A stretch of DNA of 64,000 nucleotides from assembly GCA_033977065.1 (NCBI GenBank), contig JAXCHI010000002.1:256001-320000 (forward strand), written 5' to 3'. The position numbers and the translations under genes are program-made. This document shows, in pieces, positions 1 through 64,000 of the stretch. Below the pieces are notes generated by a model that saw only the letters and a program-made list of their open reading frames with translations, was not told where the DNA came from and did not search any database. The stretch comes from Candidatus Algichlamydia australiensis (lineage in GTDB: Bacteria; Chlamydiota; Chlamydiia; Chlamydiales; JAJFMI01). Position 1 is the first letter of the stretch; each line of letters starts with the position of its first letter.

Positions 1-1787
1 GAACAGTTGACTATGTTGACGGTTTTAAAATTGTGGTTTCACCAAAGGCGAATCCAACAGCAAAAAAGACCTATACACTGCAAAAATTCATGCGTTCCAA
101 CAATGGTACGTGCTTGAACCAAACTCCTCTCTGTCGAGTAGGAGATACTTTTTTAGCAGGTGACATCCTTGCTGATGGTTCTGCGATTGAAAATGGTGAG
201 GTAGCTCTTGGAAAGAACGTTCTTGTTGCGTTTATGCCGTGGTGTGGATACAACTTTGAGGATGCGATCATTCTCTCTGAGAAGCTGATCCGCAATGATG
301 AGTATACCTCCATCCACGTTGAAGAGTTTGAATTGAATGCACGAGAGACTAAGCTCGGTCGTGAGGAGATCACTCGAGATATACCAAATGTTTCTGAAGA
401 GGCTTTAATTGATCTTGGTGAGGATGGTGTCATTCGCACAGGAGCTGAGGTAAAGCCAGGGGATATTCTCGTCGGTAAAATCACGCCAAAAATTGAGACA
501 GAGTTCTCACCTGAAGAGAGACTTTTGCAAGCGATCTTTGGAGAGAAAGCAGCAAATGTTAAAGATGCTTCTTTAATCGCTCCTCCGGGTACAGAAGGTG
601 TTGTGATGACAACGCGTTTCTTAAACCGAAAGGATCGTCTCTCAAAAACGGATGATGAGATTGTTGAAGAGCCTGTTCGTGCGAAAAAGATTCATAAAGA
701 GTTCCAAGAGAAAGAAGAGGAGCTTGAAATGGAGTTCCACGAAAAGCTTGGCGCGCTCTTTATGAATGAGTCTGCACCTCTGCCAATCATGCACCGCAAG
801 ACGGGTAAAGTGATTTTGGATGAGGGAGCAGCATTCACACAAGAAGTGATTGAGAAACTGGAGTCGGAAGACTTAGAAGATCTCATCATTCCTGAACATG
901 AAATTTACGACTCCTATAAGTCCTTTGTTCGTGCGCACAAGCGTGCTCGTCAACAACTTGAGATGGACCACAAGACGGAAATTGAGTACTTGCGAAAAGG
1001 GGATACTGAGCTTGAAGCGGGCGTCATTCGCCAAGTAAAAGTTTATGTCGCTAAGCAATCTAAACTCCAAGTAGGGGATAAGATGGCGGGACGTCACGGA
1101 AACAAAGGTGTTGTTTCTATGATTGTTCCTGAGGCAGATATGCCTTATCTCCCGAATGGTGAGACGGTCGAGATGATTCTTAATCCTCTCGGGGTGCCTT
1201 CTCGTATGAACATTGGACAGCTTCTAGAGACGCACCTCGGATATGCCGCAAAAAAGAAAGGAATTTATGTAAAATCTCCTGTCTTTGAAGGATTCCCTGA
1301 GATCGAAATCTGGAATATGATGCGCGATGCAGGTCTTCCTGAAGATGGTAAGATGATGCTCTACGACGGCCGCACAGGTGAGCGCTTTGACGCATCTGTT
1401 GTTGTTGGAATGATCTATATGATCAAGCTGGGCCACCTTGTCAGCGACAAGATCCATGCTCGTGCTACAGGTCCTTATTCACTTGTTACGCAGCAGCCAC
1501 TTGGTGGTAAAGCGCAGATGGGTGGACAGCGTTTCGGTGAGATGGAGGTGTGGGCACTTGAAGCTTATGGTGCAGCACACATCTTGCAAGAGCTATTAAC
1601 CGTCAAATCTGACGATGTACCGGGAAGAACCTTGATTTACGAATCCATTGTTAAGGGTCACAATACCTTAAAAGCTGGAACCCCCGAATCCTTTAACGTA
1701 CTCCTCAAAGAGATGCAAGGCCTCTGCCTAGATGTGCGTCCCGAAAAAGTTGAGGAAGAAACCTTCATGGAGACAAGCCGTTCATGA
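1..1787 (+). CDS. rpoB: DNA-directed RNA polymerase beta subunit (5'-truncated by window)
   Basis: [29 protein letters not shown] motifs; frame open from position 3. Confidence 0.99.
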
Positions 1788-4700
1788 CACAAGATAGTCA
1801 AAATGAAAACCACTTTGATCGCCTCTCAATCAAAATCGCCTCACGCGAGGTGATTGTAGATGAGTGGTCACGTGGTGAGATCAAAAAGCCTGAGACGATC
1901 AACTACCGCACATTCAAACCAGAGAAGGGAGGCCTCTTCTGTGAGAAGATTTTTGGCCCGACCCGTGACTGGGAGTGTGCCTGTGGAAAGTACAAAAAGA
2001 TCAAGCACAAAGGGATTGTCTGTGATCGATGCGGTGTTGAAGTTACGCTATCAAAGGTGCGTCGTGAGCGCATGGCACACATCGATTTAGCTGTTCCAGT
2101 TGTTCATATCTGGTTTTTCAAAACACAGCCTTCTCGTATTGGAAATATTTTAGGAATGTCCAGCTCAGATCTCGAGCGCATTATCTATTATGAAGAGTAT
2201 GTGGTTACAGATCCAGGTCGCACAACGCTTGAGCGCAAACAGCTCTTAAACGATGCTGAATACCGCGAAGCCCAAGAGAAATGGGGACGCGACTCTTTCT
2301 CCGTTATGATGGGGGGAGAAGCCGTTGCTGAACTCTTGAGAAAAGAAGAACTTGGTGAGCTCGTTGTAGAGCTCAAAGAGAAGCTCCGCCGCACAAAGTC
2401 GATGCAAGCTCGCATGAAGCTTGCAAAGCGTTTGAAGATTGTAGAAACTTTCTCACAATCTCCAAACAATCCCGACTGGATGGTGATGTCGGCTCTGCCG
2501 GTAACACCTCCCGACTTGCGCCCGCTTGTCCCTCTTGATGGTGGCCGTTTTGCTACATCTGATCTCAACGATCTTTATCGCCGTGTGATCAACCGAAACA
2601 ATCGTCTAAAAGCGATTTTAAAGTTGAAAACACCTGATGTCATCATTCGCAATGAGAAGCGCATGCTACAAGAGGCTGTTGACGCTCTCTTTGATAATGG
2701 TCGCCATGGCCATCCTGTGATGGGTGCCGGTAATAGACCTTTGAAATCGCTGTCTGAAATGTTGAAGGGAAAAGGTGGACGTTTCCGTCAAAACCTTCTT
2801 GGAAAGCGTGTTGACTACTCGGGTCGTTCCGTTATTATTGTCGGTCCTGAGCTCAAACTCAACCAGTGCGGTATCCCAAAACGCATGGCCCTAGAGCTCT
2901 TTGAGCCGTTCATTGTGAAGCGCCTCAAAGACCAAGGTTTTGTTTATACCATTCGCTCCGCGAAAAAGATGATCCAGCGTGAAGCACCTGAAGTTTGGGA
3001 TGTACTAGAAGATGTCATTAAAGGACACCCGGTACTCTTAAACCGTGCACCGACTCTTCACAGACTCGGAATTCAGGCCTTCGAGCCAGTCATTATTGAG
3101 GGGAAAGCGATTCGCGTGCACCCTCTTGTTTGTACGGGTTTTAACGCCGACTTTGATGGTGATACGATGTCTGTGCACGTGCCCCTTTCAGTAGAGGCGC
3201 AGTTAGAGGCAAAAATGTTGATGATGGCACCGGATAATATCTTCTTGCCATCTTCAGGAAAGCCTGTTGCCATTCCAACCAAGGATATGATTCTTGGTCT
3301 CTACTATTTGATGCACGATCCGATCTACATTCCAGAAGATCACAATGAGACGACAAAAGTATTTTCTTCTATGGAAGATGTTCTCTTTGTTCTCGATGCG
3401 GGCTTAAGCTACAACCGCTCTCGCGCTGAAGCAAAAGAGATGCGTCAGGACGATACGGGAAATGGTCTTCATATCCACGAGCAGATCAAAGTTCGTGTCG
3501 ATGGTAGTATTATTGTTACAACTCCCGGTCGTGTTATCTTTAACTCTATCGTTCCAAAAGAGCTTGGCTTCCAAAACTACGCTCTTCGTAAGAATGAGAT
3601 GAGTAACCTAATCTTAAACACCTACAAAAAAGTTGGTCTTGAGAGAACGGTTCAATTCTTAGATGACATCAAGAGACTAGGGTTTACTTCTGCAACAAAG
3701 GCAGCAACCTCAATGGGGGTTCAAGACGTTTACAAACCAGAAGTAAAAGAGAAAGCTCTTGCTGATGCGTATAAGCAGGTGGAAAAAGTCCGCAAGCAGT
3801 ACGAAGAAGGGGTGATTACTGACGGGGAACGTCACTCAAAAATTATTAGTATCTGGACGGAAGTAGCCGACGATGTCTCTGATACCCTCTACGATCTGAT
3901 CTCTCAGGTTCGAGGTACAGAGATTAACTCGCTCTTTATGATGCTTGACTCTGGTGCTCGTGGTAACAAGACTCAGGTAAAGCAGCTCGGTGCGATGCGT
4001 GGCTTGATGGCGAAACCGTCGGGTGAGATTTTGGAATCTCCAATTACAGCCTCATTCCGTGAAGGTTTGAGCGTCTTGGAGTACTTTATCTCCTCTCACG
4101 GTGCGCGTAAAGGTCTCTCTGATACAGCCTTGAAAACTGCTGACTCAGGTTACTTAACTCGTCGTCTTGTTGACGTCGCAATTGATGTCCTGATTACCGA
4201 AGATGACTGCGGTACTCTGGGTGGAATTGAAGTATCTGCTATTTCTCAAGGACAGGAGGAATTGCTACCTCTTAAGGATCGTCTTCTTGGACGCACAATC
4301 TGTGAGGATATCTACCAACCTGGTGATCGCACCCAGTTGCTTGGAAAAGCAGGAGAGATTCTAACTGCTGAAAAAGCGGCAAAAATCGATGACGCAGGGA
4401 TTGAATCTGTGAAGGTTCGTTCACCTCTTACATGTGAGAGCAAGCGCGGTATTTGTGCGAAGTGTTACGGAATTAACCTTGCAAATGGCCGTACTGCTGC
4501 CAACGGGGAAGCTGTTGGAATTATTGCTGCACAGTCCATTGGAGAACCAGGTACACAGCTTACGATGAGAACGTTCCACTTAGGTGGTATTGCTTCAGCT
4601 TCTGCTACACCAGAAATTGAAGCGGAGAATGATGCGATTCTTGTCTATTCCGACTTGCGTACTGTACAGAACGAAGATGGCATTTGGCTCGCCTTGAACA

Positions 4701-5941
4701 AAAACGGAAGCCTGCATCTTGTCAAAGATGAGGGGCGTTCACTTGAAGAGTATAAAAAACTTCTTAGCACCAAATCCATCGAGGCTCTGCAATCCTTCCC
4801 AATTCAGTTGGGAACGCAGATTCTCCTTGCTGACGGCGCCAAAGTGAAGAAGGGTGAACGCGTTGCCGTTTGGGAGCAGCACAACGTGCCGATTATCTGT
4901 GAGAAGCCTGGATTTGTAAAGTATGAGGATCTTGTTGAAGGGATCTCTACACAACGCGATGTCAATAAGCAGACGGGCCAAAGTGAAATCGTTGTTAAAC
5001 AGCATCGTGGAGAGTTACACCCGCAGATCATGATCTACGAAGATAGCGAGTGCAAAGAGCTGATCGGAACGTATGCGATTCCATCAGGCGCTTTCCTCTC
5101 TGTTGTCGAAGGACAGCACGTTACAGCAGGAAGTATCCTAGCGCGTATGCCGCGCGGGGCGATTCGCACCAAGGATATCACCGGGGGTCTACCTCGTGTG
5201 GCAGAGCTTGTTGAAGCGCGTCGTCCACGTGATGCTGCTGAAATTGCTAAGATCGATGGAATTGTCGACATCAAAGGTGTGCAGAAAAATAAACGCATTG
5301 TTACAGTTCGCGATCCTGAGTCAGGAATGGAAGAGGAGCACCTCATCCCACTTTCTAAACACTTGATCATTCAGAAAGGTGACTCTGTCATCAAAGGACA
5401 GGAGCTGACGGATGGTCTTGTTGATCCACATGAAATTCTAGATATTTGCGGTGTACGTGAGTTGCAGAAATATCTTGTGAATCAGATTCAGGAAGTCTAT
5501 CGCCTTCAAGGTGTGGATATCAACGATAAACACATCGAGATGATCATCCGACAAATGCTACAGAAAGTGCGTGTAACTGATCCTGGTGACACAACCTTCC
5601 TCTATGGTGAAGATGTAGATAAGAAGCAGTTCCACATTCAAAACCAGAAAGTCTTGGATGAGGGGGGCAAACCTGCACAAGCTGCACCTGTTCTTCTGGG
5701 GATTACAAAAGCCTCTCTTGGAACAGAGAGCTTTGTCTCAGCTGCTTCCTTCATGGAGACCACACGTGTTCTTACCGATGGTGCTGCCGAAGGAAAAGTG
5801 GACAACCTCTTCGATCCAAAGGCATCGATCATCACAGGGCATATGGTCCCATGTGGTACAGGATACTTCGGTTATCGCAATCGCTCAAGAGCGATTCTCG
5901 ATTCTGAGGATGAAGAAGAGCTTGAGTTTGCGTTTAACTAG
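1784..5941 (+). CDS. rpoC: DNA-directed RNA polymerase beta' subunit
   Basis: Zn finger, NADFDGD catalytic loop, [11 protein letters not shown] bridge helix, [12 protein letters not shown] trigger loop. Confidence 0.99.
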
Positions 5942-5985
5942 TACTATGTAACAAAAATAATGCTAAAATTTTCTGTTACAGAGCA
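5942..5985. mobile_element. 44-bp minimal MITE, family A (two terminal repeats only)
   Basis: TACTATGTAACAAAAAT ... ATTTTCTGTTACAGAGCA between CTAG at 5938-5941 and CTAG at 5986-5989. Confidence 0.7.
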
Positions 5986-5989
5986 CTAG

Positions 5990-6467
5990 TACTCTGTAAC
6001 AGAAAATCTTAGTGTTTAATTTAAAAAAACAGCCAATAGAGACAGTCGGGCAAATCCCCGCTGCCCTTTGAGCTTCACCTTGGCATGCCAAATTGCGTTT
6101 CGTCGGAAAACCGTGCAAAGCACTACTTCTTCCTCCTGCACCGCAATTTTTCAAAGCCAATCTGAAGCCATCGAGCGCATCGCGCGTTCATTCCCCACCC
6201 TCCACTTTGTTTCGGGAGGGGCCCCTTTCACGTCGCTTGCGCGGCTGTTTTTTTTGTTTTGCAGAAAACTTTGCAAGGTCTAGACAGCTTTTTCAATCAC
6301 ATACAATCGCTTTACTTTTCACGTTTGGGATCCATTTTTACGTCAAAGCCTCGGGATTGAACTATCGAAAATCACCTCGTATTTGATTAATACTAGGTGA
6401 CTTGCGATAGCCCAATCGCGAGAGCTTTCACGTTAAAAAGAATAGCAAAATTTTCTGTTACAGAGTA
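5990..6467. mobile_element. 478-bp MITE, family A
   Basis: Perfect 18-bp TIR TACTCTGTAACAGAAAAT (5990-6007 / 6450-6467), flanked by CTAG (5986-5989, 6468-6471); no credible ORF. Confidence 0.85.
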
Positions 6468-6492
6468 CTAGTGCAAGAAGTCTATTCTTTTT

Positions 6493-6532
6493 AAAAAGTA
6501 AAGGCCCTACATCTGTAGGGTCTTTACTTTTT
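6493..6532 (+). terminator. Intrinsic (likely bidirectional) terminator after rpoBC
   Basis: AAAAAGTAAAGGCCCTACA-TC-TGTAGGGTCTTTACTTTTT hairpin with A/T tails. Confidence 0.8.
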
Positions 6533-6578
6533 ATTTACCTTTGATTAAGATCCTCTGCTAGAAAAGAGGAAGTCTTAT

Positions 6579-7652
6579 ATGGCGTTAGATTCTGTAAGTC
6601 GTAATACACTTGATGAGAGCTTAGTTCCTGTACATCTCAAAAAGCTAGAGGAACATAGAAAAGCTACTTGTTTAGACTTTGTGAAAGTAGCAAACACACA
6701 TGCGTTTGTAAACCCAGATGATAATTCAAAAAAGGTCGTTCAAGAAATTCTAACGACTGTAAGTAATGGCTTTAAAAATTGGATGGATGGACTTGAAGAT
6801 TCTCAAGATATTTATCATCACGCTATTCCAAATATTCTTATATTAAGCGAACTTTTCACAAATATATTTTATGGCGCTCAAGGAAGTAATCAGGTTAAAT
6901 ATTTTCATGAACTTGCTGAGAAAAATTCTCAGTTACTTAAAAAAATACAAGGGCTTGCAGAAAGAGTTCAAAGTCAGTTTCCAGAAAACTACTTTCCAAA
7001 AGAGTATGGAGAGTACTTTCTCTATAGAAAAGATGAAGAATCAGCAATTAGAAAAATTTGGAAAGATCAACAAATAGGAACAGCTTTTGATCATTTCGGA
7101 AGATTTGTTTTAGAGTTAGAAGATGGTGCTCTTGATGCTGCCTTTGCTGAGGTAGCTTTGAAGATCAAATTAGTTGCTTATACAATCTACACTCTCTACT
7201 TAAAGCTAGTTGAAATTTGGACGAAAAATCACTGGAACTTACAAGCAGAAAAAAGCCAAAATAAGAATATCAAGAAGTACGCCAAGTGGTACAACATTAC
7301 AACGGGAGAAGAGTTTTTTAAATGGGTACAAGAGGTAGCAGACTCTAATAAGGAAGTTAATTTAAAGAATCACACCCATCTCTACACGATTCTCTATCCC
7401 TCAAATGATCATTTTGATCCAAAGGCCTTTGGAGAAGAAGAGAGTGTTGATTTGGAAACACTCTTCTTAAGACGGAAAAAAATCATTCAAAACTCTCAGC
7501 TGAAGCCGCTGAATGAAGCGATGCAGGAGCTAAGAAAATTCTATTTAGACCGAGAAGCATGGAGCTTATCAAGCAAACCAGATTTTGCTGGCTTGCAAGA
7601 AGTCGTAAAAAGAGTTCACAAAGCTATGTTAGCTTTTGACTTAGAATGCTAA
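6579..7652 (+). CDS. Hypothetical helical protein (orphan)
   Basis: 357-aa ORF, AGAGGA RBS, AT-rich; no recognisable motif. Confidence 0.75.
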
Positions 7653-8591
7653 CGCCTTCTCTAACTTGACCGTATCAGCGGCAAACTTTCGGATGCCCTC
7701 TGCAAGTTTTTCTGTTGCCATCGCATCTTCGTTAAGGTGCCAGCGGAAGGCTTTCTCATCGATTGCGAGCTTTTCAATTGAAGAGGACTTTGCCGCTTCC
7801 GCGCTTAACTTTTGCGGCACATCTCCCTCCATATTTTGGAGCTCACCTAAAAGTTTTGGGGAGATTGTAATCAGATCACAGCCTGCAAGCTCTAAAATCT
7901 CATCTGTATTGCGAAACGAGGCGCCCATAATCTGCGTATTATGGCCAAATTTTTTGTAGTAGTTAAAGATCTGTTTTACTGAGATGACACCAGGGTCTTC
8001 AGGTCCAGGGTAGCTCTCTTTTCCTTCAGCCTTTTTATACCAGTCGAGAATGCGGCCAACAAAAGGAGAGATGAGAGTCGCATTGACTTCAGCACACGCG
8101 ACAGCCTGAGCTAGAGAGAACATGAGAGTCATGTTGCAGTGGATGCCCTCTTGCTCTAGCTGCTTGGCCGCTTGCACACCTTCCCAGGTAGAGGCGAGCT
8201 TAATCAAAACGCGCTTGCGATCAATACCAGCCTCTTCATACAAAGAGATATATTGATGCGCTTTGCGCAAAGAGCCTTCCACATCAAAGGAGAGTCTCGC
8301 ATCAACCTCTGTGGAGACGCGGCCTGGAACGTGTTTTAAAATCTCAGCACCAAAGTTTACGAATACTTTGGTGATCGTATTTTCCATCTGCTCTTCGCTT
8401 GATCCGCCCATCTTTTTTCCATAAGCGAGCGCCTCGTCAATGAGCGTGCGATATTCAGGTTTTTCAGAGGCAGCAAGGATCAGAGAGGGGTTAGTTGTGG
8501 CGTCAGTGGGATGATATTTTTTAATTTCATCAATCTCTCCCGTATCGGCAACAAGTATAGAATGTTTTTTTAGTTCATCAAATTTGCTCAT
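7641..8591 (-). CDS. tal: Transaldolase
   Basis: [36 protein letters not shown]; start reassigned to ATG 8591 (MSKFDEL). Confidence 0.97.
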
Positions 8592-8704
8592 AACAACCTT
8601 TTTCTTTTCATAATAAAAGTTCTGGGGACTTAAGTCGAGGATTACCTCGGGGAAAGATAGATTTTTTTTGAAAAAAAAGAGAAGTCTTTTAGTGGCTTCA
8701 AGAG

Positions 8705-8728
8705 AAAAAAAGCGAGCCATCGCCCGCT
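8705..8728 (-). terminator. Intrinsic terminator
   Basis: Minus strand AGCGGGC-GATG-GCTCGCT followed by T-run. Confidence 0.6.
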
Positions 8729-8780
8729 CACTCTCAAACGTCCTCTCCTTTAGGAAAGCGCTGAATAATTGCTTTTTTAG

Positions 8781-9044
8781 TTAAACCGACTTGCCATTGT
8801 TAGATGAGGCGACAGCAATACCTGCGGTAATTGTTGCCATGGTAAATAAAACCATACCAGCTGTTTTCCATGCGCGACTATTACTCTTTTGCTCTTGCCT
8901 TGGGGGCTCATACTCTACAGGTTCTGCAGGTAAAATCGCACTTTCCTCATCTGGAGGAGGAGCGAGTTCAATGGCCTCATCTGCATGAAGAGAAAAGTTC
9001 CCTATAGCAAAACTCAGAAAAGCGCTAATGATTCTTTTTTTCAT
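8781..9044 (-). CDS. Small exported protein with C-terminal TM helix
   Basis: AGGAGA RBS before ATG 9044; signal peptide MKKRIISAFLSF..LHA; hydrophobic C-terminus. Confidence 0.65.
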   Translation of the reverse strand: MKKRIISAFLSFAIGNFSLHADEAIELAPPPDEESAILPAEPVEYEPPRQEQKSNSRAWKTAGMVLFTMATITAGIAVASSNNGKSV

Positions 9045-9729
9045 TAAAAATCTCCTGTGCAATTTGTTTGATGAACAGAGCATGCCAGTAAGATCCTTTT
9101 TCAGGCAATTCCTTTTCACAAAATTTTTGTAAGTTTTTCAAACGAGGGACAATAATGGGGAGTGAGACGATAGTAGGAAGGCGAATCTTCTTTTTCTCCT
9201 TTGCGATTTCCATCTTAAGATTATAGCTTTTGCGCCCCGCTGATTTAAGAAAGTCTTCCACAAGTTCTAAGCTGCGAAAGCTCTTTGTCACTTCTGAACG
9301 AACATTTTGAAAATCACTTTTTTTAGCAGAAGCAGTCAAGATGTATGCATGGCCATTTGCAATCTGCAGCAGCTGCATGAGTTCCACTTTACCCCACTCA
9401 AGTGTGCGCTCTATTTTTAACAAAACACCCTCACCAGAAAGCGTTTTTAGCTGCCCCATCCTTTCACATCTATTGCGCTTATCCATTTTGTGACACTTGA
9501 TCGCATTTTTGGTGTACTCTTCTAGTCTTAAAGAGGTTGGTTCAATCGCAAGATTAATAGAGGGGTTAAAGCCCTGTGTCTTTTTCGAGATAAAAGAAAT
9601 TTTTGCCTGATTAAAAGCTGTTGGATCTTGTGCGCGCCATCCCTTAGGGGGCACAAATGTAGCCGTAGGAGAAGCGGAAAGGAGAGTGCAGAGCAGACTA
9701 AGATTGAGACTGTGCTTGAGAATTGTCAT
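9025..9729 (-). CDS. Exported protein, CT311-like (PsbP/DcrB-like fold)
   Basis: FVPPKGW and FNPSINLAIE motifs; position between tal and atpE as in Chlamydia. Confidence 0.65.
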   Translation of the reverse strand: MTILKHSLNLSLLCTLLSASPTATFVPPKGWRAQDPTAFNQAKISFISKKTQGFNPSINLAIEPTSLRLEEYTKNAIKCHKMDKRNRCERMGQLKTLSGEGVLLKIERTLEWGKVELMQLLQIANGHAYILTASAKKSDFQNVRSEVTKSFRSLELVEDFLKSAGRKSYNLKMEIAKEKKKIRLPTIVSLPIIVPRLKNLQKFCEKELPEKGSYWHALFIKQIAQEIFNEKKNH

Positions 9730-9937
9730 TTGAGCCCAAAACAATAGCTAAAATTGTAATTCCAATTGCAAGAGCAATTCCCCATCCAATCATGGAGGAG
9801 CTAATCGCTTCATCTGCCGCCTTTGAGGGGGCAGATCCATCATACGTTAGAGTAGTGGAGGCGTCGTTTTGCGCCTGCATTGCTGCTGGTACAACACTCA
9901 GAGCAACGGTTAGGGTGATGACAAGTAAACTTTTCAT
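9698..9937 (-). CDS. Small exported protein with C-terminal TM helix
   Basis: Signal peptide ending AMQA, C-terminal hydrophobic helix. Confidence 0.6.
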   Translation of the reverse strand: MKSLLVITLTVALSVVPAAMQAQNDASTTLTYDGSAPSKAADEAISSSMIGWGIALAIGITILAIVLGSNDNSQAQSQS

Positions 9938-10022
9938 TCGCTTCTCATCATGCCAAACTTAAAAGTTGTTTGTCTAGCTTTTTAACGTTCAATTTGTTAT
10001 ATTCATCCTCTAGGAGTGCAAT

Positions 10023-10646
10023 ATGAGTGATCTGGAAAGTGGAAAAGAACGAGTGCAAAAACTCTGTGATTTAATCAAGAAAGAGACATTAGACCCAGCC
10101 AAGCAAGAGGCAGAAAAGATCTTAAGCGATGCGCAAGAAAAACGCGAAGGAATTTTACAAGCTGCACGAATGGAAGCAGAAAATATTCTTGGGGAGGCTA
10201 AGAAGAAAATTGAAGAGGAAAAGAGAATTTTTGACTCTTCGCTTAACCTAGCGGGAAAACAGGCCCTAAACGCACTGAAGCAAGAGATTGAGGGAAAGCT
10301 TTTTGATCAAGAAATTGTGCGCCAGGTAAAAAGCGTTAGCGGAGAAGAAAAGGCGATTGCAAAAGTAATCGATGCGATTGTTCTTGCTATTGAAAAAGAG
10401 GGAATTAATTCAGACCTTGAAGCATCTATTCCAAGTGCAGTGAGCAAAGATGAGGTTGTAAAAGCTCTTTCGGATCAAGCGGTTGAAAAATTAAAAAAGG
10501 AGAGCATTCAGTTGGCCGATTTCACGGGAGGAGCCAAGGTAAAGATTGCACAAGAGCACTTGACGCTTGACATAAGTGATGAGGCTTTAGCGCGACTTGT
10601 TTCAAACTTTATTCGTGAAGATTTAAAAGCCAAACTTTTTGCATGA
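10023..10646 (+). CDS. atpE: V-type ATP synthase subunit E
   Basis: Coiled-coil N-terminus (ETLDPAKQEA), first gene of V-ATPase operon. Confidence 0.9.
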   Translation: MSDLESGKERVQKLCDLIKKETLDPAKQEAEKILSDAQEKREGILQAARMEAENILGEAKKKIEEEKRIFDSSLNLAGKQALNALKQEIEGKLFDQEIVRQVKSVSGEEKAIAKVIDAIVLAIEKEGINSDLEASIPSAVSKDEVVKALSDQAVEKLKKESIQLADFTGGAKVKIAQEHLTLDISDEALARLVSNFIREDLKAKLFA

Positions 10647-11410
10647 AAAATTACTACTTTGTTGCTGCATCTCTGCCCTCGCTCGCGCTCGATCAGGAAC
10701 TTGAAATCTCCTTTGCCTCTCTTATGGAGCTTTTTGCGATGAATTTGGGGAGAGAGGATCTTGAGCAGATCACTCTTTTGCGCAGCTACTTTGATATCGA
10801 AAATCTCTTTCATCTCCTGCGTGATGAGACCCTCAACCTAAAGGGAAATCTCTTTCGTGGAGAGTTAGAAGAGGCGATTTTACATCCCGAAACTCTTCCC
10901 AATTTTCTGCAGGAGTTTTTCATTCGCTATCCCAAAGAAGAGCAGCAACTCAAAAATTCGCATATCGCCTACGAGCTCTATTTTCATTTTGCTCAAGAAG
11001 AAGCAAAAGGGTTTTTAAAACGCTACTTACAATTTGAACGAAAGCGTCGCTTGAGTCTTGCTGCTTATCGCGCAAAAAAACAGGGACGTGACTGGGCACA
11101 AGAGCTAATTGATGAGGAGCGTTTCGACTCCTTTACTGCCTCTCTATTAGCTCAGAAAGAGGGGAAAGGGATCGAATTCTCATTTGACCTGCGTGACTTG
11201 GGAGAGAAATTGCTCAGTGTGAGCAAGCCATATGAAGAGGCGCATATGATGGCAGAGTATCGCCTTAATAAAATAGATGATTTATCAGAATTCCCACTCT
11301 TCTCTTTTGACTACTTGGTCGCTTACACGATCAAGCTGATCATTTTAGAAGAGATGGCAAACTACGATCAGGAACTTGGAAGGGAGAAATGGAATGTCGT
11401 GTCAGGGTAG
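10643..11410 (+). CDS. DUF2764 family, V-ATPase subunit C-like
   Basis: YYFVAASLPSL N-terminus, FSFDYLVAY C-terminus, operon position. Confidence 0.85.
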   Translation: MKNYYFVAASLPSLALDQELEISFASLMELFAMNLGREDLEQITLLRSYFDIENLFHLLRDETLNLKGNLFRGELEEAILHPETLPNFLQEFFIRYPKEEQQLKNSHIAYELYFHFAQEEAKGFLKRYLQFERKRRLSLAAYRAKKQGRDWAQELIDEERFDSFTASLLAQKEGKGIEFSFDLRDLGEKLLSVSKPYEEAHMMAEYRLNKIDDLSEFPLFSFDYLVAYTIKLIILEEMANYDQELGREKWNVVSG

Positions 11411-13145
11411 TGTAGTCAAAGCTTTTGGAAACCTTCTGCATGTAAAATTTACCGGCAATGTGCGCCAAGGTGAAGTTGGTTTTGTCGAAATCGAAGGGGA
11501 TAAGCTTAAAGCTGAAGTGATTGAAATCGCAGGCGATGAAGCAAAGCTTCAAGTCTTTGAAGATATGTACGACGTACAGCTCGGCTCACCTGTAGAGTTT
11601 ACAGGCGATCTTTTAGAAGCCGAATTGGGTCCAGGACTGATCAGCTCGATTTTTGATGGGTTGCAAAATCCGTTAGAGCGTGTTGCTGAACAAGCAGGAA
11701 TTTTTTTAACACGAGGCGTCTATATTCCACCACTTGATCGCAAACGTACCTGGGAATTTACGCCTAAAGCAAAAGTTGGAGAGTGGGTCGAGCGCGGTGA
11801 CATGCTGGGGATGACTAAAGAGAGTCGTTTTGATCACCACATCATGGTCCCTTTTTCTCTCCGTGGACAGTGGAAACTCACTTGGCTTGCTGATGGAGGA
11901 AACTACACCGTTGATGAGCCGATAGCAAAAATTACAAACGAAGCGGGACGCGAAGAGACGCTGACTATGTGCCAAAAGTGGCCGATCAAATTGCCGCTTA
12001 TGGTCGGAAAAAAGGTCAAAGCGCGCAATATGATGGATACCGGGCTGCGTATTCTCGATGCGCAATTTCCTGTTTTAAAAGGCGGTACCTTCTGCTCGCC
12101 AGGTCCATTTGGGGCGGGAAAAACCGTGATGCAGCACCACCTCTCAAAATACTCCTCTGTTGATCTTGTGATCGTCTGCGCCTGCGGTGAACGCGCAGGA
12201 GAGGTAGTAGAGGTGTTGCGCACCTTTCCTGAGCTGACCGACCCCCATACGGGAAAACCGCTCATTAGCCGCACAGTTATTATCTGCAATACCTCCTCTA
12301 TGCCCGTGGCTGCGCGTGAAGCTTCGGTCTATCTTGGCGCTACCATGGCGGAATACTACCGTCAAATGGGCTTAGATGTTCTGCTCCTTGCTGATTCCAC
12401 CTCACGCTGGGCGCAAGCGATGCGCGAAATGTCGGGTCGACTTGAAGAGATTCCTGGAGAGGAGGCCTTTCCGGCATATCTCGCTTCCCGCATTGCAAGT
12501 TTTTATGAGCGCTCCGGAGTCCTTGAGCTGAAAAATGGCAAACAGGGATCGCTCACAATTGGTGGGACCGTTTCGCCAGCAGGCGGAAACTTTGAAGAAC
12601 CGGTAACACAGGCATCCCTCTCATCTGTTGGCGCCTTCCATGGACTGTCGCGCGCGCGCTCAGACGCTCGTCGCTATCCAGCCATCGATCCGCTCATCTC
12701 CTGGTCCAAATACCTTGTTGATGTCGACCGTGAACTCTCCACAAAACTCGAAGGGTGGGGAAGCAAAGTAGAAGAGGCTTCTCGGCTTTTGCGTTTGGGG
12801 GATGAGATCGGCAAGCGTATGGAAGTTGTGGGAGAAGAGGGGATTTCGCTTGATGATCTGATTCTCTTCCTCAAATCGGAAGTCTACGAGGCGTGTTACC
12901 TCCAGCAAAACGCTTTTGATCCCGTTGACAACTACTGTCCGATCGATCGACAAATTGAGTTGTTTAAACTTATGCAGAAAATTTTCACTGCAAAGTTTGC
13001 TTTAGAAGATGCGGATCTAGCGCGCGAGTATTTTCTCTCCTTGCAGAGTGAAATCAAAAATATGAATACGCTGCCTTACCAAACCGATAGCTATAATAAA
13101 ACGTATAAAGAGATAGAGGAGAAAATCCATGGAAAAAGTCTATGA
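11394..13145 (+). CDS. atpA: V-type ATP synthase subunit A
   Basis: Walker [27 protein letters not shown]. Confidence 0.97.
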
Positions 13146-14430
13146 TCGCATACTTAACATTCGTGGATCTCTGCTCACCGTGCGAGCCAAAGGCGCAAGA
13201 CTTGGAGAGCTAGCGCGGGTCGAGCGCGGTGACGGCGTCTCCACCCTCGCCTCTGTGCTCTCTATTGATAACGACCTTATCGTTCTCCAAGCGTTTGAAG
13301 ACACACGCGGCATCTCAACAGGGGATAGCGTCACATTTTTAGGAAAAAGAATGCGTGTACCTACTGGCAGCAGCCTTCTTGGTAGACGCCTCTCGGGAAG
13401 TGGTGAGCCGCTCGATTCAGGACCAGCTGTGCGTGGTGAAGAGTGCGATATTGGCCAGCCCTCTTTTAATCCCGTACGACGTATTGTTCCACGTGAACAA
13501 GTGCGCACCAACATTCCGATGATTGACATCTTCAACTGCCTTGTTAAATCACAAAAAATTCCGATCTTTTCTGTTGCAGGCGAGCCCTATAACAAACTTT
13601 TGATGCGCATTGGAAATCAGACCGACGCAGATGTTGTGATCATTGGCGGGATGGGACTGCGCTACGACGATTACCAAGGATTTATCGATAACGCTGAAAG
13701 GTCAGGTTCGATTGAAAAGAGCGTCATGTTCATTCACAAAGCGACCGACCCTGCCGTTGAGTGTCTCCTCGTTCCCGATATGGCACTTGCTGCTGCAGAG
13801 CAGTTTGCCATGCAGGGGAAAGATGTACTTGTCCTCTTAACCGACATGTCCGCTTTTGCCGATAGCATTAAAGAAATTATGATCACAATGGACCAGGTGC
13901 CCTCGAATCGCGGTTACCCCGGCTCTCTCTATTCTGATTTAGCATCGCGCTATGAAAAAGCGGTCGACATTGAGGGGAGTGGTTCGATTACGCTCATTGC
14001 CGTCACCACTATGCCTGGTGGCGATGTGACCCACCCCATTCCCGATAATACCGGCTATATCACCGAAGGGCAGTACTACCTGCACGGCGGCCGCATCGAT
14101 CCCTTTGGCTCGCTCTCTCGACTCAAACAGCAAGTGATTGGAAGTGTAACGCGGGAAGATCACGGCGATCTAGCCAACTGCCAGATTCGTCTCTATGCTG
14201 AGTCGAAAAAAGCCAAAGAGCGTGAAAGCATGGGCTTTCGTCTTTCACGCTGGGACCAAAAGCTCATTCAGTTCTCCAAATTATTTGAAGAGCGCATGAT
14301 GAACTTAAGCGTCAACATTCCCCTTGAAGAGGCGCTTGACCTTGGCTGGAAAACCTTAGCAGAGTGTTTTACACGCCATGAAATTGGACTCAAAGAAACC
14401 CTACTAAAAAAGTACTGGCCAGCCACATGA
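13129..14430 (+). CDS. atpB: V-type ATP synthase subunit B
   Basis: [30 protein letters not shown]. Confidence 0.97.
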
Positions 14431-15029
14431 TTCGATTAACGAAGAACGAGTTGCGTGATCAACAACTGAAAAAAACACAACTCTCTCGTTACCTGCCAAC
14501 ACTGCAATTGAAAAAAGCATTGCTCCAAGCTGAAGTCAATCAGGCAACCTTAGAAATTGACCATTTAAAAGAGCTTGAAAAGAGGGAAGAGCAGCTTGTA
14601 ACAGAGTTCCATAAACTCCTTTCGGCCCCCAATATTGCCCCACTACTCGATGCATGCAAGATTCTTAACGTCCAAAAAGGCAAAGAGAATATTGCAGGAG
14701 TCGATATTCCGACCTACAAGTCGATCGAGTTTGCTCCCGTTGAGTACCCGCTCATATCGACCCCACTCTGGTGGGATAACGCCTTAGAACAGCTACGCGC
14801 CACATTGATAGCAAAAGAAAAAATTCGAATTGCTAAAGAGAAGAAACACCTGCTTGAAAAAGAGCTGCGCGAAGTCTCCATCCGCGTGAACCTCTTTGAA
14901 AAAATTCTCATTCCGCGAGCAGAACAAAACATTCGCAAAATCAAAGTCTTTCTTGGTGACCAGGAGCTTGCCGCAGTCTCGCAAGCCAAAGCAGCCAAAC
15001 GCAAAATCTACCTTCGAGGTGGCCGATGA
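14427..15029 (+). CDS. atpD: V-type ATP synthase subunit D
   Basis: [19 protein letters not shown]. Confidence 0.95.
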
Positions 15030-16936
15030 TTATTAAAGTGCGCAAATACCTCTTTGTTGGAGCCAAACAGGAGCTGGATACATTCTATGCGCGTGCACAG
15101 CAAGCGGGCTTGATGGAGTTCATCTCTTCAAAAGGGCGCAAACGCATCGAATACCCCGATAAGATTTACAACTTGATCAAGGCAATTAAAATTTTAAAAA
15201 AAGAGCCAGAGCAACTTCCTGGCCAGCCCGTAGAAAATTGCGATGAGACCGTAAAAGAGACTTTAGACCTTACGACAACCGTCGAAGAAGACTTTGAACG
15301 TGAGCGCCACTACCGCAGCGAGATCGCACGTATAGAACCTTTAGGGGATTTTTCTCTTAAAGCGATCGAAGAACTGCAGATCTCCACCTCGCGTCAAATG
15401 CACTTTTACTGCATGAAGAGCAGCAGAGCGCAGCAGATCAAACTTCCAGAAACACTTATTCCCATCACCACGGCATACGACATGGACTACTTCCTCTCTT
15501 TAGAGAAAGAGGCAGTTATCCTCCCAAACCTCATCCAGATGCCAATTGAAAAATCTCTTAGCGAACTAAAAAACTTACTTGCAGCAACACAAAAAGAGAT
15601 TCAGCTTGCAGAAGAGCGAAGGAAAGAGCTAACAAGCGCACTTCCAGCACTTAAAGAGGCGCTGATACAAGCGCTGGATGGTTACCATTTACAAAAAGCA
15701 AAAGGGGATGCAGCAAATTATCTTGCAGGAGAAATTTTCTCAGCAGAAGCATACATTCCTAAGAACAAGATCAATGAAGTAGAAAAACTCACCGAAGACT
15801 TAGCGCTTCATATGGAAGAGATCGAGATCGCAAAAGGGGAGAGCGTGCCCACCTACATGGAGAACGAGGGTGTAAACCGCGTAGGAGAAGACCTCGTTCA
15901 CATCTATGATACCCCCTCAACCCAAGACAAAGACCCCTCAGGATGGGTCTATTGGGCCTTTGTTTTCTTCTTTGCCATGATCGTCTCAGACGGCGGTTAC
16001 GGTATGCTCTACCTCGCCTTAGGCCTCTTTTTAAAATGGAAATTTCCCAAAATCAAAAATACGGGGCGTCGCTTTATCCACCTCATTATTGCCCTTGGAA
16101 CAGGTTGTGTTATCTGGGGCACACTGACTGCCTCCTTTTTTGGAATCAATCTCCTACCCGAAAACCCTCTGCGCAAATATTCCCTTACCGAAAACCTTTC
16201 GCAAAAGAAAGCGGACTACCACCTAGCGCAAAAAGATGATGTCTACGAGCAGTGGACAGCAGCCATACCTGCAACCCAAAACGCTACAAATGGCAAAGAG
16301 TTTCTTTTATTTGGTACAACCGTAAAAGATGGAGTCAAGACAGACACCATCTCAGAGACATTTAACCTCAACCTACTGATGGAATTTTCCTTACTTGTCG
16401 GAGTGCTCCACATCATCCTCTCTCTCTGCCGCTCAATCAAAAGCCACTACGCAAATATCGGCTGGATCACCTTTATGATCGGCGGTTATCTCTTTCTGCC
16501 GTCCATGCTAAACGCCACTACCATGATCAACTTTCTTGGACTCCTCTCCAAACCCCTCGCCACCGCCATCGGTCTTAATCTCGTCTACGTCGGTCTTGGT
16601 TTTGCTCTAGTGACAGCTCTTATCCAAAAAGGCCTATCAGGCATCGGAGAAGTCGCCAACCTCATTCAATTTTTTAGTGATGTCCTCTCCTACCTCCGCC
16701 TCTACGCGCTCGGGCTTGCCGGTATGCTGATGGCCTCCACATTTAACGCACTTGGCGCATCCGTAGGAATGCCATTTGGACTCTTTATTATCATCGCAGG
16801 CCATAGTGTTAATATCGTTCTTGGCATCATGGGCGGCGTCATCCACGGACTGCGACTTAACTTTCTTGAATGGTACCACTGGTCCTTTGAGGGAGGAGGA
16901 AAACTTTTTAAACCATTATCACGAGGTACAAAATGA
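15026..16936 (+). CDS. atpI: V-type ATP synthase subunit I
   Basis: DGGYG, SYLRLYALGLA, HGLRLNFLEW. Confidence 0.96.
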   Translation: MIIKVRKYLFVGAKQELDTFYARAQQAGLMEFISSKGRKRIEYPDKIYNLIKAIKILKKEPEQLPGQPVENCDETVKETLDLTTTVEEDFERERHYRSEIARIEPLGDFSLKAIEELQISTSRQMHFYCMKSSRAQQIKLPETLIPITTAYDMDYFLSLEKEAVILPNLIQMPIEKSLSELKNLLAATQKEIQLAEERRKELTSALPALKEALIQALDGYHLQKAKGDAANYLAGEIFSAEAYIPKNKINEVEKLTEDLALHMEEIEIAKGESVPTYMENEGVNRVGEDLVHIYDTPSTQDKDPSGWVYWAFVFFFAMIVSDGGYGMLYLALGLFLKWKFPKIKNTGRRFIHLIIALGTGCVIWGTLTASFFGINLLPENPLRKYSLTENLSQKKADYHLAQKDDVYEQWTAAIPATQNATNGKEFLLFGTTVKDGVKTDTISETFNLNLLMEFSLLVGVLHIILSLCRSIKSHYANIGWITFMIGGYLFLPSMLNATTMINFLGLLSKPLATAIGLNLVYVGLGFALVTALIQKGLSGIGEVANLIQFFSDVLSYLRLYALGLAGMLMASTFNALGASVGMPFGLFIIIAGHSVNIVLGIMGGVIHGLRLNFLEWYHWSFEGGGKLFKPLSRGTK

Positions 16937-17355
16937 ACTTTGATATGATCGGCCCCGCGCTCGTTTTAGGACTCGGCTGTATCGGCTCTGCCATCGGCTG
17001 CGCAATTGGAGGCATGGCCTCCCATGGAATTATGGCACGAGTTGAAGAGAACCACGGAAAATTCATCGGCATGTCTGCCATGCCCTCATCACAAACCATC
17101 TACGCCTTTGTTCTCATGTGGCGTATGAAAGATGCGATCGCAGATAAAAGCATCTCTGCCATGTCAGGAATTGGCATTGGTGCCGCTATCGGCTTAGCTA
17201 TTATGGCTAGCGCAATCTATCAGGGAAGATGCGCTGCAACAGGTATCCAAGCCTCTGCAAAACAACCCGGGATCTTTGGCAAATGCTTTGCTGCCCTTGG
17301 TATCGTAGAGTCTTTTGCACTCTTTGCCTTTGTTTTTGCGCTCTTGCTCCTCTAA
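16933..17355 (+). CDS. atpK: V-type ATP synthase subunit K (c-ring)
   Basis: Four TM helices, PSSQTIY, GIVESFALF. Confidence 0.95.
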   Translation: MNFDMIGPALVLGLGCIGSAIGCAIGGMASHGIMARVEENHGKFIGMSAMPSSQTIYAFVLMWRMKDAIADKSISAMSGIGIGAAIGLAIMASAIYQGRCAATGIQASAKQPGIFGKCFAALGIVESFALFAFVFALLLL

Positions 17356-17366
17356 AAATATTTTCT

Positions 17367-17401
17367 ATAACTTGCGTGAGAAAGCTCATGCAAGTTATGA
17401 T
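17367..17401 (+). promoter_or_regulatory. Hairpin/operator overlapping a sigma66-like promoter
   Basis: ATAACTTGCGTGAG-AAAG-CTCATGCAAGTTAT inverted repeat; TTGCGT-18-TATGAT. Confidence 0.6.
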
Positions 17402-17424
17402 TTCTCTTACAAAATGGAGAAATC

Positions 17425-19110
17425 ATGCCAGATCCAGTAAGATCACGTTCCCCCTCACCAGAGCCTCGTCAACAAATGGAAGGTTCAAGTCGAGATGATT
17501 CACCAGAAAGAATTCAAAAAGTCGCGCAAGAAGGTTTTATGACTCCACCTAATCGTCAGCCAATAACGCCTTTGGCTTCGTCAAGGGTCGGTCGCCCAGC
17601 ATGTGTTAAGAAACTAGTTTTTTCACCTGTTTCTGGACTTTCAACAATTCCAGAAATTCCTGACGAAGTTTTCCATCCTCAGACTAAAGAAGAGGGGCCA
17701 CCTAAAGTGGATACAGTGGCTTGGGTTGTTCAAAATGCAGCTGCAATTGGCGTAGAAGGAGTAAAAACGGCATTTGATTTAAACCCTAATTTGGCTTCTC
17801 AAAGGAATGAAATTTTATCTCTGCTTCTAGAAATAGGAACTTTTAATCAAGACTTAATCAATTTTATTCTTAACTACGAATATCCTAGAGCTGAGCAAGG
17901 ACCTCCTCTAAATACAGATTTCATAAACAGCCGAAGCTTAGCTCATGTGCCCCCATCTGTTGGAGATGGCACACCCTCTGCCTCAGCAACCTCACCAGAA
18001 AACCCTCTTGAACGAGCATTTAGAAAAGCTGATCAGAATGCTGCAATGGAATATTTACTTAATTCATACAATGATTTAAAAGACTCAAATAAATGGTTCA
18101 AAGAAGCCATTATGATGGGCTGGAAAGATGTAGCTTTGAGTTTGGCAGAGAGAACAACCGAGTTTGAGGATGTTCTTTATGTTCATGAGAAAGTGAATTG
18201 GCCAGACGTAAAGAGTGCGCTCCTTAGAAACAATCCAACTTTGAAAAAACAATATGATGAATTATTTCCTACTGTTAGAGCAACTTCAAGAGGAACACCA
18301 TTAAAAAACGCGAGCTATGCACAGAGCACACCTTTACCGACCGCAAATCCCCAAAGCATGGCAATGGTAGCTGCCCCATATTCCCCAATAAAAGAAGATT
18401 CAACCTTAAGACCAGAACTGCTTGCTCTTTTAAATAAATCAACTGATCAGCTAACTGAAGGTGAAATTAGGGACTTGCTATGTAATGGGTGGCAAGAAGT
18501 TCTTAGATCAAGAAACGAAGACTTAATCATTCATTTGATGGGAACTAAAGTTACAGGTAATCTAAAAGACTTTATAGTATATGCAATTCAGAAAAGACTA
18601 AAAAAAGTTACAGAAGCCATTATAGAGAGAGATGTGAATTATGGCAGGAGTCTCCCTTTTAGAGTTAAATCGATATTAGATAATGGGTGGTTTTCAATTG
18701 CAGAAAGACTTTATCAAAAGTTTCCTAAGCTGTTTTTTAGTACTGGCATAGAAGCACATGCGAAAAAAACAATAAAGAATCCTGATATTCTTGCTTTTTT
18801 AAACGATGAACAAGGCCCTTTAAAAGCTTTGCAGACTGAAACCATTGGTCAAGCACAGGTTCCAGGATTGTTTAAAAGCGCCGTTGAGAAAAAATGGTCT
18901 AAAGTGACAGAAAACCTTGCAAATCTTTTAACAGAAGACCAAGCATTGGAATTAGCAGATGTAATTGGAATGTGCGTAAAAAATCATTGGTTTGAAATAT
19001 CTAATATTTTGCTCCTAAAGTACCCAGCTGTTAAACAAATTGTTGCGCGCAATGTAAGCAATTCGTCTGATAGCGAGGAAATAATAAATTATTTTATTGA
19101 TCTCTCTTGA
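17425..19110 (+). CDS. Hypothetical helical-repeat protein, candidate secreted effector
   Basis: Disordered S/P/R-rich N-terminus; recurring (G/K/H)W-x-x-(V/I) helical units. Confidence 0.75.
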   Translation: MPDPVRSRSPSPEPRQQMEGSSRDDSPERIQKVAQEGFMTPPNRQPITPLASSRVGRPACVKKLVFSPVSGLSTIPEIPDEVFHPQTKEEGPPKVDTVAWVVQNAAAIGVEGVKTAFDLNPNLASQRNEILSLLLEIGTFNQDLINFILNYEYPRAEQGPPLNTDFINSRSLAHVPPSVGDGTPSASATSPENPLERAFRKADQNAAMEYLLNSYNDLKDSNKWFKEAIMMGWKDVALSLAERTTEFEDVLYVHEKVNWPDVKSALLRNNPTLKKQYDELFPTVRATSRGTPLKNASYAQSTPLPTANPQSMAMVAAPYSPIKEDSTLRPELLALLNKSTDQLTEGEIRDLLCNGWQEVLRSRNEDLIIHLMGTKVTGNLKDFIVYAIQKRLKKVTEAIIERDVNYGRSLPFRVKSILDNGWFSIAERLYQKFPKLFFSTGIEAHAKKTIKNPDILAFLNDEQGPLKALQTETIGQAQVPGLFKSAVEKKWSKVTENLANLLTEDQALELADVIGMCVKNHWFEISNILLLKYPAVKQIVARNVSNSSDSEEIINYFIDLS

Positions 19111-19140
19111 GACCTTAAACTCTGAAATTTCCTTTCTATC

Positions 19141-19170
19141 TTGTGTGAAAAGCTCTCTGCAAGTTATCAT
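19141..19170 (+). promoter_or_regulatory. Duplicated promoter homologous to 17372-17401
   Basis: TTGTGT-GAAAAGCTCTCTGCAAGT-TATCAT. Confidence 0.55.
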
Positions 19171-19192
19171 TGCTCTCAAAAAGGAAGAATTC

Positions 19193-19735
19193 ATGGAAAG
19201 AGCAGGAAAAGCGCAATCGAAACCATCACAAGGATATTTAACCCCACCACAACCTCAACGTAGAAGAAGAGCTGTACCAGAAGAAGAACAAATTCGTCCT
19301 ATCTTGCCCTCTCTACAACATTTGAGATTTGCTACAGAACCACCCCGCTCTTTACAAGGAAGAGTTCAAACTCCCTTATCCCCATTTGGTTTTGAGGAAG
19401 AGAGTGAAGAGAGTCCATATACTCCGGAACAAGTGCTAAAAATTCTTTCAGATCCAAAAAATACTATAAAAGATCCTCTTGAAGCTATTGAAGTAGTCAT
19501 GAATAAAAAGGGATGGGAACAAGTTCTTTTGAAGCTTTATGAGAGAGTGAATACAGTGGATTTACTTATCGGGTTTATAGAGAGATTCCATGACAACGCT
19601 CTCTTAGAAGTTCTAGATACAAACCCTCTTTTAGCCCAGCAAAAAGCTTTAATTCTTGCTGAATTAACTGATAGAGGAATAGATGACGAGAGGCTCCATA
19701 ATTTAATCATATCCTTTGAGCCTTCACAATCTTGA
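19193..19735 (+). CDS. Hypothetical protein, paralog of 17425-19110
   Basis: AGGAAG RBS before ATG 19193; shared VxTV..DxNPxLAxQ..IL..L domain. Confidence 0.7.
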   Translation: MERAGKAQSKPSQGYLTPPQPQRRRRAVPEEEQIRPILPSLQHLRFATEPPRSLQGRVQTPLSPFGFEEESEESPYTPEQVLKILSDPKNTIKDPLEAIEVVMNKKGWEQVLLKLYERVNTVDLLIGFIERFHDNALLEVLDTNPLLAQQKALILAELTDRGIDDERLHNLIISFEPSQS

Positions 19736-19768
19736 ATGTTTAAATAAAAAAATATACCCTCTTAAACT

Positions 19769-21169
19769 TTGAAGGGGGAAGCTTTGGGCACAAGAAAAGA
19801 GAGAGATTCGTTAGGGGAGATTGAGGTTCCAGAAGAGAAGTTATGGGGAGCGCAGACCGAGCGTTCACTTGAAAACTTTAAAGTAGGAAATCATCAAATT
19901 CATACTGAAGTTATCCGCGCTTTTGGGTTTATCAAAAAAGCTGCAGCCATTGTCAATTGCGAATTGAAACTTATTTCTGAAGAGAAAAAAAAATCGATTC
20001 TTGGTGCTTGTGATGCTCTCCTAAAAGGGGAGCTTTATGAGCACTTTCCTCTGGTTGTTTGGCAGACCGGTTCCGGTACGCAGACCAACATGAATGTGAA
20101 CGAAGTCCTTAGCAACTATGCTATTGAAAAATTGGGAGGGAAGGTTGGTTCAAAAGATCCGATTCACCCCAATGATGATGTCAATAAATCCCAATCTTCT
20201 AACGATACGTTTCCTACTGCAATGCATATTGCAGCTCTACTTCAAATTAAAAATCATCTTATCCCTCGCTTAGAAGCCTTTCGCAATGAGTTAGAGAAAA
20301 AAGCAGAAGAATTTACTCTCATTGTAAAAATTGGTCGCACACATATGATGGATGCGACACCACTTACACTGGGACAAGAGTTTTCAGGATATGCTGCGCA
20401 AGTTGATCATGGCATTACGACAATCCAAAACGCTCTCTTTCATCTGCAGGAAATTGCTCTTGGGGGAACAGCTGTGGGAACTGGTATCAATTCGCATCCC
20501 GACTTTGCAGAAAAAGTTGCGGCAGAACTTACCAAACTTACAGGGTTAGATCTTGTTACTGCGCCCAATAAATTTGAAGCGCTAGCAGCTTCTGATGCGG
20601 TTGTGGAGATGAGTGGTGCGCTTAAGCGCGTTGCCTGCTCTCTACATAAAATTGCGAATGATATTCGCATGCTCTCATCAGGACCGCGCTGTGGCATTGG
20701 AGAAATTCTTCTTCCTGCAAATGAACCAGGCTCCTCCATCATGCCAGGCAAAGTGAACCCTACTCAGTGCGAATCGATGACGATGGTCATGGCACAAGTG
20801 ATCGGCAACGACGCCGCCATCGCATTTGCGGGCGCGCAAGGCCATTTTGAACTCAACGTCTATCGCCCGATGATGATTCACAATCTCTTGGAATCAATCG
20901 ACCTGATTGGAGATAGCGCAGAGAACTTTCTAGAAAAATGTCTTAAAGGCATTCAGGCAGATCCTAAACGCATTGACGAATTGCTTCATCGCTCACTTAT
21001 GCTTGTTACAGCACTTAGTCCCACAATTGGCTATGATAATGCGGCAAAAGCAGCTAAGCTTGCCCACGAAAAAAATCTTACTCTTAAAGAAGCAGTACTT
21101 GAACTCAAGCTGATGAGCGAAGAGGAGTTTGATAAAGCGATCGATCCTCGCAAAATGACCCATCCTTAA
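19769..21169 (+). CDS. fumC: Class II fumarate hydratase
   Basis: [24 protein letters not shown]. Confidence 0.98.
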
Positions 21170-21615
21170 TTACTTTTGTTGAAGTGGATGCCAAGTTTTG
21201 TGAGAAGAAAGAGGCAGGTGATTTTGGGATAGAGTAGGATACCGCGCAAAAGTTGAAAGTAAGAGACAGAGCGAATCTCTCTTTGGATCAGAGGAAGGGA
21301 GGCTTTTGCTTCATGGATCCATTCAAGATGGGGAGGAGCCATCGGCTCAGGGAGTCCGGTGAGAGGAAAGAATTTTGCTCCGAGTGTTTCGTTTGTAGCG
21401 GTAAGGTTTTCTTTTTCTACACGACCTTCAAAAACGTGTGTGTTTTGTGCCAAGCGATTTTTGGGAGTGTATTCGCCCACTTTGCGAAGAATTTTTACAT
21501 CCACTCCAGTTTCCTCTATAGCTTCGCGAAGGGCAGCTTGCTCAGGCTCTTCTCCTGGATCAATGCCGCCACCTGGTGGAACATAGACGGGAATATCGCG
21601 GCGCCGTACAAGCAA
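21166..21615 (-). CDS. NUDIX hydrolase (true start probably further upstream)
   Basis: Nudix box [22 protein letters not shown]. Confidence 0.85.
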
Positions 21616-21692
21616 AACTTGATCGCGCGCTTCATTGAAGAGGATTGCGATTGCCGCTTCCTTTTTCTTCTTTTTTGGAGTATCTTGATGGG

Positions 21693-22106
21693 GTGTTGCG
21701 ATATCTTTTTCCTCTACTTTTTCTTGCCTCGTGCGCCCCGTATTCTGTCGGCGTGAAAAGGCTCTCCTATGGGCGCGGAAATCTCTCTAGCACATGGGTA
21801 GGCAGTCCTGACCCTGAGCAGGAAAATCCACCTAAAGGACAAAAATTGTTTATTACCTACCGTATTCCACCTAGTAGGGTACGCAATGCCCCTATGTTAT
21901 CACTCCATGTAATTTTTCGAAATTATACGGAAGAGGTAATCACTTTTCCCATTCATCAGCAATCAGGAAATTTTCTCTACGAATTGATGAATGAAAAGTT
22001 TCAAGAGAAAGGGGGATTTTTAACGTATAAGGCAGAACTTGTTAATAAAGAGGGGGAGGTACTAGCTGACTGGCGTCAACAGATGTGGGTGGAACTCATT
22101 CAATAG
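21693..22106 (+). CDS. Chlamydial lipoprotein (CT303-like)
   Basis: Lipobox LASC; LSSTWVGSPDP; synteny between V-ATPase and valS. Confidence 0.7.
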   Translation: MLRYLFPLLFLASCAPYSVGVKRLSYGRGNLSSTWVGSPDPEQENPPKGQKLFITYRIPPSRVRNAPMLSLHVIFRNYTEEVITFPIHQQSGNFLYELMNEKFQEKGGFLTYKAELVNKEGEVLADWRQQMWVELIQ

Positions 22107-23048
22107 AAGTTTTTCTGTCGTTTCCCAGCCGATGCAGCTGTCGGTTAGGGAGAGTTTTTTTCCTTCATGCAGATGGCTCTCAAGCATGACTCCTAAAATT
22201 TGTCTATTACCGCCGCGTATCTGTTTCATGATGTTCGCAAAAACTTCCGGCTGTTTCGTGTGATCTTTTCCACTATTGCCATGAGAGCAATCGATTAGTA
22301 GGCGATTTTGGAGGTTGCGTTTTTGTAATAGAGAGTGCGCTTCTGCAATGGCATCCGCTTCAAAGTTAGGGCCATGACGAGAGCCGCGCATAATGAGATG
22401 GGTATCCGGATTTCCATGAGAACTTTGAGCGCTAAGCACGCCTTGCTCATCAATGCCAAAAAAGTGATGGGATGATCCTGCTGCTATCATCGCATTGAGC
22501 GCGCAGTCAAGAGAGCCCTCTGTTCCATGTTTGATTCCAACGGGGAGGGGAAGGTTTGATGCTAGTTGTCTGTGAATTTGTGAAGTGCAGCTGCGCGATC
22601 CGATCACGCCCCAGCTGATAAGATCGGAGAGGTAGGGAGCGATGTTGGGATCTAAAAATTCTGCTGCTAAAGGAAGACCAAGTTCACTTAATTGAAGAAG
22701 AAGGGCGCGTGTAGCAAGTAAACCTTTTTCTAGGTTGTGCGTGCCATCAAGATCGGGATCGTAGACAAGGCCCTTCCAACCAACTGTTGTGCGCGGTTTT
22801 TCAAAATAGGCGCGCATGACAATAAGAGCGCGATCTTGAATTTGATCGCTTAAGGTTTTTAATCTTCTCGCATATTCTAAAACCTCTTCAGTGTTGTGAA
22901 GAGAGCAGGGACCAACAATAATTGCAATGCGGTTAGACTTTCCGTGTACAAGGGAACGAATTTCGTTACGAAATTTTTGAATTTGTGCGGAGTGGCGGAG
23001 AGGGAAACGCCGAAAAAGTTCGCGAGGTGTCAACATATTTTTCATCAT
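22062..23048 (-). CDS. aroG: 3-deoxy-7-phosphoheptulonate (DAHP) synthase, class I alpha
   Basis: VGPCS, MRAYFEKPRTTVGWKGL, IDCSHGNS, GVMLES; start approximate. Confidence 0.92.
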   Translation of the reverse strand: MMKNMLTPRELFRRFPLRHSAQIQKFRNEIRSLVHGKSNRIAIIVGPCSLHNTEEVLEYARRLKTLSDQIQDRALIVMRAYFEKPRTTVGWKGLVYDPDLDGTHNLEKGLLATRALLLQLSELGLPLAAEFLDPNIAPYLSDLISWGVIGSRSCTSQIHRQLASNLPLPVGIKHGTEGSLDCALNAMIAAGSSHHFFGIDEQGVLSAQSSHGNPDTHLIMRGSRHGPNFEADAIAEAHSLLQKRNLQNRLLIDCSHGNSGKDHTKQPEVFANIMKQIRGGNRQILGVMLESHLHEGKKLSLTDSCIGWETTEKLLLNEFHPHLLTPVS

Positions 23049-23104
23049 AGATAACAGAAAAAGCTGTTGTTGACAAATCATTTTCTTCATATAATCGGGA
23101 GAAT

Positions 23105-24460
23105 ATGTCGTCACTTATGACTTGGGTCCAAACAATTAATGAATGGATCTGGGGGCCTCCTCTTGTTATTCTACTTTTTGCAGTTGGTTGTTTGCTTACC
23201 TACCGTACTCGTGGTGTGCAATTTCGTTATCTCTACTATGCGCACAAACTCGCTTTTACAAGACATGATGACAGCGCGCAAGGGGATATTAGCCACTTTC
23301 AAGCCTTGATGACCGCTTTAGCGGGCACAATTGGTATTGGCAGCATTGCTGGTGTCGCAACTGGGATTGTAATCGGTGGTTATGGCGCGCTTTTTTGGAT
23401 GTGGGTTGTGGGTCTGATCGGAATGGCAACAAAGTTTTCAGAAGCCCTATTAGCGATTAAATATCGCGTCGTCGATGAAGCAGGAGAGATGTGCGGCGGT
23501 CCAATGGAGTATTTGGAGAGGGGAGCCAAAAAGAGAGTTTTAGCGATCCTTTTCTCTTTCTTTGCTGCTGTAGCTGCGCTTGGTACGGGAAACATGATCC
23601 AAGCCAATTCTGTAGCACTTGCGATTCAAGAAATTGCTGGGGTGAATCCCATTTGGATCGGCCTTGTTCTCACGATATTTGTTGGCGCCGCACTTTTTGG
23701 AGGAATTAAAAGTATCGGAAGAGTGGCTTCTATTCTTGTGCCCTCAATGGCAATTCTCTATATTTTAGGGGGGATTGTTCTGCTCGCAATGAACGCCTCC
23801 GCAATCCCTCACGCCTTTTATTTAATTTTTAAATACGCTTTCACACCGCAAGCAGCAACTGGCGGTTTTGCAGGAGCCTCCGTACTTCTAGCCATTCAAA
23901 TGGGAGCGTCGCGCAGCATTTTCTCTAGTGAGTCGGGTCTTGGAACTTCGCCCATTGCTGCTGCAGCAGCGAAAACAGACACACCAGGACGACAAGCTCT
24001 TATTTCCATGTCTAGCGCTTTCATTACCATCATCATTGTCTGCACAATTACAGGCCTTGCTATTGGTGTTAGCGGGGTTTTAGGCCACATGGGTGCTGAT
24101 GGAAAACCACTAGATGGAGCGGCACTGGCGCTACGAGCGTTTGACACACTCTTTCCCGGTGGAGGAATTTTTGTCACCATAGCTCTTGTCGCCTTTGCTT
24201 ACTCTACAATTCTTGCTTGGGCGTATTATGGTGAGAAATGCATAGAATATCTTTTTGGAATTCGGGCCATTAAACCCTTTCGAATTATTTACACCCTAGT
24301 TGTATTCCCTGGGGCGCTCCTCAGCTTGCGTCTTATCTGGGGTATGGCCAATATTATGAATGGCTTGATGATCCTTCCTAATTTGATAGGTCTTCTCCTG
24401 CTTTCAAAAATTGTTTCTCTGGAAACAAAATCTTTTGATCTTCTTCATAAAAAGGAGTAG
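23105..24460 (+). CDS. Alanine/glycine:cation symporter (AgcS/AlsT family)
   Basis: GDISHFQALMTALAGTIG, GALFWMW, GGPMEY. Confidence 0.93.
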   Translation: MSSLMTWVQTINEWIWGPPLVILLFAVGCLLTYRTRGVQFRYLYYAHKLAFTRHDDSAQGDISHFQALMTALAGTIGIGSIAGVATGIVIGGYGALFWMWVVGLIGMATKFSEALLAIKYRVVDEAGEMCGGPMEYLERGAKKRVLAILFSFFAAVAALGTGNMIQANSVALAIQEIAGVNPIWIGLVLTIFVGAALFGGIKSIGRVASILVPSMAILYILGGIVLLAMNASAIPHAFYLIFKYAFTPQAATGGFAGASVLLAIQMGASRSIFSSESGLGTSPIAAAAAKTDTPGRQALISMSSAFITIIIVCTITGLAIGVSGVLGHMGADGKPLDGAALALRAFDTLFPGGGIFVTIALVAFAYSTILAWAYYGEKCIEYLFGIRAIKPFRIIYTLVVFPGALLSLRLIWGMANIMNGLMILPNLIGLLLLSKIVSLETKSFDLLHKKE

Positions 24461-24480
24461 TGGTACAATGCTTCATAAGT

Positions 24481-25743
24481 ATGAAACATTTTATCCTATT
24501 TTTTTCCTTTTTTCTTGTAACCAATCTCTTTTCAAAAGAGTGGTATGAAGAAGATGATGAGCTAGAGTTTTCTGTTGAAGAGGTTGATTATAAAAAACCT
24601 TTTCAAGCGATCGTTGTAGATCCAAACTTCTCCCCATTCGCTGGTGGGTATGATATTTTGTTTTTTCACCATCTTCTCACAAAAGGGGAGGACTATCTCT
24701 TGCGCAATAAAAACAAGGATCGCCCTGGAGCTGCTTGGTACCGTTTTTTTGAAATTTTTCTCTTTTGGGATCTTCTTGATAACATGCTCAGTGTTACGCA
24801 GCACGAAGTTTTTGGGCACGGGTATCGTCTGCGTGATGAAGGAGAAAATGTCCAAGGTTATATGGTTTCACCCTGGGCAGGATGGACGAGGTTTGATCCC
24901 AATGAGTCTACCTTTAAAACTGGCGAACTTATGGCAGTCAACATCGCCGGTCTAGAGGCAGAATTTATTTTAGCGCGTCTTGCTAAAATGAATTGGATCC
25001 GTAGCGGAAGAATTGATGGACGTCTCAGTGCTCTCTACAATCAAGCGCAACAATCCCTCTTCTGGTATACGATCATCACGCACATGGGTGAGCTTAAAGG
25101 TGATGCAGTCAGTGGTAACGACGTAGAGGCCTATCTCAATCTCCTCAACCTCTCTTATCCAAATGATCAAATCAATATTGGGACTCTCACAACATGGGCT
25201 GCCTTCAACTGGCTTGATCCGATGACTTTTTACTCCTATTTCTCAATGTTTTACTACATCGCTACAGGCAAGCCGTGGGAGTTTCCCATGATCCCCATCA
25301 AGGAAAATATTCGTTACCTGCCCAATGCGCGCATTGGCTACGCCCCATATGGCCCTGAAGCCTACTTTGAAAACTTCTTTTCAATCGATGGCAACCCGCT
25401 CTATGTCTACTTCAAAGGGGGCAAGCGCAGTGCTGGTGCGGGCTTCTCCTATAACTACTTTTTAGAAAACGAAAGAGTGACCCTTGGTGCAAACCTTGAT
25501 GTTTGGAATCAGGGCAAGTTCATCACAGATGCTACTGTAGAAGATATTATTGAGAAGCGACCAATCTTCCGCCCGGAACTTCTAGAAAAACAGTGGGGGG
25601 TAGCGGCATCCCTCACATCGACCGTCAAAATCAAGTCTTACATGGGGCTTTTTGTCGAGCTGGGCGGGAAAACACAAGGGTATCTTCCTGGCTATTCCCT
25701 CGATAAAGGGGTTGTCGCACGTGTAGGTTTAGTTTTCCAATGA
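24481..25743 (+). CDS. Exported protein, probable outer-membrane protein
   Basis: Signal peptide from ATG 24481; amphipathic aromatic beta-strands at the C-terminus (VARVGLVFQ). Confidence 0.6.
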   Translation: MKHFILFFSFFLVTNLFSKEWYEEDDELEFSVEEVDYKKPFQAIVVDPNFSPFAGGYDILFFHHLLTKGEDYLLRNKNKDRPGAAWYRFFEIFLFWDLLDNMLSVTQHEVFGHGYRLRDEGENVQGYMVSPWAGWTRFDPNESTFKTGELMAVNIAGLEAEFILARLAKMNWIRSGRIDGRLSALYNQAQQSLFWYTIITHMGELKGDAVSGNDVEAYLNLLNLSYPNDQINIGTLTTWAAFNWLDPMTFYSYFSMFYYIATGKPWEFPMIPIKENIRYLPNARIGYAPYGPEAYFENFFSIDGNPLYVYFKGGKRSAGAGFSYNYFLENERVTLGANLDVWNQGKFITDATVEDIIEKRPIFRPELLEKQWGVAASLTSTVKIKSYMGLFVELGGKTQGYLPGYSLDKGVVARVGLVFQ

Positions 25744-26417
25744 AAAAAATCATCTCCACGCTCCTTATTCCATTAATCATGGCAAGCTGTGCCACTTACC
25801 GCGCAGCGCCTCTTGAAGATCTTCCTAAAGACTCTCTGCAAAAAGTAAGAGGGACAGGCGGACTTTTAATTGGAGTTAAGAAATTTGAATCATTAGATAA
25901 TGAAAAATATCTGGGAAGAGATCTAGCTCATTCTTTTGTTGAAGTGCTACAATTCACTTATGATAACCCGACTTCAAACACTTTTGAAGTAACAGAAGAG
26001 AGTCTCTCTTTGCCTACTCTCTCGCCTACTCGCGTAGCAAGAAGTAAACGTTATCTTCCTACTCCTAGGTTTGTGGGATACACACTTGGGATTCCTCTTG
26101 CCGGCATAGCTTTTGCTATTTCATTAGATCCTTTAGGAGATTCAGGAATTGAAAATATCCAAGGTGCTCTGGCTATTGGGAGTATTATTGTTGGACCCCT
26201 TATAGGGATTACGGCTGGGTTTTCGGCCATCTCTGCAAACGCTAAGAGGAAAAAAGATTATATAAATAAAGCTGGGTATCCTTTCACAATTTTACCAGGA
26301 ACAAAAACAAGTCACCTTTTCTTTCTTCTTAAAAAAAATTATACTGTCCCTTTTTCACTTACTGTTACGGAAAAGACAACAGAGCAAAAACACACTATTT
26401 CATTTTCAAACTCGTAA
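25740..26417 (+). CDS. Hypothetical lipoprotein
   Basis: Lipobox MASC; internal Gly-rich hydrophobic hairpin. Confidence 0.7.
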   Translation: MKKIISTLLIPLIMASCATYRAAPLEDLPKDSLQKVRGTGGLLIGVKKFESLDNEKYLGRDLAHSFVEVLQFTYDNPTSNTFEVTEESLSLPTLSPTRVARSKRYLPTPRFVGYTLGIPLAGIAFAISLDPLGDSGIENIQGALAIGSIIVGPLIGITAGFSAISANAKRKKDYINKAGYPFTILPGTKTSHLFFLLKKNYTVPFSLTVTEKTTEQKHTISFSNS

Positions 26418-26427
26418 AACTTCTCTC

Positions 26428-26455
26428 TTGACAAATCCTTTTTAATCGCTAGAAT
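26428..26455 (+). promoter_or_regulatory. Sigma66/70-type promoter
   Basis: TTGACA-16-TAGAAT. Confidence 0.6.
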
Positions 26456-26492
26456 ACAACTCTTTGATACTAATAACCTACGAGGTACCTAA

Positions 26493-27101
26493 GTGAGATT
26501 TGTAAAGAGAATAGATGTGATTGTATTATGTGTCGGAACTTTGTTAACAAGCTGCGCTTCTTATCGAGCTACAGACTTAAGTGCACTTGATCCAGCGTAT
26601 GTAAATAAGTTGGAAGATACTGAAGGTCTAACGGTAGGCTGTAAAGAATTTTCAAGAAGAGATTGTGAGACTTATTTGGATCGCGATGTACGGCGTAAGG
26701 GCTACCACGCTGTGCAAATTACGTTTCAAAACTCGTCTGAAAAGAGTTATAAATTTTCTACAAATGACATTAGTTTACCTTGTGCAAGCTCTGAGGATGT
26801 GGCTGCGATGGTGCATACTTCAACTTTTGGCCGCGTGATGGGCTATGGGCTAGGATCGCTGGTTTTTGCTCCATTGCTAATTCCTGCAATTGTTGATGGC
26901 ATTAAGTCTTCTGCTGCAAATGCTGCTTTAGACATGGACTTTGCTAGGAAGTCTAATGGATCGTTTACGATTGATCCCTACTCATTTAAAAAGACGGTTG
27001 TCTTCATTCCTCATGAAGACTTTGCATCGAGTTTTGATGTGACTTTGACTGACCAAGCTACAGGTGAGCTAAAGAAAGTCCGATTACGTGCTGCGAGATA
27101 A
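26493..27101 (+). CDS. Hypothetical lipoprotein, paralog of 25740-26417
   Basis: Lipobox LTSC; SCASYRA vs SCATYRA; YLDRD vs YLGRD. Confidence 0.75.
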   Translation: MRFVKRIDVIVLCVGTLLTSCASYRATDLSALDPAYVNKLEDTEGLTVGCKEFSRRDCETYLDRDVRRKGYHAVQITFQNSSEKSYKFSTNDISLPCASSEDVAAMVHTSTFGRVMGYGLGSLVFAPLLIPAIVDGIKSSAANAALDMDFARKSNGSFTIDPYSFKKTVVFIPHEDFASSFDVTLTDQATGELKKVRLRAAR

Positions 27102-29849
27102 AATCAATTCTAGTTGTTTTTGGGCCGACGCTAAGTCGGCCTTTGTTTTTTCTACCAAGGCTTTGGGCGCGCGCGCTACAAAGCTCTCATTTTTCAGTTG
27201 CCCTTCCAATTTTGCGATCTGAATTTTAAGCTTTTCTTGCTCTTTCTCCAGGCGCTTTTTCTCTTTTTCAATTAGTTCTTGGGGAAGGGGGATTGTGATA
27301 TGTAACTCTTTAACTTGAGCGTTTGCTGAGAAATCAAGCTTATTTGGTTTAGCTAGGTGCAGTTTACTAATGCGAATAAGAGAAGAGAGAATGGTTTCAT
27401 GTGGGAAGTGCGCATCTCCTTCGATATAAACTTCTGTTGCTATGTTAGGAGCAAGACCCATTTCGGCGCGAATGTTGCGAATGGCGTGGAGGATTTCTTG
27501 CACTTTTTCAAATTCTGCCTCGGCTATATCGCAGATCTCATTTTCCTGCACTTCATGGGGATAAGGAGCAAGGCAGGCAACAGGAGAGGAGAGTGCTTGT
27601 AGGGCAAATTGTGTGTAGGGATCTTTTGGGTTCCCAGTTGGTTTTGGCAGGAGGGAAAAGATCTCTTCTGTGATGTGCGGTACCATGGGGTGAAGAAGGA
27701 GGATAGAGTGAAGAAGGATGAGGGTCAAAAGTTTTTTCTTATTAGCTTGTTCTGCCTCTGTACCCACCTTTCCGTAAAGGTAGGGTTTGCTCATCTCTAC
27801 GTAGTAGGCGCAGAACTCATCCCAGAAAAAATGGTAGGTCTCCATTGCGGCTGAGGAAAACTCATACTTTTTGATCTGTTTCTCTGTAGAGCCAATAATG
27901 CGATTGAGTCGCGAGAGAATCCAGCGATCTTCAAGACGAAGTGCGTTAAGATCAAGGCCTTCAGCGAGGTTGTCGGGTGTGTGCGTAAGAACAAAACGCG
28001 ATGCGTTCCAGACTTTATTGGCAAAGTTTTTAAACTCTTCAAATTTACGGCGGTCAAGGTCAATTTGTCGCGAGTGAGTGACAGAAGAGGCGAGTGCCAT
28101 GCGCATCGCATCAGCGCCATAGAGGTCAATGATCTCAATAGGATCAATCACGTTGCCCTTGGACTTGCTCATCTTCTCCCATTTGGAGAGGACATCTTTG
28201 GGGAGCGGTTTTCCCAAATCATAGTCGATACGCTCTTGTGGTGAGGCGTAAGCGATACTACCATCTTCTTTTTTTCGCCAATAAGATTTGCCGTAGATCA
28301 GACCGTGGATAAAGGTTTCAGGAAAAGGAACCTCTCCCATGGTGTATTCGCCCATTAAAATCATGCGTGCTACCCAGAAAAAGAGAATGTCATGGCCTGT
28401 AATGAGCGTAGCATTGGGATAGAATTTTTCTAGGTCGAGCGTCTTTTCTGGCCATCCAAGCGAGCTAAAGGGCCAGAGAGCAGAAGAGAACCAGGTATCA
28501 AGGACATCTTCATCTTGCACCCACTTATCAGGCTCTTGCTGAACTTCTGGAGGCAGACCCTCACCTGCAAAACAGATTTTTCTTTCATGATCGTCGATAT
28601 GGTACCAGATGGGAATACGGTGCCCCCACCAAAGTTGGCGTGAGATGCACCAATCACGCAGGTTGTCAATCCAGTGAAAATAGGTCTTTTCCCAGTCGGG
28701 AAGCAGTTTAATGCGCTTTTCTTGAACGGCTTTTTTCAATTTTTCTTTAAAGCCGCTCATTTTGACAAACCACTGTTTGGAAAGGAAGGGTTGAATTTCA
28801 GCTTTTGAACGATAAGAGTGGCCTACGCGATGAGTGTGCGGTTCAATTTTTTCAAGTAGTCCTAAGTTTTTCATTTCCGCGACTATTTTGTCGCGTGCCT
28901 CGTTCATAGACAGACCCGCTGCAAAAAAGCCTTCTACGATATGGCCATCTGGTGTCATGATATTGATCATGGGCAGCTCGTGGCGCAGGCCAATTTCAAA
29001 ATCGTTGGGATCGTGTGCGGGTGTGATCTTTACAGCACCGGAGCCAAATTCGGGATCGACATAGTGGTCAGCAATAATCGGAATCAGGCGGTCTGTAATC
29101 GGCAGACGAATTTGTTTGCCAATGAGGTTTTTATAGCGCGGATCTTTTGCGGAGACGGCAACTGCGGTATCACCGAGCATAGTTTCAGGACGTGTGGTGG
29201 CAATGATAAGGTGCTCAAGAGTTCCTTCAACAGGGTACTTGAAATACCAGAGGTGCGAATCCTTCTCTTCAAAATCGACTTCATCATCGGCGAGAGCTGT
29301 CTGCGTTACAGGATCCCAATTGACTAAGTAGTCGCCTTGATAGATGAGTCCCTCATCATACATCTTCTTGAAAATCGTGCGTACGGCTAAATTGGATTTC
29401 TCATCCATAGTGAAGCGCAGGCGTGAAAAGTCGAGTGAGCAGCCAACACGCTCCATTTGGTGTAGAATGCGCTCTTCACTCTGCTCTTTCCAGGCCCAGA
29501 CATGCTTTAAAAATTCTTCGCGCGAATACTCTTTGCGGCGTTTACCCTCTTTTTCAATGAGATGGCGTTCAACAACAGTCTGAGTAGCGATTCCAGCATG
29601 GTCAGTTCCAGGAACCCAAAGCACTTCATAGCCTCTCATGCGATGGTAGCGAATCAAGATATCTTGAAGAGTGTCTACTAAGGCGTGCCCCATGTGAAGG
29701 ACGCCCGTTACGTTGGGAGGGGGGAGAACAATCGAATAGGATGGTTTTTTTGAATGATGATCAGCTTTAAAGTAATTTTTAGTCTTCCAGCACTTTTGCC
29801 ACTTCTCTTCAGACTCTTTCGGATTGTAGGTTTTTGGTAGCTCGCTCAC
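27084..29849 (-). CDS. valS: Valine--tRNA ligase
   Basis: PPPNVTGVLHMGH, DWCISRQLWWGH, KMSKS. Confidence 0.99.
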   Translation of the reverse strand: MSELPKTYNPKESEEKWQKCWKTKNYFKADHHSKKPSYSIVLPPPNVTGVLHMGHALVDTLQDILIRYHRMRGYEVLWVPGTDHAGIATQTVVERHLIEKEGKRRKEYSREEFLKHVWAWKEQSEERILHQMERVGCSLDFSRLRFTMDEKSNLAVRTIFKKMYDEGLIYQGDYLVNWDPVTQTALADDEVDFEEKDSHLWYFKYPVEGTLEHLIIATTRPETMLGDTAVAVSAKDPRYKNLIGKQIRLPITDRLIPIIADHYVDPEFGSGAVKITPAHDPNDFEIGLRHELPMINIMTPDGHIVEGFFAAGLSMNEARDKIVAEMKNLGLLEKIEPHTHRVGHSYRSKAEIQPFLSKQWFVKMSGFKEKLKKAVQEKRIKLLPDWEKTYFHWIDNLRDWCISRQLWWGHRIPIWYHIDDHERKICFAGEGLPPEVQQEPDKWVQDEDVLDTWFSSALWPFSSLGWPEKTLDLEKFYPNATLITGHDILFFWVARMILMGEYTMGEVPFPETFIHGLIYGKSYWRKKEDGSIAYASPQERIDYDLGKPLPKDVLSKWEKMSKSKGNVIDPIEIIDLYGADAMRMALASSVTHSRQIDLDRRKFEEFKNFANKVWNASRFVLTHTPDNLAEGLDLNALRLEDRWILSRLNRIIGSTEKQIKKYEFSSAAMETYHFFWDEFCAYYVEMSKPYLYGKVGTEAEQANKKKLLTLILLHSILLLHPMVPHITEEIFSLLPKPTGNPKDPYTQFALQALSSPVACLAPYPHEVQENEICDIAEAEFEKVQEILHAIRNIRAEMGLAPNIATEVYIEGDAHFPHETILSSLIRISKLHLAKPNKLDFSANAQVKELHITIPLPQELIEKEKKRLEKEQEKLKIQIAKLEGQLKNESFVARAPKALVEKTKADLASAQKQLELILSRST

Positions 29850-32092
29850 CTATGAGAGGATAGCAGAGAGGAGATTAATTTTTCAAATTTTGCAGCCTTC
29901 ATTCGACGCCCTTGGGAGCGACACAAAATAGCGAGTTGACGGTAGAGGGCAGGAGTTTTTTCAGGAAAGAGAAGAAGAATCTGCTTTTCTGGCTTCGGTT
30001 GAGCCAAGTAATTTAAAGCGTTGTCAATATTTTTTGATAAAACTTCCTGCTCCTCTAGCTTTGTGACATCGGTCACTAAAAGTTCTTTGAGTATGGTTAC
30101 TTTTCCAAGCCAGAAGGCGAGCTCGATCGCGTAACAAAGCTCTTCTGCTCTTTGAGAAGAGGTGATGCGTTCCATAAAGGGAAGAGGAGTAAGACTTTTT
30201 TTTGCGCTTTCAAAAAGAAGCTTTGTCTCTGGGCGAGGAAGAATCTCTGGGTACATGCGAAGAGCAAGTAGGAGAAATCCAAAAGTAACTTGCAGTGACT
30301 GCTTCGAAGACTCTAAAAGACGGAAGTGGATCTGGTCGTAGAGGTAGGAGCGTGAGGGGTGGCGGGGAAAACGGCGCAGGCCAAACTCTAAACATTTGAT
30401 CTCCTCCTCAAAATCTCCCTCTTTTTGGTAGGTAATGGATTTGCCTAAATACTCAAGAGGGGCGCCTTCTGTATTCGAAAATTGCTCAAAAAGGGCATTT
30501 GCCTCATCAAATTTCTTCTCTTTAATTGAACAGATACCTGCACGAAAAAGAGCTTCGCGGCCCTCTCTGCGTCCTTTGAATGAGGAGACAATTTTTAAAT
30601 ACTCTTTGCTCGCTTTATCATACTCTTTATTTGCCATAAAAGCATCAGGGATACTTAGGCAATTGACTTTTCGTGTTGAAGATCCAAGCGATGCTTCAAT
30701 CGTACCGATTTCAAAATCTGTCTCTCCGTATAAGAGTCCAATATGACTACCTACAAAAGGCCACCAGCTTTCGTATGAAAGGACTAACTTCCCATCAATA
30801 TAGAGATTGAAGAGGTGCTCCTCTTTTATGATTTCAATTTCGTGCGTCTTGTCCGCTTTTAGTGCTACATCGGGAACGTAGGCTACCTGGGTATCTGAGC
30901 AGCACAAGCTGCAGCCAGGATTTTTTTCAGAACCGATCCAGACCATAAGCCCTTTATGTAGACTCGAGCGCTCTTCAGATTGTGGGACGGAAAAGAGAAA
31001 TCCAAAACCCTGGGAGCTGTATCCAAGCTGAAGCTCTGTAGCGATGCGGTAATTCCCACAGAGTGGTTGTTTAGAAATCATCAATACAACCCACTGTGTT
31101 AAGTCTAGAGAGGGAGTAACAGCTTGCTGTTTTGTAAGGTGAATTGTCTCCTGAAATTTCCAGTCCTCAGGGTTTTCTAAATTAAGTTCTGCAATTTTCT
31201 GCCATTCAGGTTTTCCCTCAAGGTAATTCTCAATTGCCGCAATAATCTCCATTACACTTTTGGGACGCTCTTCTCGATTAGGAGACAAGCACGCTTTCGT
31301 CAATTTAGACAGGTTGGGGGGAATTTCTCGAAAGGGCGCGGCTTGAAAGAGGTCAATCCACCTCTCTTTGTCTAAATTTTTCCTTGCATGCTCGAGTGAG
31401 CTGCGCTTAAACGGAAGTTTTAATGTTAGCATCAGGTAGAGTGTTACACCAAGGGCGTAGATATCGGTCTGAATTGTTGAAGGATCTCCTAAGATGCGCT
31501 CTGGAGCCATATAGGTCACCGTTCCCACAACTTTTCCGGGACTTGTGAGTCCAGGTTCACCGGACAAATCGAGGGATTCGTCTTGCTGACCAATAGCAAG
31601 TGCCACCCCCCAGTCGATGATGCGCACCTCACCAAACTTTCCAATAATAATATTGCCCGGTTTGATATCTCGGTGTAAAAAACCTTTTGAATGAATGAAG
31701 TGGATTGCTTGGCAAACAGGGAGGAGAAGACGCATTAGGGCGGGAGTTGATTTTCCAACCTCCGGTCCGAGTTTGCCCTGTTTTTCTGCATTTCTCGCTT
31801 TGACTAAAATATCTTTCAAGCTCTCGCCTTCAATAAAGGGCATTGTATAGTAGAGATCTTCTCCTTCATCGTGAATTTCATAGACAGGAACAATTGAAGG
31901 GTGGGTTAAACTCGCAGCAATTTTTGCTTCGCGGAGGAAGCGCCTACAGAGGATTTTATGTCTTTTCAAGTCCGAGCGAATGCGCTTTAGCGCAATTTGC
32001 CTTGAGAAGAGGGGATCGTAGGCGAGGTAGACCTCTCCCATGCCCCCACGGGCGATTCTACGAATAATTTGATAGCGACCTATTTTTTCCAT
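29846..32092 (-). CDS. pknD: Hanks-type Ser/Thr kinase PknD-like
   Basis: GGMGEVY, HRDIKPGN, DWG, YMAPE, TPR-like C-terminus; adjacent to valS as in Chlamydia. Confidence 0.88.
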   Translation of the reverse strand: MEKIGRYQIIRRIARGGMGEVYLAYDPLFSRQIALKRIRSDLKRHKILCRRFLREAKIAASLTHPSIVPVYEIHDEGEDLYYTMPFIEGESLKDILVKARNAEKQGKLGPEVGKSTPALMRLLLPVCQAIHFIHSKGFLHRDIKPGNIIIGKFGEVRIIDWGVALAIGQQDESLDLSGEPGLTSPGKVVGTVTYMAPERILGDPSTIQTDIYALGVTLYLMLTLKLPFKRSSLEHARKNLDKERWIDLFQAAPFREIPPNLSKLTKACLSPNREERPKSVMEIIAAIENYLEGKPEWQKIAELNLENPEDWKFQETIHLTKQQAVTPSLDLTQWVVLMISKQPLCGNYRIATELQLGYSSQGFGFLFSVPQSEERSSLHKGLMVWIGSEKNPGCSLCCSDTQVAYVPDVALKADKTHEIEIIKEEHLFNLYIDGKLVLSYESWWPFVGSHIGLLYGETDFEIGTIEASLGSSTRKVNCLSIPDAFMANKEYDKASKEYLKIVSSFKGRREGREALFRAGICSIKEKKFDEANALFEQFSNTEGAPLEYLGKSITYQKEGDFEEEIKCLEFGLRRFPRHPSRSYLYDQIHFRLLESSKQSLQVTFGFLLLALRMYPEILPRPETKLLFESAKKSLTPLPFMERITSSQRAEELCYAIELAFWLGKVTILKELLVTDVTKLEEQEVLSKNIDNALNYLAQPKPEKQILLLFPEKTPALYRQLAILCRSQGRRMKAAKFEKLISSLLSSHR

Positions 32093-32108
32093 TAGAAAAG
32101 TAATTCTA

Positions 32109-32315
32109 TTATTTTATAGATGTTTTTGAGTTTTCTAATTTATAAATTTTTTGAGAGAAAATACTGTTTCCAGCTTCCTTCCACCCTGCCAATTTCATGG
32201 CATTTTCGAAAGAAATGTTATCTGAAGAATCAAGCTCTTTTAGCCTTTTGCGCGCTTCTTTTACAAGGAGTTTATCCTCAAAAGAAAGTGTGTGTAAATT
32301 TTTTTTTGAACTCAA
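32109..32315 (-). CDS. Small hypothetical, possible antitoxin remnant
   Basis: 68-aa ORF with EDxxLxxxAxxRL...ISFE pattern; weak. Confidence 0.3.
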   Translation of the reverse strand: MSSKKNLHTLSFEDKLLVKEARKRLKELDSSDNISFENAMKLAGWKEAGNSIFSQKIYKLENSKTSIK

Positions 32316-32358
32316 CTTGCTTTCCTAATTTTCGGAATACCGCTACTATAGCATAGAT

Positions 32359-33363
32359 ATGGATAAGAGCAAAAAGATCGTTTTAACAGGAGACAGACCG
32401 ACCGGTCCTCTTCACTTGGGCCATTATATTGGTTCTTTGAAAAGTCGTTTGGAGCTGCAGGGAACTTGCGAACAACTTATTATGATTGCAGATGCGCAAG
32501 CCCTAACAGATAATGCTGCCCACCCAGAAAAAGTACGAGAAAATCTTTTAGAAGTTGCTTGTGACTACCTGGCCGTAGGCTTAGACCCAAAGAAAAATAT
32601 TTTCTTTATACAATCCCTTGTTCCAGAGCTATTCGAGCTTACGCTTTATTATTTGAATCTTGTTACATGGAATCGCCTCAAACACAACCCCACAGTGAAA
32701 CAGGAGATCACGCAAAAAAACTTTGGGGAGAGCGTGCCAGCGGGATTCATGACTTATCCCATCTCGCAAGCAGCTGATATTTCCGCCTTCAAAGCAAATT
32801 GCGTACCTGTGGGCGAAGATCAAATGCCTATGATCGAGCAAACCAATGAGATCGTGCGCAAATTCAACACAACCTACAACTGCAACGTACTTGTGAAGGC
32901 GGAAGGAATGGTAACCAAATTCTCCCGGCTTCCAGGAGTTGATGGTGATGCGAAAATGAGCAAAAGCCTCGGCAACTGCATCTATCTTGGTGAAGAGAGT
33001 GGAAGTTTAAAGAAAAAAATACGTAAAATCCCAGGCGATCCCAATCACACAGAGATTGATGCACCTGGAGACCCTGACAAAGCCCTTTCTTTCACTTATC
33101 TCCGAGCTTTTTGCCAAGATAAAGAGAGACTTCAAGAGTTAGAAGAGCACTATCGAAAAGGGGGGCTTGGCGATGGTACAGTTAAGAAATACCTTCTCGA
33201 AGTAATGGAGGAGTTTCTTATACCAATCCGTAAACGCCGCGCAGAGTATGCCTCAGACCCAGCCGAGGTGATGCGTATTTTAAAAGAAGGCTCAATGAAA
33301 GCGCGTGAAAAAGCAGCTGCAACACTTAGCGAAGTGCGCGCCGCCATGCACCTTGATTACTAA
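32359..33363 (+). CDS. trpS: Tryptophan--tRNA ligase
   Basis: TGDRPTGPLHLGH, VPVGEDQ, KMSKS. Confidence 0.98.
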   Translation: MDKSKKIVLTGDRPTGPLHLGHYIGSLKSRLELQGTCEQLIMIADAQALTDNAAHPEKVRENLLEVACDYLAVGLDPKKNIFFIQSLVPELFELTLYYLNLVTWNRLKHNPTVKQEITQKNFGESVPAGFMTYPISQAADISAFKANCVPVGEDQMPMIEQTNEIVRKFNTTYNCNVLVKAEGMVTKFSRLPGVDGDAKMSKSLGNCIYLGEESGSLKKKIRKIPGDPNHTEIDAPGDPDKALSFTYLRAFCQDKERLQELEEHYRKGGLGDGTVKKYLLEVMEEFLIPIRKRRAEYASDPAEVMRILKEGSMKAREKAAATLSEVRAAMHLDY

Positions 33364-33364
33364 A

Positions 33365-33525
33365 GGAGATACTGAATAAGTCAGACTTTCAGAAAAAGCT
33401 ACAAAAATCGGACCAAACCAATTTTTCGAACTCGGAAACTCTTATGGAGTTAGCTCCGTTCTCCAAAATCAATTTTGTCTCAATTTTTGCAACCTTTTCA
33501 AAAAGAGTACTTATTCAGTATCCCC
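33365..33525. mobile_element. 161-bp palindromic MITE, family B
   Basis: TIR GG(A/G)GATACTGAATAAGT, whole element self-complementary, TAAA on both flanks. Confidence 0.8.
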
Positions 33526-33657
33526 TAAAGTAGACACTGAGCAACAACTCATGCACCGCTATCTAGAAAAGAGTTTTGGGCTCGACTTATCAATACAGCA
33601 GCTATTTCGTCTCTCCAGAAGAGGAAGGGGGAGCGACTTGAGTTCCAAAGAATCTTG

Positions 33658-33696
33658 TTGATGGGTGGTTTAATAGATGCTATAATAGCTATTATA
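33658..33696 (+). promoter_or_regulatory. hipBA-type promoter with palindromic operator
   Basis: TTGATG-17-TATAAT with extended -10 TG; perfect palindrome TATAATAGCTATTATA 33681-33696. Confidence 0.7.
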
Positions 33697-33725
33697 AAAG
33701 AAAACCGAACTTAAGGGTTGTTATA

Positions 33726-34028
33726 ATGTCTATTCAGTTGATTTCACCGAGTGAAATGGGCTTATTGATTGCTAAACGATTGAAAAACAGGCGTTTACAT
33801 ATAAATATGAGCCAGAAAACCCTTTCAGAACGATCGGGTGTTAGCCTGAGTACTTTAAAAAAGTTTGAATATACAGGAAAAATTTCCTTGGAATCTCTCC
33901 TTAAATTGGCCATTATTTTAGAAATATTTGAAGATTTTCAAAATTTATTTGTCTCAAAACTTGAAGAGGTGCCTGCAACTTTGGATGAAATTCTTATAGA
34001 TAAATCTCGGAAAAGAGGTAGGCAGTGA
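33726..34028 (+). CDS. XRE-family HTH antitoxin (HipB-like)
   Basis: RRLHINMSQKTLSERSGVSLSTLKKFE HTH; 4-bp overlap with HipA gene. Confidence 0.88.
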   Translation: MSIQLISPSEMGLLIAKRLKNRRLHINMSQKTLSERSGVSLSTLKKFEYTGKISLESLLKLAIILEIFEDFQNLFVSKLEEVPATLDEILIDKSRKRGRQ

Positions 34029-35236
34029 AGTTTAAAAACTTAAGTTTTAAAAGTGTTCCTCTAGTCCGTGTCTTTTATGCTGGTGGTAAGAGTAAAATTC
34101 TCATGGGAAGACTTGCCTGGAAAAAAAATAAGGTTTTTTTCGAATACAACCCTGAATTTATTAAATGCGGTTTAGAATTATCTCCTTTTAAATTGAAATT
34201 GCAGTCTGGAGTAATTCCTTCAAGTGATTTTCTTTATGAAGGTTTATTTGGCATTTTTAATGATAGTTTACCCGACGGGTGGGGACGACTATTGCTCGAT
34301 CGGAAACTGATAGGGTTAGGGTACAATCCTAATGAGCTCACGCCCCTTGATCGTCTAAGTTTTGTGGGCAGGCATGGAATGGGAGCTCTGCAATTTGAAC
34401 CAGAACACCCTGATGGAAGGGAAAAGGTCCCATCTAATTTGGATAAAATTGCAGATGAGGTGAAACTCTTTCAAGAGCAGAACGATGATCGGTATGTTGA
34501 TGACTTGTTGCGTCTTGGCGGCTCATCTATGGGGGCAAGGCCTAAAATTTTAATGCATAAAGGAGGGGACGATTGGATTGTCAAATTTCGGTCGATTGTT
34601 GACCCGATTGATATTAGTAGTATTGAATATGCTTATCATCTAATGGCAGTTAAGGCAAAAGTTCCTGTACCAATTGCAAAATTATTTCCTTCCCGAAAAA
34701 CTGTTGGCTATTTTGGCGTGAAACGTTTTGATCGAGAGCGAGGGAAACCCATTCATATGCACTCAATTGGAGGATTGCTTCATGCTGATCATCGCGTGCC
34801 CTCACTTGATTATGAAATGTTAATGAAAGCAACACATTTTTTAACTCGCGATGTACGGGAGTGTAAAAAACAATTTCGAGGGGCTGTCTTCAACGTGTTA
34901 AGTCACAATCGTGATGATCACTCAAAAAACTTTTCTTTCTTAATGGATAGTCAAGGTAAATGGTCTGTTTCTCCTTTTTATGATTTAACGTTTTCATCAG
35001 GTCCAGGAGGGGAGCATAGTACTATGGTTATGGGGGAGGGAAAAAATCCTACTAGGCAACATCTCCTTTCTCTTGCCAAAGTGGGAGATATCAATTGCAA
35101 TGAAGCAAATGAGATTATTGAAGAAGTGATCGCTGCTGTTTTGCAGTGGACTACTTTTGCTGATCAGGCAAAAGTGAGTCGCTCTTCTGCGAAAATGATC
35201 AAATCTGCCATTCAATCAGTTTTACAGGCATTTTGA
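34025..35236 (+). CDS. hipA: HipA-family kinase toxin
   Basis: DSLPDGWG, GARPK, KRFDR, NRDDHSKNFS, PFYDL. Confidence 0.93.
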   Translation: MKFKNLSFKSVPLVRVFYAGGKSKILMGRLAWKKNKVFFEYNPEFIKCGLELSPFKLKLQSGVIPSSDFLYEGLFGIFNDSLPDGWGRLLLDRKLIGLGYNPNELTPLDRLSFVGRHGMGALQFEPEHPDGREKVPSNLDKIADEVKLFQEQNDDRYVDDLLRLGGSSMGARPKILMHKGGDDWIVKFRSIVDPIDISSIEYAYHLMAVKAKVPVPIAKLFPSRKTVGYFGVKRFDRERGKPIHMHSIGGLLHADHRVPSLDYEMLMKATHFLTRDVRECKKQFRGAVFNVLSHNRDDHSKNFSFLMDSQGKWSVSPFYDLTFSSGPGGEHSTMVMGEGKNPTRQHLLSLAKVGDINCNEANEIIEEVIAAVLQWTTFADQAKVSRSSAKMIKSAIQSVLQAF

Positions 35237-35237
35237 G

Positions 35238-35615
35238 CTAAGTTTCATCTCGATATTCATCGATTTCGATCTCGACATTGAGGTCCTCTTCAAGCTCTTC
35301 TTCGGTTTCGCTGCGCGATTCAAAGAATTCTTGAATGAGGATATAGATTGCGCCAACGGTGAAGAGAATCGGGAGCAGCAGGTTCCAGGCGATTTTGAAA
35401 TTTGTTGTTACAAAGACACCTAAAAAAACAGCTAGTGTGACCACCATGTCGTGGAAACGGCCGTTCAAAAATTGGCGGATGGCAAGGGGAATTCCAACGA
35501 CAAGTAGGATGTTGGGCCACCAGATGCCTGTAAAGAAGAGGTAAGCGAGACCAAGGAGAAAGAGGGCTGTTGAGATGCTTTGGGCTCGGCGCTTAGAAGT
35601 TTTGGGTTTGCTCAT
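35238..35615 (-). CDS. Small membrane protein
   Basis: Three to four TM helices, acidic tail. Confidence 0.75.
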   Translation of the reverse strand: MSKPKTSKRRAQSISTALFLLGLAYLFFTGIWWPNILLVVGIPLAIRQFLNGRFHDMVVTLAVFLGVFVTTNFKIAWNLLLPILFTVGAIYILIQEFFESRSETEEELEEDLNVEIEIDEYRDET

Positions 35616-37222
35616 TGAATAAACTCCTCTAAAGTGGTTTCAGGCGGTGCTTCACTAATATCTCCTTCTACAAAAAGTCTAAACCAGACTTCTAAAATCA
35701 GGAGGGACCAGAGTGTGCGCAAATGGCCAACTTTATGCAACTCGTGGTGCAACGCCTTTGGGTCTATGAGCCCATTATCTACAAGTACGCCTTTTTTCAG
35801 CAGAGAAAAGAGCGGTTTGGCTGTTTTTTGATCGTAGAGGGTCGTTTTTGCAAAGAGGGGCTGTTTGTAAACAGGAACGAGGGGGCGTTTGATGTAGTTT
35901 GCAAGGGTTGTATCTGGAGCTTTTGCAAACTCTGCAAGGCAGTCGCGGTCTAAAAAGGGGGTAATGAGGTTGATGCCTGTCGCTTTTGATGTGCGATCAA
36001 AAAGAGTGGAGTAGTGCCCTACAAAACTCATTTTTTGGTGAAGATAGAGGAGGGATGAGAGGCTAGGTCCCATTTTTTCGAAGGGAGGAAAGCAGTGATA
36101 GAGGACTTCTGGGTCTGATGGGGAGAGAAGTCTCCCTGTAAGATAGGAAATTTGGTTGGGATTCAAAACGAATTGGTGAGAAAGGTATTTTGAATGCCAA
36201 GGGTGTGTGGCAAGGTTTCGCAAAGCTGTTGTGTAGGCGTCTGTGCGAAGGTAGCAGAGGGGGGGAGTAATAAGCAGTTGGTGCGCGCATTTGCGATAGA
36301 GCTTTCGAATTCCTTGAAAAGAGACTTGTGGTATCCGTACGTGCCGCTCTAGCCAGAGGGGGGAACCAGCAGCAAGTAGAAGGTCCTCTTTCCCTTGGGA
36401 TTTTGCTTCCTCTAAAGCGCGAAAAAAGCTAATAAATTTGGGGGAGGCAAGCGGCTCATCAAGATGCCAAAGAAGTTTGGGAAGGCGCTTGCACCCTTCT
36501 GCAAAGTCGATGGGAGGAATCTCTACTTCGTCAATGCCTTCAAAATAGTTCTCTTTTTCCTGTCGTTCAAAGCTAAGCGTGAAACTTTTTTCTGGTGTAT
36601 AGGAAGTGTTTTGTAGTGATTGGCGAATTTTTTCATCATATGCTTCTCTACTAAAGTGGGGATCTTTACTTTGCAGATCATGGCTATATGTTGTGTAGGC
36701 GCGTGTTGAGATCTCTCTATCACAATTTAAGTGCAGCACGTGTCCTGAGCGAATTTTGTGAATATCTTTTAAAAGTGTTTTATCAAGTGGAATATAGCCA
36801 AAAGAGAGAAAGTAAGAGAGCCCTTCTAAATCTGGAATGCGACCAAAAATATTGGCAGCAAGTAAACTTTTTATTTCGCTTGCAAAAACAAAAAGTCCAC
36901 TCCTTTGTGCCCAGTAAAGAGGGCAGCGACCAAGCAGATCGCGCGCAAGTCGCAGCTCTTTGCACTCGGTATCATAGTGGGCAAATGCAAAAGGTCCGTT
37001 AGCTTTTTCAGGGGAGTCACCCGCAGAAAAATTTCCATCAATCAACCACTTTTGTGGGGCATTCTGATCGATTTGCATCCCGTATGCACCTAGATAAACC
37101 CCTTTGGATTGCCACGTTGAAACAGGGCCACGACCTCTGTTTGCTAGCGGCTTGAGCATTCTCTCAAAAGCAAGGGAGTAATCATCTCCCTTGTCTTCTA
37201 TAATTCCGCAGATACCGGCCAT
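35612..37222 (-). CDS. Asparagine synthetase B-like protein, degenerate
   Basis: xGICGI, RG, NGPFAFA, ARDLLG, FASEIKSL, HLDEP, PFLD, WSLLILEVW. Confidence 0.8.
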   Translation of the reverse strand: MAGICGIIEDKGDDYSLAFERMLKPLANRGRGPVSTWQSKGVYLGAYGMQIDQNAPQKWLIDGNFSAGDSPEKANGPFAFAHYDTECKELRLARDLLGRCPLYWAQRSGLFVFASEIKSLLAANIFGRIPDLEGLSYFLSFGYIPLDKTLLKDIHKIRSGHVLHLNCDREISTRAYTTYSHDLQSKDPHFSREAYDEKIRQSLQNTSYTPEKSFTLSFERQEKENYFEGIDEVEIPPIDFAEGCKRLPKLLWHLDEPLASPKFISFFRALEEAKSQGKEDLLLAAGSPLWLERHVRIPQVSFQGIRKLYRKCAHQLLITPPLCYLRTDAYTTALRNLATHPWHSKYLSHQFVLNPNQISYLTGRLLSPSDPEVLYHCFPPFEKMGPSLSSLLYLHQKMSFVGHYSTLFDRTSKATGINLITPFLDRDCLAEFAKAPDTTLANYIKRPLVPVYKQPLFAKTTLYDQKTAKPLFSLLKKGVLVDNGLIDPKALHHELHKVGHLRTLWSLLILEVWFRLFVEGDISEAPPETTLEEFIQ

Positions 37223-38403
37223 TAATCGACTACTGCTCTAAGCGGTGTGGAGCGATTTAAATCGTCATAGCTGCGCACCATTTCTAGCTGGGTTCCAGGG
37301 AAAAACTGCGAAAGAATTTTCGGAGCTAGGAGATCACGCTTTGCATACTCTTCAGCAGAAAAGAGGCAGAGCCCCACTCCCATCCCTCGGCCAAAGCCTT
37401 CGAAAAGAACTTGGTTTTTATCGACCCGCACAGAGAAATCGTTACTGATCAAACGCTCTTTTCCAACGATCTCTTGCAGTTCAAAAAAGTTTAGATCTTT
37501 GTTATGTGCTCCATCTTTGATGCGCATAGCATAGACTTTCGAAGAGGGGCCGTCTTGGAAGAGCTCAAGTTCTGTGATGCGATTTGTCTTTACGATATTT
37601 GCAAGTTCACTTTTTGCAAGAGCAAAGCACCAAGTATGGTTGTTTCTCTCTTTTTCTGCGATGGGAACTTTGACACCGGAAGGAGTCTTCTCTTTTTTTC
37701 TGTAGACAGTTGAATAATTTGCTGTGCGTCCAGCGCAGTTTTCATTCCAGCTGGCCGAGAAGGGGCGGTTGTCATAAAGCATTACAAGATGGCGTGTGCT
37801 AGAGACTGCACGCTCAACATCTTTGTTTAGCATTGTGACGCCCTGTCCGCGATAATTTACTTGATTTGCATCGACATTCCAGAAGGACTTTTTCCCTTCC
37901 ATTCCTATATGATAAGCATTTGTCCGGGCGATAATCGCAAGTGCATCAATGACTTCATGATGAAGGTTTTCGGGCAGAGTAGAGACAAGGGTTGATTTGA
38001 GATAACTCTCAATGTCCACTTCATTGACAAGGTAGAGGCGATTTTCAATCAAATAAGCATTTAAGCAGCCTCGGTACTCGATTCCATTGACCACAAGAGT
38101 GGCGTCATGCCGCGTTGGCACGATCCGTATTTGGTGAATTCTGTCGTAGTTTTCTCCCCACTTGATGCCATTGTCAATGGATTGCAGGTAAAAACGTTTT
38201 CCAAAAAAGCGGGTTTTGAGCTGTCTTCCATCCATTGGATTGAAAATTTTATGAGGTCCTTTGACCTCGACAACAGCGCCTTCAATCCCTTTTTCAAGCA
38301 ATACTTTTATCGTTGCTGGTTTGTCCACCTCAAGTTCAGAAAGGGGCGCACCAAAGCTGAAGAGAATTAGGGGTGAAAATAGAAAAATAACTTTTTTTAA
38401 CAT
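37222..38403 (-). CDS. SpoIID/LytB-domain protein (CT041-like)
   Basis: LVNEVDIESYLK, ALAIIARTNA, GxGxGVGLC, ILSQFFPG. Confidence 0.85.
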   Translation of the reverse strand: MLKKVIFLFSPLILFSFGAPLSELEVDKPATIKVLLEKGIEGAVVEVKGPHKIFNPMDGRQLKTRFFGKRFYLQSIDNGIKWGENYDRIHQIRIVPTRHDATLVVNGIEYRGCLNAYLIENRLYLVNEVDIESYLKSTLVSTLPENLHHEVIDALAIIARTNAYHIGMEGKKSFWNVDANQVNYRGQGVTMLNKDVERAVSSTRHLVMLYDNRPFSASWNENCAGRTANYSTVYRKKEKTPSGVKVPIAEKERNNHTWCFALAKSELANIVKTNRITELELFQDGPSSKVYAMRIKDGAHNKDLNFFELQEIVGKERLISNDFSVRVDKNQVLFEGFGRGMGVGLCLFSAEEYAKRDLLAPKILSQFFPGTQLEMVRSYDDLNRSTPLRAVVD

Positions 38404-39380
38404 GTTCCCTCAATGTGTTTCTTTGCTAAGCTTGTCGTCTCTCTTCCACGCGGAGTTCTTTTAAGCAACCCTTGCATGATGAGAAACGGCTCATACACTT
38501 CCTCAATTGTGGAGGGTTCTTCACCAAGTGCGGCAGCCAAAGTTTTGACGCCCACGGGGCCTCCATTGTGATGGTCCAAAATCAATTGAAGAATTTTTTT
38601 ATCCATCTCGCCTAACCCTAGCGGATCTACCTTAATCATCTCAAGTGCTGTTTTCGCTAGGTGAATATCTATTTTTGCATCATTATGAATTTGTGCGTAG
38701 TCGCGCACCCAGCGCAACAGGTTGTTCGCAATGCGCGGTGTGCCACGTGACCGAAGGCTTATCTCTTTTGCGCTCAAAGGATCGAGTGAGCAGTTAAGAA
38801 CTTTTGCAGAGCGCAAAATAATCTGTGTCAAGGTCGCTTCTTCGTAGAAATCAAGGCGAATAGCGTGTTCAAACCGCGAGCGCATAGGAGAGCTTAATAG
38901 TCCCAACCGAGTCGTCGCTCCAATCAGCGTAAAGGGGGCCAATGTCAGTTGAACAGAGCGCGCATTAGGACCACTATCGAGCATCAAATCTAATTTATAA
39001 TCTTCAATAGCGGGATACAAGTACTCTTCAATGGCAGTAGACAGGCGGTGGATCTCATCAATAAAGAGGACATCTCCCTCTTCAAGAGAAGTCAAAATTC
39101 CCGCTAAGTCGCCAGCTTTATCAATAGCTGGACCTGAAGTAGAGACAAAATTCGTGCCCATCTCATTAGCACAAATTTTGGCGAGCGTTGTTTTTCCTAA
39201 ACCGGGAGGGCCATAAAATAGGGTGTGTGCCAATGATTCCTCTCGCTGTTTTGCTGCACCGATCAACACTTGTAAACGTTTATGAATATGGCTCTGACCT
39301 AAAAAATCGTGTAAAACTGCAGGGCGAATTTGATTTTCAAAATTAGGGTCAGGTTTAACTACAGGCTTAGGAAGGTTCAT
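38397..39380 (-). CDS. ruvB: Holliday junction helicase RuvB
   Basis: GPPGLGKTT, FIDEIHRL, RGTPRIANNLL. Confidence 0.98.
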   Translation of the reverse strand: MNLPKPVVKPDPNFENQIRPAVLHDFLGQSHIHKRLQVLIGAAKQREESLAHTLFYGPPGLGKTTLAKICANEMGTNFVSTSGPAIDKAGDLAGILTSLEEGDVLFIDEIHRLSTAIEEYLYPAIEDYKLDLMLDSGPNARSVQLTLAPFTLIGATTRLGLLSSPMRSRFEHAIRLDFYEEATLTQIILRSAKVLNCSLDPLSAKEISLRSRGTPRIANNLLRWVRDYAQIHNDAKIDIHLAKTALEMIKVDPLGLGEMDKKILQLILDHHNGGPVGVKTLAAALGEEPSTIEEVYEPFLIMQGLLKRTPRGRETTSLAKKHIEGTC

Positions 39381-39444
39381 AACTCTAATGCTAGCGTAAA
39401 AACTGCTTAAGTACTACCCTTAAGAAAAATTCGTGAGGTTGACA

Positions 39445-40011
39445 ATGGGTGTAGCACCAGATAGTTGGATTCGAAAAATGGCAAAAGAGAAAAAAATGAT
39501 TGAGCCATTTGTTGATAAACTTGTGCGTGACCACGATGGTGAAAAAATTATTAGCTACGGGCTTTCAAGTTACGGTTATGATTTGCGAGTGGCGAATAAA
39601 TTTATGGTCTTTACCAACGTTCATAACTCTATTGTAGATCCAAAAGAGTTCCGAGATGACTCTTTTGTGCATATGGAGACCGATGTATGCGTTGTTCCCC
39701 CCAATTCATTTGCACTAGCACACTCAGTAGAGTATTTTCGTATTCCTCGCAATGTTTTGACAATGTGCATTGGGAAATCAACCTATGCTCGTTGTGGAAT
39801 TATTGTAAACGTGACTCCATTTGAGCCTGAGTGGGAGGGGTATGTTACCCTTGAAATTTCAAATACAACCCCACTTCCTGCGAAAATCTACGCGGGTGAG
39901 GGGTTAGCTCAAATTGTTTTTCTCGAGGCGGCAACGGAGTGTGAAACTTCTTACCGTGATCGCGGTGGAAAATACATGGGGCAGGTTGGGATAACCGTTC
40001 CTAAGATGTAG
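39445..40011 (+). CDS. dcd: dCTP deaminase
   Basis: [28 protein letters not shown]. Confidence 0.97.
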
Positions 40012-40038
40012 TTTTTAAGAGCGTCTCTTATTATTGTA

Positions 40039-40195
40039 ACTCAAGTTGCTACCCCCTTCTCTCTCTGGAGAGACCCTTTTTGCGATCTGTGTAGTTTAAA
40101 ATTTCAGAAATGTTTAATAAACATTCTTTCAATTTGAAACTACACATATCACCAAATCCCTTCCTCCATAGAAGAAACTGGATGACAACTCGAGT
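40039..40195. mobile_element. 157-bp palindromic MITE, family C (IS982-like ends)
   Basis: ACTCAAGTTG...CAACTCGAGT ends, 7-bp direct repeat TATTGTA (40032-40038, 40196-40202); homologous to 50435-50594. Confidence 0.82.
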
Positions 40196-40286
40196 TATTG
40201 TATTAACTTGAAATACTATTCCATTGTTGATATTTGAACAATTATAATTAACTTATAATAATTGTTTGAATTTCGGGAGTAGTTGA

Positions 40287-41492
40287 TTGAGGATTCTTTT
40301 TACAAATACAGGGCCTTGGGGCACAGGTAGTTTTACTTTAGCAAAGGCCTTGGCTGAATCTTTTGAGCATTTAGGTCATGAAATCAAAATATTCTTTCCC
40401 GATCGTAAAGCGATGTCTGATGATCAGAAAGAGTTTTATGAAAACAAAAAGCGCTACCACATCTGGCCCTTTCCTCTAGAGGATGGCAAAACAAAAATCG
40501 ACTACTTTCCCCTCATGATTCCCGATCCTCATCCTCGGAATCCTAAGCGTAATACTTTTTCACAACTCTCTGATCAGCAGCTGCAACTCTATTTGCACTC
40601 ATTTGAAAAACAGATCTCTAAAGTCATTGAAGAGTATCAACCCGATGTCATTGAGTGTCAACACATTTGGGCGATGGATCATATTATTCAAAAGTTGGGT
40701 CACCGCTATTTTTGTACGGCCCACCACAGTGATCAGATGGGTTTTCGATTCGATCCTCGCATGCGAAAAGCGGCAATTTCTTCAGCAAAAAAAGCGGAAA
40801 AAATTTTTGCAATCTCTGATTACGTAAAGCAAGATGTGTGCAACTTGTACGATTTAGAGGAGAAAAAGGTTGTTGTTATCGAAAATGGATATGATCAAAA
40901 AATGTTCCAACCCACACGCTCATGTCGAGAAAAGGTATTGAGTGAGCTTGGACTGCAAATCCCAGACCGCGCTTTTCTTGTGAGTTTTGCGGGTAAAATT
41001 TCAAAAACAAAAGGAATAGATGTCCTACTGAAAGCAAATCGTCTTCTTTCAAAAAAGGCCAACATTCATTTTCTTATCTGCGGTTCAGGAGATATTGAGG
41101 AAGTTTTGGGTGAGGAGTGCCGCTCTCAATTCTCTTTTGATCATATGCATTTTATTGGTCATCAAACTCCACAGAAACTTTCACAAATTCACAATATTTC
41201 AGATTGTAGTGTATTGCCTTCGCGAACAGAGGGTTTTGGCATCGCTTGCTTGGAGGCAATGGGGTGCGGGCTTCCGATGGTCTTTACTGAATCGGGAGGT
41301 ATGAGTGACTATGCTGTTGGGATTAAAGTTGAAAAAGAGAATCCTATTCAACTGGCAGAGGGGCTTTTAGAGTTGAAAACAATTGCAGACGAAAAAAAAT
41401 CAACTCTGTCTCAAGAGGCTTACCAGGTTGCAAAGAAATTTTCATGGGACACAATCGCAAACAAGCGTTTATTTCACTATCAAAATCTTTGA
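40287..41492 (+). CDS. GT4 (GT-B fold) glycosyltransferase
   Basis: PDVI, VIENG, GKISKTKG, EGFGIACLEAMGCG. Confidence 0.92.
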   Translation: MRILFTNTGPWGTGSFTLAKALAESFEHLGHEIKIFFPDRKAMSDDQKEFYENKKRYHIWPFPLEDGKTKIDYFPLMIPDPHPRNPKRNTFSQLSDQQLQLYLHSFEKQISKVIEEYQPDVIECQHIWAMDHIIQKLGHRYFCTAHHSDQMGFRFDPRMRKAAISSAKKAEKIFAISDYVKQDVCNLYDLEEKKVVVIENGYDQKMFQPTRSCREKVLSELGLQIPDRAFLVSFAGKISKTKGIDVLLKANRLLSKKANIHFLICGSGDIEEVLGEECRSQFSFDHMHFIGHQTPQKLSQIHNISDCSVLPSRTEGFGIACLEAMGCGLPMVFTESGGMSDYAVGIKVEKENPIQLAEGLLELKTIADEKKSTLSQEAYQVAKKFSWDTIANKRLFHYQNL

Positions 41493-41626
41493 CTACAATG
41501 ATATAATGTTAATTTTAAAATATACAAACAATAAATCAACATAGGTAGCTATATGTTGAATTTATCTCGCTGAGTCAATATGGTGATGATACAGCAACTT
41601 TTTTAATCAAATTTTTTAGAGTAACC

Positions 41627-44600
41627 ATGGACAGCAGACGCTATCTTGTTTTATTTATCACCCTCTTATTGAAGGCACATAATCTTTTTTCCGTCATAAA
41701 TGTTACAGATACAGCTTCACTTATTGCTGCGATCAACACTGCAAATGCTGTTCCTGAGACAATCCTTTTCTCTAATAACATCACACTTACCGCGCCCCTT
41801 CCTGCAATCACAAATACATACACGATTGATGGAGGCGGAAACATCCTAGATGGGGGGAGCTCTTTTCGAGGGTTTTTAGCTTTAGGAGGGGGGGTGAGTC
41901 CAACAGTGACCAACATCACTATTCAAAACACTCTTGCAAAAGGAGGAAATGGAGGAGACGCTCAAAATAGACGAGGGGGTTCTGGAGGTGGAGGCCTTGG
42001 TGCTGGTGGTGCTATTTACGTTGGGAATGGTGCAAATGTAGCTGTTGATACCACAACATACTCAACCTGTATAGCGCGTGGTGGAGATACGCCGTTTCCA
42101 GCAGGTGGAGCCAGCAGTGCTGGAGGTGGCGGAGGCGGCCTTGGTGGTAATGGTGGTCGAGGAGCAGGAAATGGCGGCGGCGGCGGTGGAGGAGGGCTCC
42201 TCTCTGGAAACAACGGGGCCAATGGAGTTAATAACTTTGGCGGAGCAGGTGGGGCTAATGGTGGAGGCGATGGAGCCGATGAAAATCCCCCTGCATTAGC
42301 GGGAGCAGGAACGTATGGCGGCGGAGGCGGAGGTGCTGCTGATCGAAATAATCCACCAGGTGGCGCGGCTTCAGCCGATGGAGGTTTTGGCGGAGGCGGT
42401 GGTGGCGGTGCTGCAGTACCAGGTGGAAATGCAAATGGTCTGGGTTCTGATGGAGGGTATGGTGCAGGTGGTGGTGGTGCAGGAAGACTCACCACTGGAG
42501 GAACTTCATTTTTTGGTGGTGGTGATGGACTTGATGCGGCGGGAAACCAGGGTGGTTCTGGAGGCGGAGGTGCTGCACTTGGTGGAGCAATTTTTATTGA
42601 TACAACTTCAACTTTAACCCTCACAGCTAATGCTGATCCATTCACAGGAAGTAGCTTAATTGCTGGAGTGGCTGGTGGAGCTGGTAATAATGGCCAAGCG
42701 CTTGGAACAGATATCTTTTTAGCTTCTGGAGGTACTCTTACTTTTACTGTTCCTGCTGGAACATTTACCTTGAGCAACGCAATTGAAGGCGACCAAGGTG
42801 CGGGAGGCTTAACAGGTGGAGGTGTTGTAAAACAGGGGGTGGGGATCCTTGATTTTACTTCTGTTGGAGCGCAAACCTATATCGAAAATACTACTTTTGC
42901 AGCGGGCACCATAAGAGCTAGTAGCGACACTAACTTAGGAGTAGCAGCAAATGGCATGATTTTTTCTGGGGGAACATTCAACCCTACTTCTGCGTTTACG
43001 ACAACCTCTCGAGCCATTTCATTAACAACGCAAGGAACCATTGAGGTTGATGCTGCCGCCACTTTTACAATACCCACGGCTATAACGGGAGCTGGAGGGC
43101 TTACAAAAGATGGGAGTGGAACGCTTCTTTTAACTGGAGTTAACACCTATGCAGGAGGCACAACTTTTTTAGATGGAGAATTGAGTGTTTCAGCAGACAA
43201 CAATCTAGGAAATATAGCTGGAAACCTTACGTTTAATGGGGGAACTCTCCTATCAGCAGGAACATTTAGTTCAGCTCGTGGAGTCACTTTAACTGGAGCT
43301 GGAACAATAGAAGTTGACCCAGCAGAAGAGTTGACTCTTAGTGGAATTTTAGCCGGAGCAGGAGGATTAACAAAAACGGGAGCAGGTCAACTTACATTGA
43401 CGGGAGCGAATACGTATACAGGCGGAACAACAGTGACAGCAGGCACGTTGCAAGGAAACACAACAAGCTTGCAAGGCAATATTCTAAACAATAGCGCGCT
43501 GATTTTTAATCAGACAGTGGACGGCATCTATGCAGACATAGTGAGTGGAACAGGAAGCCTAGAAAAAATTGGAGCAGCCAAGCTGACGATGACCGGAGCC
43601 AATACTTATTCTGGAGGAACAACAGTCACAGCCGGAACCCTCGAAGGAGACGCGACAAGCCTGCAAGGAAATATTCTAAACAATAGCGCAGTGATTTTTA
43701 ACCAGACAGTTGATGGCACTTATTCTGGAGCAATGAGTGGAACAGGAAGCTTGGAGAAAGTAGGAGCAGCCAAGCTGACGATAACCGGAGCCAATACGTA
43801 TTCTGGAGGAACGACAATTACAGCAGGAACCCTCGAAGGAAACTCTACAAGTTTACAAGGGAATATTTTAAACAATAGCGCGCTAATTTTTGATGAAACA
43901 GTTGATGGCACTTATGCAGGAATTGTAAGTGGAACAGGAAGCTTGGAAAAAATTGGAGTGGCCAAGCTTACTCTAACCGGAGCGAATACCTACTCCGGAG
44001 GGACAACAGTTACAGCGGGGACACTCCAAGGAAATACAACAAGTTTACAAGGAAATATTCTAAACAATAGCGCGCTAATTTTTGATCAGACAGTGGACGG
44101 TATCTACGCAGACATAGTGAGTGGAACAGGAAGTGTAGAAAAAATCGGAGCAGCAAAACTTACAGTGACGGGAGCGAATGTCTATTCTGGAGGAACGACA
44201 GTCACGGCAGGAGAGCTACAAGGAAACACAACAAGCTTGCAAGGCAATATTCTAAACAATAGCGCGCTGATTTTTAATCAGACAGTGGACGGTGTCTATG
44301 CAGACATAGTGAGTGGAACAGGGAGTGTAGAAAAAATAGGGGCAGCTAAGCTTACTCTAACAGGAGCGAATGTCTATTCTGGAGGAACAACAGTCACAGC
44401 CGGAACCCTCGAAGGAGACGCAACAAGCCTGCAAGGGAATATTGTAAACAATAGCGCAGTGATTTTTAACCAGACAGTTGATGGCACTTATTCTGGAGCG
44501 ATGAGTGGAACAGGAAGCTTAGAGAAAATTGGAGCAGCTAAACTCACAGTAACAGGGGCAAACACCTACTCTGGAGGAACGACAATTACAGCCGGAACCC

Positions 44601-47600
44601 TCGAAGGAAACTCTACAAGCTTACAAGGAAATATTGTAAACAACGCAACTCTCATTTTCGACCAAATAGTGGATGGAACCTACACGGGCGTGATAAGTGG
44701 AACAGGAAGCTTTGAAAAGATAGGAGCTGCCAAGCTCACAGTAACCGGAGCAAACACCTACTCTGGGGGCACAACCTTATTAGATGGAGTATTAAGCATA
44801 TCTGCGGACAATAACCTGGGAAATGCAGTAGGTACTCTTACTTTCAATGGGGGGGCTCTCTTGTCAACAGGAACATTTAGTTCAAATAGAGGAGTGTCCT
44901 TGACAGGAGCTGGGACCATAGAGGTTGATCTAGCAGAAGAACTGACACTGAGCGGAATTTTAAGTGGAGCGGGCGGATTAACAAAAACAGGGGGAGGACA
45001 ACTTACGTTGACCGGAGCCAATACCTATGCAGGAGGCACAACAGTCACAGCAGGAACACTCCAAGGAAACACGACAAGTCTGCAAGGGAATATTGTAAAC
45101 AATGCAGATTTGATTTTTAACCAAGCAGTAGATGGAACTTTTGCCTCAATTGTGAGTGGAACAGGGAGCTTAGAAAAAATTGGAGTGGCCAAACTTACGT
45201 TGACCGGAGCGAATACCTACTCTGGAGGAACAACAGTCACAGCCGGAACCCTCGAGGGAAACACGACAAGTCTGCAAGGAAATATTGTAAACAACGCAGC
45301 AGTAATTTTTAATCAAACGGTAGATGGCACCTATGCGGGAGCGATGAGTGGAACAGGAAGCTTGGAGAAAGTAGGAGCAGCTAAGCTCACGGTAACAGGG
45401 GCAAATACTTACTCCGGAGGAACAACAATTACAGCTGGAACCCTCGAAGGAAACTCTACAAGTTTGCAAGGAAATATTCTAAACAATAGCGCCCTAATTT
45501 TTAACCAAGCAGTAGATGGAACATATGCTGGAGTGGTAAGCGGAACAGGAAGTTTAGAAAAAACAGGAGCAGCCAAACTTACAGTAACCGGAGCTAATAC
45601 CTATACAGGAGGAACGACAGTTACAGCGGGTACCCTCCAGGGAAATACAACAAGTCTACAAGGAAATATTGTAAACAACGCAGCGGTGATTTTTGACCAG
45701 TTGGTAGATGGTACCTATGTGGGAGCGATGAGTGGAACAGGAAACCTAGAGAAAATTGGGGTTGCTAAACTTACAATGACAGGAGCCAATACTTACTCTG
45801 GAGGAACGACAGTTACAGCCGGAATCCTCGAAGGAAACACAACAAGCTTACAAGGGAATATTTTAAACAACGCAGCAGTAATTTTTAATCAAACGGTAGA
45901 TGGCATCTATGCGGGAGCGATGAGTGGAACAGGAAGCCTGGAGAAAATTGGGGCGGCTAAACTCACAATGACAGGAGCGAATACTTATTCTGGAGGAACG
46001 ACAATTACAGCAGGAACTCTAGAAGGGAACGCAACAAGCTTACAAGGAAATATTGTAAACAACGCAGCAGCAATTTTTAATCAAACGGTAGACGGCACCT
46101 ATGCAGGAGCGATGAGTGGAACAGGAAGCCTGGAGAAAATTGGGGCGGCCAAACTCACAGTGACAGGAACCAATACTTATTCTGGAGGAACGACAATTAC
46201 AGCAGGAACTCTAGAAGGGAACGCAACAAGCTTACAAGGAAATATTGTAAACAACGCAGCTCTTATTTTTAATCAAATAGTAGATGGAACCTACGCAGGC
46301 GTGATAAGTGGAACAGGGAGCTTAGAGAAAACTGGAGCAGCTAAGCTTACAGTGACAGGAGCCAATACCTATACAGGAGGAACGACAGTCACAGCTGGAA
46401 TTTTGGAAGGGAATACAACAAGTTTGCAGGGAAATATCCTGAATAATGCAGCTGTAATTTTTGATCAGGCGGTAGATGGTATTTACGCCGGAGCAATGAG
46501 CGGGACAGGAAGTTTAGAAAAAACAGGGGTAGCAAAACTTACTCTTACTGGGGCAAATACTTATAGCGGTGGCACAACAATCACAGCCGGAACGTTGGAG
46601 GGTGACTCCACAAGTTTACAAGGAGATATTTTCAATAATGCGGCTCTGATTTTTAACCAGACAGTAGATGGAATTTATGCTGGGGTGTTAAGTGGAACAG
46701 GAAGTGTGGAGAAGATAGGAGCAGCAAAGCTTACCCTGACAGGAGCCAATACTTACTCAGGAGGGACAATTGTTACAGCAGGAGAGCTGCAGGGAAATAC
46801 AACAAGTTTGCAAGGGAATATTCTAAACAATAGCGCAGTAATTTTTAACCAAGCAGTAGATGGAACATATGCTGGAGTGATGAGCGGAACAGGAAGCTTG
46901 GAGAAAGTAGGAGCTGCTAAGCTCACAGTAACAGGGGCAAATACCTACTCCGGAGGAACGACAATTACAGCCGGAATACTCGAAGGGAACGCAACAAGTT
47001 TACAAGGAAATATTCTAAACAATAGCGCCCTAATTTTTAACCAAGCAGTAGATGGAACATATGCTGGAGTGGTAAGCGGAACAGGAAGTTTTGAAAAGAT
47101 AGGAGCAGCTAAACTTACAATAACCGGAGCCAATACTTATACAGGGGGAACAACAGTCACAGCTGGAACTCTAGAAGGGAATACTACAAGTTTACAAGGA
47201 AATATTGTAAACAACGCAGCCCTAATTTTCGACCAAACAGTAGACGGTGCTTACGCAGACATAGTAAGTGGAACAGGGAGCTTAGAGAAAATAGGGGGGG
47301 CCAAGCTCACATTGACGGGAGCAAATACCTACACGGGTGGAACAACAGTCACAGCTGGAACTCTCGAAGGAAACACAACAAGTTTGCAAGGAAATATTGT
47401 AAACAACGCAGCTCTGATTTTTGACCAGGTAGTAGACGGAACCTTTATTGACGTTGTGAGTGGAACAGGAAGCTTAGAAAAAATTGGAGTGGCTAAACTT
47501 ACGTTGACCGGAGCGAATACTTACTCTGGAGGAACAACAGTCACAGCAGGAACCCTCGAAGGAAACGTAACAAGTTTACAAGGAAATATTCTAAACAATA

Positions 47601-50266
47601 GCGCCCTAATTTTTAACCAAGCAGTAGATGGAACATATGCTGGAGTGATGAGCGGAACAGGAAGCTTGGAGAAAGTAGGAGCTGCTAAGCTCACAGTAAC
47701 AGGGGCAAATACCTACTCCGGAGGAACGACAATTACAGCCGGAATACTCGAAGGGAACGCAACAAGTTTACAAGGAAATATTCTAAACAATAGCGCCCTA
47801 ATTTTTAACCAAGCAGTAGATGGAACATATGCTGGAGTGGTAAGTGGAACAGGAAGTTTTGAAAAGATAGGAGCAGCCAAACTTACAATAACCGGAGCCA
47901 ATACTTATACAGGGGGAACGACAGTCACAGCTGGAACTCTAGAAGGGAATACTACAAGTTTACAAGGAAATATTGTAAACAACGCAGCCCTAATTTTCGA
48001 CCAAACAGTAGACGGTGTTTACGCAGACATAGTAAGTGGAACAGGGAGCTTAGAGAAAATAGGAGGGGCCAAACTTACATTGACGGGAGTCAATACCTAT
48101 ACAGGAGGAACGACAGTCACAGCTGGTACATTGCAAGGGAACACCACAAGTCTACAAGGGAATATTGTAAACAATAGCGCGCTAATTTTTGATCAACTAG
48201 TTGACGGTGTTTACGCAGATATTGTAAGCGGAACGGGAAGTGTAGAAAAAATAGGAGCAGCAAAACTTACCTTGACAGGAGCCAATACTTACTCAGGAGG
48301 GACAATTGTTACAGCAGGAGAGCTGCAGGGAAATACAACAAGTTTGCAAGGGAATATCGTGAATAATGCAGCAGTGATTTTTGATCAGGTTGTTAATGGT
48401 ACTTTCTCTGGAGTGACAAGTGGAACAGGAAGTATAGAGAAAATAGGGGCGGGCAAGCTTACTCTTACTGGAACAAATACATACAGCGGAGGAACGACAA
48501 TTACAGCCGGTACAATCGAGGGAGATGCCACAAGCTTACAAGGAGTGATCACCAATAACGCGGCACTCATTTTTGATCAGGCAGTTGATGCGACCTATGC
48601 TGGAGTTGTTTCAGGAAGCGGTATTATGGAGAAAACAGGTATTGCAAAACTTACACTTACTGGTAACTCAGCTGCGTTTGCAGGGCCAACGACAATCACA
48701 CAAGGCTCTTTATGCGTGAATGGAGTGCTCTCAGGAGACATGAATGTCGATCCAGGTGGCTTGCTTTGTGGAATCGGACAAGTAGGAGAGACTTTAAACG
48801 ATGGAATGGTATTTCCAGGTGCTTCAATTGGGACTCTTACTATTAATGGAAATTACACGCAAACTGCAGCAGGATTGCTTGAGATAGAACTTGATGAGTT
48901 TGGGAACTCTGATCAATTAATTGTGCTTGGAGATGCCTTTCTTGATGGGGGCATTACCATTATTCCGATGCCTGGGATTTATATGGAGGGAGATACTTAC
49001 ACAGTCATTACGACAACAGGAAATGTATTTGGCACATTTGCCACAGAGATCCAAACCCCAGATTTCGGATTCTCAGTAGGCTATAACGCTAGCTCGGTCG
49101 TTCTTTTTATTGCTTCTAGCGGAGTTGTTACACCGATACCAATTTCTTCCCTTAGCGGGAATGCCAGAGCAGTAGCAAAGTATCTCTTTTGTCCTGAAGT
49201 TATTCCAACAGGTGATCTGTTTACAGTAATGAATGCTCTTGTTCTTAATCCAGCTGACGAATTTGTTGATGAACTAAATCAGCTATCACCTGCCCAGTTT
49301 GGAGCTCTGCCAATAGTCAATTTTGAAAATGCTCAAAGTGTTTTGAGTAGTTTAACCAACACAACAGAAGGGAATTTCTTTCACCAAGTGGCAAGAGGAG
49401 AGAATATAACCTTTCAAGAGCAGTTGTGGCTACAGCCAATTGGATATTATTACAATCAAAATGGAGTAGAGCACCAGCTTGGTTTTAAAAATCGCACATA
49501 TGGATTTGCCCTTGGGGGAGATTATATTTTTAACGAAAATTTCATTGTAGGTGGAGGAGCGGGCTACACTTACTCTCACTTGAATTGGGCAGAAGATGCG
49601 GGAGAAGCAGATATCAATAGCATCTATCTTGGACCGCACCTCGCTTATATCAAAAACAAAGCCTATGTCAATCTCAGCTTAATTGGCGGACGCGATTTTT
49701 ACGATGTGACAAGACACATCCACTTTCCTGGAATTGATCGCAACGCCGCAAATGATCATAGAGGGTGGGAGATTATTGGCCGTTTAGAGACAAGCGTAGC
49801 ATTAAAAATGCCAAACGCAATGAGCCACAACCTCTTCTTTCAGCCCTACGCGCGAATTGATTATGCGAATGTATTTGAAGGCGGCTACCAAGAGAGTGGG
49901 GCCAATAGCATAGACTTGCTTGTACAAGACAAAACCACCTCATTTCTTGGAGTAGAGTGCACAGCGAGCTTGTTTAAAATAATCTATACAAGCGTATGCG
50001 ATCTTTTTCCAAGGTTAACAGTCGGTTGGATAAGAAGAGCGCACTTATCAAATCCAGGATATACCTCTGAATTTTATGGCCAAAACCTTTGCCAGCCAAA
50101 CTTTACAGTAAAGAGTTTCCATCAACCTGTAGATCAGCTTTTACTTGGAGGCGATATTACAGGAGTCTGTGGAGAGCACTTTGAATTTGGTATTGGCTAT
50201 TCTTGCAAGATGGGAGATAGCAATAGCATCCAAAAAGCGGATGCAAGAGTGCAGTGGAACTTTTAG
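41627..50266 (+). CDS. Giant autotransporter adhesin (2879 aa)
   Basis: Signal peptide, Gly-rich region, passenger repeats (K.G.GxLTLTGANTYxGGT), PGASIGTLTINGNY, C-terminal beta-barrel ending VQWNF. Confidence 0.93.
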   Translation: MDSRRYLVLFITLLLKAHNLFSVINVTDTASLIAAINTANAVPETILFSNNITLTAPLPAITNTYTIDGGGNILDGGSSFRGFLALGGGVSPTVTNITIQNTLAKGGNGGDAQNRRGGSGGGGLGAGGAIYVGNGANVAVDTTTYSTCIARGGDTPFPAGGASSAGGGGGGLGGNGGRGAGNGGGGGGGGLLSGNNGANGVNNFGGAGGANGGGDGADENPPALAGAGTYGGGGGGAADRNNPPGGAASADGGFGGGGGGGAAVPGGNANGLGSDGGYGAGGGGAGRLTTGGTSFFGGGDGLDAAGNQGGSGGGGAALGGAIFIDTTSTLTLTANADPFTGSSLIAGVAGGAGNNGQALGTDIFLASGGTLTFTVPAGTFTLSNAIEGDQGAGGLTGGGVVKQGVGILDFTSVGAQTYIENTTFAAGTIRASSDTNLGVAANGMIFSGGTFNPTSAFTTTSRAISLTTQGTIEVDAAATFTIPTAITGAGGLTKDGSGTLLLTGVNTYAGGTTFLDGELSVSADNNLGNIAGNLTFNGGTLLSAGTFSSARGVTLTGAGTIEVDPAEELTLSGILAGAGGLTKTGAGQLTLTGANTYTGGTTVTAGTLQGNTTSLQGNILNNSALIFNQTVDGIYADIVSGTGSLEKIGAAKLTMTGANTYSGGTTVTAGTLEGDATSLQGNILNNSAVIFNQTVDGTYSGAMSGTGSLEKVGAAKLTITGANTYSGGTTITAGTLEGNSTSLQGNILNNSALIFDETVDGTYAGIVSGTGSLEKIGVAKLTLTGANTYSGGTTVTAGTLQGNTTSLQGNILNNSALIFDQTVDGIYADIVSGTGSVEKIGAAKLTVTGANVYSGGTTVTAGELQGNTTSLQGNILNNSALIFNQTVDGVYADIVSGTGSVEKIGAAKLTLTGANVYSGGTTVTAGTLEGDATSLQGNIVNNSAVIFNQTVDGTYSGAMSGTGSLEKIGAAKLTVTGANTYSGGTTITAGTLEGNSTSLQGNIVNNATLIFDQIVDGTYTGVISGTGSFEKIGAAKLTVTGANTYSGGTTLLDGVLSISADNNLGNAVGTLTFNGGALLSTGTFSSNRGVSLTGAGTIEVDLAEELTLSGILSGAGGLTKTGGGQLTLTGANTYAGGTTVTAGTLQGNTTSLQGNIVNNADLIFNQAVDGTFASIVSGTGSLEKIGVAKLTLTGANTYSGGTTVTAGTLEGNTTSLQGNIVNNAAVIFNQTVDGTYAGAMSGTGSLEKVGAAKLTVTGANTYSGGTTITAGTLEGNSTSLQGNILNNSALIFNQAVDGTYAGVVSGTGSLEKTGAAKLTVTGANTYTGGTTVTAGTLQGNTTSLQGNIVNNAAVIFDQLVDGTYVGAMSGTGNLEKIGVAKLTMTGANTYSGGTTVTAGILEGNTTSLQGNILNNAAVIFNQTVDGIYAGAMSGTGSLEKIGAAKLTMTGANTYSGGTTITAGTLEGNATSLQGNIVNNAAAIFNQTVDGTYAGAMSGTGSLEKIGAAKLTVTGTNTYSGGTTITAGTLEGNATSLQGNIVNNAALIFNQIVDGTYAGVISGTGSLEKTGAAKLTVTGANTYTGGTTVTAGILEGNTTSLQGNILNNAAVIFDQAVDGIYAGAMSGTGSLEKTGVAKLTLTGANTYSGGTTITAGTLEGDSTSLQGDIFNNAALIFNQTVDGIYAGVLSGTGSVEKIGAAKLTLTGANTYSGGTIVTAGELQGNTTSLQGNILNNSAVIFNQAVDGTYAGVMSGTGSLEKVGAAKLTVTGANTYSGGTTITAGILEGNATSLQGNILNNSALIFNQAVDGTYAGVVSGTGSFEKIGAAKLTITGANTYTGGTTVTAGTLEGNTTSLQGNIVNNAALIFDQTVDGAYADIVSGTGSLEKIGGAKLTLTGANTYTGGTTVTAGTLEGNTTSLQGNIVNNAALIFDQVVDGTFIDVVSGTGSLEKIGVAKLTLTGANTYSGGTTVTAGTLEGNVTSLQGNILNNSALIFNQAVDGTYAGVMSGTGSLEKVGAAKLTVTGANTYSGGTTITAGILEGNATSLQGNILNNSALIFNQAVDGTYAGVVSGTGSFEKIGAAKLTITGANTYTGGTTVTAGTLEGNTTSLQGNIVNNAALIFDQTVDGVYADIVSGTGSLEKIGGAKLTLTGVNTYTGGTTVTAGTLQGNTTSLQGNIVNNSALIFDQLVDGVYADIVSGTGSVEKIGAAKLTLTGANTYSGGTIVTAGELQGNTTSLQGNIVNNAAVIFDQVVNGTFSGVTSGTGSIEKIGAGKLTLTGTNTYSGGTTITAGTIEGDATSLQGVITNNAALIFDQAVDATYAGVVSGSGIMEKTGIAKLTLTGNSAAFAGPTTITQGSLCVNGVLSGDMNVDPGGLLCGIGQVGETLNDGMVFPGASIGTLTINGNYTQTAAGLLEIELDEFGNSDQLIVLGDAFLDGGITIIPMPGIYMEGDTYTVITTTGNVFGTFATEIQTPDFGFSVGYNASSVVLFIASSGVVTPIPISSLSGNARAVAKYLFCPEVIPTGDLFTVMNALVLNPADEFVDELNQLSPAQFGALPIVNFENAQSVLSSLTNTTEGNFFHQVARGENITFQEQLWLQPIGYYYNQNGVEHQLGFKNRTYGFALGGDYIFNENFIVGGGAGYTYSHLNWAEDAGEADINSIYLGPHLAYIKNKAYVNLSLIGGRDFYDVTRHIHFPGIDRNAANDHRGWEIIGRLETSVALKMPNAMSHNLFFQPYARIDYANVFEGGYQESGANSIDLLVQDKTTSFLGVECTASLFKIIYTSVCDLFPRLTVGWIRRAHLSNPGYTSEFYGQNLCQPNFTVKSFHQPVDQLLLGGDITGVCGEHFEFGIGYSCKMGDSNSIQKADARVQWNF
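43133..48658 (+). repeat. Intragenic tandem repeats: 26 x 192-bp units plus 267-bp units
   Basis: 267-bp unit 43133-43399, 7 units 43400-44743, 267-bp unit 44744-45010, 19 units 45011-48658. Confidence 0.9.
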
Positions 50267-50270
50267 GATG

Positions 50271-50344
50271 TTTTAGATAGCGTCGTCAAAAGCATACAAC
50301 CATCTTATTTTTCATGTTTGGGCTCCATTTTTGTCCAGTACTGA
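50271..50344. mobile_element. Chimeric MITE remnant (family D arm + family E end)
   Basis: 50271-50334 equals reverse complement of 62396-62459; 50327-50344 equals 55031-55048. Confidence 0.8.
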
Positions 50345-50434
50345 AGGAGCTGTCTCTGAATTAAAGTGATAATCTCTGTACTCGAATTTCACTTGAGCTT
50401 CTTTTAGAAATAAGATAGAATTTGGAATTATAAA

Positions 50435-50594
50435 ACCCGAGTTGCTACCCCCTTCCCCCTCTGGAGAGTGCCTTTTCGCGATCTACTTAATTTTAACTCT
50501 CAGAAATGTTTATTAAACATTCCCTTCGAGTTGAAATTAAGTATCCCATCAAAAATCCTTCTCTCCATAGGAGAAATTGGGTAGTAACTCGGGT
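50435..50594. mobile_element. 160-bp palindromic MITE, family C (IS982-like ends)
   Basis: ACCCGAGTT...AACTCGGGT ends, 7-bp direct repeat TTATAAA (50428-50434, 50595-50601). Confidence 0.85.
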
Positions 50595-50650
50595 TTATAA
50601 AGGCGAGCTTTTTGTGGAGTTTTTTTATATATTGCCTTATTAATTAAATT

Positions 50651-50956
50651 ATGTGGGATAGTTTATTAAAGTTGGTTTTTGTAAACAAACGGTTACTTTC
50701 CACCGTGTTTTTTTTGAGTATTTCTTATCTCGTTTATAGTCAATCAATTGAGAAAAAAGTACAGCTTTTAGGTGAGCTGCAATTAAAAAAAGAGCGTTTG
50801 CTATCTGAAAAAGTACTCTTAATTGAAAAACAAAAAGAGCTCGCAATGGAGCTTGCAAGCAGTCACGATCCCGCTTGGATTGAGCTCTCACTTATGCGCC
50901 GTTTAGGAGTAGTGCCCGAGGGGCAGGTCAAAGTCCACTTTTCTAGCGATCCTTAA
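50651..50956 (+). CDS. FtsB/DivIC-like protein (CT038-like)
   Basis: TM + coiled coil + DPAWIELSLMRRLGVVPEGQ. Confidence 0.7.
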   Translation: MWDSLLKLVFVNKRLLSTVFFLSISYLVYSQSIEKKVQLLGELQLKKERLLSEKVLLIEKQKELAMELASSHDPAWIELSLMRRLGVVPEGQVKVHFSSDP

Positions 50957-50957
50957 C

Positions 50958-52178
50958 ATGCTCATTACAATTTTAGTTCTACTTATCGTACTTTCAGGAT
51001 TTTTATCAGGTTCTGAGACCTCGCTTTTTTCTCTTTCGTCGATGCATATCAAAAGTTTTGGAAGCAGTAAAAAGAGAGGTGAGCAGGTGGCAGCAAGGCT
51101 TCTCAAATCCCCTCGCAAGCTCCTTGTAACGATTTTGATGCTCAATGTTGTCATGAACATCTTAGTGCAAAACGTGGTCTCCTCTATTTTTGGAGTTGAT
51201 GGTGGCTTTGTTCAAACTGTCGGGATTCCCCTTGCCCTCACCTTAATTTTCGGTGAGGTTATTCCCAAATCGATTGCGCTTCCTAATAATCGCAAAGTGG
51301 CACCAAAAGTAGCACCTATAATTCAATTTTTCGAGAAAATCTTTGCTTATCCTCGTGATCTTGTCACAAAAATTTGCAATTGGATCTCTCATCACTTCTA
51401 CTTTTTTTTACGACCCGAAGAGGAGATCTCTGTACGAGAATTAAAACACGCTTTGAAAACCTCTAAAGAGTACGGGATTTTGAATCTTGATGAAGCAAAA
51501 CTTTTAGGGGGATATCTCAATCTGGAAGAGGACCTTGTAAAGGAGTTAATGCGGCCTCGCGGAGAAATTCTCTATTATAATGTTCAGGACTCTTTAGATT
51601 CCCTTTTAAAACTATTTCGAGAAAAAGAGATCACACGTGTACCCGTTGTAGAGGGGGATCTTAACCAAATTAAAGGAATTATCTCTTCCTATGCGTTTTT
51701 AGAAAACCAGGAAAAAATTAAAAAACCTGTAGATCTCTATCCATTTTTACAAGCTCCGCTCTTTGTCCCTGAATCTGTTCCTGCTTCGCATCTGATTCAA
51801 GAACTTACAGAAAAACGGCTAGGCCTTGCGGTTGATGAGTTTGGTGCGGTTGCGGGCCTCATTACTTTTGAAGATCTAGTTGAAGTTGTAATTGGGCAAA
51901 TTGAGGATCCACATGATGAGGGCACGCTCTTCACCAAAGCAAAGGAGGATATTATCATCGCCAGTGGAAAGCTAGAGCTTTCAACATTGGAAGAGATTTT
52001 TGGAGTTGAACTGATTAGCCCTTCAAGTATGGCCACGATTAGTGGTTATCTTATTGAGATGATGGGAGATATTCCCAAGCCGGGACAAAAATTTGTGGAG
52101 AAGGGGCTGCTTTTTCACGTCTTAGCAGCAGATGAGAAACGTATCCGCCGCATATATATCAGAAAGGTTTCGCAATGA
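50958..52178 (+). CDS. CNNM/CBS/CorC hemolysin-family protein
   Basis: SGSETSLFS, FGEVIPKS, VDEFG..GLITFEDLVE. Confidence 0.92.
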   Translation: MLITILVLLIVLSGFLSGSETSLFSLSSMHIKSFGSSKKRGEQVAARLLKSPRKLLVTILMLNVVMNILVQNVVSSIFGVDGGFVQTVGIPLALTLIFGEVIPKSIALPNNRKVAPKVAPIIQFFEKIFAYPRDLVTKICNWISHHFYFFLRPEEEISVRELKHALKTSKEYGILNLDEAKLLGGYLNLEEDLVKELMRPRGEILYYNVQDSLDSLLKLFREKEITRVPVVEGDLNQIKGIISSYAFLENQEKIKKPVDLYPFLQAPLFVPESVPASHLIQELTEKRLGLAVDEFGAVAGLITFEDLVEVVIGQIEDPHDEGTLFTKAKEDIIIASGKLELSTLEEIFGVELISPSSMATISGYLIEMMGDIPKPGQKFVEKGLLFHVLAADEKRIRRIYIRKVSQ

Positions 52179-53383
52179 CTGGCAGTTGGCATTTCTTTTT
52201 AGTTCTCGTGATTCTCTCTATTCTTGTGCACAGCTTTTTCTCTATGATGGAGATGGCGTGCGTCTCCTTTCACAAAGTGCGCCTACACTACTTTGCTGAC
52301 CGCGGGAAACGACGCGCTGTGTGGCTCAGTAAACTCTTAAAAAATCCTACCTATCTTTTTGGAACTACCCTCATCGGTTTAAACGTCGCACTGCAATTTG
52401 GCTCAGAGTGTTCACGCCGTTTTTATGGCAGTATCGGTCTTTCACCCGATCTTGCCCCCATAACCCAAATTCTTCTTGTGCTCATTTTTGCTGAACTCTC
52501 TCCTATGTTTGCTGCTAGGCGTTTTCCTGAACATGTTGCGATGTTAGGTATAGGTGTGATCTATATCTGCTCACGCATCATGGCTCCGCTGATCTGGCTC
52601 TTAAACATTATCTGTCGCTTTGTACAAATTGTTTTGCGCTTGCCAAAATCTCCTCCAGAGTTTTTAACCCGTGATGAGCTGCAGCGCGCTCTAGAAGAGA
52701 GAGAAGAGCGAGGTGAATCTCAGGAAGAATTTGAGACAGTCTCTACAAACGTATTTGCCCTAAAGACAAAGAGTGTAGCCAATCTCATGGAGCCGCTGAA
52801 AGCATTCCCTGTTCTCCCTTTACAAACTACGCTACTGGATGCTAAAAATATCGTAGGCTCCTCCTTTTTTCTTGCATCGGGGAATGGTACAAAAGATATC
52901 ATCGGTGTGGGATATCCCCGCCATCTCCTTCATCATGATCCGATGGTTGCCCTTAAAGAAATTGTCATTACCCCCTGGTTTGTCACACATGACACCTCTG
53001 TATTTTCTATTATTAAAGAATTTCGGGTGAACAAACAGGCCCTAGCAGTTGTTGTAGGCGAGATAGGAGAGCCAGTTGGGGTGCTCACCTTAGAAGCGAT
53101 TGTAGAAGAAATTTTTCAAAATGGAAATTACAAGAAGCGTCCTAAACTCAAAAGCCAGCTCGATCGCACATTTCCAGGAAATACGCAACTTGAAGAGATT
53201 AGTAAAAATTATAATGTTGCTTTAGATGGCTCCAATGCAAAAACATTAGATGAGCTTATGCATGAAATTTTGGGCCACCACCCCACGAAAGGGGAAGTAG
53301 CCCATTATGGGTACTTTGAGCTGCGAGTGGAAGAGGCTCCTTTAGTGGGAGAGCTTCAGATTCGCATCACTACCCAGTTCTAA
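52175..53383 (+). CDS. CNNM/CBS-domain protein (second of pair)
   Basis: SFFSMMEMACVS, FAELSP, CBS-like and CorC-like regions. Confidence 0.9.
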   Translation: MTGSWHFFLVLVILSILVHSFFSMMEMACVSFHKVRLHYFADRGKRRAVWLSKLLKNPTYLFGTTLIGLNVALQFGSECSRRFYGSIGLSPDLAPITQILLVLIFAELSPMFAARRFPEHVAMLGIGVIYICSRIMAPLIWLLNIICRFVQIVLRLPKSPPEFLTRDELQRALEEREERGESQEEFETVSTNVFALKTKSVANLMEPLKAFPVLPLQTTLLDAKNIVGSSFFLASGNGTKDIIGVGYPRHLLHHDPMVALKEIVITPWFVTHDTSVFSIIKEFRVNKQALAVVVGEIGEPVGVLTLEAIVEEIFQNGNYKKRPKLKSQLDRTFPGNTQLEEISKNYNVALDGSNAKTLDELMHEILGHHPTKGEVAHYGYFELRVEEAPLVGELQIRITTQF

Positions 53384-53457
53384 AAAAAATTTGGCTTTTG
53401 TTTTATTGAAATTTCTTATACACTTCTTTGTAGTTCACTCAAGTCCCTTTATAAGTT

Positions 53458-54837
53458 ATGAAAAAAAAACCGACTCTAAATCTCTTCTTTTTGGTCATGA
53501 TTAATGTGGCCACAGTATTAAATATTCGAAATTGGCAAGTGATTGCTGAGTATGGCACAGCCTCGCTCACACTCCTGCTCCTATCTGTGATTATATTTTT
53601 TATTCCTGTAGCACTTATTTCAGCAGAGCTCGCAACAGGCTGGCCTAATCGCGGGGGGATTTTTGGATGGATCAAGCAGGCGATGGGGGAGAAGATGGGA
53701 CTTCTTGCGACCTGGCTTCTCTGGATTTCCAACGTTGTTTGGTATCCCACAATGCTAACCTTTACTGCAGCAACCTTCGCCTACGTCTTCAATCCACTTC
53801 TCTCTGAAAATACTTTTTATACCCTTGCTGTTGTCCTTGGAACAATCTGGGCAACAATCTTATTAAACTTGCGAGGCATGAAAGCGACCGGCTGGATTAC
53901 CACCATTGGTAGCATTCTCGGAACCTTTATTCCGGCCCTGCTCATTATCGGTTTTGGCATTTTCTGGTTTGCCACAGGACGAGAATCTTCTCTTGACTTA
54001 ACAGTAAGTGGCCTCGTCCCAAAAATTCAAGGCGTTGGCGGTCTTGTCTTTTTCATCGGTATTTTGCTTGGTTTCGCTGGTATTGAGATCACAGCTGTTT
54101 ATGCGAATGAAGTGAAAAATCCGCAAAAAGATTACCCCAAAGCGCTTTTCTATTCCGGCCTTGCCATTGTTGGCGTAACTCTTTTGGGTACACTTGCCAT
54201 TGGCATCGTCACGCCTAAAGGGGAAATCAACATTGTTACAGCCTCCATGCAGGCGATTGCCTATTTTTCCACATCGATCAACATGCCGTGGCTTGTTCCA
54301 CTTCTTGCCATTCTTGTAACCATCGGTGCCCTTGGAAATATAACCGCGTGGCTTGTCGGTCCAAATCAAGGACTTCTTACAGCTCTTCAAGAGACAAAAA
54401 AAATGCCCTTTCTAGCTCAGGTTAATAAGTACAATATGCCTCGAAATATGATGTTTGTGCAGGGGGGAATTATCTCCCTTCTCGCATCCATACTTCTTTG
54501 CATGCCAAAAGTCTCCTCCGCTTTTTGGATCTTAACAGCGCTCGCAACACAGCTCTACTTGATCATGTACATGATGCTCTTTCTATCCTTTATGATTTTG
54601 CGTAAGAGATCCCCTGACACGCATCGCCCATTCCAGGTGCCTGGAGGAAAAGCAGGTATGTGGTCGATCGGCGGTATTAGTCTCTTAGGAGCTTTTGCCT
54701 CCATTCTTCTGGGGTTTGTTCCACCAGAGAGCATTGAAACTGGAAATATATTTTTCTACGAGGGGTTTATGATTTTTGGGATAGTTCTTTTAGCTTCTGT
54801 TCCTCTCATACAACGCAAGCGTAGCTCTGTTGATTAA
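53458..54837 (+). CDS. APC-family amino acid permease (GadC-like)
   Basis: AELATGWP..GGIF.W, EVKNPQKDYPKA, RPFQVPGG; ~12 TM. Confidence 0.9.
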   Translation: MKKKPTLNLFFLVMINVATVLNIRNWQVIAEYGTASLTLLLLSVIIFFIPVALISAELATGWPNRGGIFGWIKQAMGEKMGLLATWLLWISNVVWYPTMLTFTAATFAYVFNPLLSENTFYTLAVVLGTIWATILLNLRGMKATGWITTIGSILGTFIPALLIIGFGIFWFATGRESSLDLTVSGLVPKIQGVGGLVFFIGILLGFAGIEITAVYANEVKNPQKDYPKALFYSGLAIVGVTLLGTLAIGIVTPKGEINIVTASMQAIAYFSTSINMPWLVPLLAILVTIGALGNITAWLVGPNQGLLTALQETKKMPFLAQVNKYNMPRNMMFVQGGIISLLASILLCMPKVSSAFWILTALATQLYLIMYMMLFLSFMILRKRSPDTHRPFQVPGGKAGMWSIGGISLLGAFASILLGFVPPESIETGNIFFYEGFMIFGIVLLASVPLIQRKRSSVD

Positions 54838-54878
54838 AATTTATTTTTGAAAAAATTTAACAAAGCTTTGTTTTAAGT

Positions 54879-55049
54879 CTCAGTACTGGACAAAAATTTT
54901 GCCAAGGGGAGCAAAGTGAACCAAAATCAAATCGAAGCAGTTGCGGTTCGAGCGACGAATCCATAGCCCATAGAGCTATGGATGAGGAGGAGAATCGATT
55001 TGATGAAGGTGCAGCTCTTCCATTGGGGAAATTTTTGTCCAGTACTGAG
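54879..55049. mobile_element. 171-bp palindromic MITE, family E
   Basis: Perfect 21-bp TIR CTCAGTACTGGACAAAAATTT; flanks GTTTTAAGT / GTTTTAAGC. Confidence 0.85.
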
Positions 55050-55115
55050 GTTTTAAGCTCGAAAATTGATTTTAAGTAAGCTATTATAAGGCAGTATAAG
55101 TGAAGGATAGGGAAC

Positions 55116-56732
55116 ATGAAAAAACTGCCCATAGGAATTCAAAACATAAAAAAAGTCTTGGGTGAAGAAGATTACCTATATGTTGATAAAACAGGCTTTA
55201 TTAAAAAATTAATTGACAGTGGAATTCCTCACTATTTCATGTCGCGTCCCCGAAGATTTGGTAAGTCACTTTTTCTCAATACCCTAAAAGAAATTTTTAA
55301 AGGGAATAAAGAGCTCTTCAAAGACCTTGAAATATATAAGAGTGACTATAACTGGTTGGAATATCCAGTCTTGCATTTTGATTTTGCTCGCATTAAAAGC
55401 CGCAATGGCCTTGATTTTGAGAGTGCATTAAAAAGAAAATTGGAGCAAATAGCTACATCTATTGGTATTTCTTCAAATATTTTTACTGTGCAAGAAGGAC
55501 TGGAAGCAATTATCACCAATTTAGCAAAAAGAGAACGAGTAGTAGTTTTAGTCGATGAATATGATAGTGCTATTATTAATAATCTTAGACAACCAGAAAT
55601 TGCCGAGAACAATCGAGACCTTTTAAGAGACTTCTTTGCTACTTTGAAAAGTCTAGACGAATATATTAAGTTTACTTTTGTCACAGGAATAAGTAAGTTT
55701 TCCCAAGTATCTCTTTTTTCAGGACCGAACAATCTAAAAGATATCACGATGGATTCAAGATACTCTGGGATGATGGGCTATACTGAAGACGAACTCAAAA
55801 GCTATTTTTCTCAGCACATTCAGTCAATTATTGAGCATCGAGAAAAAGAGGGGTACAGTGTTACTGAAGACACTATATTGGAGGAGGTACGTGTTTGGTA
55901 CAATGGCTATAGATTTTCTCGTGCAGAAGTGTGTGTTTATAATCCCTTTTCCACACTCAATTATATGGATGAAAAAGAGACAAAAACTTACTGGTATAGC
56001 TCTGGAACACCCTCGTTCCTAATTGACCAGGTAAATAGCTCTCCGCAATCCATTATTCCTTTAAGAGGGATGTCTGCAATAGAGAGTACACTCTCAGATA
56101 TCAGCAGGGTAGATAGAATCAACCTTGCTGCGCTTATGTTTCAGGCAGGGTACTTAACAATTAAAGGGTACAACCCTGAAGAGAGCTCTTATCAACTAGA
56201 TTTTCCAAATAAGGAAGTTAAAGATGCCTTTTTTAACTCTCTTTTGGAAGAATTTACGGAAATCGATCCCATTGAAATTAGCCGCAGCGCTCTAGAAGTT
56301 AAGAAAAGCTTAGAAAACTTGGATATCTTCTTGTTTATAAATACAGTGAATGCCCATTTTGCTAAGATGCCCTACCATGTTTTTGGGCGCGCAAAAGAAG
56401 GGTTTTATCAAGCGGTTTTCTTTACGTTCTTAGAAACAGCAGGTATTAAAACAAGCTCTGAAATAGCGACTAATATTGGGCGTATTGATCTGATGACAGA
56501 GACAGCTGAAGCAATCTGTATTTTTGAGCTCAAACTTGATAAAACTGCGGAGATTGCTTTAACCCAAACAGAAACAAAGAAGTATAAAGAGCGATTTGTC
56601 CAGAGCGAAAAAAACACATTTGTAGTGGGAGTTAACTTCTCTTCTAAGACTCGTAATATTAACGATTGGGAAGGAAAACTTTATTCAGCCTCAGGCCTAC
56701 TCGTAAAAGAGTTCTCTGCGAAAAATAGCTAA
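55116..56732 (+). CDS. AAA-ATPase-like protein with C-terminal PD-(D/E)XK nuclease (DUF1703-type)
   Basis: KLPIGIQ, YVDKT, RPRRFGKS, DEYD, WYNGY, YNPFS, GRIDL..IFELK. Confidence 0.92.
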   Translation: MKKLPIGIQNIKKVLGEEDYLYVDKTGFIKKLIDSGIPHYFMSRPRRFGKSLFLNTLKEIFKGNKELFKDLEIYKSDYNWLEYPVLHFDFARIKSRNGLDFESALKRKLEQIATSIGISSNIFTVQEGLEAIITNLAKRERVVVLVDEYDSAIINNLRQPEIAENNRDLLRDFFATLKSLDEYIKFTFVTGISKFSQVSLFSGPNNLKDITMDSRYSGMMGYTEDELKSYFSQHIQSIIEHREKEGYSVTEDTILEEVRVWYNGYRFSRAEVCVYNPFSTLNYMDEKETKTYWYSSGTPSFLIDQVNSSPQSIIPLRGMSAIESTLSDISRVDRINLAALMFQAGYLTIKGYNPEESSYQLDFPNKEVKDAFFNSLLEEFTEIDPIEISRSALEVKKSLENLDIFLFINTVNAHFAKMPYHVFGRAKEGFYQAVFFTFLETAGIKTSSEIATNIGRIDLMTETAEAICIFELKLDKTAEIALTQTETKKYKERFVQSEKNTFVVGVNFSSKTRNINDWEGKLYSASGLLVKEFSAKNS

Positions 56733-57805
56733 GTTTTTTGATACGGACTACAGGTTGTTTTTGTAATCAATTGATCAATCTCAGTTTCCGTCGTCAGACG
56801 ACTAAAAGATATGCGTAGAGAGCTGCGCACGCGTTCAAGGGGATAGCCCATTTCAAGCAGTATACGGGAGGGTTCTAGGCTGCCGGCTGTGCAGGCAGAG
56901 CCGTGTGAGACGGCGATGCCTTGGCGATCGAGTAGGATAAGGAGTTCTTCTGCAAGTATTCCTGGAAAGGCAATGTTAGAAACATTGGCTACTCGCGGTC
57001 CCTCTCCATTGACGTCTGGTAGCGCAGATTCAAGGCGTTTTTGCAGATTGCGCATGTGAAGAATTGATTGGTCATTAAGAAGCTCAACAGCTTTTGTAAG
57101 ACCTACGATCCCTAAAAGATTTTCTGTTCCTGGGCGAAAGCCGCGCTCTTGAAATCCTCCAGAAAAGAGAGAGCGAATTTTATGGCCTTTGCGAAGAAAG
57201 GCGAAACCTGTTCCTGTTGGGCCGTGAATTTTGTGACCTGAGAAGCCGATTGCAGCTACCCCGTCCGGAAGAGAGAATGGAGCTTTTCCAAACCAAGCGA
57301 CTCCATCGATAACAAGGGGAATAGCGTAATTTTGTGCAATTTTTGCAATAGCTTCTAAATCAAGTAAGACTCCGGTTTCATGGTTTGCTGCAGATAAAAC
57401 GATGAGTCCAGTGCTGGGAGTGATGGCGGATTCTAAAGATTGCGCAGTAGGAGCTCCCCAAGTTGTGACAGGAAGATAGTCGACCTGCTTATAACGTTTG
57501 AGGGCTTCAAAAACACAAGAGTGTTCAATTTTACTTGAGATAATACGGGGTCGATCAGGGTTGTAGAGACCGTGAATCAAAAGATTCATTGATTCAGTTC
57601 CACCGGAAGTAAAGAGGATTTCTTCATCTTTGCACTTAAGCGAGCTCGCAATGCGGGCGCGACACTCTGTTAAAAGTTTTTTTGCAGAGCGTCCGTACCC
57701 ATGCACACTGGAAGGATTGGCTAGAAATCCTTTCATTACCTCGTGCATCGCATGAGCGACTTTTGGGTCGAGGGGAGTAGTAGCGTTATTGTCTAGATAG
57801 CTCAC
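56729..57805 (-). CDS. nifS: Cysteine desulfurase (NifS/IscS family)
   Basis: YLDNNATT, FTSGGTES, SGHKIHGP, GSACT. Confidence 0.93.
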   Translation of the reverse strand: MSYLDNNATTPLDPKVAHAMHEVMKGFLANPSSVHGYGRSAKKLLTECRARIASSLKCKDEEILFTSGGTESMNLLIHGLYNPDRPRIISSKIEHSCVFEALKRYKQVDYLPVTTWGAPTAQSLESAITPSTGLIVLSAANHETGVLLDLEAIAKIAQNYAIPLVIDGVAWFGKAPFSLPDGVAAIGFSGHKIHGPTGTGFAFLRKGHKIRSLFSGGFQERGFRPGTENLLGIVGLTKAVELLNDQSILHMRNLQKRLESALPDVNGEGPRVANVSNIAFPGILAEELLILLDRQGIAVSHGSACTAGSLEPSRILLEMGYPLERVRSSLRISFSRLTTETEIDQLITKTTCSPYQKT

Positions 57806-58520
57806 GAATATGGTTTATTTGAATAATGATAATAGTAATATTATCATTACCACCCTTTTCTTTCGCGGATAAAATTAAATTTTTACACTTTTCTTCGGGA
57901 GAAAGGTTTGAGCCTAAAACTATAGAAATTTCTTCATTTTTAACTTCTCGAGTCAGTCCATCAGAGCAGATTAAGTATTGGTCATTTTCTCTAACAGGAA
58001 AGCTCTTTACGTCGGGAAAGAGGGTAGGACTAGGTCCGATGGCTCGTGTTAAAACCATTTTAGCTTTATTGGTTTTTGACGCACGCAAATGGTCACTTGT
58101 TAATCTTGAAAGCTCACCATCGCGAAAGCGATACAGTCTGCTATCTCCAACATGTCCCATAAAAATAAAGCGGTCGTAGAAGAGACAACTTGTGAGTGTA
58201 GAGCCCATCCCATTAAAGTGGGGGAAGCGCAGGCTCATTTCGTGCACACGCTCGTTCGTGTGAACATAAAGTTGTTGCAGGAGCGCGCACAGCTCTTCGC
58301 GCTTCCAATTTTTAGGAAGCAGAGTACGGCGCACCGATCCGAGAAAGTAATTAACGGCCTCTTTTGCTGCTATTTCACCAGCGTTGTGACCACCCATGCC
58401 GTCTGCTAGAACGTATAAATTATGGGAGGAGAGTGCACCGAAAAAGTCTTCGTTGTTTTTTCTTACGCAACCTTTGTCTGTTGCACCGTGGTATAAAATA
58501 TCCACTTCGTGGCCGATCAT
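57786..58520 (-). CDS. PP2C Ser/Thr phosphatase (chlamydial CppA-like)
   Basis: RKNNED, ADGMGGH, HVGDSR, CSDGL, GGNDNIT. Confidence 0.95.
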   Translation of the reverse strand: MIGHEVDILYHGATDKGCVRKNNEDFFGALSSHNLYVLADGMGGHNAGEIAAKEAVNYFLGSVRRTLLPKNWKREELCALLQQLYVHTNERVHEMSLRFPHFNGMGSTLTSCLFYDRFIFMGHVGDSRLYRFRDGELSRLTSDHLRASKTNKAKMVLTRAIGPSPTLFPDVKSFPVRENDQYLICSDGLTREVKNEEISIVLGSNLSPEEKCKNLILSAKEKGGNDNITIIIIQINHIRELSRQ

Positions 58521-58574
58521 GAGGACAGTATATTTGGTGTTTCGTTAACTTACAAGAACGAAGGTAAATAAAAG

Positions 58575-58846
58575 TTAGCAGGTTTTTTGGGTCGGGCTAC
58601 GCCCCGCACCCTTCGGCTTTTTTTCGCTTCGCCAAATTGTACTTCATTCGTCGCGCCGTACGCAGTACTGCCACGCCGTCTGAATTCCAATTTTGCTTTG
58701 CGATAACAACCCGTTGTTGCGCTCCGCGCTTCAATACAATATTCCTAGTGCGCGGAGCGGCCTAGAGGCACCAGCAGCCAGGGCAGTGTAGATGACACGG
58801 CGTGGCTGCAGTTTTTTGATTTGGCGCAGCCAGATAGAGACGAACT
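58575..58846. other. GC-rich structured intergenic element (ncRNA or mobile-element core)
   Basis: Multiple hairpins; 58591-58733 aligns with 6045-6190. Confidence 0.55.
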
Positions 58847-58848
58847 AA

Positions 58849-59700
58849 TCAACTATTCCCTGCTTGGATGAGCAACCATGTGGTGGTTGCTGCATTGAAG
58901 AGAATGTGGAGCGAAAGGGGAGCAAAGAGCGAACGCTGCCTCTCGTAAATAAACCCAAGAAAGAGTCCAAGGCCAAAAAGTACTGGGAGGAGAATAAAGT
59001 TAGCCACCTCCTGCTGTATGGAAAAGTGGAGCAGAGAGAAGCCCAGAGAGGAGAGGAGAATAGCGGATTTTGTGCCCAATTTTTTGCGTAGATAGCTTTG
59101 TAGTAAAAGGCGAAAAAGAAACTCTTCCACAAAGGGACCAATGAAGATGATGATCAGCACCATTGGAATGAGAAGATGAGGGTGGCCAATCATCTCTTTT
59201 AAAACCCGTACGGCAATCTGCTCAGGTCCTAGAGTACCGAAGATAGTGAGGACAAGGGCTGCTAAGGTTTGACTTAAGAAAAATATAAGGGGGAGAGAGA
59301 TCAGATAGGTAAGTAGGCCGATTGTAATATCATAGCCAGGGCTGGAACTGTTTTGATCTTTAAAGAGGTGTTTAATTGAATTTTTTTTACAAAATTTAAA
59401 GTAGAAAAAGAAGAGAAGGGGAATGAGGAGAAAGGCGAGGAAGTTCACATAAGCAAGAAGTTCAATAAGAGATGTAGTCGTCGCCTTATACTTCAAAACT
59501 ATAAGAGGAGAGAGGAGAGTTGTGCTGCCGAAATAGATGAAAAAGCCAATGGCAATGTCATACCAATAAAGAGGTACTTGCTCTGACCAATTTTGCGTGA
59601 TAGAAAAGTAGCCTTTTCGTTTTGCATAGTACAAAACAAGGAAAGCGATCAGTCCAAGAAGAAGGATCCCGCGAAGGGGGAGGAGCTCTTGTGGAGTCAT
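58849..59700 (-). CDS. CPBP (CAAX/Abi) intramembrane metalloprotease
   Basis: PFVEEFLFR, FSLLH, HILFN. Confidence 0.93.
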   Translation of the reverse strand: MTPQELLPLRGILLLGLIAFLVLYYAKRKGYFSITQNWSEQVPLYWYDIAIGFFIYFGSTTLLSPLIVLKYKATTTSLIELLAYVNFLAFLLIPLLFFFYFKFCKKNSIKHLFKDQNSSSPGYDITIGLLTYLISLPLIFFLSQTLAALVLTIFGTLGPEQIAVRVLKEMIGHPHLLIPMVLIIIFIGPFVEEFLFRLLLQSYLRKKLGTKSAILLSSLGFSLLHFSIQQEVANFILLPVLFGLGLFLGFIYERQRSLFAPLSLHILFNAATTTWLLIQAGNS

Positions 59701-60359
59701 CGGCTCTTTGCGAGTAAAATATATTCTTCTAAACGCTTTGTGATAGCGCGAGAAAACTGTGCATGCGCTAAACCAAAAGGTGTCACATGAAAGCTATATT
59801 TACCCCAGCCGCTTCGCGTGTAATCGACATTGGAGAGCCACTTTGGTATGTGATGCTTACGCTGAATAAGCTCTTGGAGAACGACCTCGGGCTCTTCACC
59901 TCGCAAGTCAATGATGCGCAAGCGCATTGTAAGCAAGAGTTCATGGGCTGTGCTCTTTTCGTTCTCCTCTTCAAAGTTTTCTTCCTTAAAGATGGGGGTC
60001 ATTTCATGGTCTACAAGTTCCATAAACACGACAAACTCATTCCCAGTAAAAGTCTCTTTTGCCCAAGTATACTCATTGCTAAAAGGTTGGTGACGCTCAT
60101 CAAGGTTCACAGTGAGTTTTGCTACCTCTTCATCCGAAATTAAGAAAACTTTCGACCGTTTGGAGAGCTTGTCTTCGATCGATTTGGTAAATTCGTCAGT
60201 GAGACTCCAGGGTAATTTCGCGTCGCTATGATCAAATACAGGAACAAGAGCAACAATAGGTTTGGCTCTGCCATCTACGTGAAAACGGCTGGAAACATCT
60301 CCACCACTACGGTAACAAGCAGTGAGTAAAAATAGAGAGAGAAACAAAAACTTTTTCAT
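59697..60359 (-). CDS. Chlamydial lipoprotein (CT253-like)
   Basis: Lipobox LTAC; KPIVALVPV, LPWSL, FVVFMELV; synteny. Confidence 0.8.
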   Translation of the reverse strand: MKKFLFLSLFLLTACYRSGGDVSSRFHVDGRAKPIVALVPVFDHSDAKLPWSLTDEFTKSIEDKLSKRSKVFLISDEEVAKLTVNLDERHQPFSNEYTWAKETFTGNEFVVFMELVDHEMTPIFKEENFEEENEKSTAHELLLTMRLRIIDLRGEEPEVVLQELIQRKHHIPKWLSNVDYTRSGWGKYSFHVTPFGLAHAQFSRAITKRLEEYILLAKSR

Positions 60360-60368
60360 AATCCCACA

Positions 60369-62210
60369 TTAACAAATTTGCGAGCAGAGCACAAGAGAAC
60401 TATGTGCGCATATTTTATATTGATTTAGAGCCTCCTCTTCCGTTTGTAAATCTTGCTTTGTATCAATCAGTCGTAACCATTTTTGCCCTTCAGGTGGCGG
60501 GGGAATTGTCACATCTAAATCTTTGTAGCAAGCATTAAAAGCAAAATAGAGTGAGCTGCCCTTTTCCAAATCTTTGATAGTGAGTGCGAGAAAGCGTCCC
60601 TCTTTTCCCCACTCCATTGAGTGGGGAATTGTGCCGTGCCAGTGTACCTCATCTGTTTGATAAAAAATCGTCTTGCGTAAAGCGGGATAGGTCTTGCGTA
60701 GTGCGATTAGGCTTTTTACAAAACTTGTAAAAGAAGATTCATTCCAAAGGAGGTGTGTGAGCTTATTATCTTGGCACCAGGGATTATTATTACCTTGATG
60801 CGTTTGGCCAAACTCATCACCAGAAACCATCAGAGGAACTCCTAATGAGGAAAAAAGAATCACCATAGCATTTCGCATCTGTCTTTTACGTAGCCGCAGA
60901 ATTTCTGGGTCTTGTGTCTCTCCCTCTTCACCGCAATTCCAACTCTCATTATAGTCAGAGCCATCGCGATTATTCTCTCCATTAGCCCAATTGTGCTTCT
61001 CGTTGTAACAGAAGAGGTCATGTAGAGAAAATCCATCATGTGCCGTTATAAAATTGATAGAACACAGGGGAGTGCCTTGCGCCTCATAGATCTCCTCCGA
61101 GCCGCAAAAGCAGCCTGCAAAAGAGCTAAGTTGACCATCTGTTCCTTTAAGAAAGCGTCGCACCACATCGCGGTAGCGCCCATTCCACTCTGACCAGCGC
61201 GATCCTCCAGGAAAACTTCCCACTTGATAGAGACCTCCTGCATCCCAAGGCTCGGCAAAAAATTTAACCTCTTGTAGTTTAGGATCGTTCTCAATTGCCT
61301 CAATTAGGGGTGGTTTTGCCATTGGATGACCATTTCCATCACGAGTGAGGCAGGAGGCCAGATCAAAGCGAAAACCATCAACTTGAAATTCGTTTGCAAA
61401 GTAGTGCAAGGAGTCTAAAATAAGTTCCTTCGCGGGTCCCTGATTTACATTTAACGTATTCCCGCAGCCCGAAGCGTTATGAAAATTCCCCGCTTCATCG
61501 AAAACATAATAGCTTTTTTGATCGATCTCTAAAAAAGAGTCAGAGTGATTATATACCACATCTAAAATGACCTCGATCCCAGCGCGATGCAGTTCACGAA
61601 CAAGCTCCTTAAACTCTCTTGTAGGATCATCACTTTTTGCATAGCGTGCCATAGGAGAGAAAAAGCTCAAAGGAGCGTACCCCCAAAAATTGTAGAGCTG
61701 GCTCCCATCTAAAGGGCTTTTTGCTTGATAAGCTGTCTCATCAAACTCAAAGATAGGCATAAGTTCTACGGCTGTAATTCCTAAATCTTTTAGGTAAGGA
61801 ATTTTTTCTATAATACCAGCATACGTACCTGGAGCGCTAACACCAGAAGAGGGATCTTGTGTGAAACCTCGAACATGCATCTCGTAAATGATTAATTGAG
61901 ATAAGTGCAGCCGCGGCTTTTCAATACCTTGCCAATCAAACTCTGCAGCCTCCGCAAGTTTTGCCCGTTTAGAGCTTCCTTGACCCCAGATACGGGGCGC
62001 GTCAATTTGTTTTGCATTTGGATCAAGCACTTCAATTTCATCAACGAAAAACGAGTAACTTGTGGCTCCTTCAGGTACCTGAATTTCTGCACTCCAAATA
62101 GCGCCTTCCCTATTAAGAGAAATACGCTCTAAGCTTTGCTGATCGGCATAAAACTGCACATTTACAGATTGAGCGGAATCGGAAAAAAGTGTAAATTTTT
62201 TTACTTTCAT
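60369..62210 (-). CDS. glgX: Glycogen debranching enzyme
   Basis: IYEMHVRGFT, DVVYNH, DGFRFDLA, AEPWD, NFITAHDGF. Confidence 0.96.
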   Translation of the reverse strand: MKVKKFTLFSDSAQSVNVQFYADQQSLERISLNREGAIWSAEIQVPEGATSYSFFVDEIEVLDPNAKQIDAPRIWGQGSSKRAKLAEAAEFDWQGIEKPRLHLSQLIIYEMHVRGFTQDPSSGVSAPGTYAGIIEKIPYLKDLGITAVELMPIFEFDETAYQAKSPLDGSQLYNFWGYAPLSFFSPMARYAKSDDPTREFKELVRELHRAGIEVILDVVYNHSDSFLEIDQKSYYVFDEAGNFHNASGCGNTLNVNQGPAKELILDSLHYFANEFQVDGFRFDLASCLTRDGNGHPMAKPPLIEAIENDPKLQEVKFFAEPWDAGGLYQVGSFPGGSRWSEWNGRYRDVVRRFLKGTDGQLSSFAGCFCGSEEIYEAQGTPLCSINFITAHDGFSLHDLFCYNEKHNWANGENNRDGSDYNESWNCGEEGETQDPEILRLRKRQMRNAMVILFSSLGVPLMVSGDEFGQTHQGNNNPWCQDNKLTHLLWNESSFTSFVKSLIALRKTYPALRKTIFYQTDEVHWHGTIPHSMEWGKEGRFLALTIKDLEKGSSLYFAFNACYKDLDVTIPPPPEGQKWLRLIDTKQDLQTEEEALNQYKICAHSSLVLCSQIC

Positions 62211-62217
62211 TCTTTTT

Positions 62218-62245
62218 ATAGGGGAAACTGGGTAGCAACTTGAGT
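62218..62245. mobile_element. Family C right-end remnant
   Basis: ATAGGGGAAACTGGGTAGCAACTTGAGT matches right ends at 40168-40195 and 50567-50594. Confidence 0.65.
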
Positions 62246-62290
62246 TAAAATAAATTTATAACAAATTTTGCAAAGGTTTGCAAAAATCCC

Positions 62291-62457
62291 TTAGATAGTG
62301 TCGTCAAAAGGCTATAATCAGATTATTTTTCATGTTTGCAGCTTATTTTTGTGCGGAAATTGAAGCTGAATTTGTAAATTCCGCTTCATTTGAGCACAAA
62401 AATGGAGCCCAAACATGAAAAATAAGATGGTTGTATGCTTTTGACGACGCTATCTAA
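62291..62457. mobile_element. 167-bp palindromic MITE, family D
   Basis: TTAGATAG(T/C)GTCGTCAAAAG inverted ends; self-complementarity extends ~60 bp per arm. Confidence 0.85.
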
Positions 62458-62485
62458 AATAATCCAAAAAAGGTCTCTCTAGAGA

Positions 62486-62648
62486 GGGAAGGACCGAACA
62501 ACTCAGACTTCTCGAGAAGGACTTGAAAATTGGCCAAACTTAATTTTTCTAAATCGCTAACTATTAAGGTGTTAAATTTTTTTTCCAAGGTTAATTTTGT
62601 CAAAATTTTGAGGTCCTTCTTGAGAAGGAGCAGTTATTCAGTCCTCCC
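62486..62648. mobile_element. Palindromic MITE, family B (second, diverged copy)
   Basis: GGACCGAACAACT...AGTTATTCAGTCC ends; aligns with 33365-33525 (TCAGACTT, AATTTTGTC, TTATTCAGT). Confidence 0.72.
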
Positions 62649-62717
62649 TTAACTCATTTAAGTTGCAAAATTTAAAGATTCCTGTAACAATGGACGTACA
62701 AACTACAAGGAGAATTT

Positions 62718-63257
62718 ATGTCCTACGAAAATGCTAAGCAGAATCTACAAGAATTTGGAAAGGAGCTGAGCTTAGAGCTTGCTTTTGATGAAAACCACAC
62801 CTGTATTCTTGGCATTGATAATGCTTTTTCTCTACACCTTACCTATGAGCCCAATTCGGATCGTCTCTATCTCTATTCACCCGTACTAGATGGATTACCA
62901 AAAGATGATGCAACAAAACTCAAACTTTATGAAGGACTTCTTGAAGGTTCTATGCTTGGTGGCCAGATGGCTGGCGGAGGAGTTGGAGTCGCAGTTCGCG
63001 AAGAACTTATTCTGATGCATTGCGTGCTCGAAATGGGAGCAGGAACAGAATCTTCTGCTCTTCGCCGTTTTGCTCCTCTCTTTGTTGAAGCTGTTGAGAA
63101 GTGGCGTGAGAAAGCAAAAGCTGTCATGGAAGGGCGTGAGCTACCAAAAGATGACCGCATGATCCCACCGGTAGGCGGCATGGGCGGCGGGAAACAGGGC
63201 GATCAAAACCAAGATCATCCGAAGCCAGGTGGTGACGACCGCTTCATCAAAATTTAG
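62718..63257 (+). CDS. slc1: Type III secretion chaperone Slc1 (CT043, CesT-like)
   Basis: FSLHLTYE..SDRLY.Y.P.LDGLP, LLEGSMLGGQMAGGGVGVA; next to glgX as in Chlamydia. Confidence 0.9.
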   Translation: MSYENAKQNLQEFGKELSLELAFDENHTCILGIDNAFSLHLTYEPNSDRLYLYSPVLDGLPKDDATKLKLYEGLLEGSMLGGQMAGGGVGVAVREELILMHCVLEMGAGTESSALRRFAPLFVEAVEKWREKAKAVMEGRELPKDDRMIPPVGGMGGGKQGDQNQDHPKPGGDDRFIKI

Positions 63258-63272
63258 ACATGTAAGTGCTGA

Positions 63273-64000
63273 TTAGTGCTTACATAACCTTCTTTCAATA
63301 TCGCAAAGATAGGTATGTATTTCGCGGCCCTCTTTTTGGAGGGCCTCTTCTATTATTTTAACAGAGCTCATTACCGTAGAGTGATCTTTTGAAAACGTAT
63401 GACCGATCTTTGTGTATGGCATCTTCAATTTTTCACGGCACAGATACATTGCCACCTGACGTGGTAGCACAAATTCGCGACACTGCGATTTGCCTAAGAT
63501 ATCTTCATGCTTAATCCCAAAAACCTCTGCCACAATGTGCGCTAAACTCTCAGAAGTCAACGCTGAGCTCATCTCTTTTTTACAGAGATCCTGCAAGTAC
63601 TCTTTGGCTCTCGCCAAACAGATGCGCTCCTTCTTTCCTAAGTGTGAGCGCAGTACAAGCGCATTTAACGCCTCAATCAACGCCGTAGTAGTAGAAAATT
63701 CATGAACCAAATAATCCAAGACCTCGCCTGTAAGAGGAAAACAGAGCTCTTCAGAGCGTTTCTTCACAATCTCGCGGCAGAGCCGTCCTGTCGGCTTATC
63801 AAGCGTCAGGGTTAGCCCCCATTCAAACCGGCTCACTAGGCGCTCTTCTATTTCACTCAGCAAGCCCTGCGGCATATTGGCAGAGAGTACAATTTGCTTG
63901 CCCGCCGTATGCAATAAATTGAACGTATGAAAAAACTCCTCTTGCGTCGCTTTTCTCCGCGCAAGCTCTCCCACATCATCAAAAAGCCAGACATCAATCT
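63273..64000 (-). CDS. dnaA: DnaA replication initiator, probably the second chlamydial paralog (5'-truncated by window)
   Basis: TQEEFFHTFN, RLVSRFEWGL, PRQVAMYL, KDHSTV. Confidence 0.92.
   Translation of the reverse strand, partial: IDVWLFDDVGELARRKATQEEFFHTFNLLHTAGKQIVLSANMPQGLLSEIEERLVSRFEWGLTLTLDKPTGRLCREIVKKRSEELCFPLTGEVLDYLVHEFSTTTALIEALNALVLRSHLGKKERICLARAKEYLQDLCKKEMSSALTSESLAHIVAEVFGIKHEDILGKSQCREFVLPRQVAMYLCREKLKMPYTKIGHTFSKDHSTVMSSVKIIEEALQKEGREIHTYLCDIERRLCKH

Follow-up and report, generated by a model that had tools for sequence, protein, structure and literature searches.

The structured motif that occurs twice in the window, a stretch of 64,000 nucleotides of the genome of Candidatus Algichlamydia australiensis, is probably (we put the chance at a little under 60%) the core of a small, non-coding and non-autonomous MITE-like family of mobile repeats of environmental chlamydiae. 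We directly observe that this core is present in many copies without coding capacity, that it folds into a long hairpin whose pairs covary, that individual copies are present in one species and absent from another, and that the family is distributed patchily over the phylum. We also directly observe that in other chlamydial families the core belongs to inverted-repeat elements, which are often flanked by TA. On the best reading the family is comparable to ERIC or bcr1 and is not a new kind of RNA gene.

Two window copies of a dispersed repeat family

An earlier note on this DNA had proposed that a motif at ~6045–6190 (copy 1) aligns collinearly with a second stretch at ~58591–58733 (copy 2), and both stretches are indeed found there. 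Alignment of 6030–6260 with 58575–58800 by MAFFT gave a mean column identity of 72% and contained the sequence blocks listed in the note, and the stems it named were present as well (GTGC/GCAC versus GTAC/GTAC and TGGC/GCCA versus TCGC/GCGA, with AAATTG/CAATTT in common). Taken alone, the pairwise similarity of the two copies is only modest: their local score of 27 stands well above the mean of 500 dinucleotide shuffles (17.0 ± 2.25; z 4.5), but the best shuffle also reached 27. A single-sequence nhmmer search with either window copy as the query did not retrieve the other at E ≤ 1. The kinship of the two is unambiguous because it is seen through the whole family, both with an iterated nhmmer profile (copy 1, E 8.4e-30; copy 2, E 2e-26) and with a covariance model that we call R1 (86.7 and 114.5 bits, respectively).

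The nhmmer profile, iterated from copy 2 and run until converged on the genome of the window (G000; 1,799,045 bp in 7 contigs), gave 51 non-overlapping matches, all of which were also recovered by R1. Seventeen of these lie within a transposon that we refer to as MITE A, and the remaining 34 are free-standing and diverged, being mutually only 70–85% alike. The free-standing set includes window positions 58602–58730 and a partial inverted copy at 58770–58844 (nhmmer E 7.6e-10); this partial copy and some 34 further free-standing copies had been overlooked in the earlier note. Copies are dispersed on all large contigs, and what might have been taken for a two-copy non-coding RNA locus is instead a dispersed repeat family, members of which are present or absent between sister species. 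The alignment of the copies distinguishes a short form, which starts at the base of the outer helix, from forms with a 5′ GC hairpin (GTCGGGGC...GCCCC), and there are further subfamilies, namely the variant carried by MITE A and a form with an extra hairpin near its 3′ end. The boundaries of free copies are consistent and coincide with the base of the outer helix.

The copies are non-coding: every reading frame is open in at most 15 of 45 copies, and we found no conserved ORF among them, nor any conserved flank or promoter accompanying them. The family is also undescribed in Rfam, as the earlier note had suspected. Rfam 15 gave 0 matches in the window at gathering score, and at E ≤ 1 the only match on one of the elements was miRNA-precursor noise (locus L040, 321–415, mir-3179, E 0.012), other miRNA-precursor matches (L063, 2459–2629) falling outside the two R1 matches of that locus. 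RNase P and a tRNA are Rfam matches in the vicinity of elements.

Copy 1 is the cargo of a non-autonomous transposon, as the note had held, and this transposon has been amplified recently (17 copies at 92–100% identity). MITE A is a ~410-bp element that starts with CTAGTACTCTGTAACAG and finishes with an inverted copy of it followed by CTAG. Its 17 copies could be aligned over >300 nt, 12 of them at 99.2–100% identity and 5 at 91.9–94.6%; all 17 carry the rod module, and the 156 bases around copy 1 are found 17 times in G000 at 97–100% identity. In the window, the left terminal inverted repeat (TIR; CTAGTACTCTGTAACAG...) and body of MITE A, as delimited by the 17-copy alignment, occupy 5986–6340 on the plus strand. 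The element is without its own right end, in place of which stands the right part of another MITE (6334–6472, plus strand; ~163 bp, with TIRs as in MITE A) that is fused to the truncated MITE A. The copy is flanked by a TIR-only mini-element of the MITE-A type that lies between two CTAG sequences (5938–5989), and a hairpin of 16–20 pairs is found at 5964–6011. The first CTAG (5938–5941) contains the stop codon TAG (5939–5941) of a 1385-aa ORF at 1784–5941, which we take to be rpoC, and the native terminator of the upstream gene lies at 6492–6533, after the remnant of the ~163-bp MITE.

Within MITE A, the cargo unit itself (6030–6247, plus strand; subfamily II of the rod family) starts with CAGCC and ends with GGCTG, is bracketed by A7 (6023–6029) and T8 (6248–6255), and is homologous over ~250 nt to one arm of elements found in two genomes of other chlamydial families, G009 and G151. 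The unit contains an end motif, TAGAGACAGTCGGGC (6037–6051, plus strand), which is the counterpart of the TIR (TA followed by GACATGTCGGGG) of the G009 and G151 elements, and then the rod core of copy 1 (6065–6190), for which the minus strand scores best with R1 (86.7 bits, E 3e-19). Its 3′ end is a terminator-like 5-pair GC hairpin followed by T8 (6232–6255, plus strand).

Copy 2 is a free-standing member of subfamily I (core at 58609–58734, minus strand; R1 E 2.4e-26) and lacks the inverted repeats of MITE A, as the earlier note had said. It forms 35 Watson-Crick pairs and 1 G-U pair of the 43 pairs of the model. The core is preceded by a short GC hairpin, GTCGGGC...GCCCCGC (58591–58607, plus strand), that is common to subfamilies Ib and II. 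An inner hairpin, GCGCTCCGCGC / GCGCGGAGCG (58709–58750), joins the two arms of the element, an arrangement that recurs at locus L212 of the congener G001, and the second arm carries the partial inverted rod (58770–58844, minus strand; profile positions 12–84), which abuts the stop codon of a minus-strand ORF at 58849–59700. Two minus-strand ORFs flank the two-arm element, which takes up the space between them.

Fold and covariation of the core

As a single strand, the 126-nt core forms an irregular hairpin of ~43 base pairs (the “rod”), and every copy gives a long hairpin. RNAalifold predicted 17 pairs (−13.8 kcal/mol) on the strand on which the earlier note had read the motif (the first-read strand) and 27 pairs (−24.2 kcal/mol) on the complementary strand, where 22 of the 27 pairs show compensatory changes; that the complementary strand folds better (−24.15 versus −13.82 kcal/mol) had escaped the note. 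A 43-pair structure was drawn by hand and then tested on the copies. Among 27 copies from G000, 86.4% of cells are paired, compared with 71.7 ± 0.7% in shuffles and 34.7–44.2% when the pairing partners are slid, and changes on both sides are seen in 33 of the 43 pairs, values that were reached by 0 of 500 shuffles. Model R1 was built, and 45 distinct copies from G000 and G001 were realigned to it. In this alignment, which is fitted to R1 and so leans towards it, whereas the MAFFT-based count on 27 copies is free of that bias, 91.3% of cells are paired (34.7–44.3% with slid partners), 38 of the 43 pairs show double changes, and there are 288 double-changed cells compared with 95.8 ± 6.9 in shuffles.

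The claim that selection acts on the fold is borne out by these counts: because the compensatory changes far exceed both controls, shuffles as well as slid partners, there is constraint on a single-stranded fold or, at the least, on a strict hairpin. Furthermore, the free-standing copies differ by 15–30% in sequence while the best of them retain 40–43 of the 43 pairs, which excludes neutral decay from one master copy as an explanation. Conservation of sequence is found in the basal helices, in the apical stem (of the GUGC/GCAC type) and in an internal-loop motif, GCAAAGC, whose orientation is the same in the two arms. The long middle helix tolerates change provided that pairing is maintained, even its length varying across chlamydial families, and the double changes are concentrated there. 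One basal pair is U-G in 26 and U-A in 16 of the 45 copies.

Inverted-repeat elements and turnover between species

Building a covariance model from the copies and searching genomes with it, as the earlier note had advised, yielded further homologues. R1 has matches in 6 of the 41 genomes of the order, including 71 in G001, 66 in G009 and 1–5 in each of three others, and the rod is present in at least 21 of the 150 Chlamydiota genomes of a phylum-wide sample, a count that is a floor because only 23 candidates were scored per genome. The family is patchily distributed, and identical copies occur in bursts: the rod was found in 9 of 22 genomes of family f8, 6 of 17 of f41, 3 of 19 of f5, 2 of 17 of f32 and 0 of 26 of f36, and a genome from the same family as that of the window (G002, 90% complete) has zero R1 matches. 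In a wide contig collection, a 15-base motif found, among the matches listed, almost only chance ones from unrelated phyla, with one useful locus (L123).

The architecture of the elements is clearest outside the genome of the window. Of 19 loci in G009, 17 hold an element of 465–615 bp that has inverted ends (AGACATGTCGGG / CCCGACATGTCT) and carries one rod per arm, the two forming a facing pair; both junctions have TA in 10 of the 17 elements, and at least one junction has it in 16. G151 has the same kind of architecture with inverted ends that are longer still, along with TIR-only mini-elements and tandem partial arms. Units in G000 begin with a related end motif, TAGAGACAGTCGGGG. In this genome the motif is confined to the 5′ side of units of subfamilies II and Ib, apart from an inverted remnant that three copies retain at their 3′ tail; for subfamily I, inverted ends could be provided by the basal helices of the rod. 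The module occurs in at least three vehicles, that is, MITE A, the elements that start with TA-GACATGTC, and those with the longer ends of G151. A reading of the motif as a non-coding RNA gene, an RNA being one of two options in the earlier note, is not supported by this finding, since a position within elements bounded by terminal inverted repeats is a signature of mobile DNA and not of an RNA gene.

Comparison with the sister species G001 shows that the two genomes differ in their copies. The genes that flank copy 2 of the window are 338 nt apart in G000 and 31 nt apart in G001 (contig C61), and the corresponding G001 site is empty. Of 20 G001 loci (31 copies) that were compared, 8 have two flanks that map to one place in G000, and 7 of these 8 places lack a rod. 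Copies that do occupy the same gap in both species are 49–65% identical (78% in one pair) and no closer than paralogues, which suggests hot spots or rapid turnover. That one pair, G001 L215:4342 and G000 C3:138214, was the sole candidate for in-place compensatory change in orthologues, and we rejected it because by eye it is no closer than are G000 paralogues, and orthology cannot be claimed. Insertion junctions between G000 and G001 are fuzzy because identity between filled and empty sites is only ~70%, and at this flank identity the free-standing copies of the two genomes show neither a clean TIR pair nor a clear target duplication.

We suspect that copy 2 is a free-standing two-arm member of the family whose gain, or whose loss from the sister lineage, postdates the split of the two Algichlamydia-like species, and that copy 1 belongs to a 218-nt unit that would have been incorporated by MITE A, a different transposon, and multiplied recently along with it to 17 copies. 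The elements would have been moved in trans by a transposase that these genomes have since lost or that is missing from their assemblies, and the TA junctions suggest that this enzyme may be IS630/Tc1-like. The hairpin would be kept since only foldable copies spread or persist. Following insertion at gene 3′ ends, the rod would come to lie in 3′ UTRs as a predicted strong RNA hairpin, often then followed by a T-run.

Counting against this mobile-repeat reading are the free copies of G000 and G001, with no clean TIR pair or clear target duplication, and the outcome of our search for an autonomous insertion sequence with matching ends, which found none among the few families searched in genomes that are 76–99% complete. 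PF13358 (IS630-type DDE) had no match in G000, G001 or G009. A two-copy IS5-like element of G000 was dismissed as a partner, its ends differing from those of the rod elements. In G151 only one pair of rod-element ends lies 1.7 kb apart, and the DDE_5 gene between them belongs to a separate inserted IS that has its own ends and an 8-bp duplication. Similarly discarded was a 321-aa ORF between two facing rods of G000 (C3:505073–506026), which has no Pfam match. In addition, conservation between chlamydial families, or 91% pairing at a sequence identity of 70–85%, would not be expected of an internal non-coding stretch of a cut-and-paste MITE, and a further constraint is at work.

Gene context, strand asymmetry and known systems

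Under a rather unlikely alternative, the rod would be a host-selected RNA element of 3′ UTRs that ends or insulates transcription or protects mRNA 3′ ends, roles that have been put forward for REP, ERIC and SPRITE, mobility accounting only for its arrival. Gene calls in G000 and G001 were crude (ATG-started ORFs of ≥90 aa, greedily chosen); by these calls, 30 of the 34 free-standing G000 copies lie outside predicted ORFs, and in 12 of the 34 a frame of ≥99 codons ends 22–33 nt before the GCCAAAT anchor of the copy. Of 28 copies in G001, 21 have a co-oriented gene with its stop adjacent to their 5′ side, and convergent genes flank 12 of the 22 copies that could be classified. Also in keeping with a role in 3′ UTRs, a T-run of ≥5 is found within 45 nt downstream (first-read orientation) of 26 of 52 copies, compared with 10 of 52 for an A-run of ≥5, and the cargo unit of copy 1 terminates in a hairpin and T8.

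Other features of the gene context argue against this possibility. Copies in co-directional gaps show only a weak orientation preference relative to genes (sense:antisense 13:5 in G000, by reading, and 3:3 in G001), and we rejected a strong orientation bias; what appears to be one arises mostly because insertion between convergent genes gives it automatically. The T-run usually lies 8–15 nt past the nearest hairpin, there is no terminator-like site at copy 2 of the window, and two G000 copies directly follow perfect terminators, so that these copies are not themselves terminators. Moreover, the better-folding strand is in most cases antisense to the upstream gene, and the genes at which the element sits differ between the sister species, which means that no particular gene needs it. 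With its 5-pair GC stem and T8, the cargo unit resembles SPRITE or terminator-like repeats, described in excerpts of PMC3184786, in which a hairpin and T-run stand at gene 3′ ends. Unlike in SPRITE, the main rod has ~43 pairs, and its T-run does not directly follow.

The two strands of the rod are not equivalent in G000 and G001. The complementary strand is the more stable in 27 of 29 G000 copies (mean difference 9.7 kcal/mol) and 28 of 30 G001 copies (8.4 kcal/mol), and on this strand G-U exceeds A-C by 70:27 and 67:24, respectively (137:51 together). By GC skew, the first-read strand is the G-rich strand in 25 of the 34 free-standing G000 copies, which are not independent of each other, and in 8 of 17 MITE-A copies. 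Biases towards C-to-T change in transcription or replication would be expected to act opposite to the observed strand asymmetry. Both the stability difference of 8–10 kcal/mol (55 of 59 copies) and the 25:9 orientation of free copies, compared with 8:9 for MITE A, count against the mobile-repeat reading.

Both features would be accounted for, by analogy, if the rod were a structure-specific recombination substrate, with an enzyme that recognises the folded strand (DNA or RNA) and moves it, much as for attC or REP/RAYT, a proposal that we consider doubtful. The rod would then be a polar, protein-recognised single-stranded fold and itself the unit of movement, an equally doubtful view in which the inverted-repeat elements are mere carriers. 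If true, this would also explain why loops and basal helices are conserved and the middle helix covaries freely, and why the module is found both free, with boundaries at the base of the outer helix, and in three unrelated vehicles; the same-oriented GCAAAGC of the two arms would give the hairpin its polarity, and a structure-specific mobilisation system would be there to be found in Chlamydiota. Against it, the strand asymmetry is absent from G009, where the complementary strand is the more stable in 22 of 34 copies, the difference is 1.0 kcal/mol and G-U to A-C is 39:121, and the orientation bias comes from the 34 non-independent copies.

A candidate enzyme for such a substrate is also missing, and the co-occurrence with a Y1/HUH nuclease, TnpB or a reverse transcriptase that the earlier note had raised was not seen. 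PF01797 (Y1_Tnp) has 0 matches in G000 and G009 yet is present in 19 of the 41 genomes, unrelated to rods; G001 has one weak match (22.8 bits, E 7.6e-5), which reaches 23.2 bits, compared with a cut-off of 23, only with frame neighbours added. PF07282 (TnpB) has no match in G000, G001 or G009, and PF00078 (RVT_1) has 0 matches in the six carriers G000, G001, G009, G021, G026 and G035. A retroposon-like origin, which we had considered for the A-runs on the better-folding strand, was dropped because no reverse transcriptase was found. Finally, a three-copy AAA-ATPase/PD-(D/E)XK gene, of which one copy is in the window, does not co-occur with rods.

The systems on which this analogy draws differ from the rods. 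Integron attC sites are imperfect palindromes with conserved ends and a variable paired centre that lie after stop codons; one of their strands folds better, and their orientation is biased relative to replication. The rods are alike in outline, as palindromes with conserved ends, a variable paired centre, a location just after stop codons and biases of strand and orientation, but unlike attC they form no cassette arrays, each element being present or absent alone, without a gene. No GTTRRRY-type core was seen in the rod consensus, and with copies dispersed outside cassette arrays we ruled out membership among integron attC sites. REP/REPIN sequences with RAYT, the ends of IS200/IS605 elements and TnpB guide RNAs likewise are hairpin repeats or transposon-end RNAs that act folded. 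Unlike the rods, however, REP sequences are 20–40 nt long, and neither a Y1 transposase/RAYT nor TnpB was found in the rod-richest genomes.

Compensatory changes can also be mimicked in the absence of selection, as arm-to-arm correction of long DNA palindromes is an established mutational process. We think it very unlikely that template-switching during replication, by copying one arm of a quasi-palindrome to the other, accounts for the covariation seen here. The element is a long DNA palindrome, and the double changes fall mostly in the long middle helix, both as this process would have it. Nevertheless, template-switching should erase asymmetries, whereas the unpaired GCAAAGC/GGCAAAG loops and unequal arms are kept across species and families, the basal U-G pair is retained, and G-U exceeds A-C on one strand in G000 and G001. 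Least credible is a family of stand-alone small-RNA genes, for despite the strong covariation and lack of coding capacity the copies have no conserved flanks or promoter, differ between sister species, match no Rfam family and occur in both orientations inside inverted-repeat elements.

The mobile-repeat reading places the rods beside repeats known from other bacteria. Excerpts of PMC3184786 define MITEs, which fold into long hairpins, and list ERIC, Correia, bcr1 and SPRITE among repeats; in bcr1 of Bacillus, compensatory base-pair changes keep an RNA-level structure, and ERIC-type repeats have TA at both termini. The rods are like ERIC of enterobacteria and bcr1 of the Bacillus cereus group, MITE or MITE-like palindromes of ~130–155 bp, in size, intergenic location and long imperfect hairpin, and in that their genomic distribution is not conserved between related genomes (excerpts of PMC3184786). 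Unlike these repeats, to which we liken it by description and not by sequence, the rod is conserved across several chlamydial families and in at least three inverted-repeat vehicles. Correia elements of Neisseria (CREE/NEMIS) duplicate TA and fold into an RNA hairpin; it is mainly their 26-bp ends that are conserved, and they carry promoters and an IHF site. The rod elements are similarly short, non-autonomous and intergenic, have TIRs in G009 and G151 and differ between close relatives, as Correia elements do between close strains (excerpts of PMC3184786). In contrast to Correia, the ends are poorly kept in G000, the internal hairpin is conserved and covarying, and no promoter was found.

Repeats of environmental chlamydiae are barely described: the portion of PMC2878342 available to us records many repeats in Waddlia, that of PMC11317633 mentions 11 transposases and says nothing on DNA repeats, and our literature searches did not find a description of this element. 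These bacteria now gain a defined repeat family with a covariance model. Clean covariation in mobile DNA, here in 38 of 43 pairs, is a caution for screens that equate covariation with an RNA gene, and the rods are a good natural data set on what keeps hairpins intact in non-coding transposons. Rods mark gene 3′ ends that differ between sister species, and the family explains many assembly breaks, as the copies of G001 are often found at contig ends.

MITE-A-type elements behind a long ORF

Three stacked elements of the type of MITE A, the ~410-bp non-autonomous transposon that carries the rod (the 126-nt hairpin core of the mobile repeat family) as cargo, lie within the region 5938–6533 of the window, between the stop codon of a 1385-aa ORF (1784–5941; read as rpoC) and that ORF's own terminator (6492–6533). 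Members of the MITE-A family have CTAG at their junctions, and the TAG that ends the ORF is itself part of a CTAG. When an element inserts at CTAG, or at TA, inside a stop codon the stop is regenerated, and MITE-A-type elements may gather at the ORF stop because insertion there restores it.

Near its 3′ end MITE A contains a 59-base stretch (window positions 6281–6339; also 50274–50332 and 62398–62456) that is matched at ~76% identity by ~36 further places in the window's own genome (G000), places that also resemble one another. These matches look like an additional, distinct high-copy palindromic repeat family. One copy of this repeat was seen in G000 sequence at locus L216.

Rods beside genes

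At locus L225 of G000 (L225 1024–2260, i.e. contig C3:505023–506260), a 321-aa ORF is enclosed by two facing rods with a spacing of ~1 kb. The final ~25 codons of this ORF overlap the left rod, and a Pfam search returned no match for it. The same locus in the sister species (G001) also contains two facing rods, spaced ~560 nt apart. Elsewhere on G000 contig C3, a rod copy was found 16 nt away from the RNase P RNA gene (L034 451–731, i.e. C3:600242–600522; minus strand; 150 bits, the match being truncated at the locus edge).

Transposase genes and other features

In a rod-carrying genome from another chlamydial family (G151), a partial rod arm is repeated four times in tandem as a 178-bp unit, and these repeats are adjoined by an IS encoding a 363-aa DDE_5/DDE_Tnp_1 transposase (L264 640–2720, i.e. 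C1:1847640–1849720). This IS interrupts a rod element, the unit with terminal inverted repeats around the rod arms, at its middle; it carries inverted ends of its own, together with an 8-bp duplication.

The plus strand of the window (55116–56732) encodes a protein of 538 aa in which an AAA-ATPase_like domain is combined with a PDDEXK_9 domain. This protein exists in three copies of at least 70% identity (on the plasmid contig C1, on C2 and on C4); its occurrence among relatives does not track that of rods.

GC skew on G000 contig C3 flips from negative to positive at ~340–360 kb, a switch that probably marks a replication origin or terminus. An IS5-like element of 1110 bp is present twice in G000 (C2:397645–398754 and C3:388891–390000), the two copies being 99.8% identical. 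It has a DDE_Tnp_1 match interrupted by stop codons, ends reading GGCCTTGTTGCG, and a 7–9-bp duplication.
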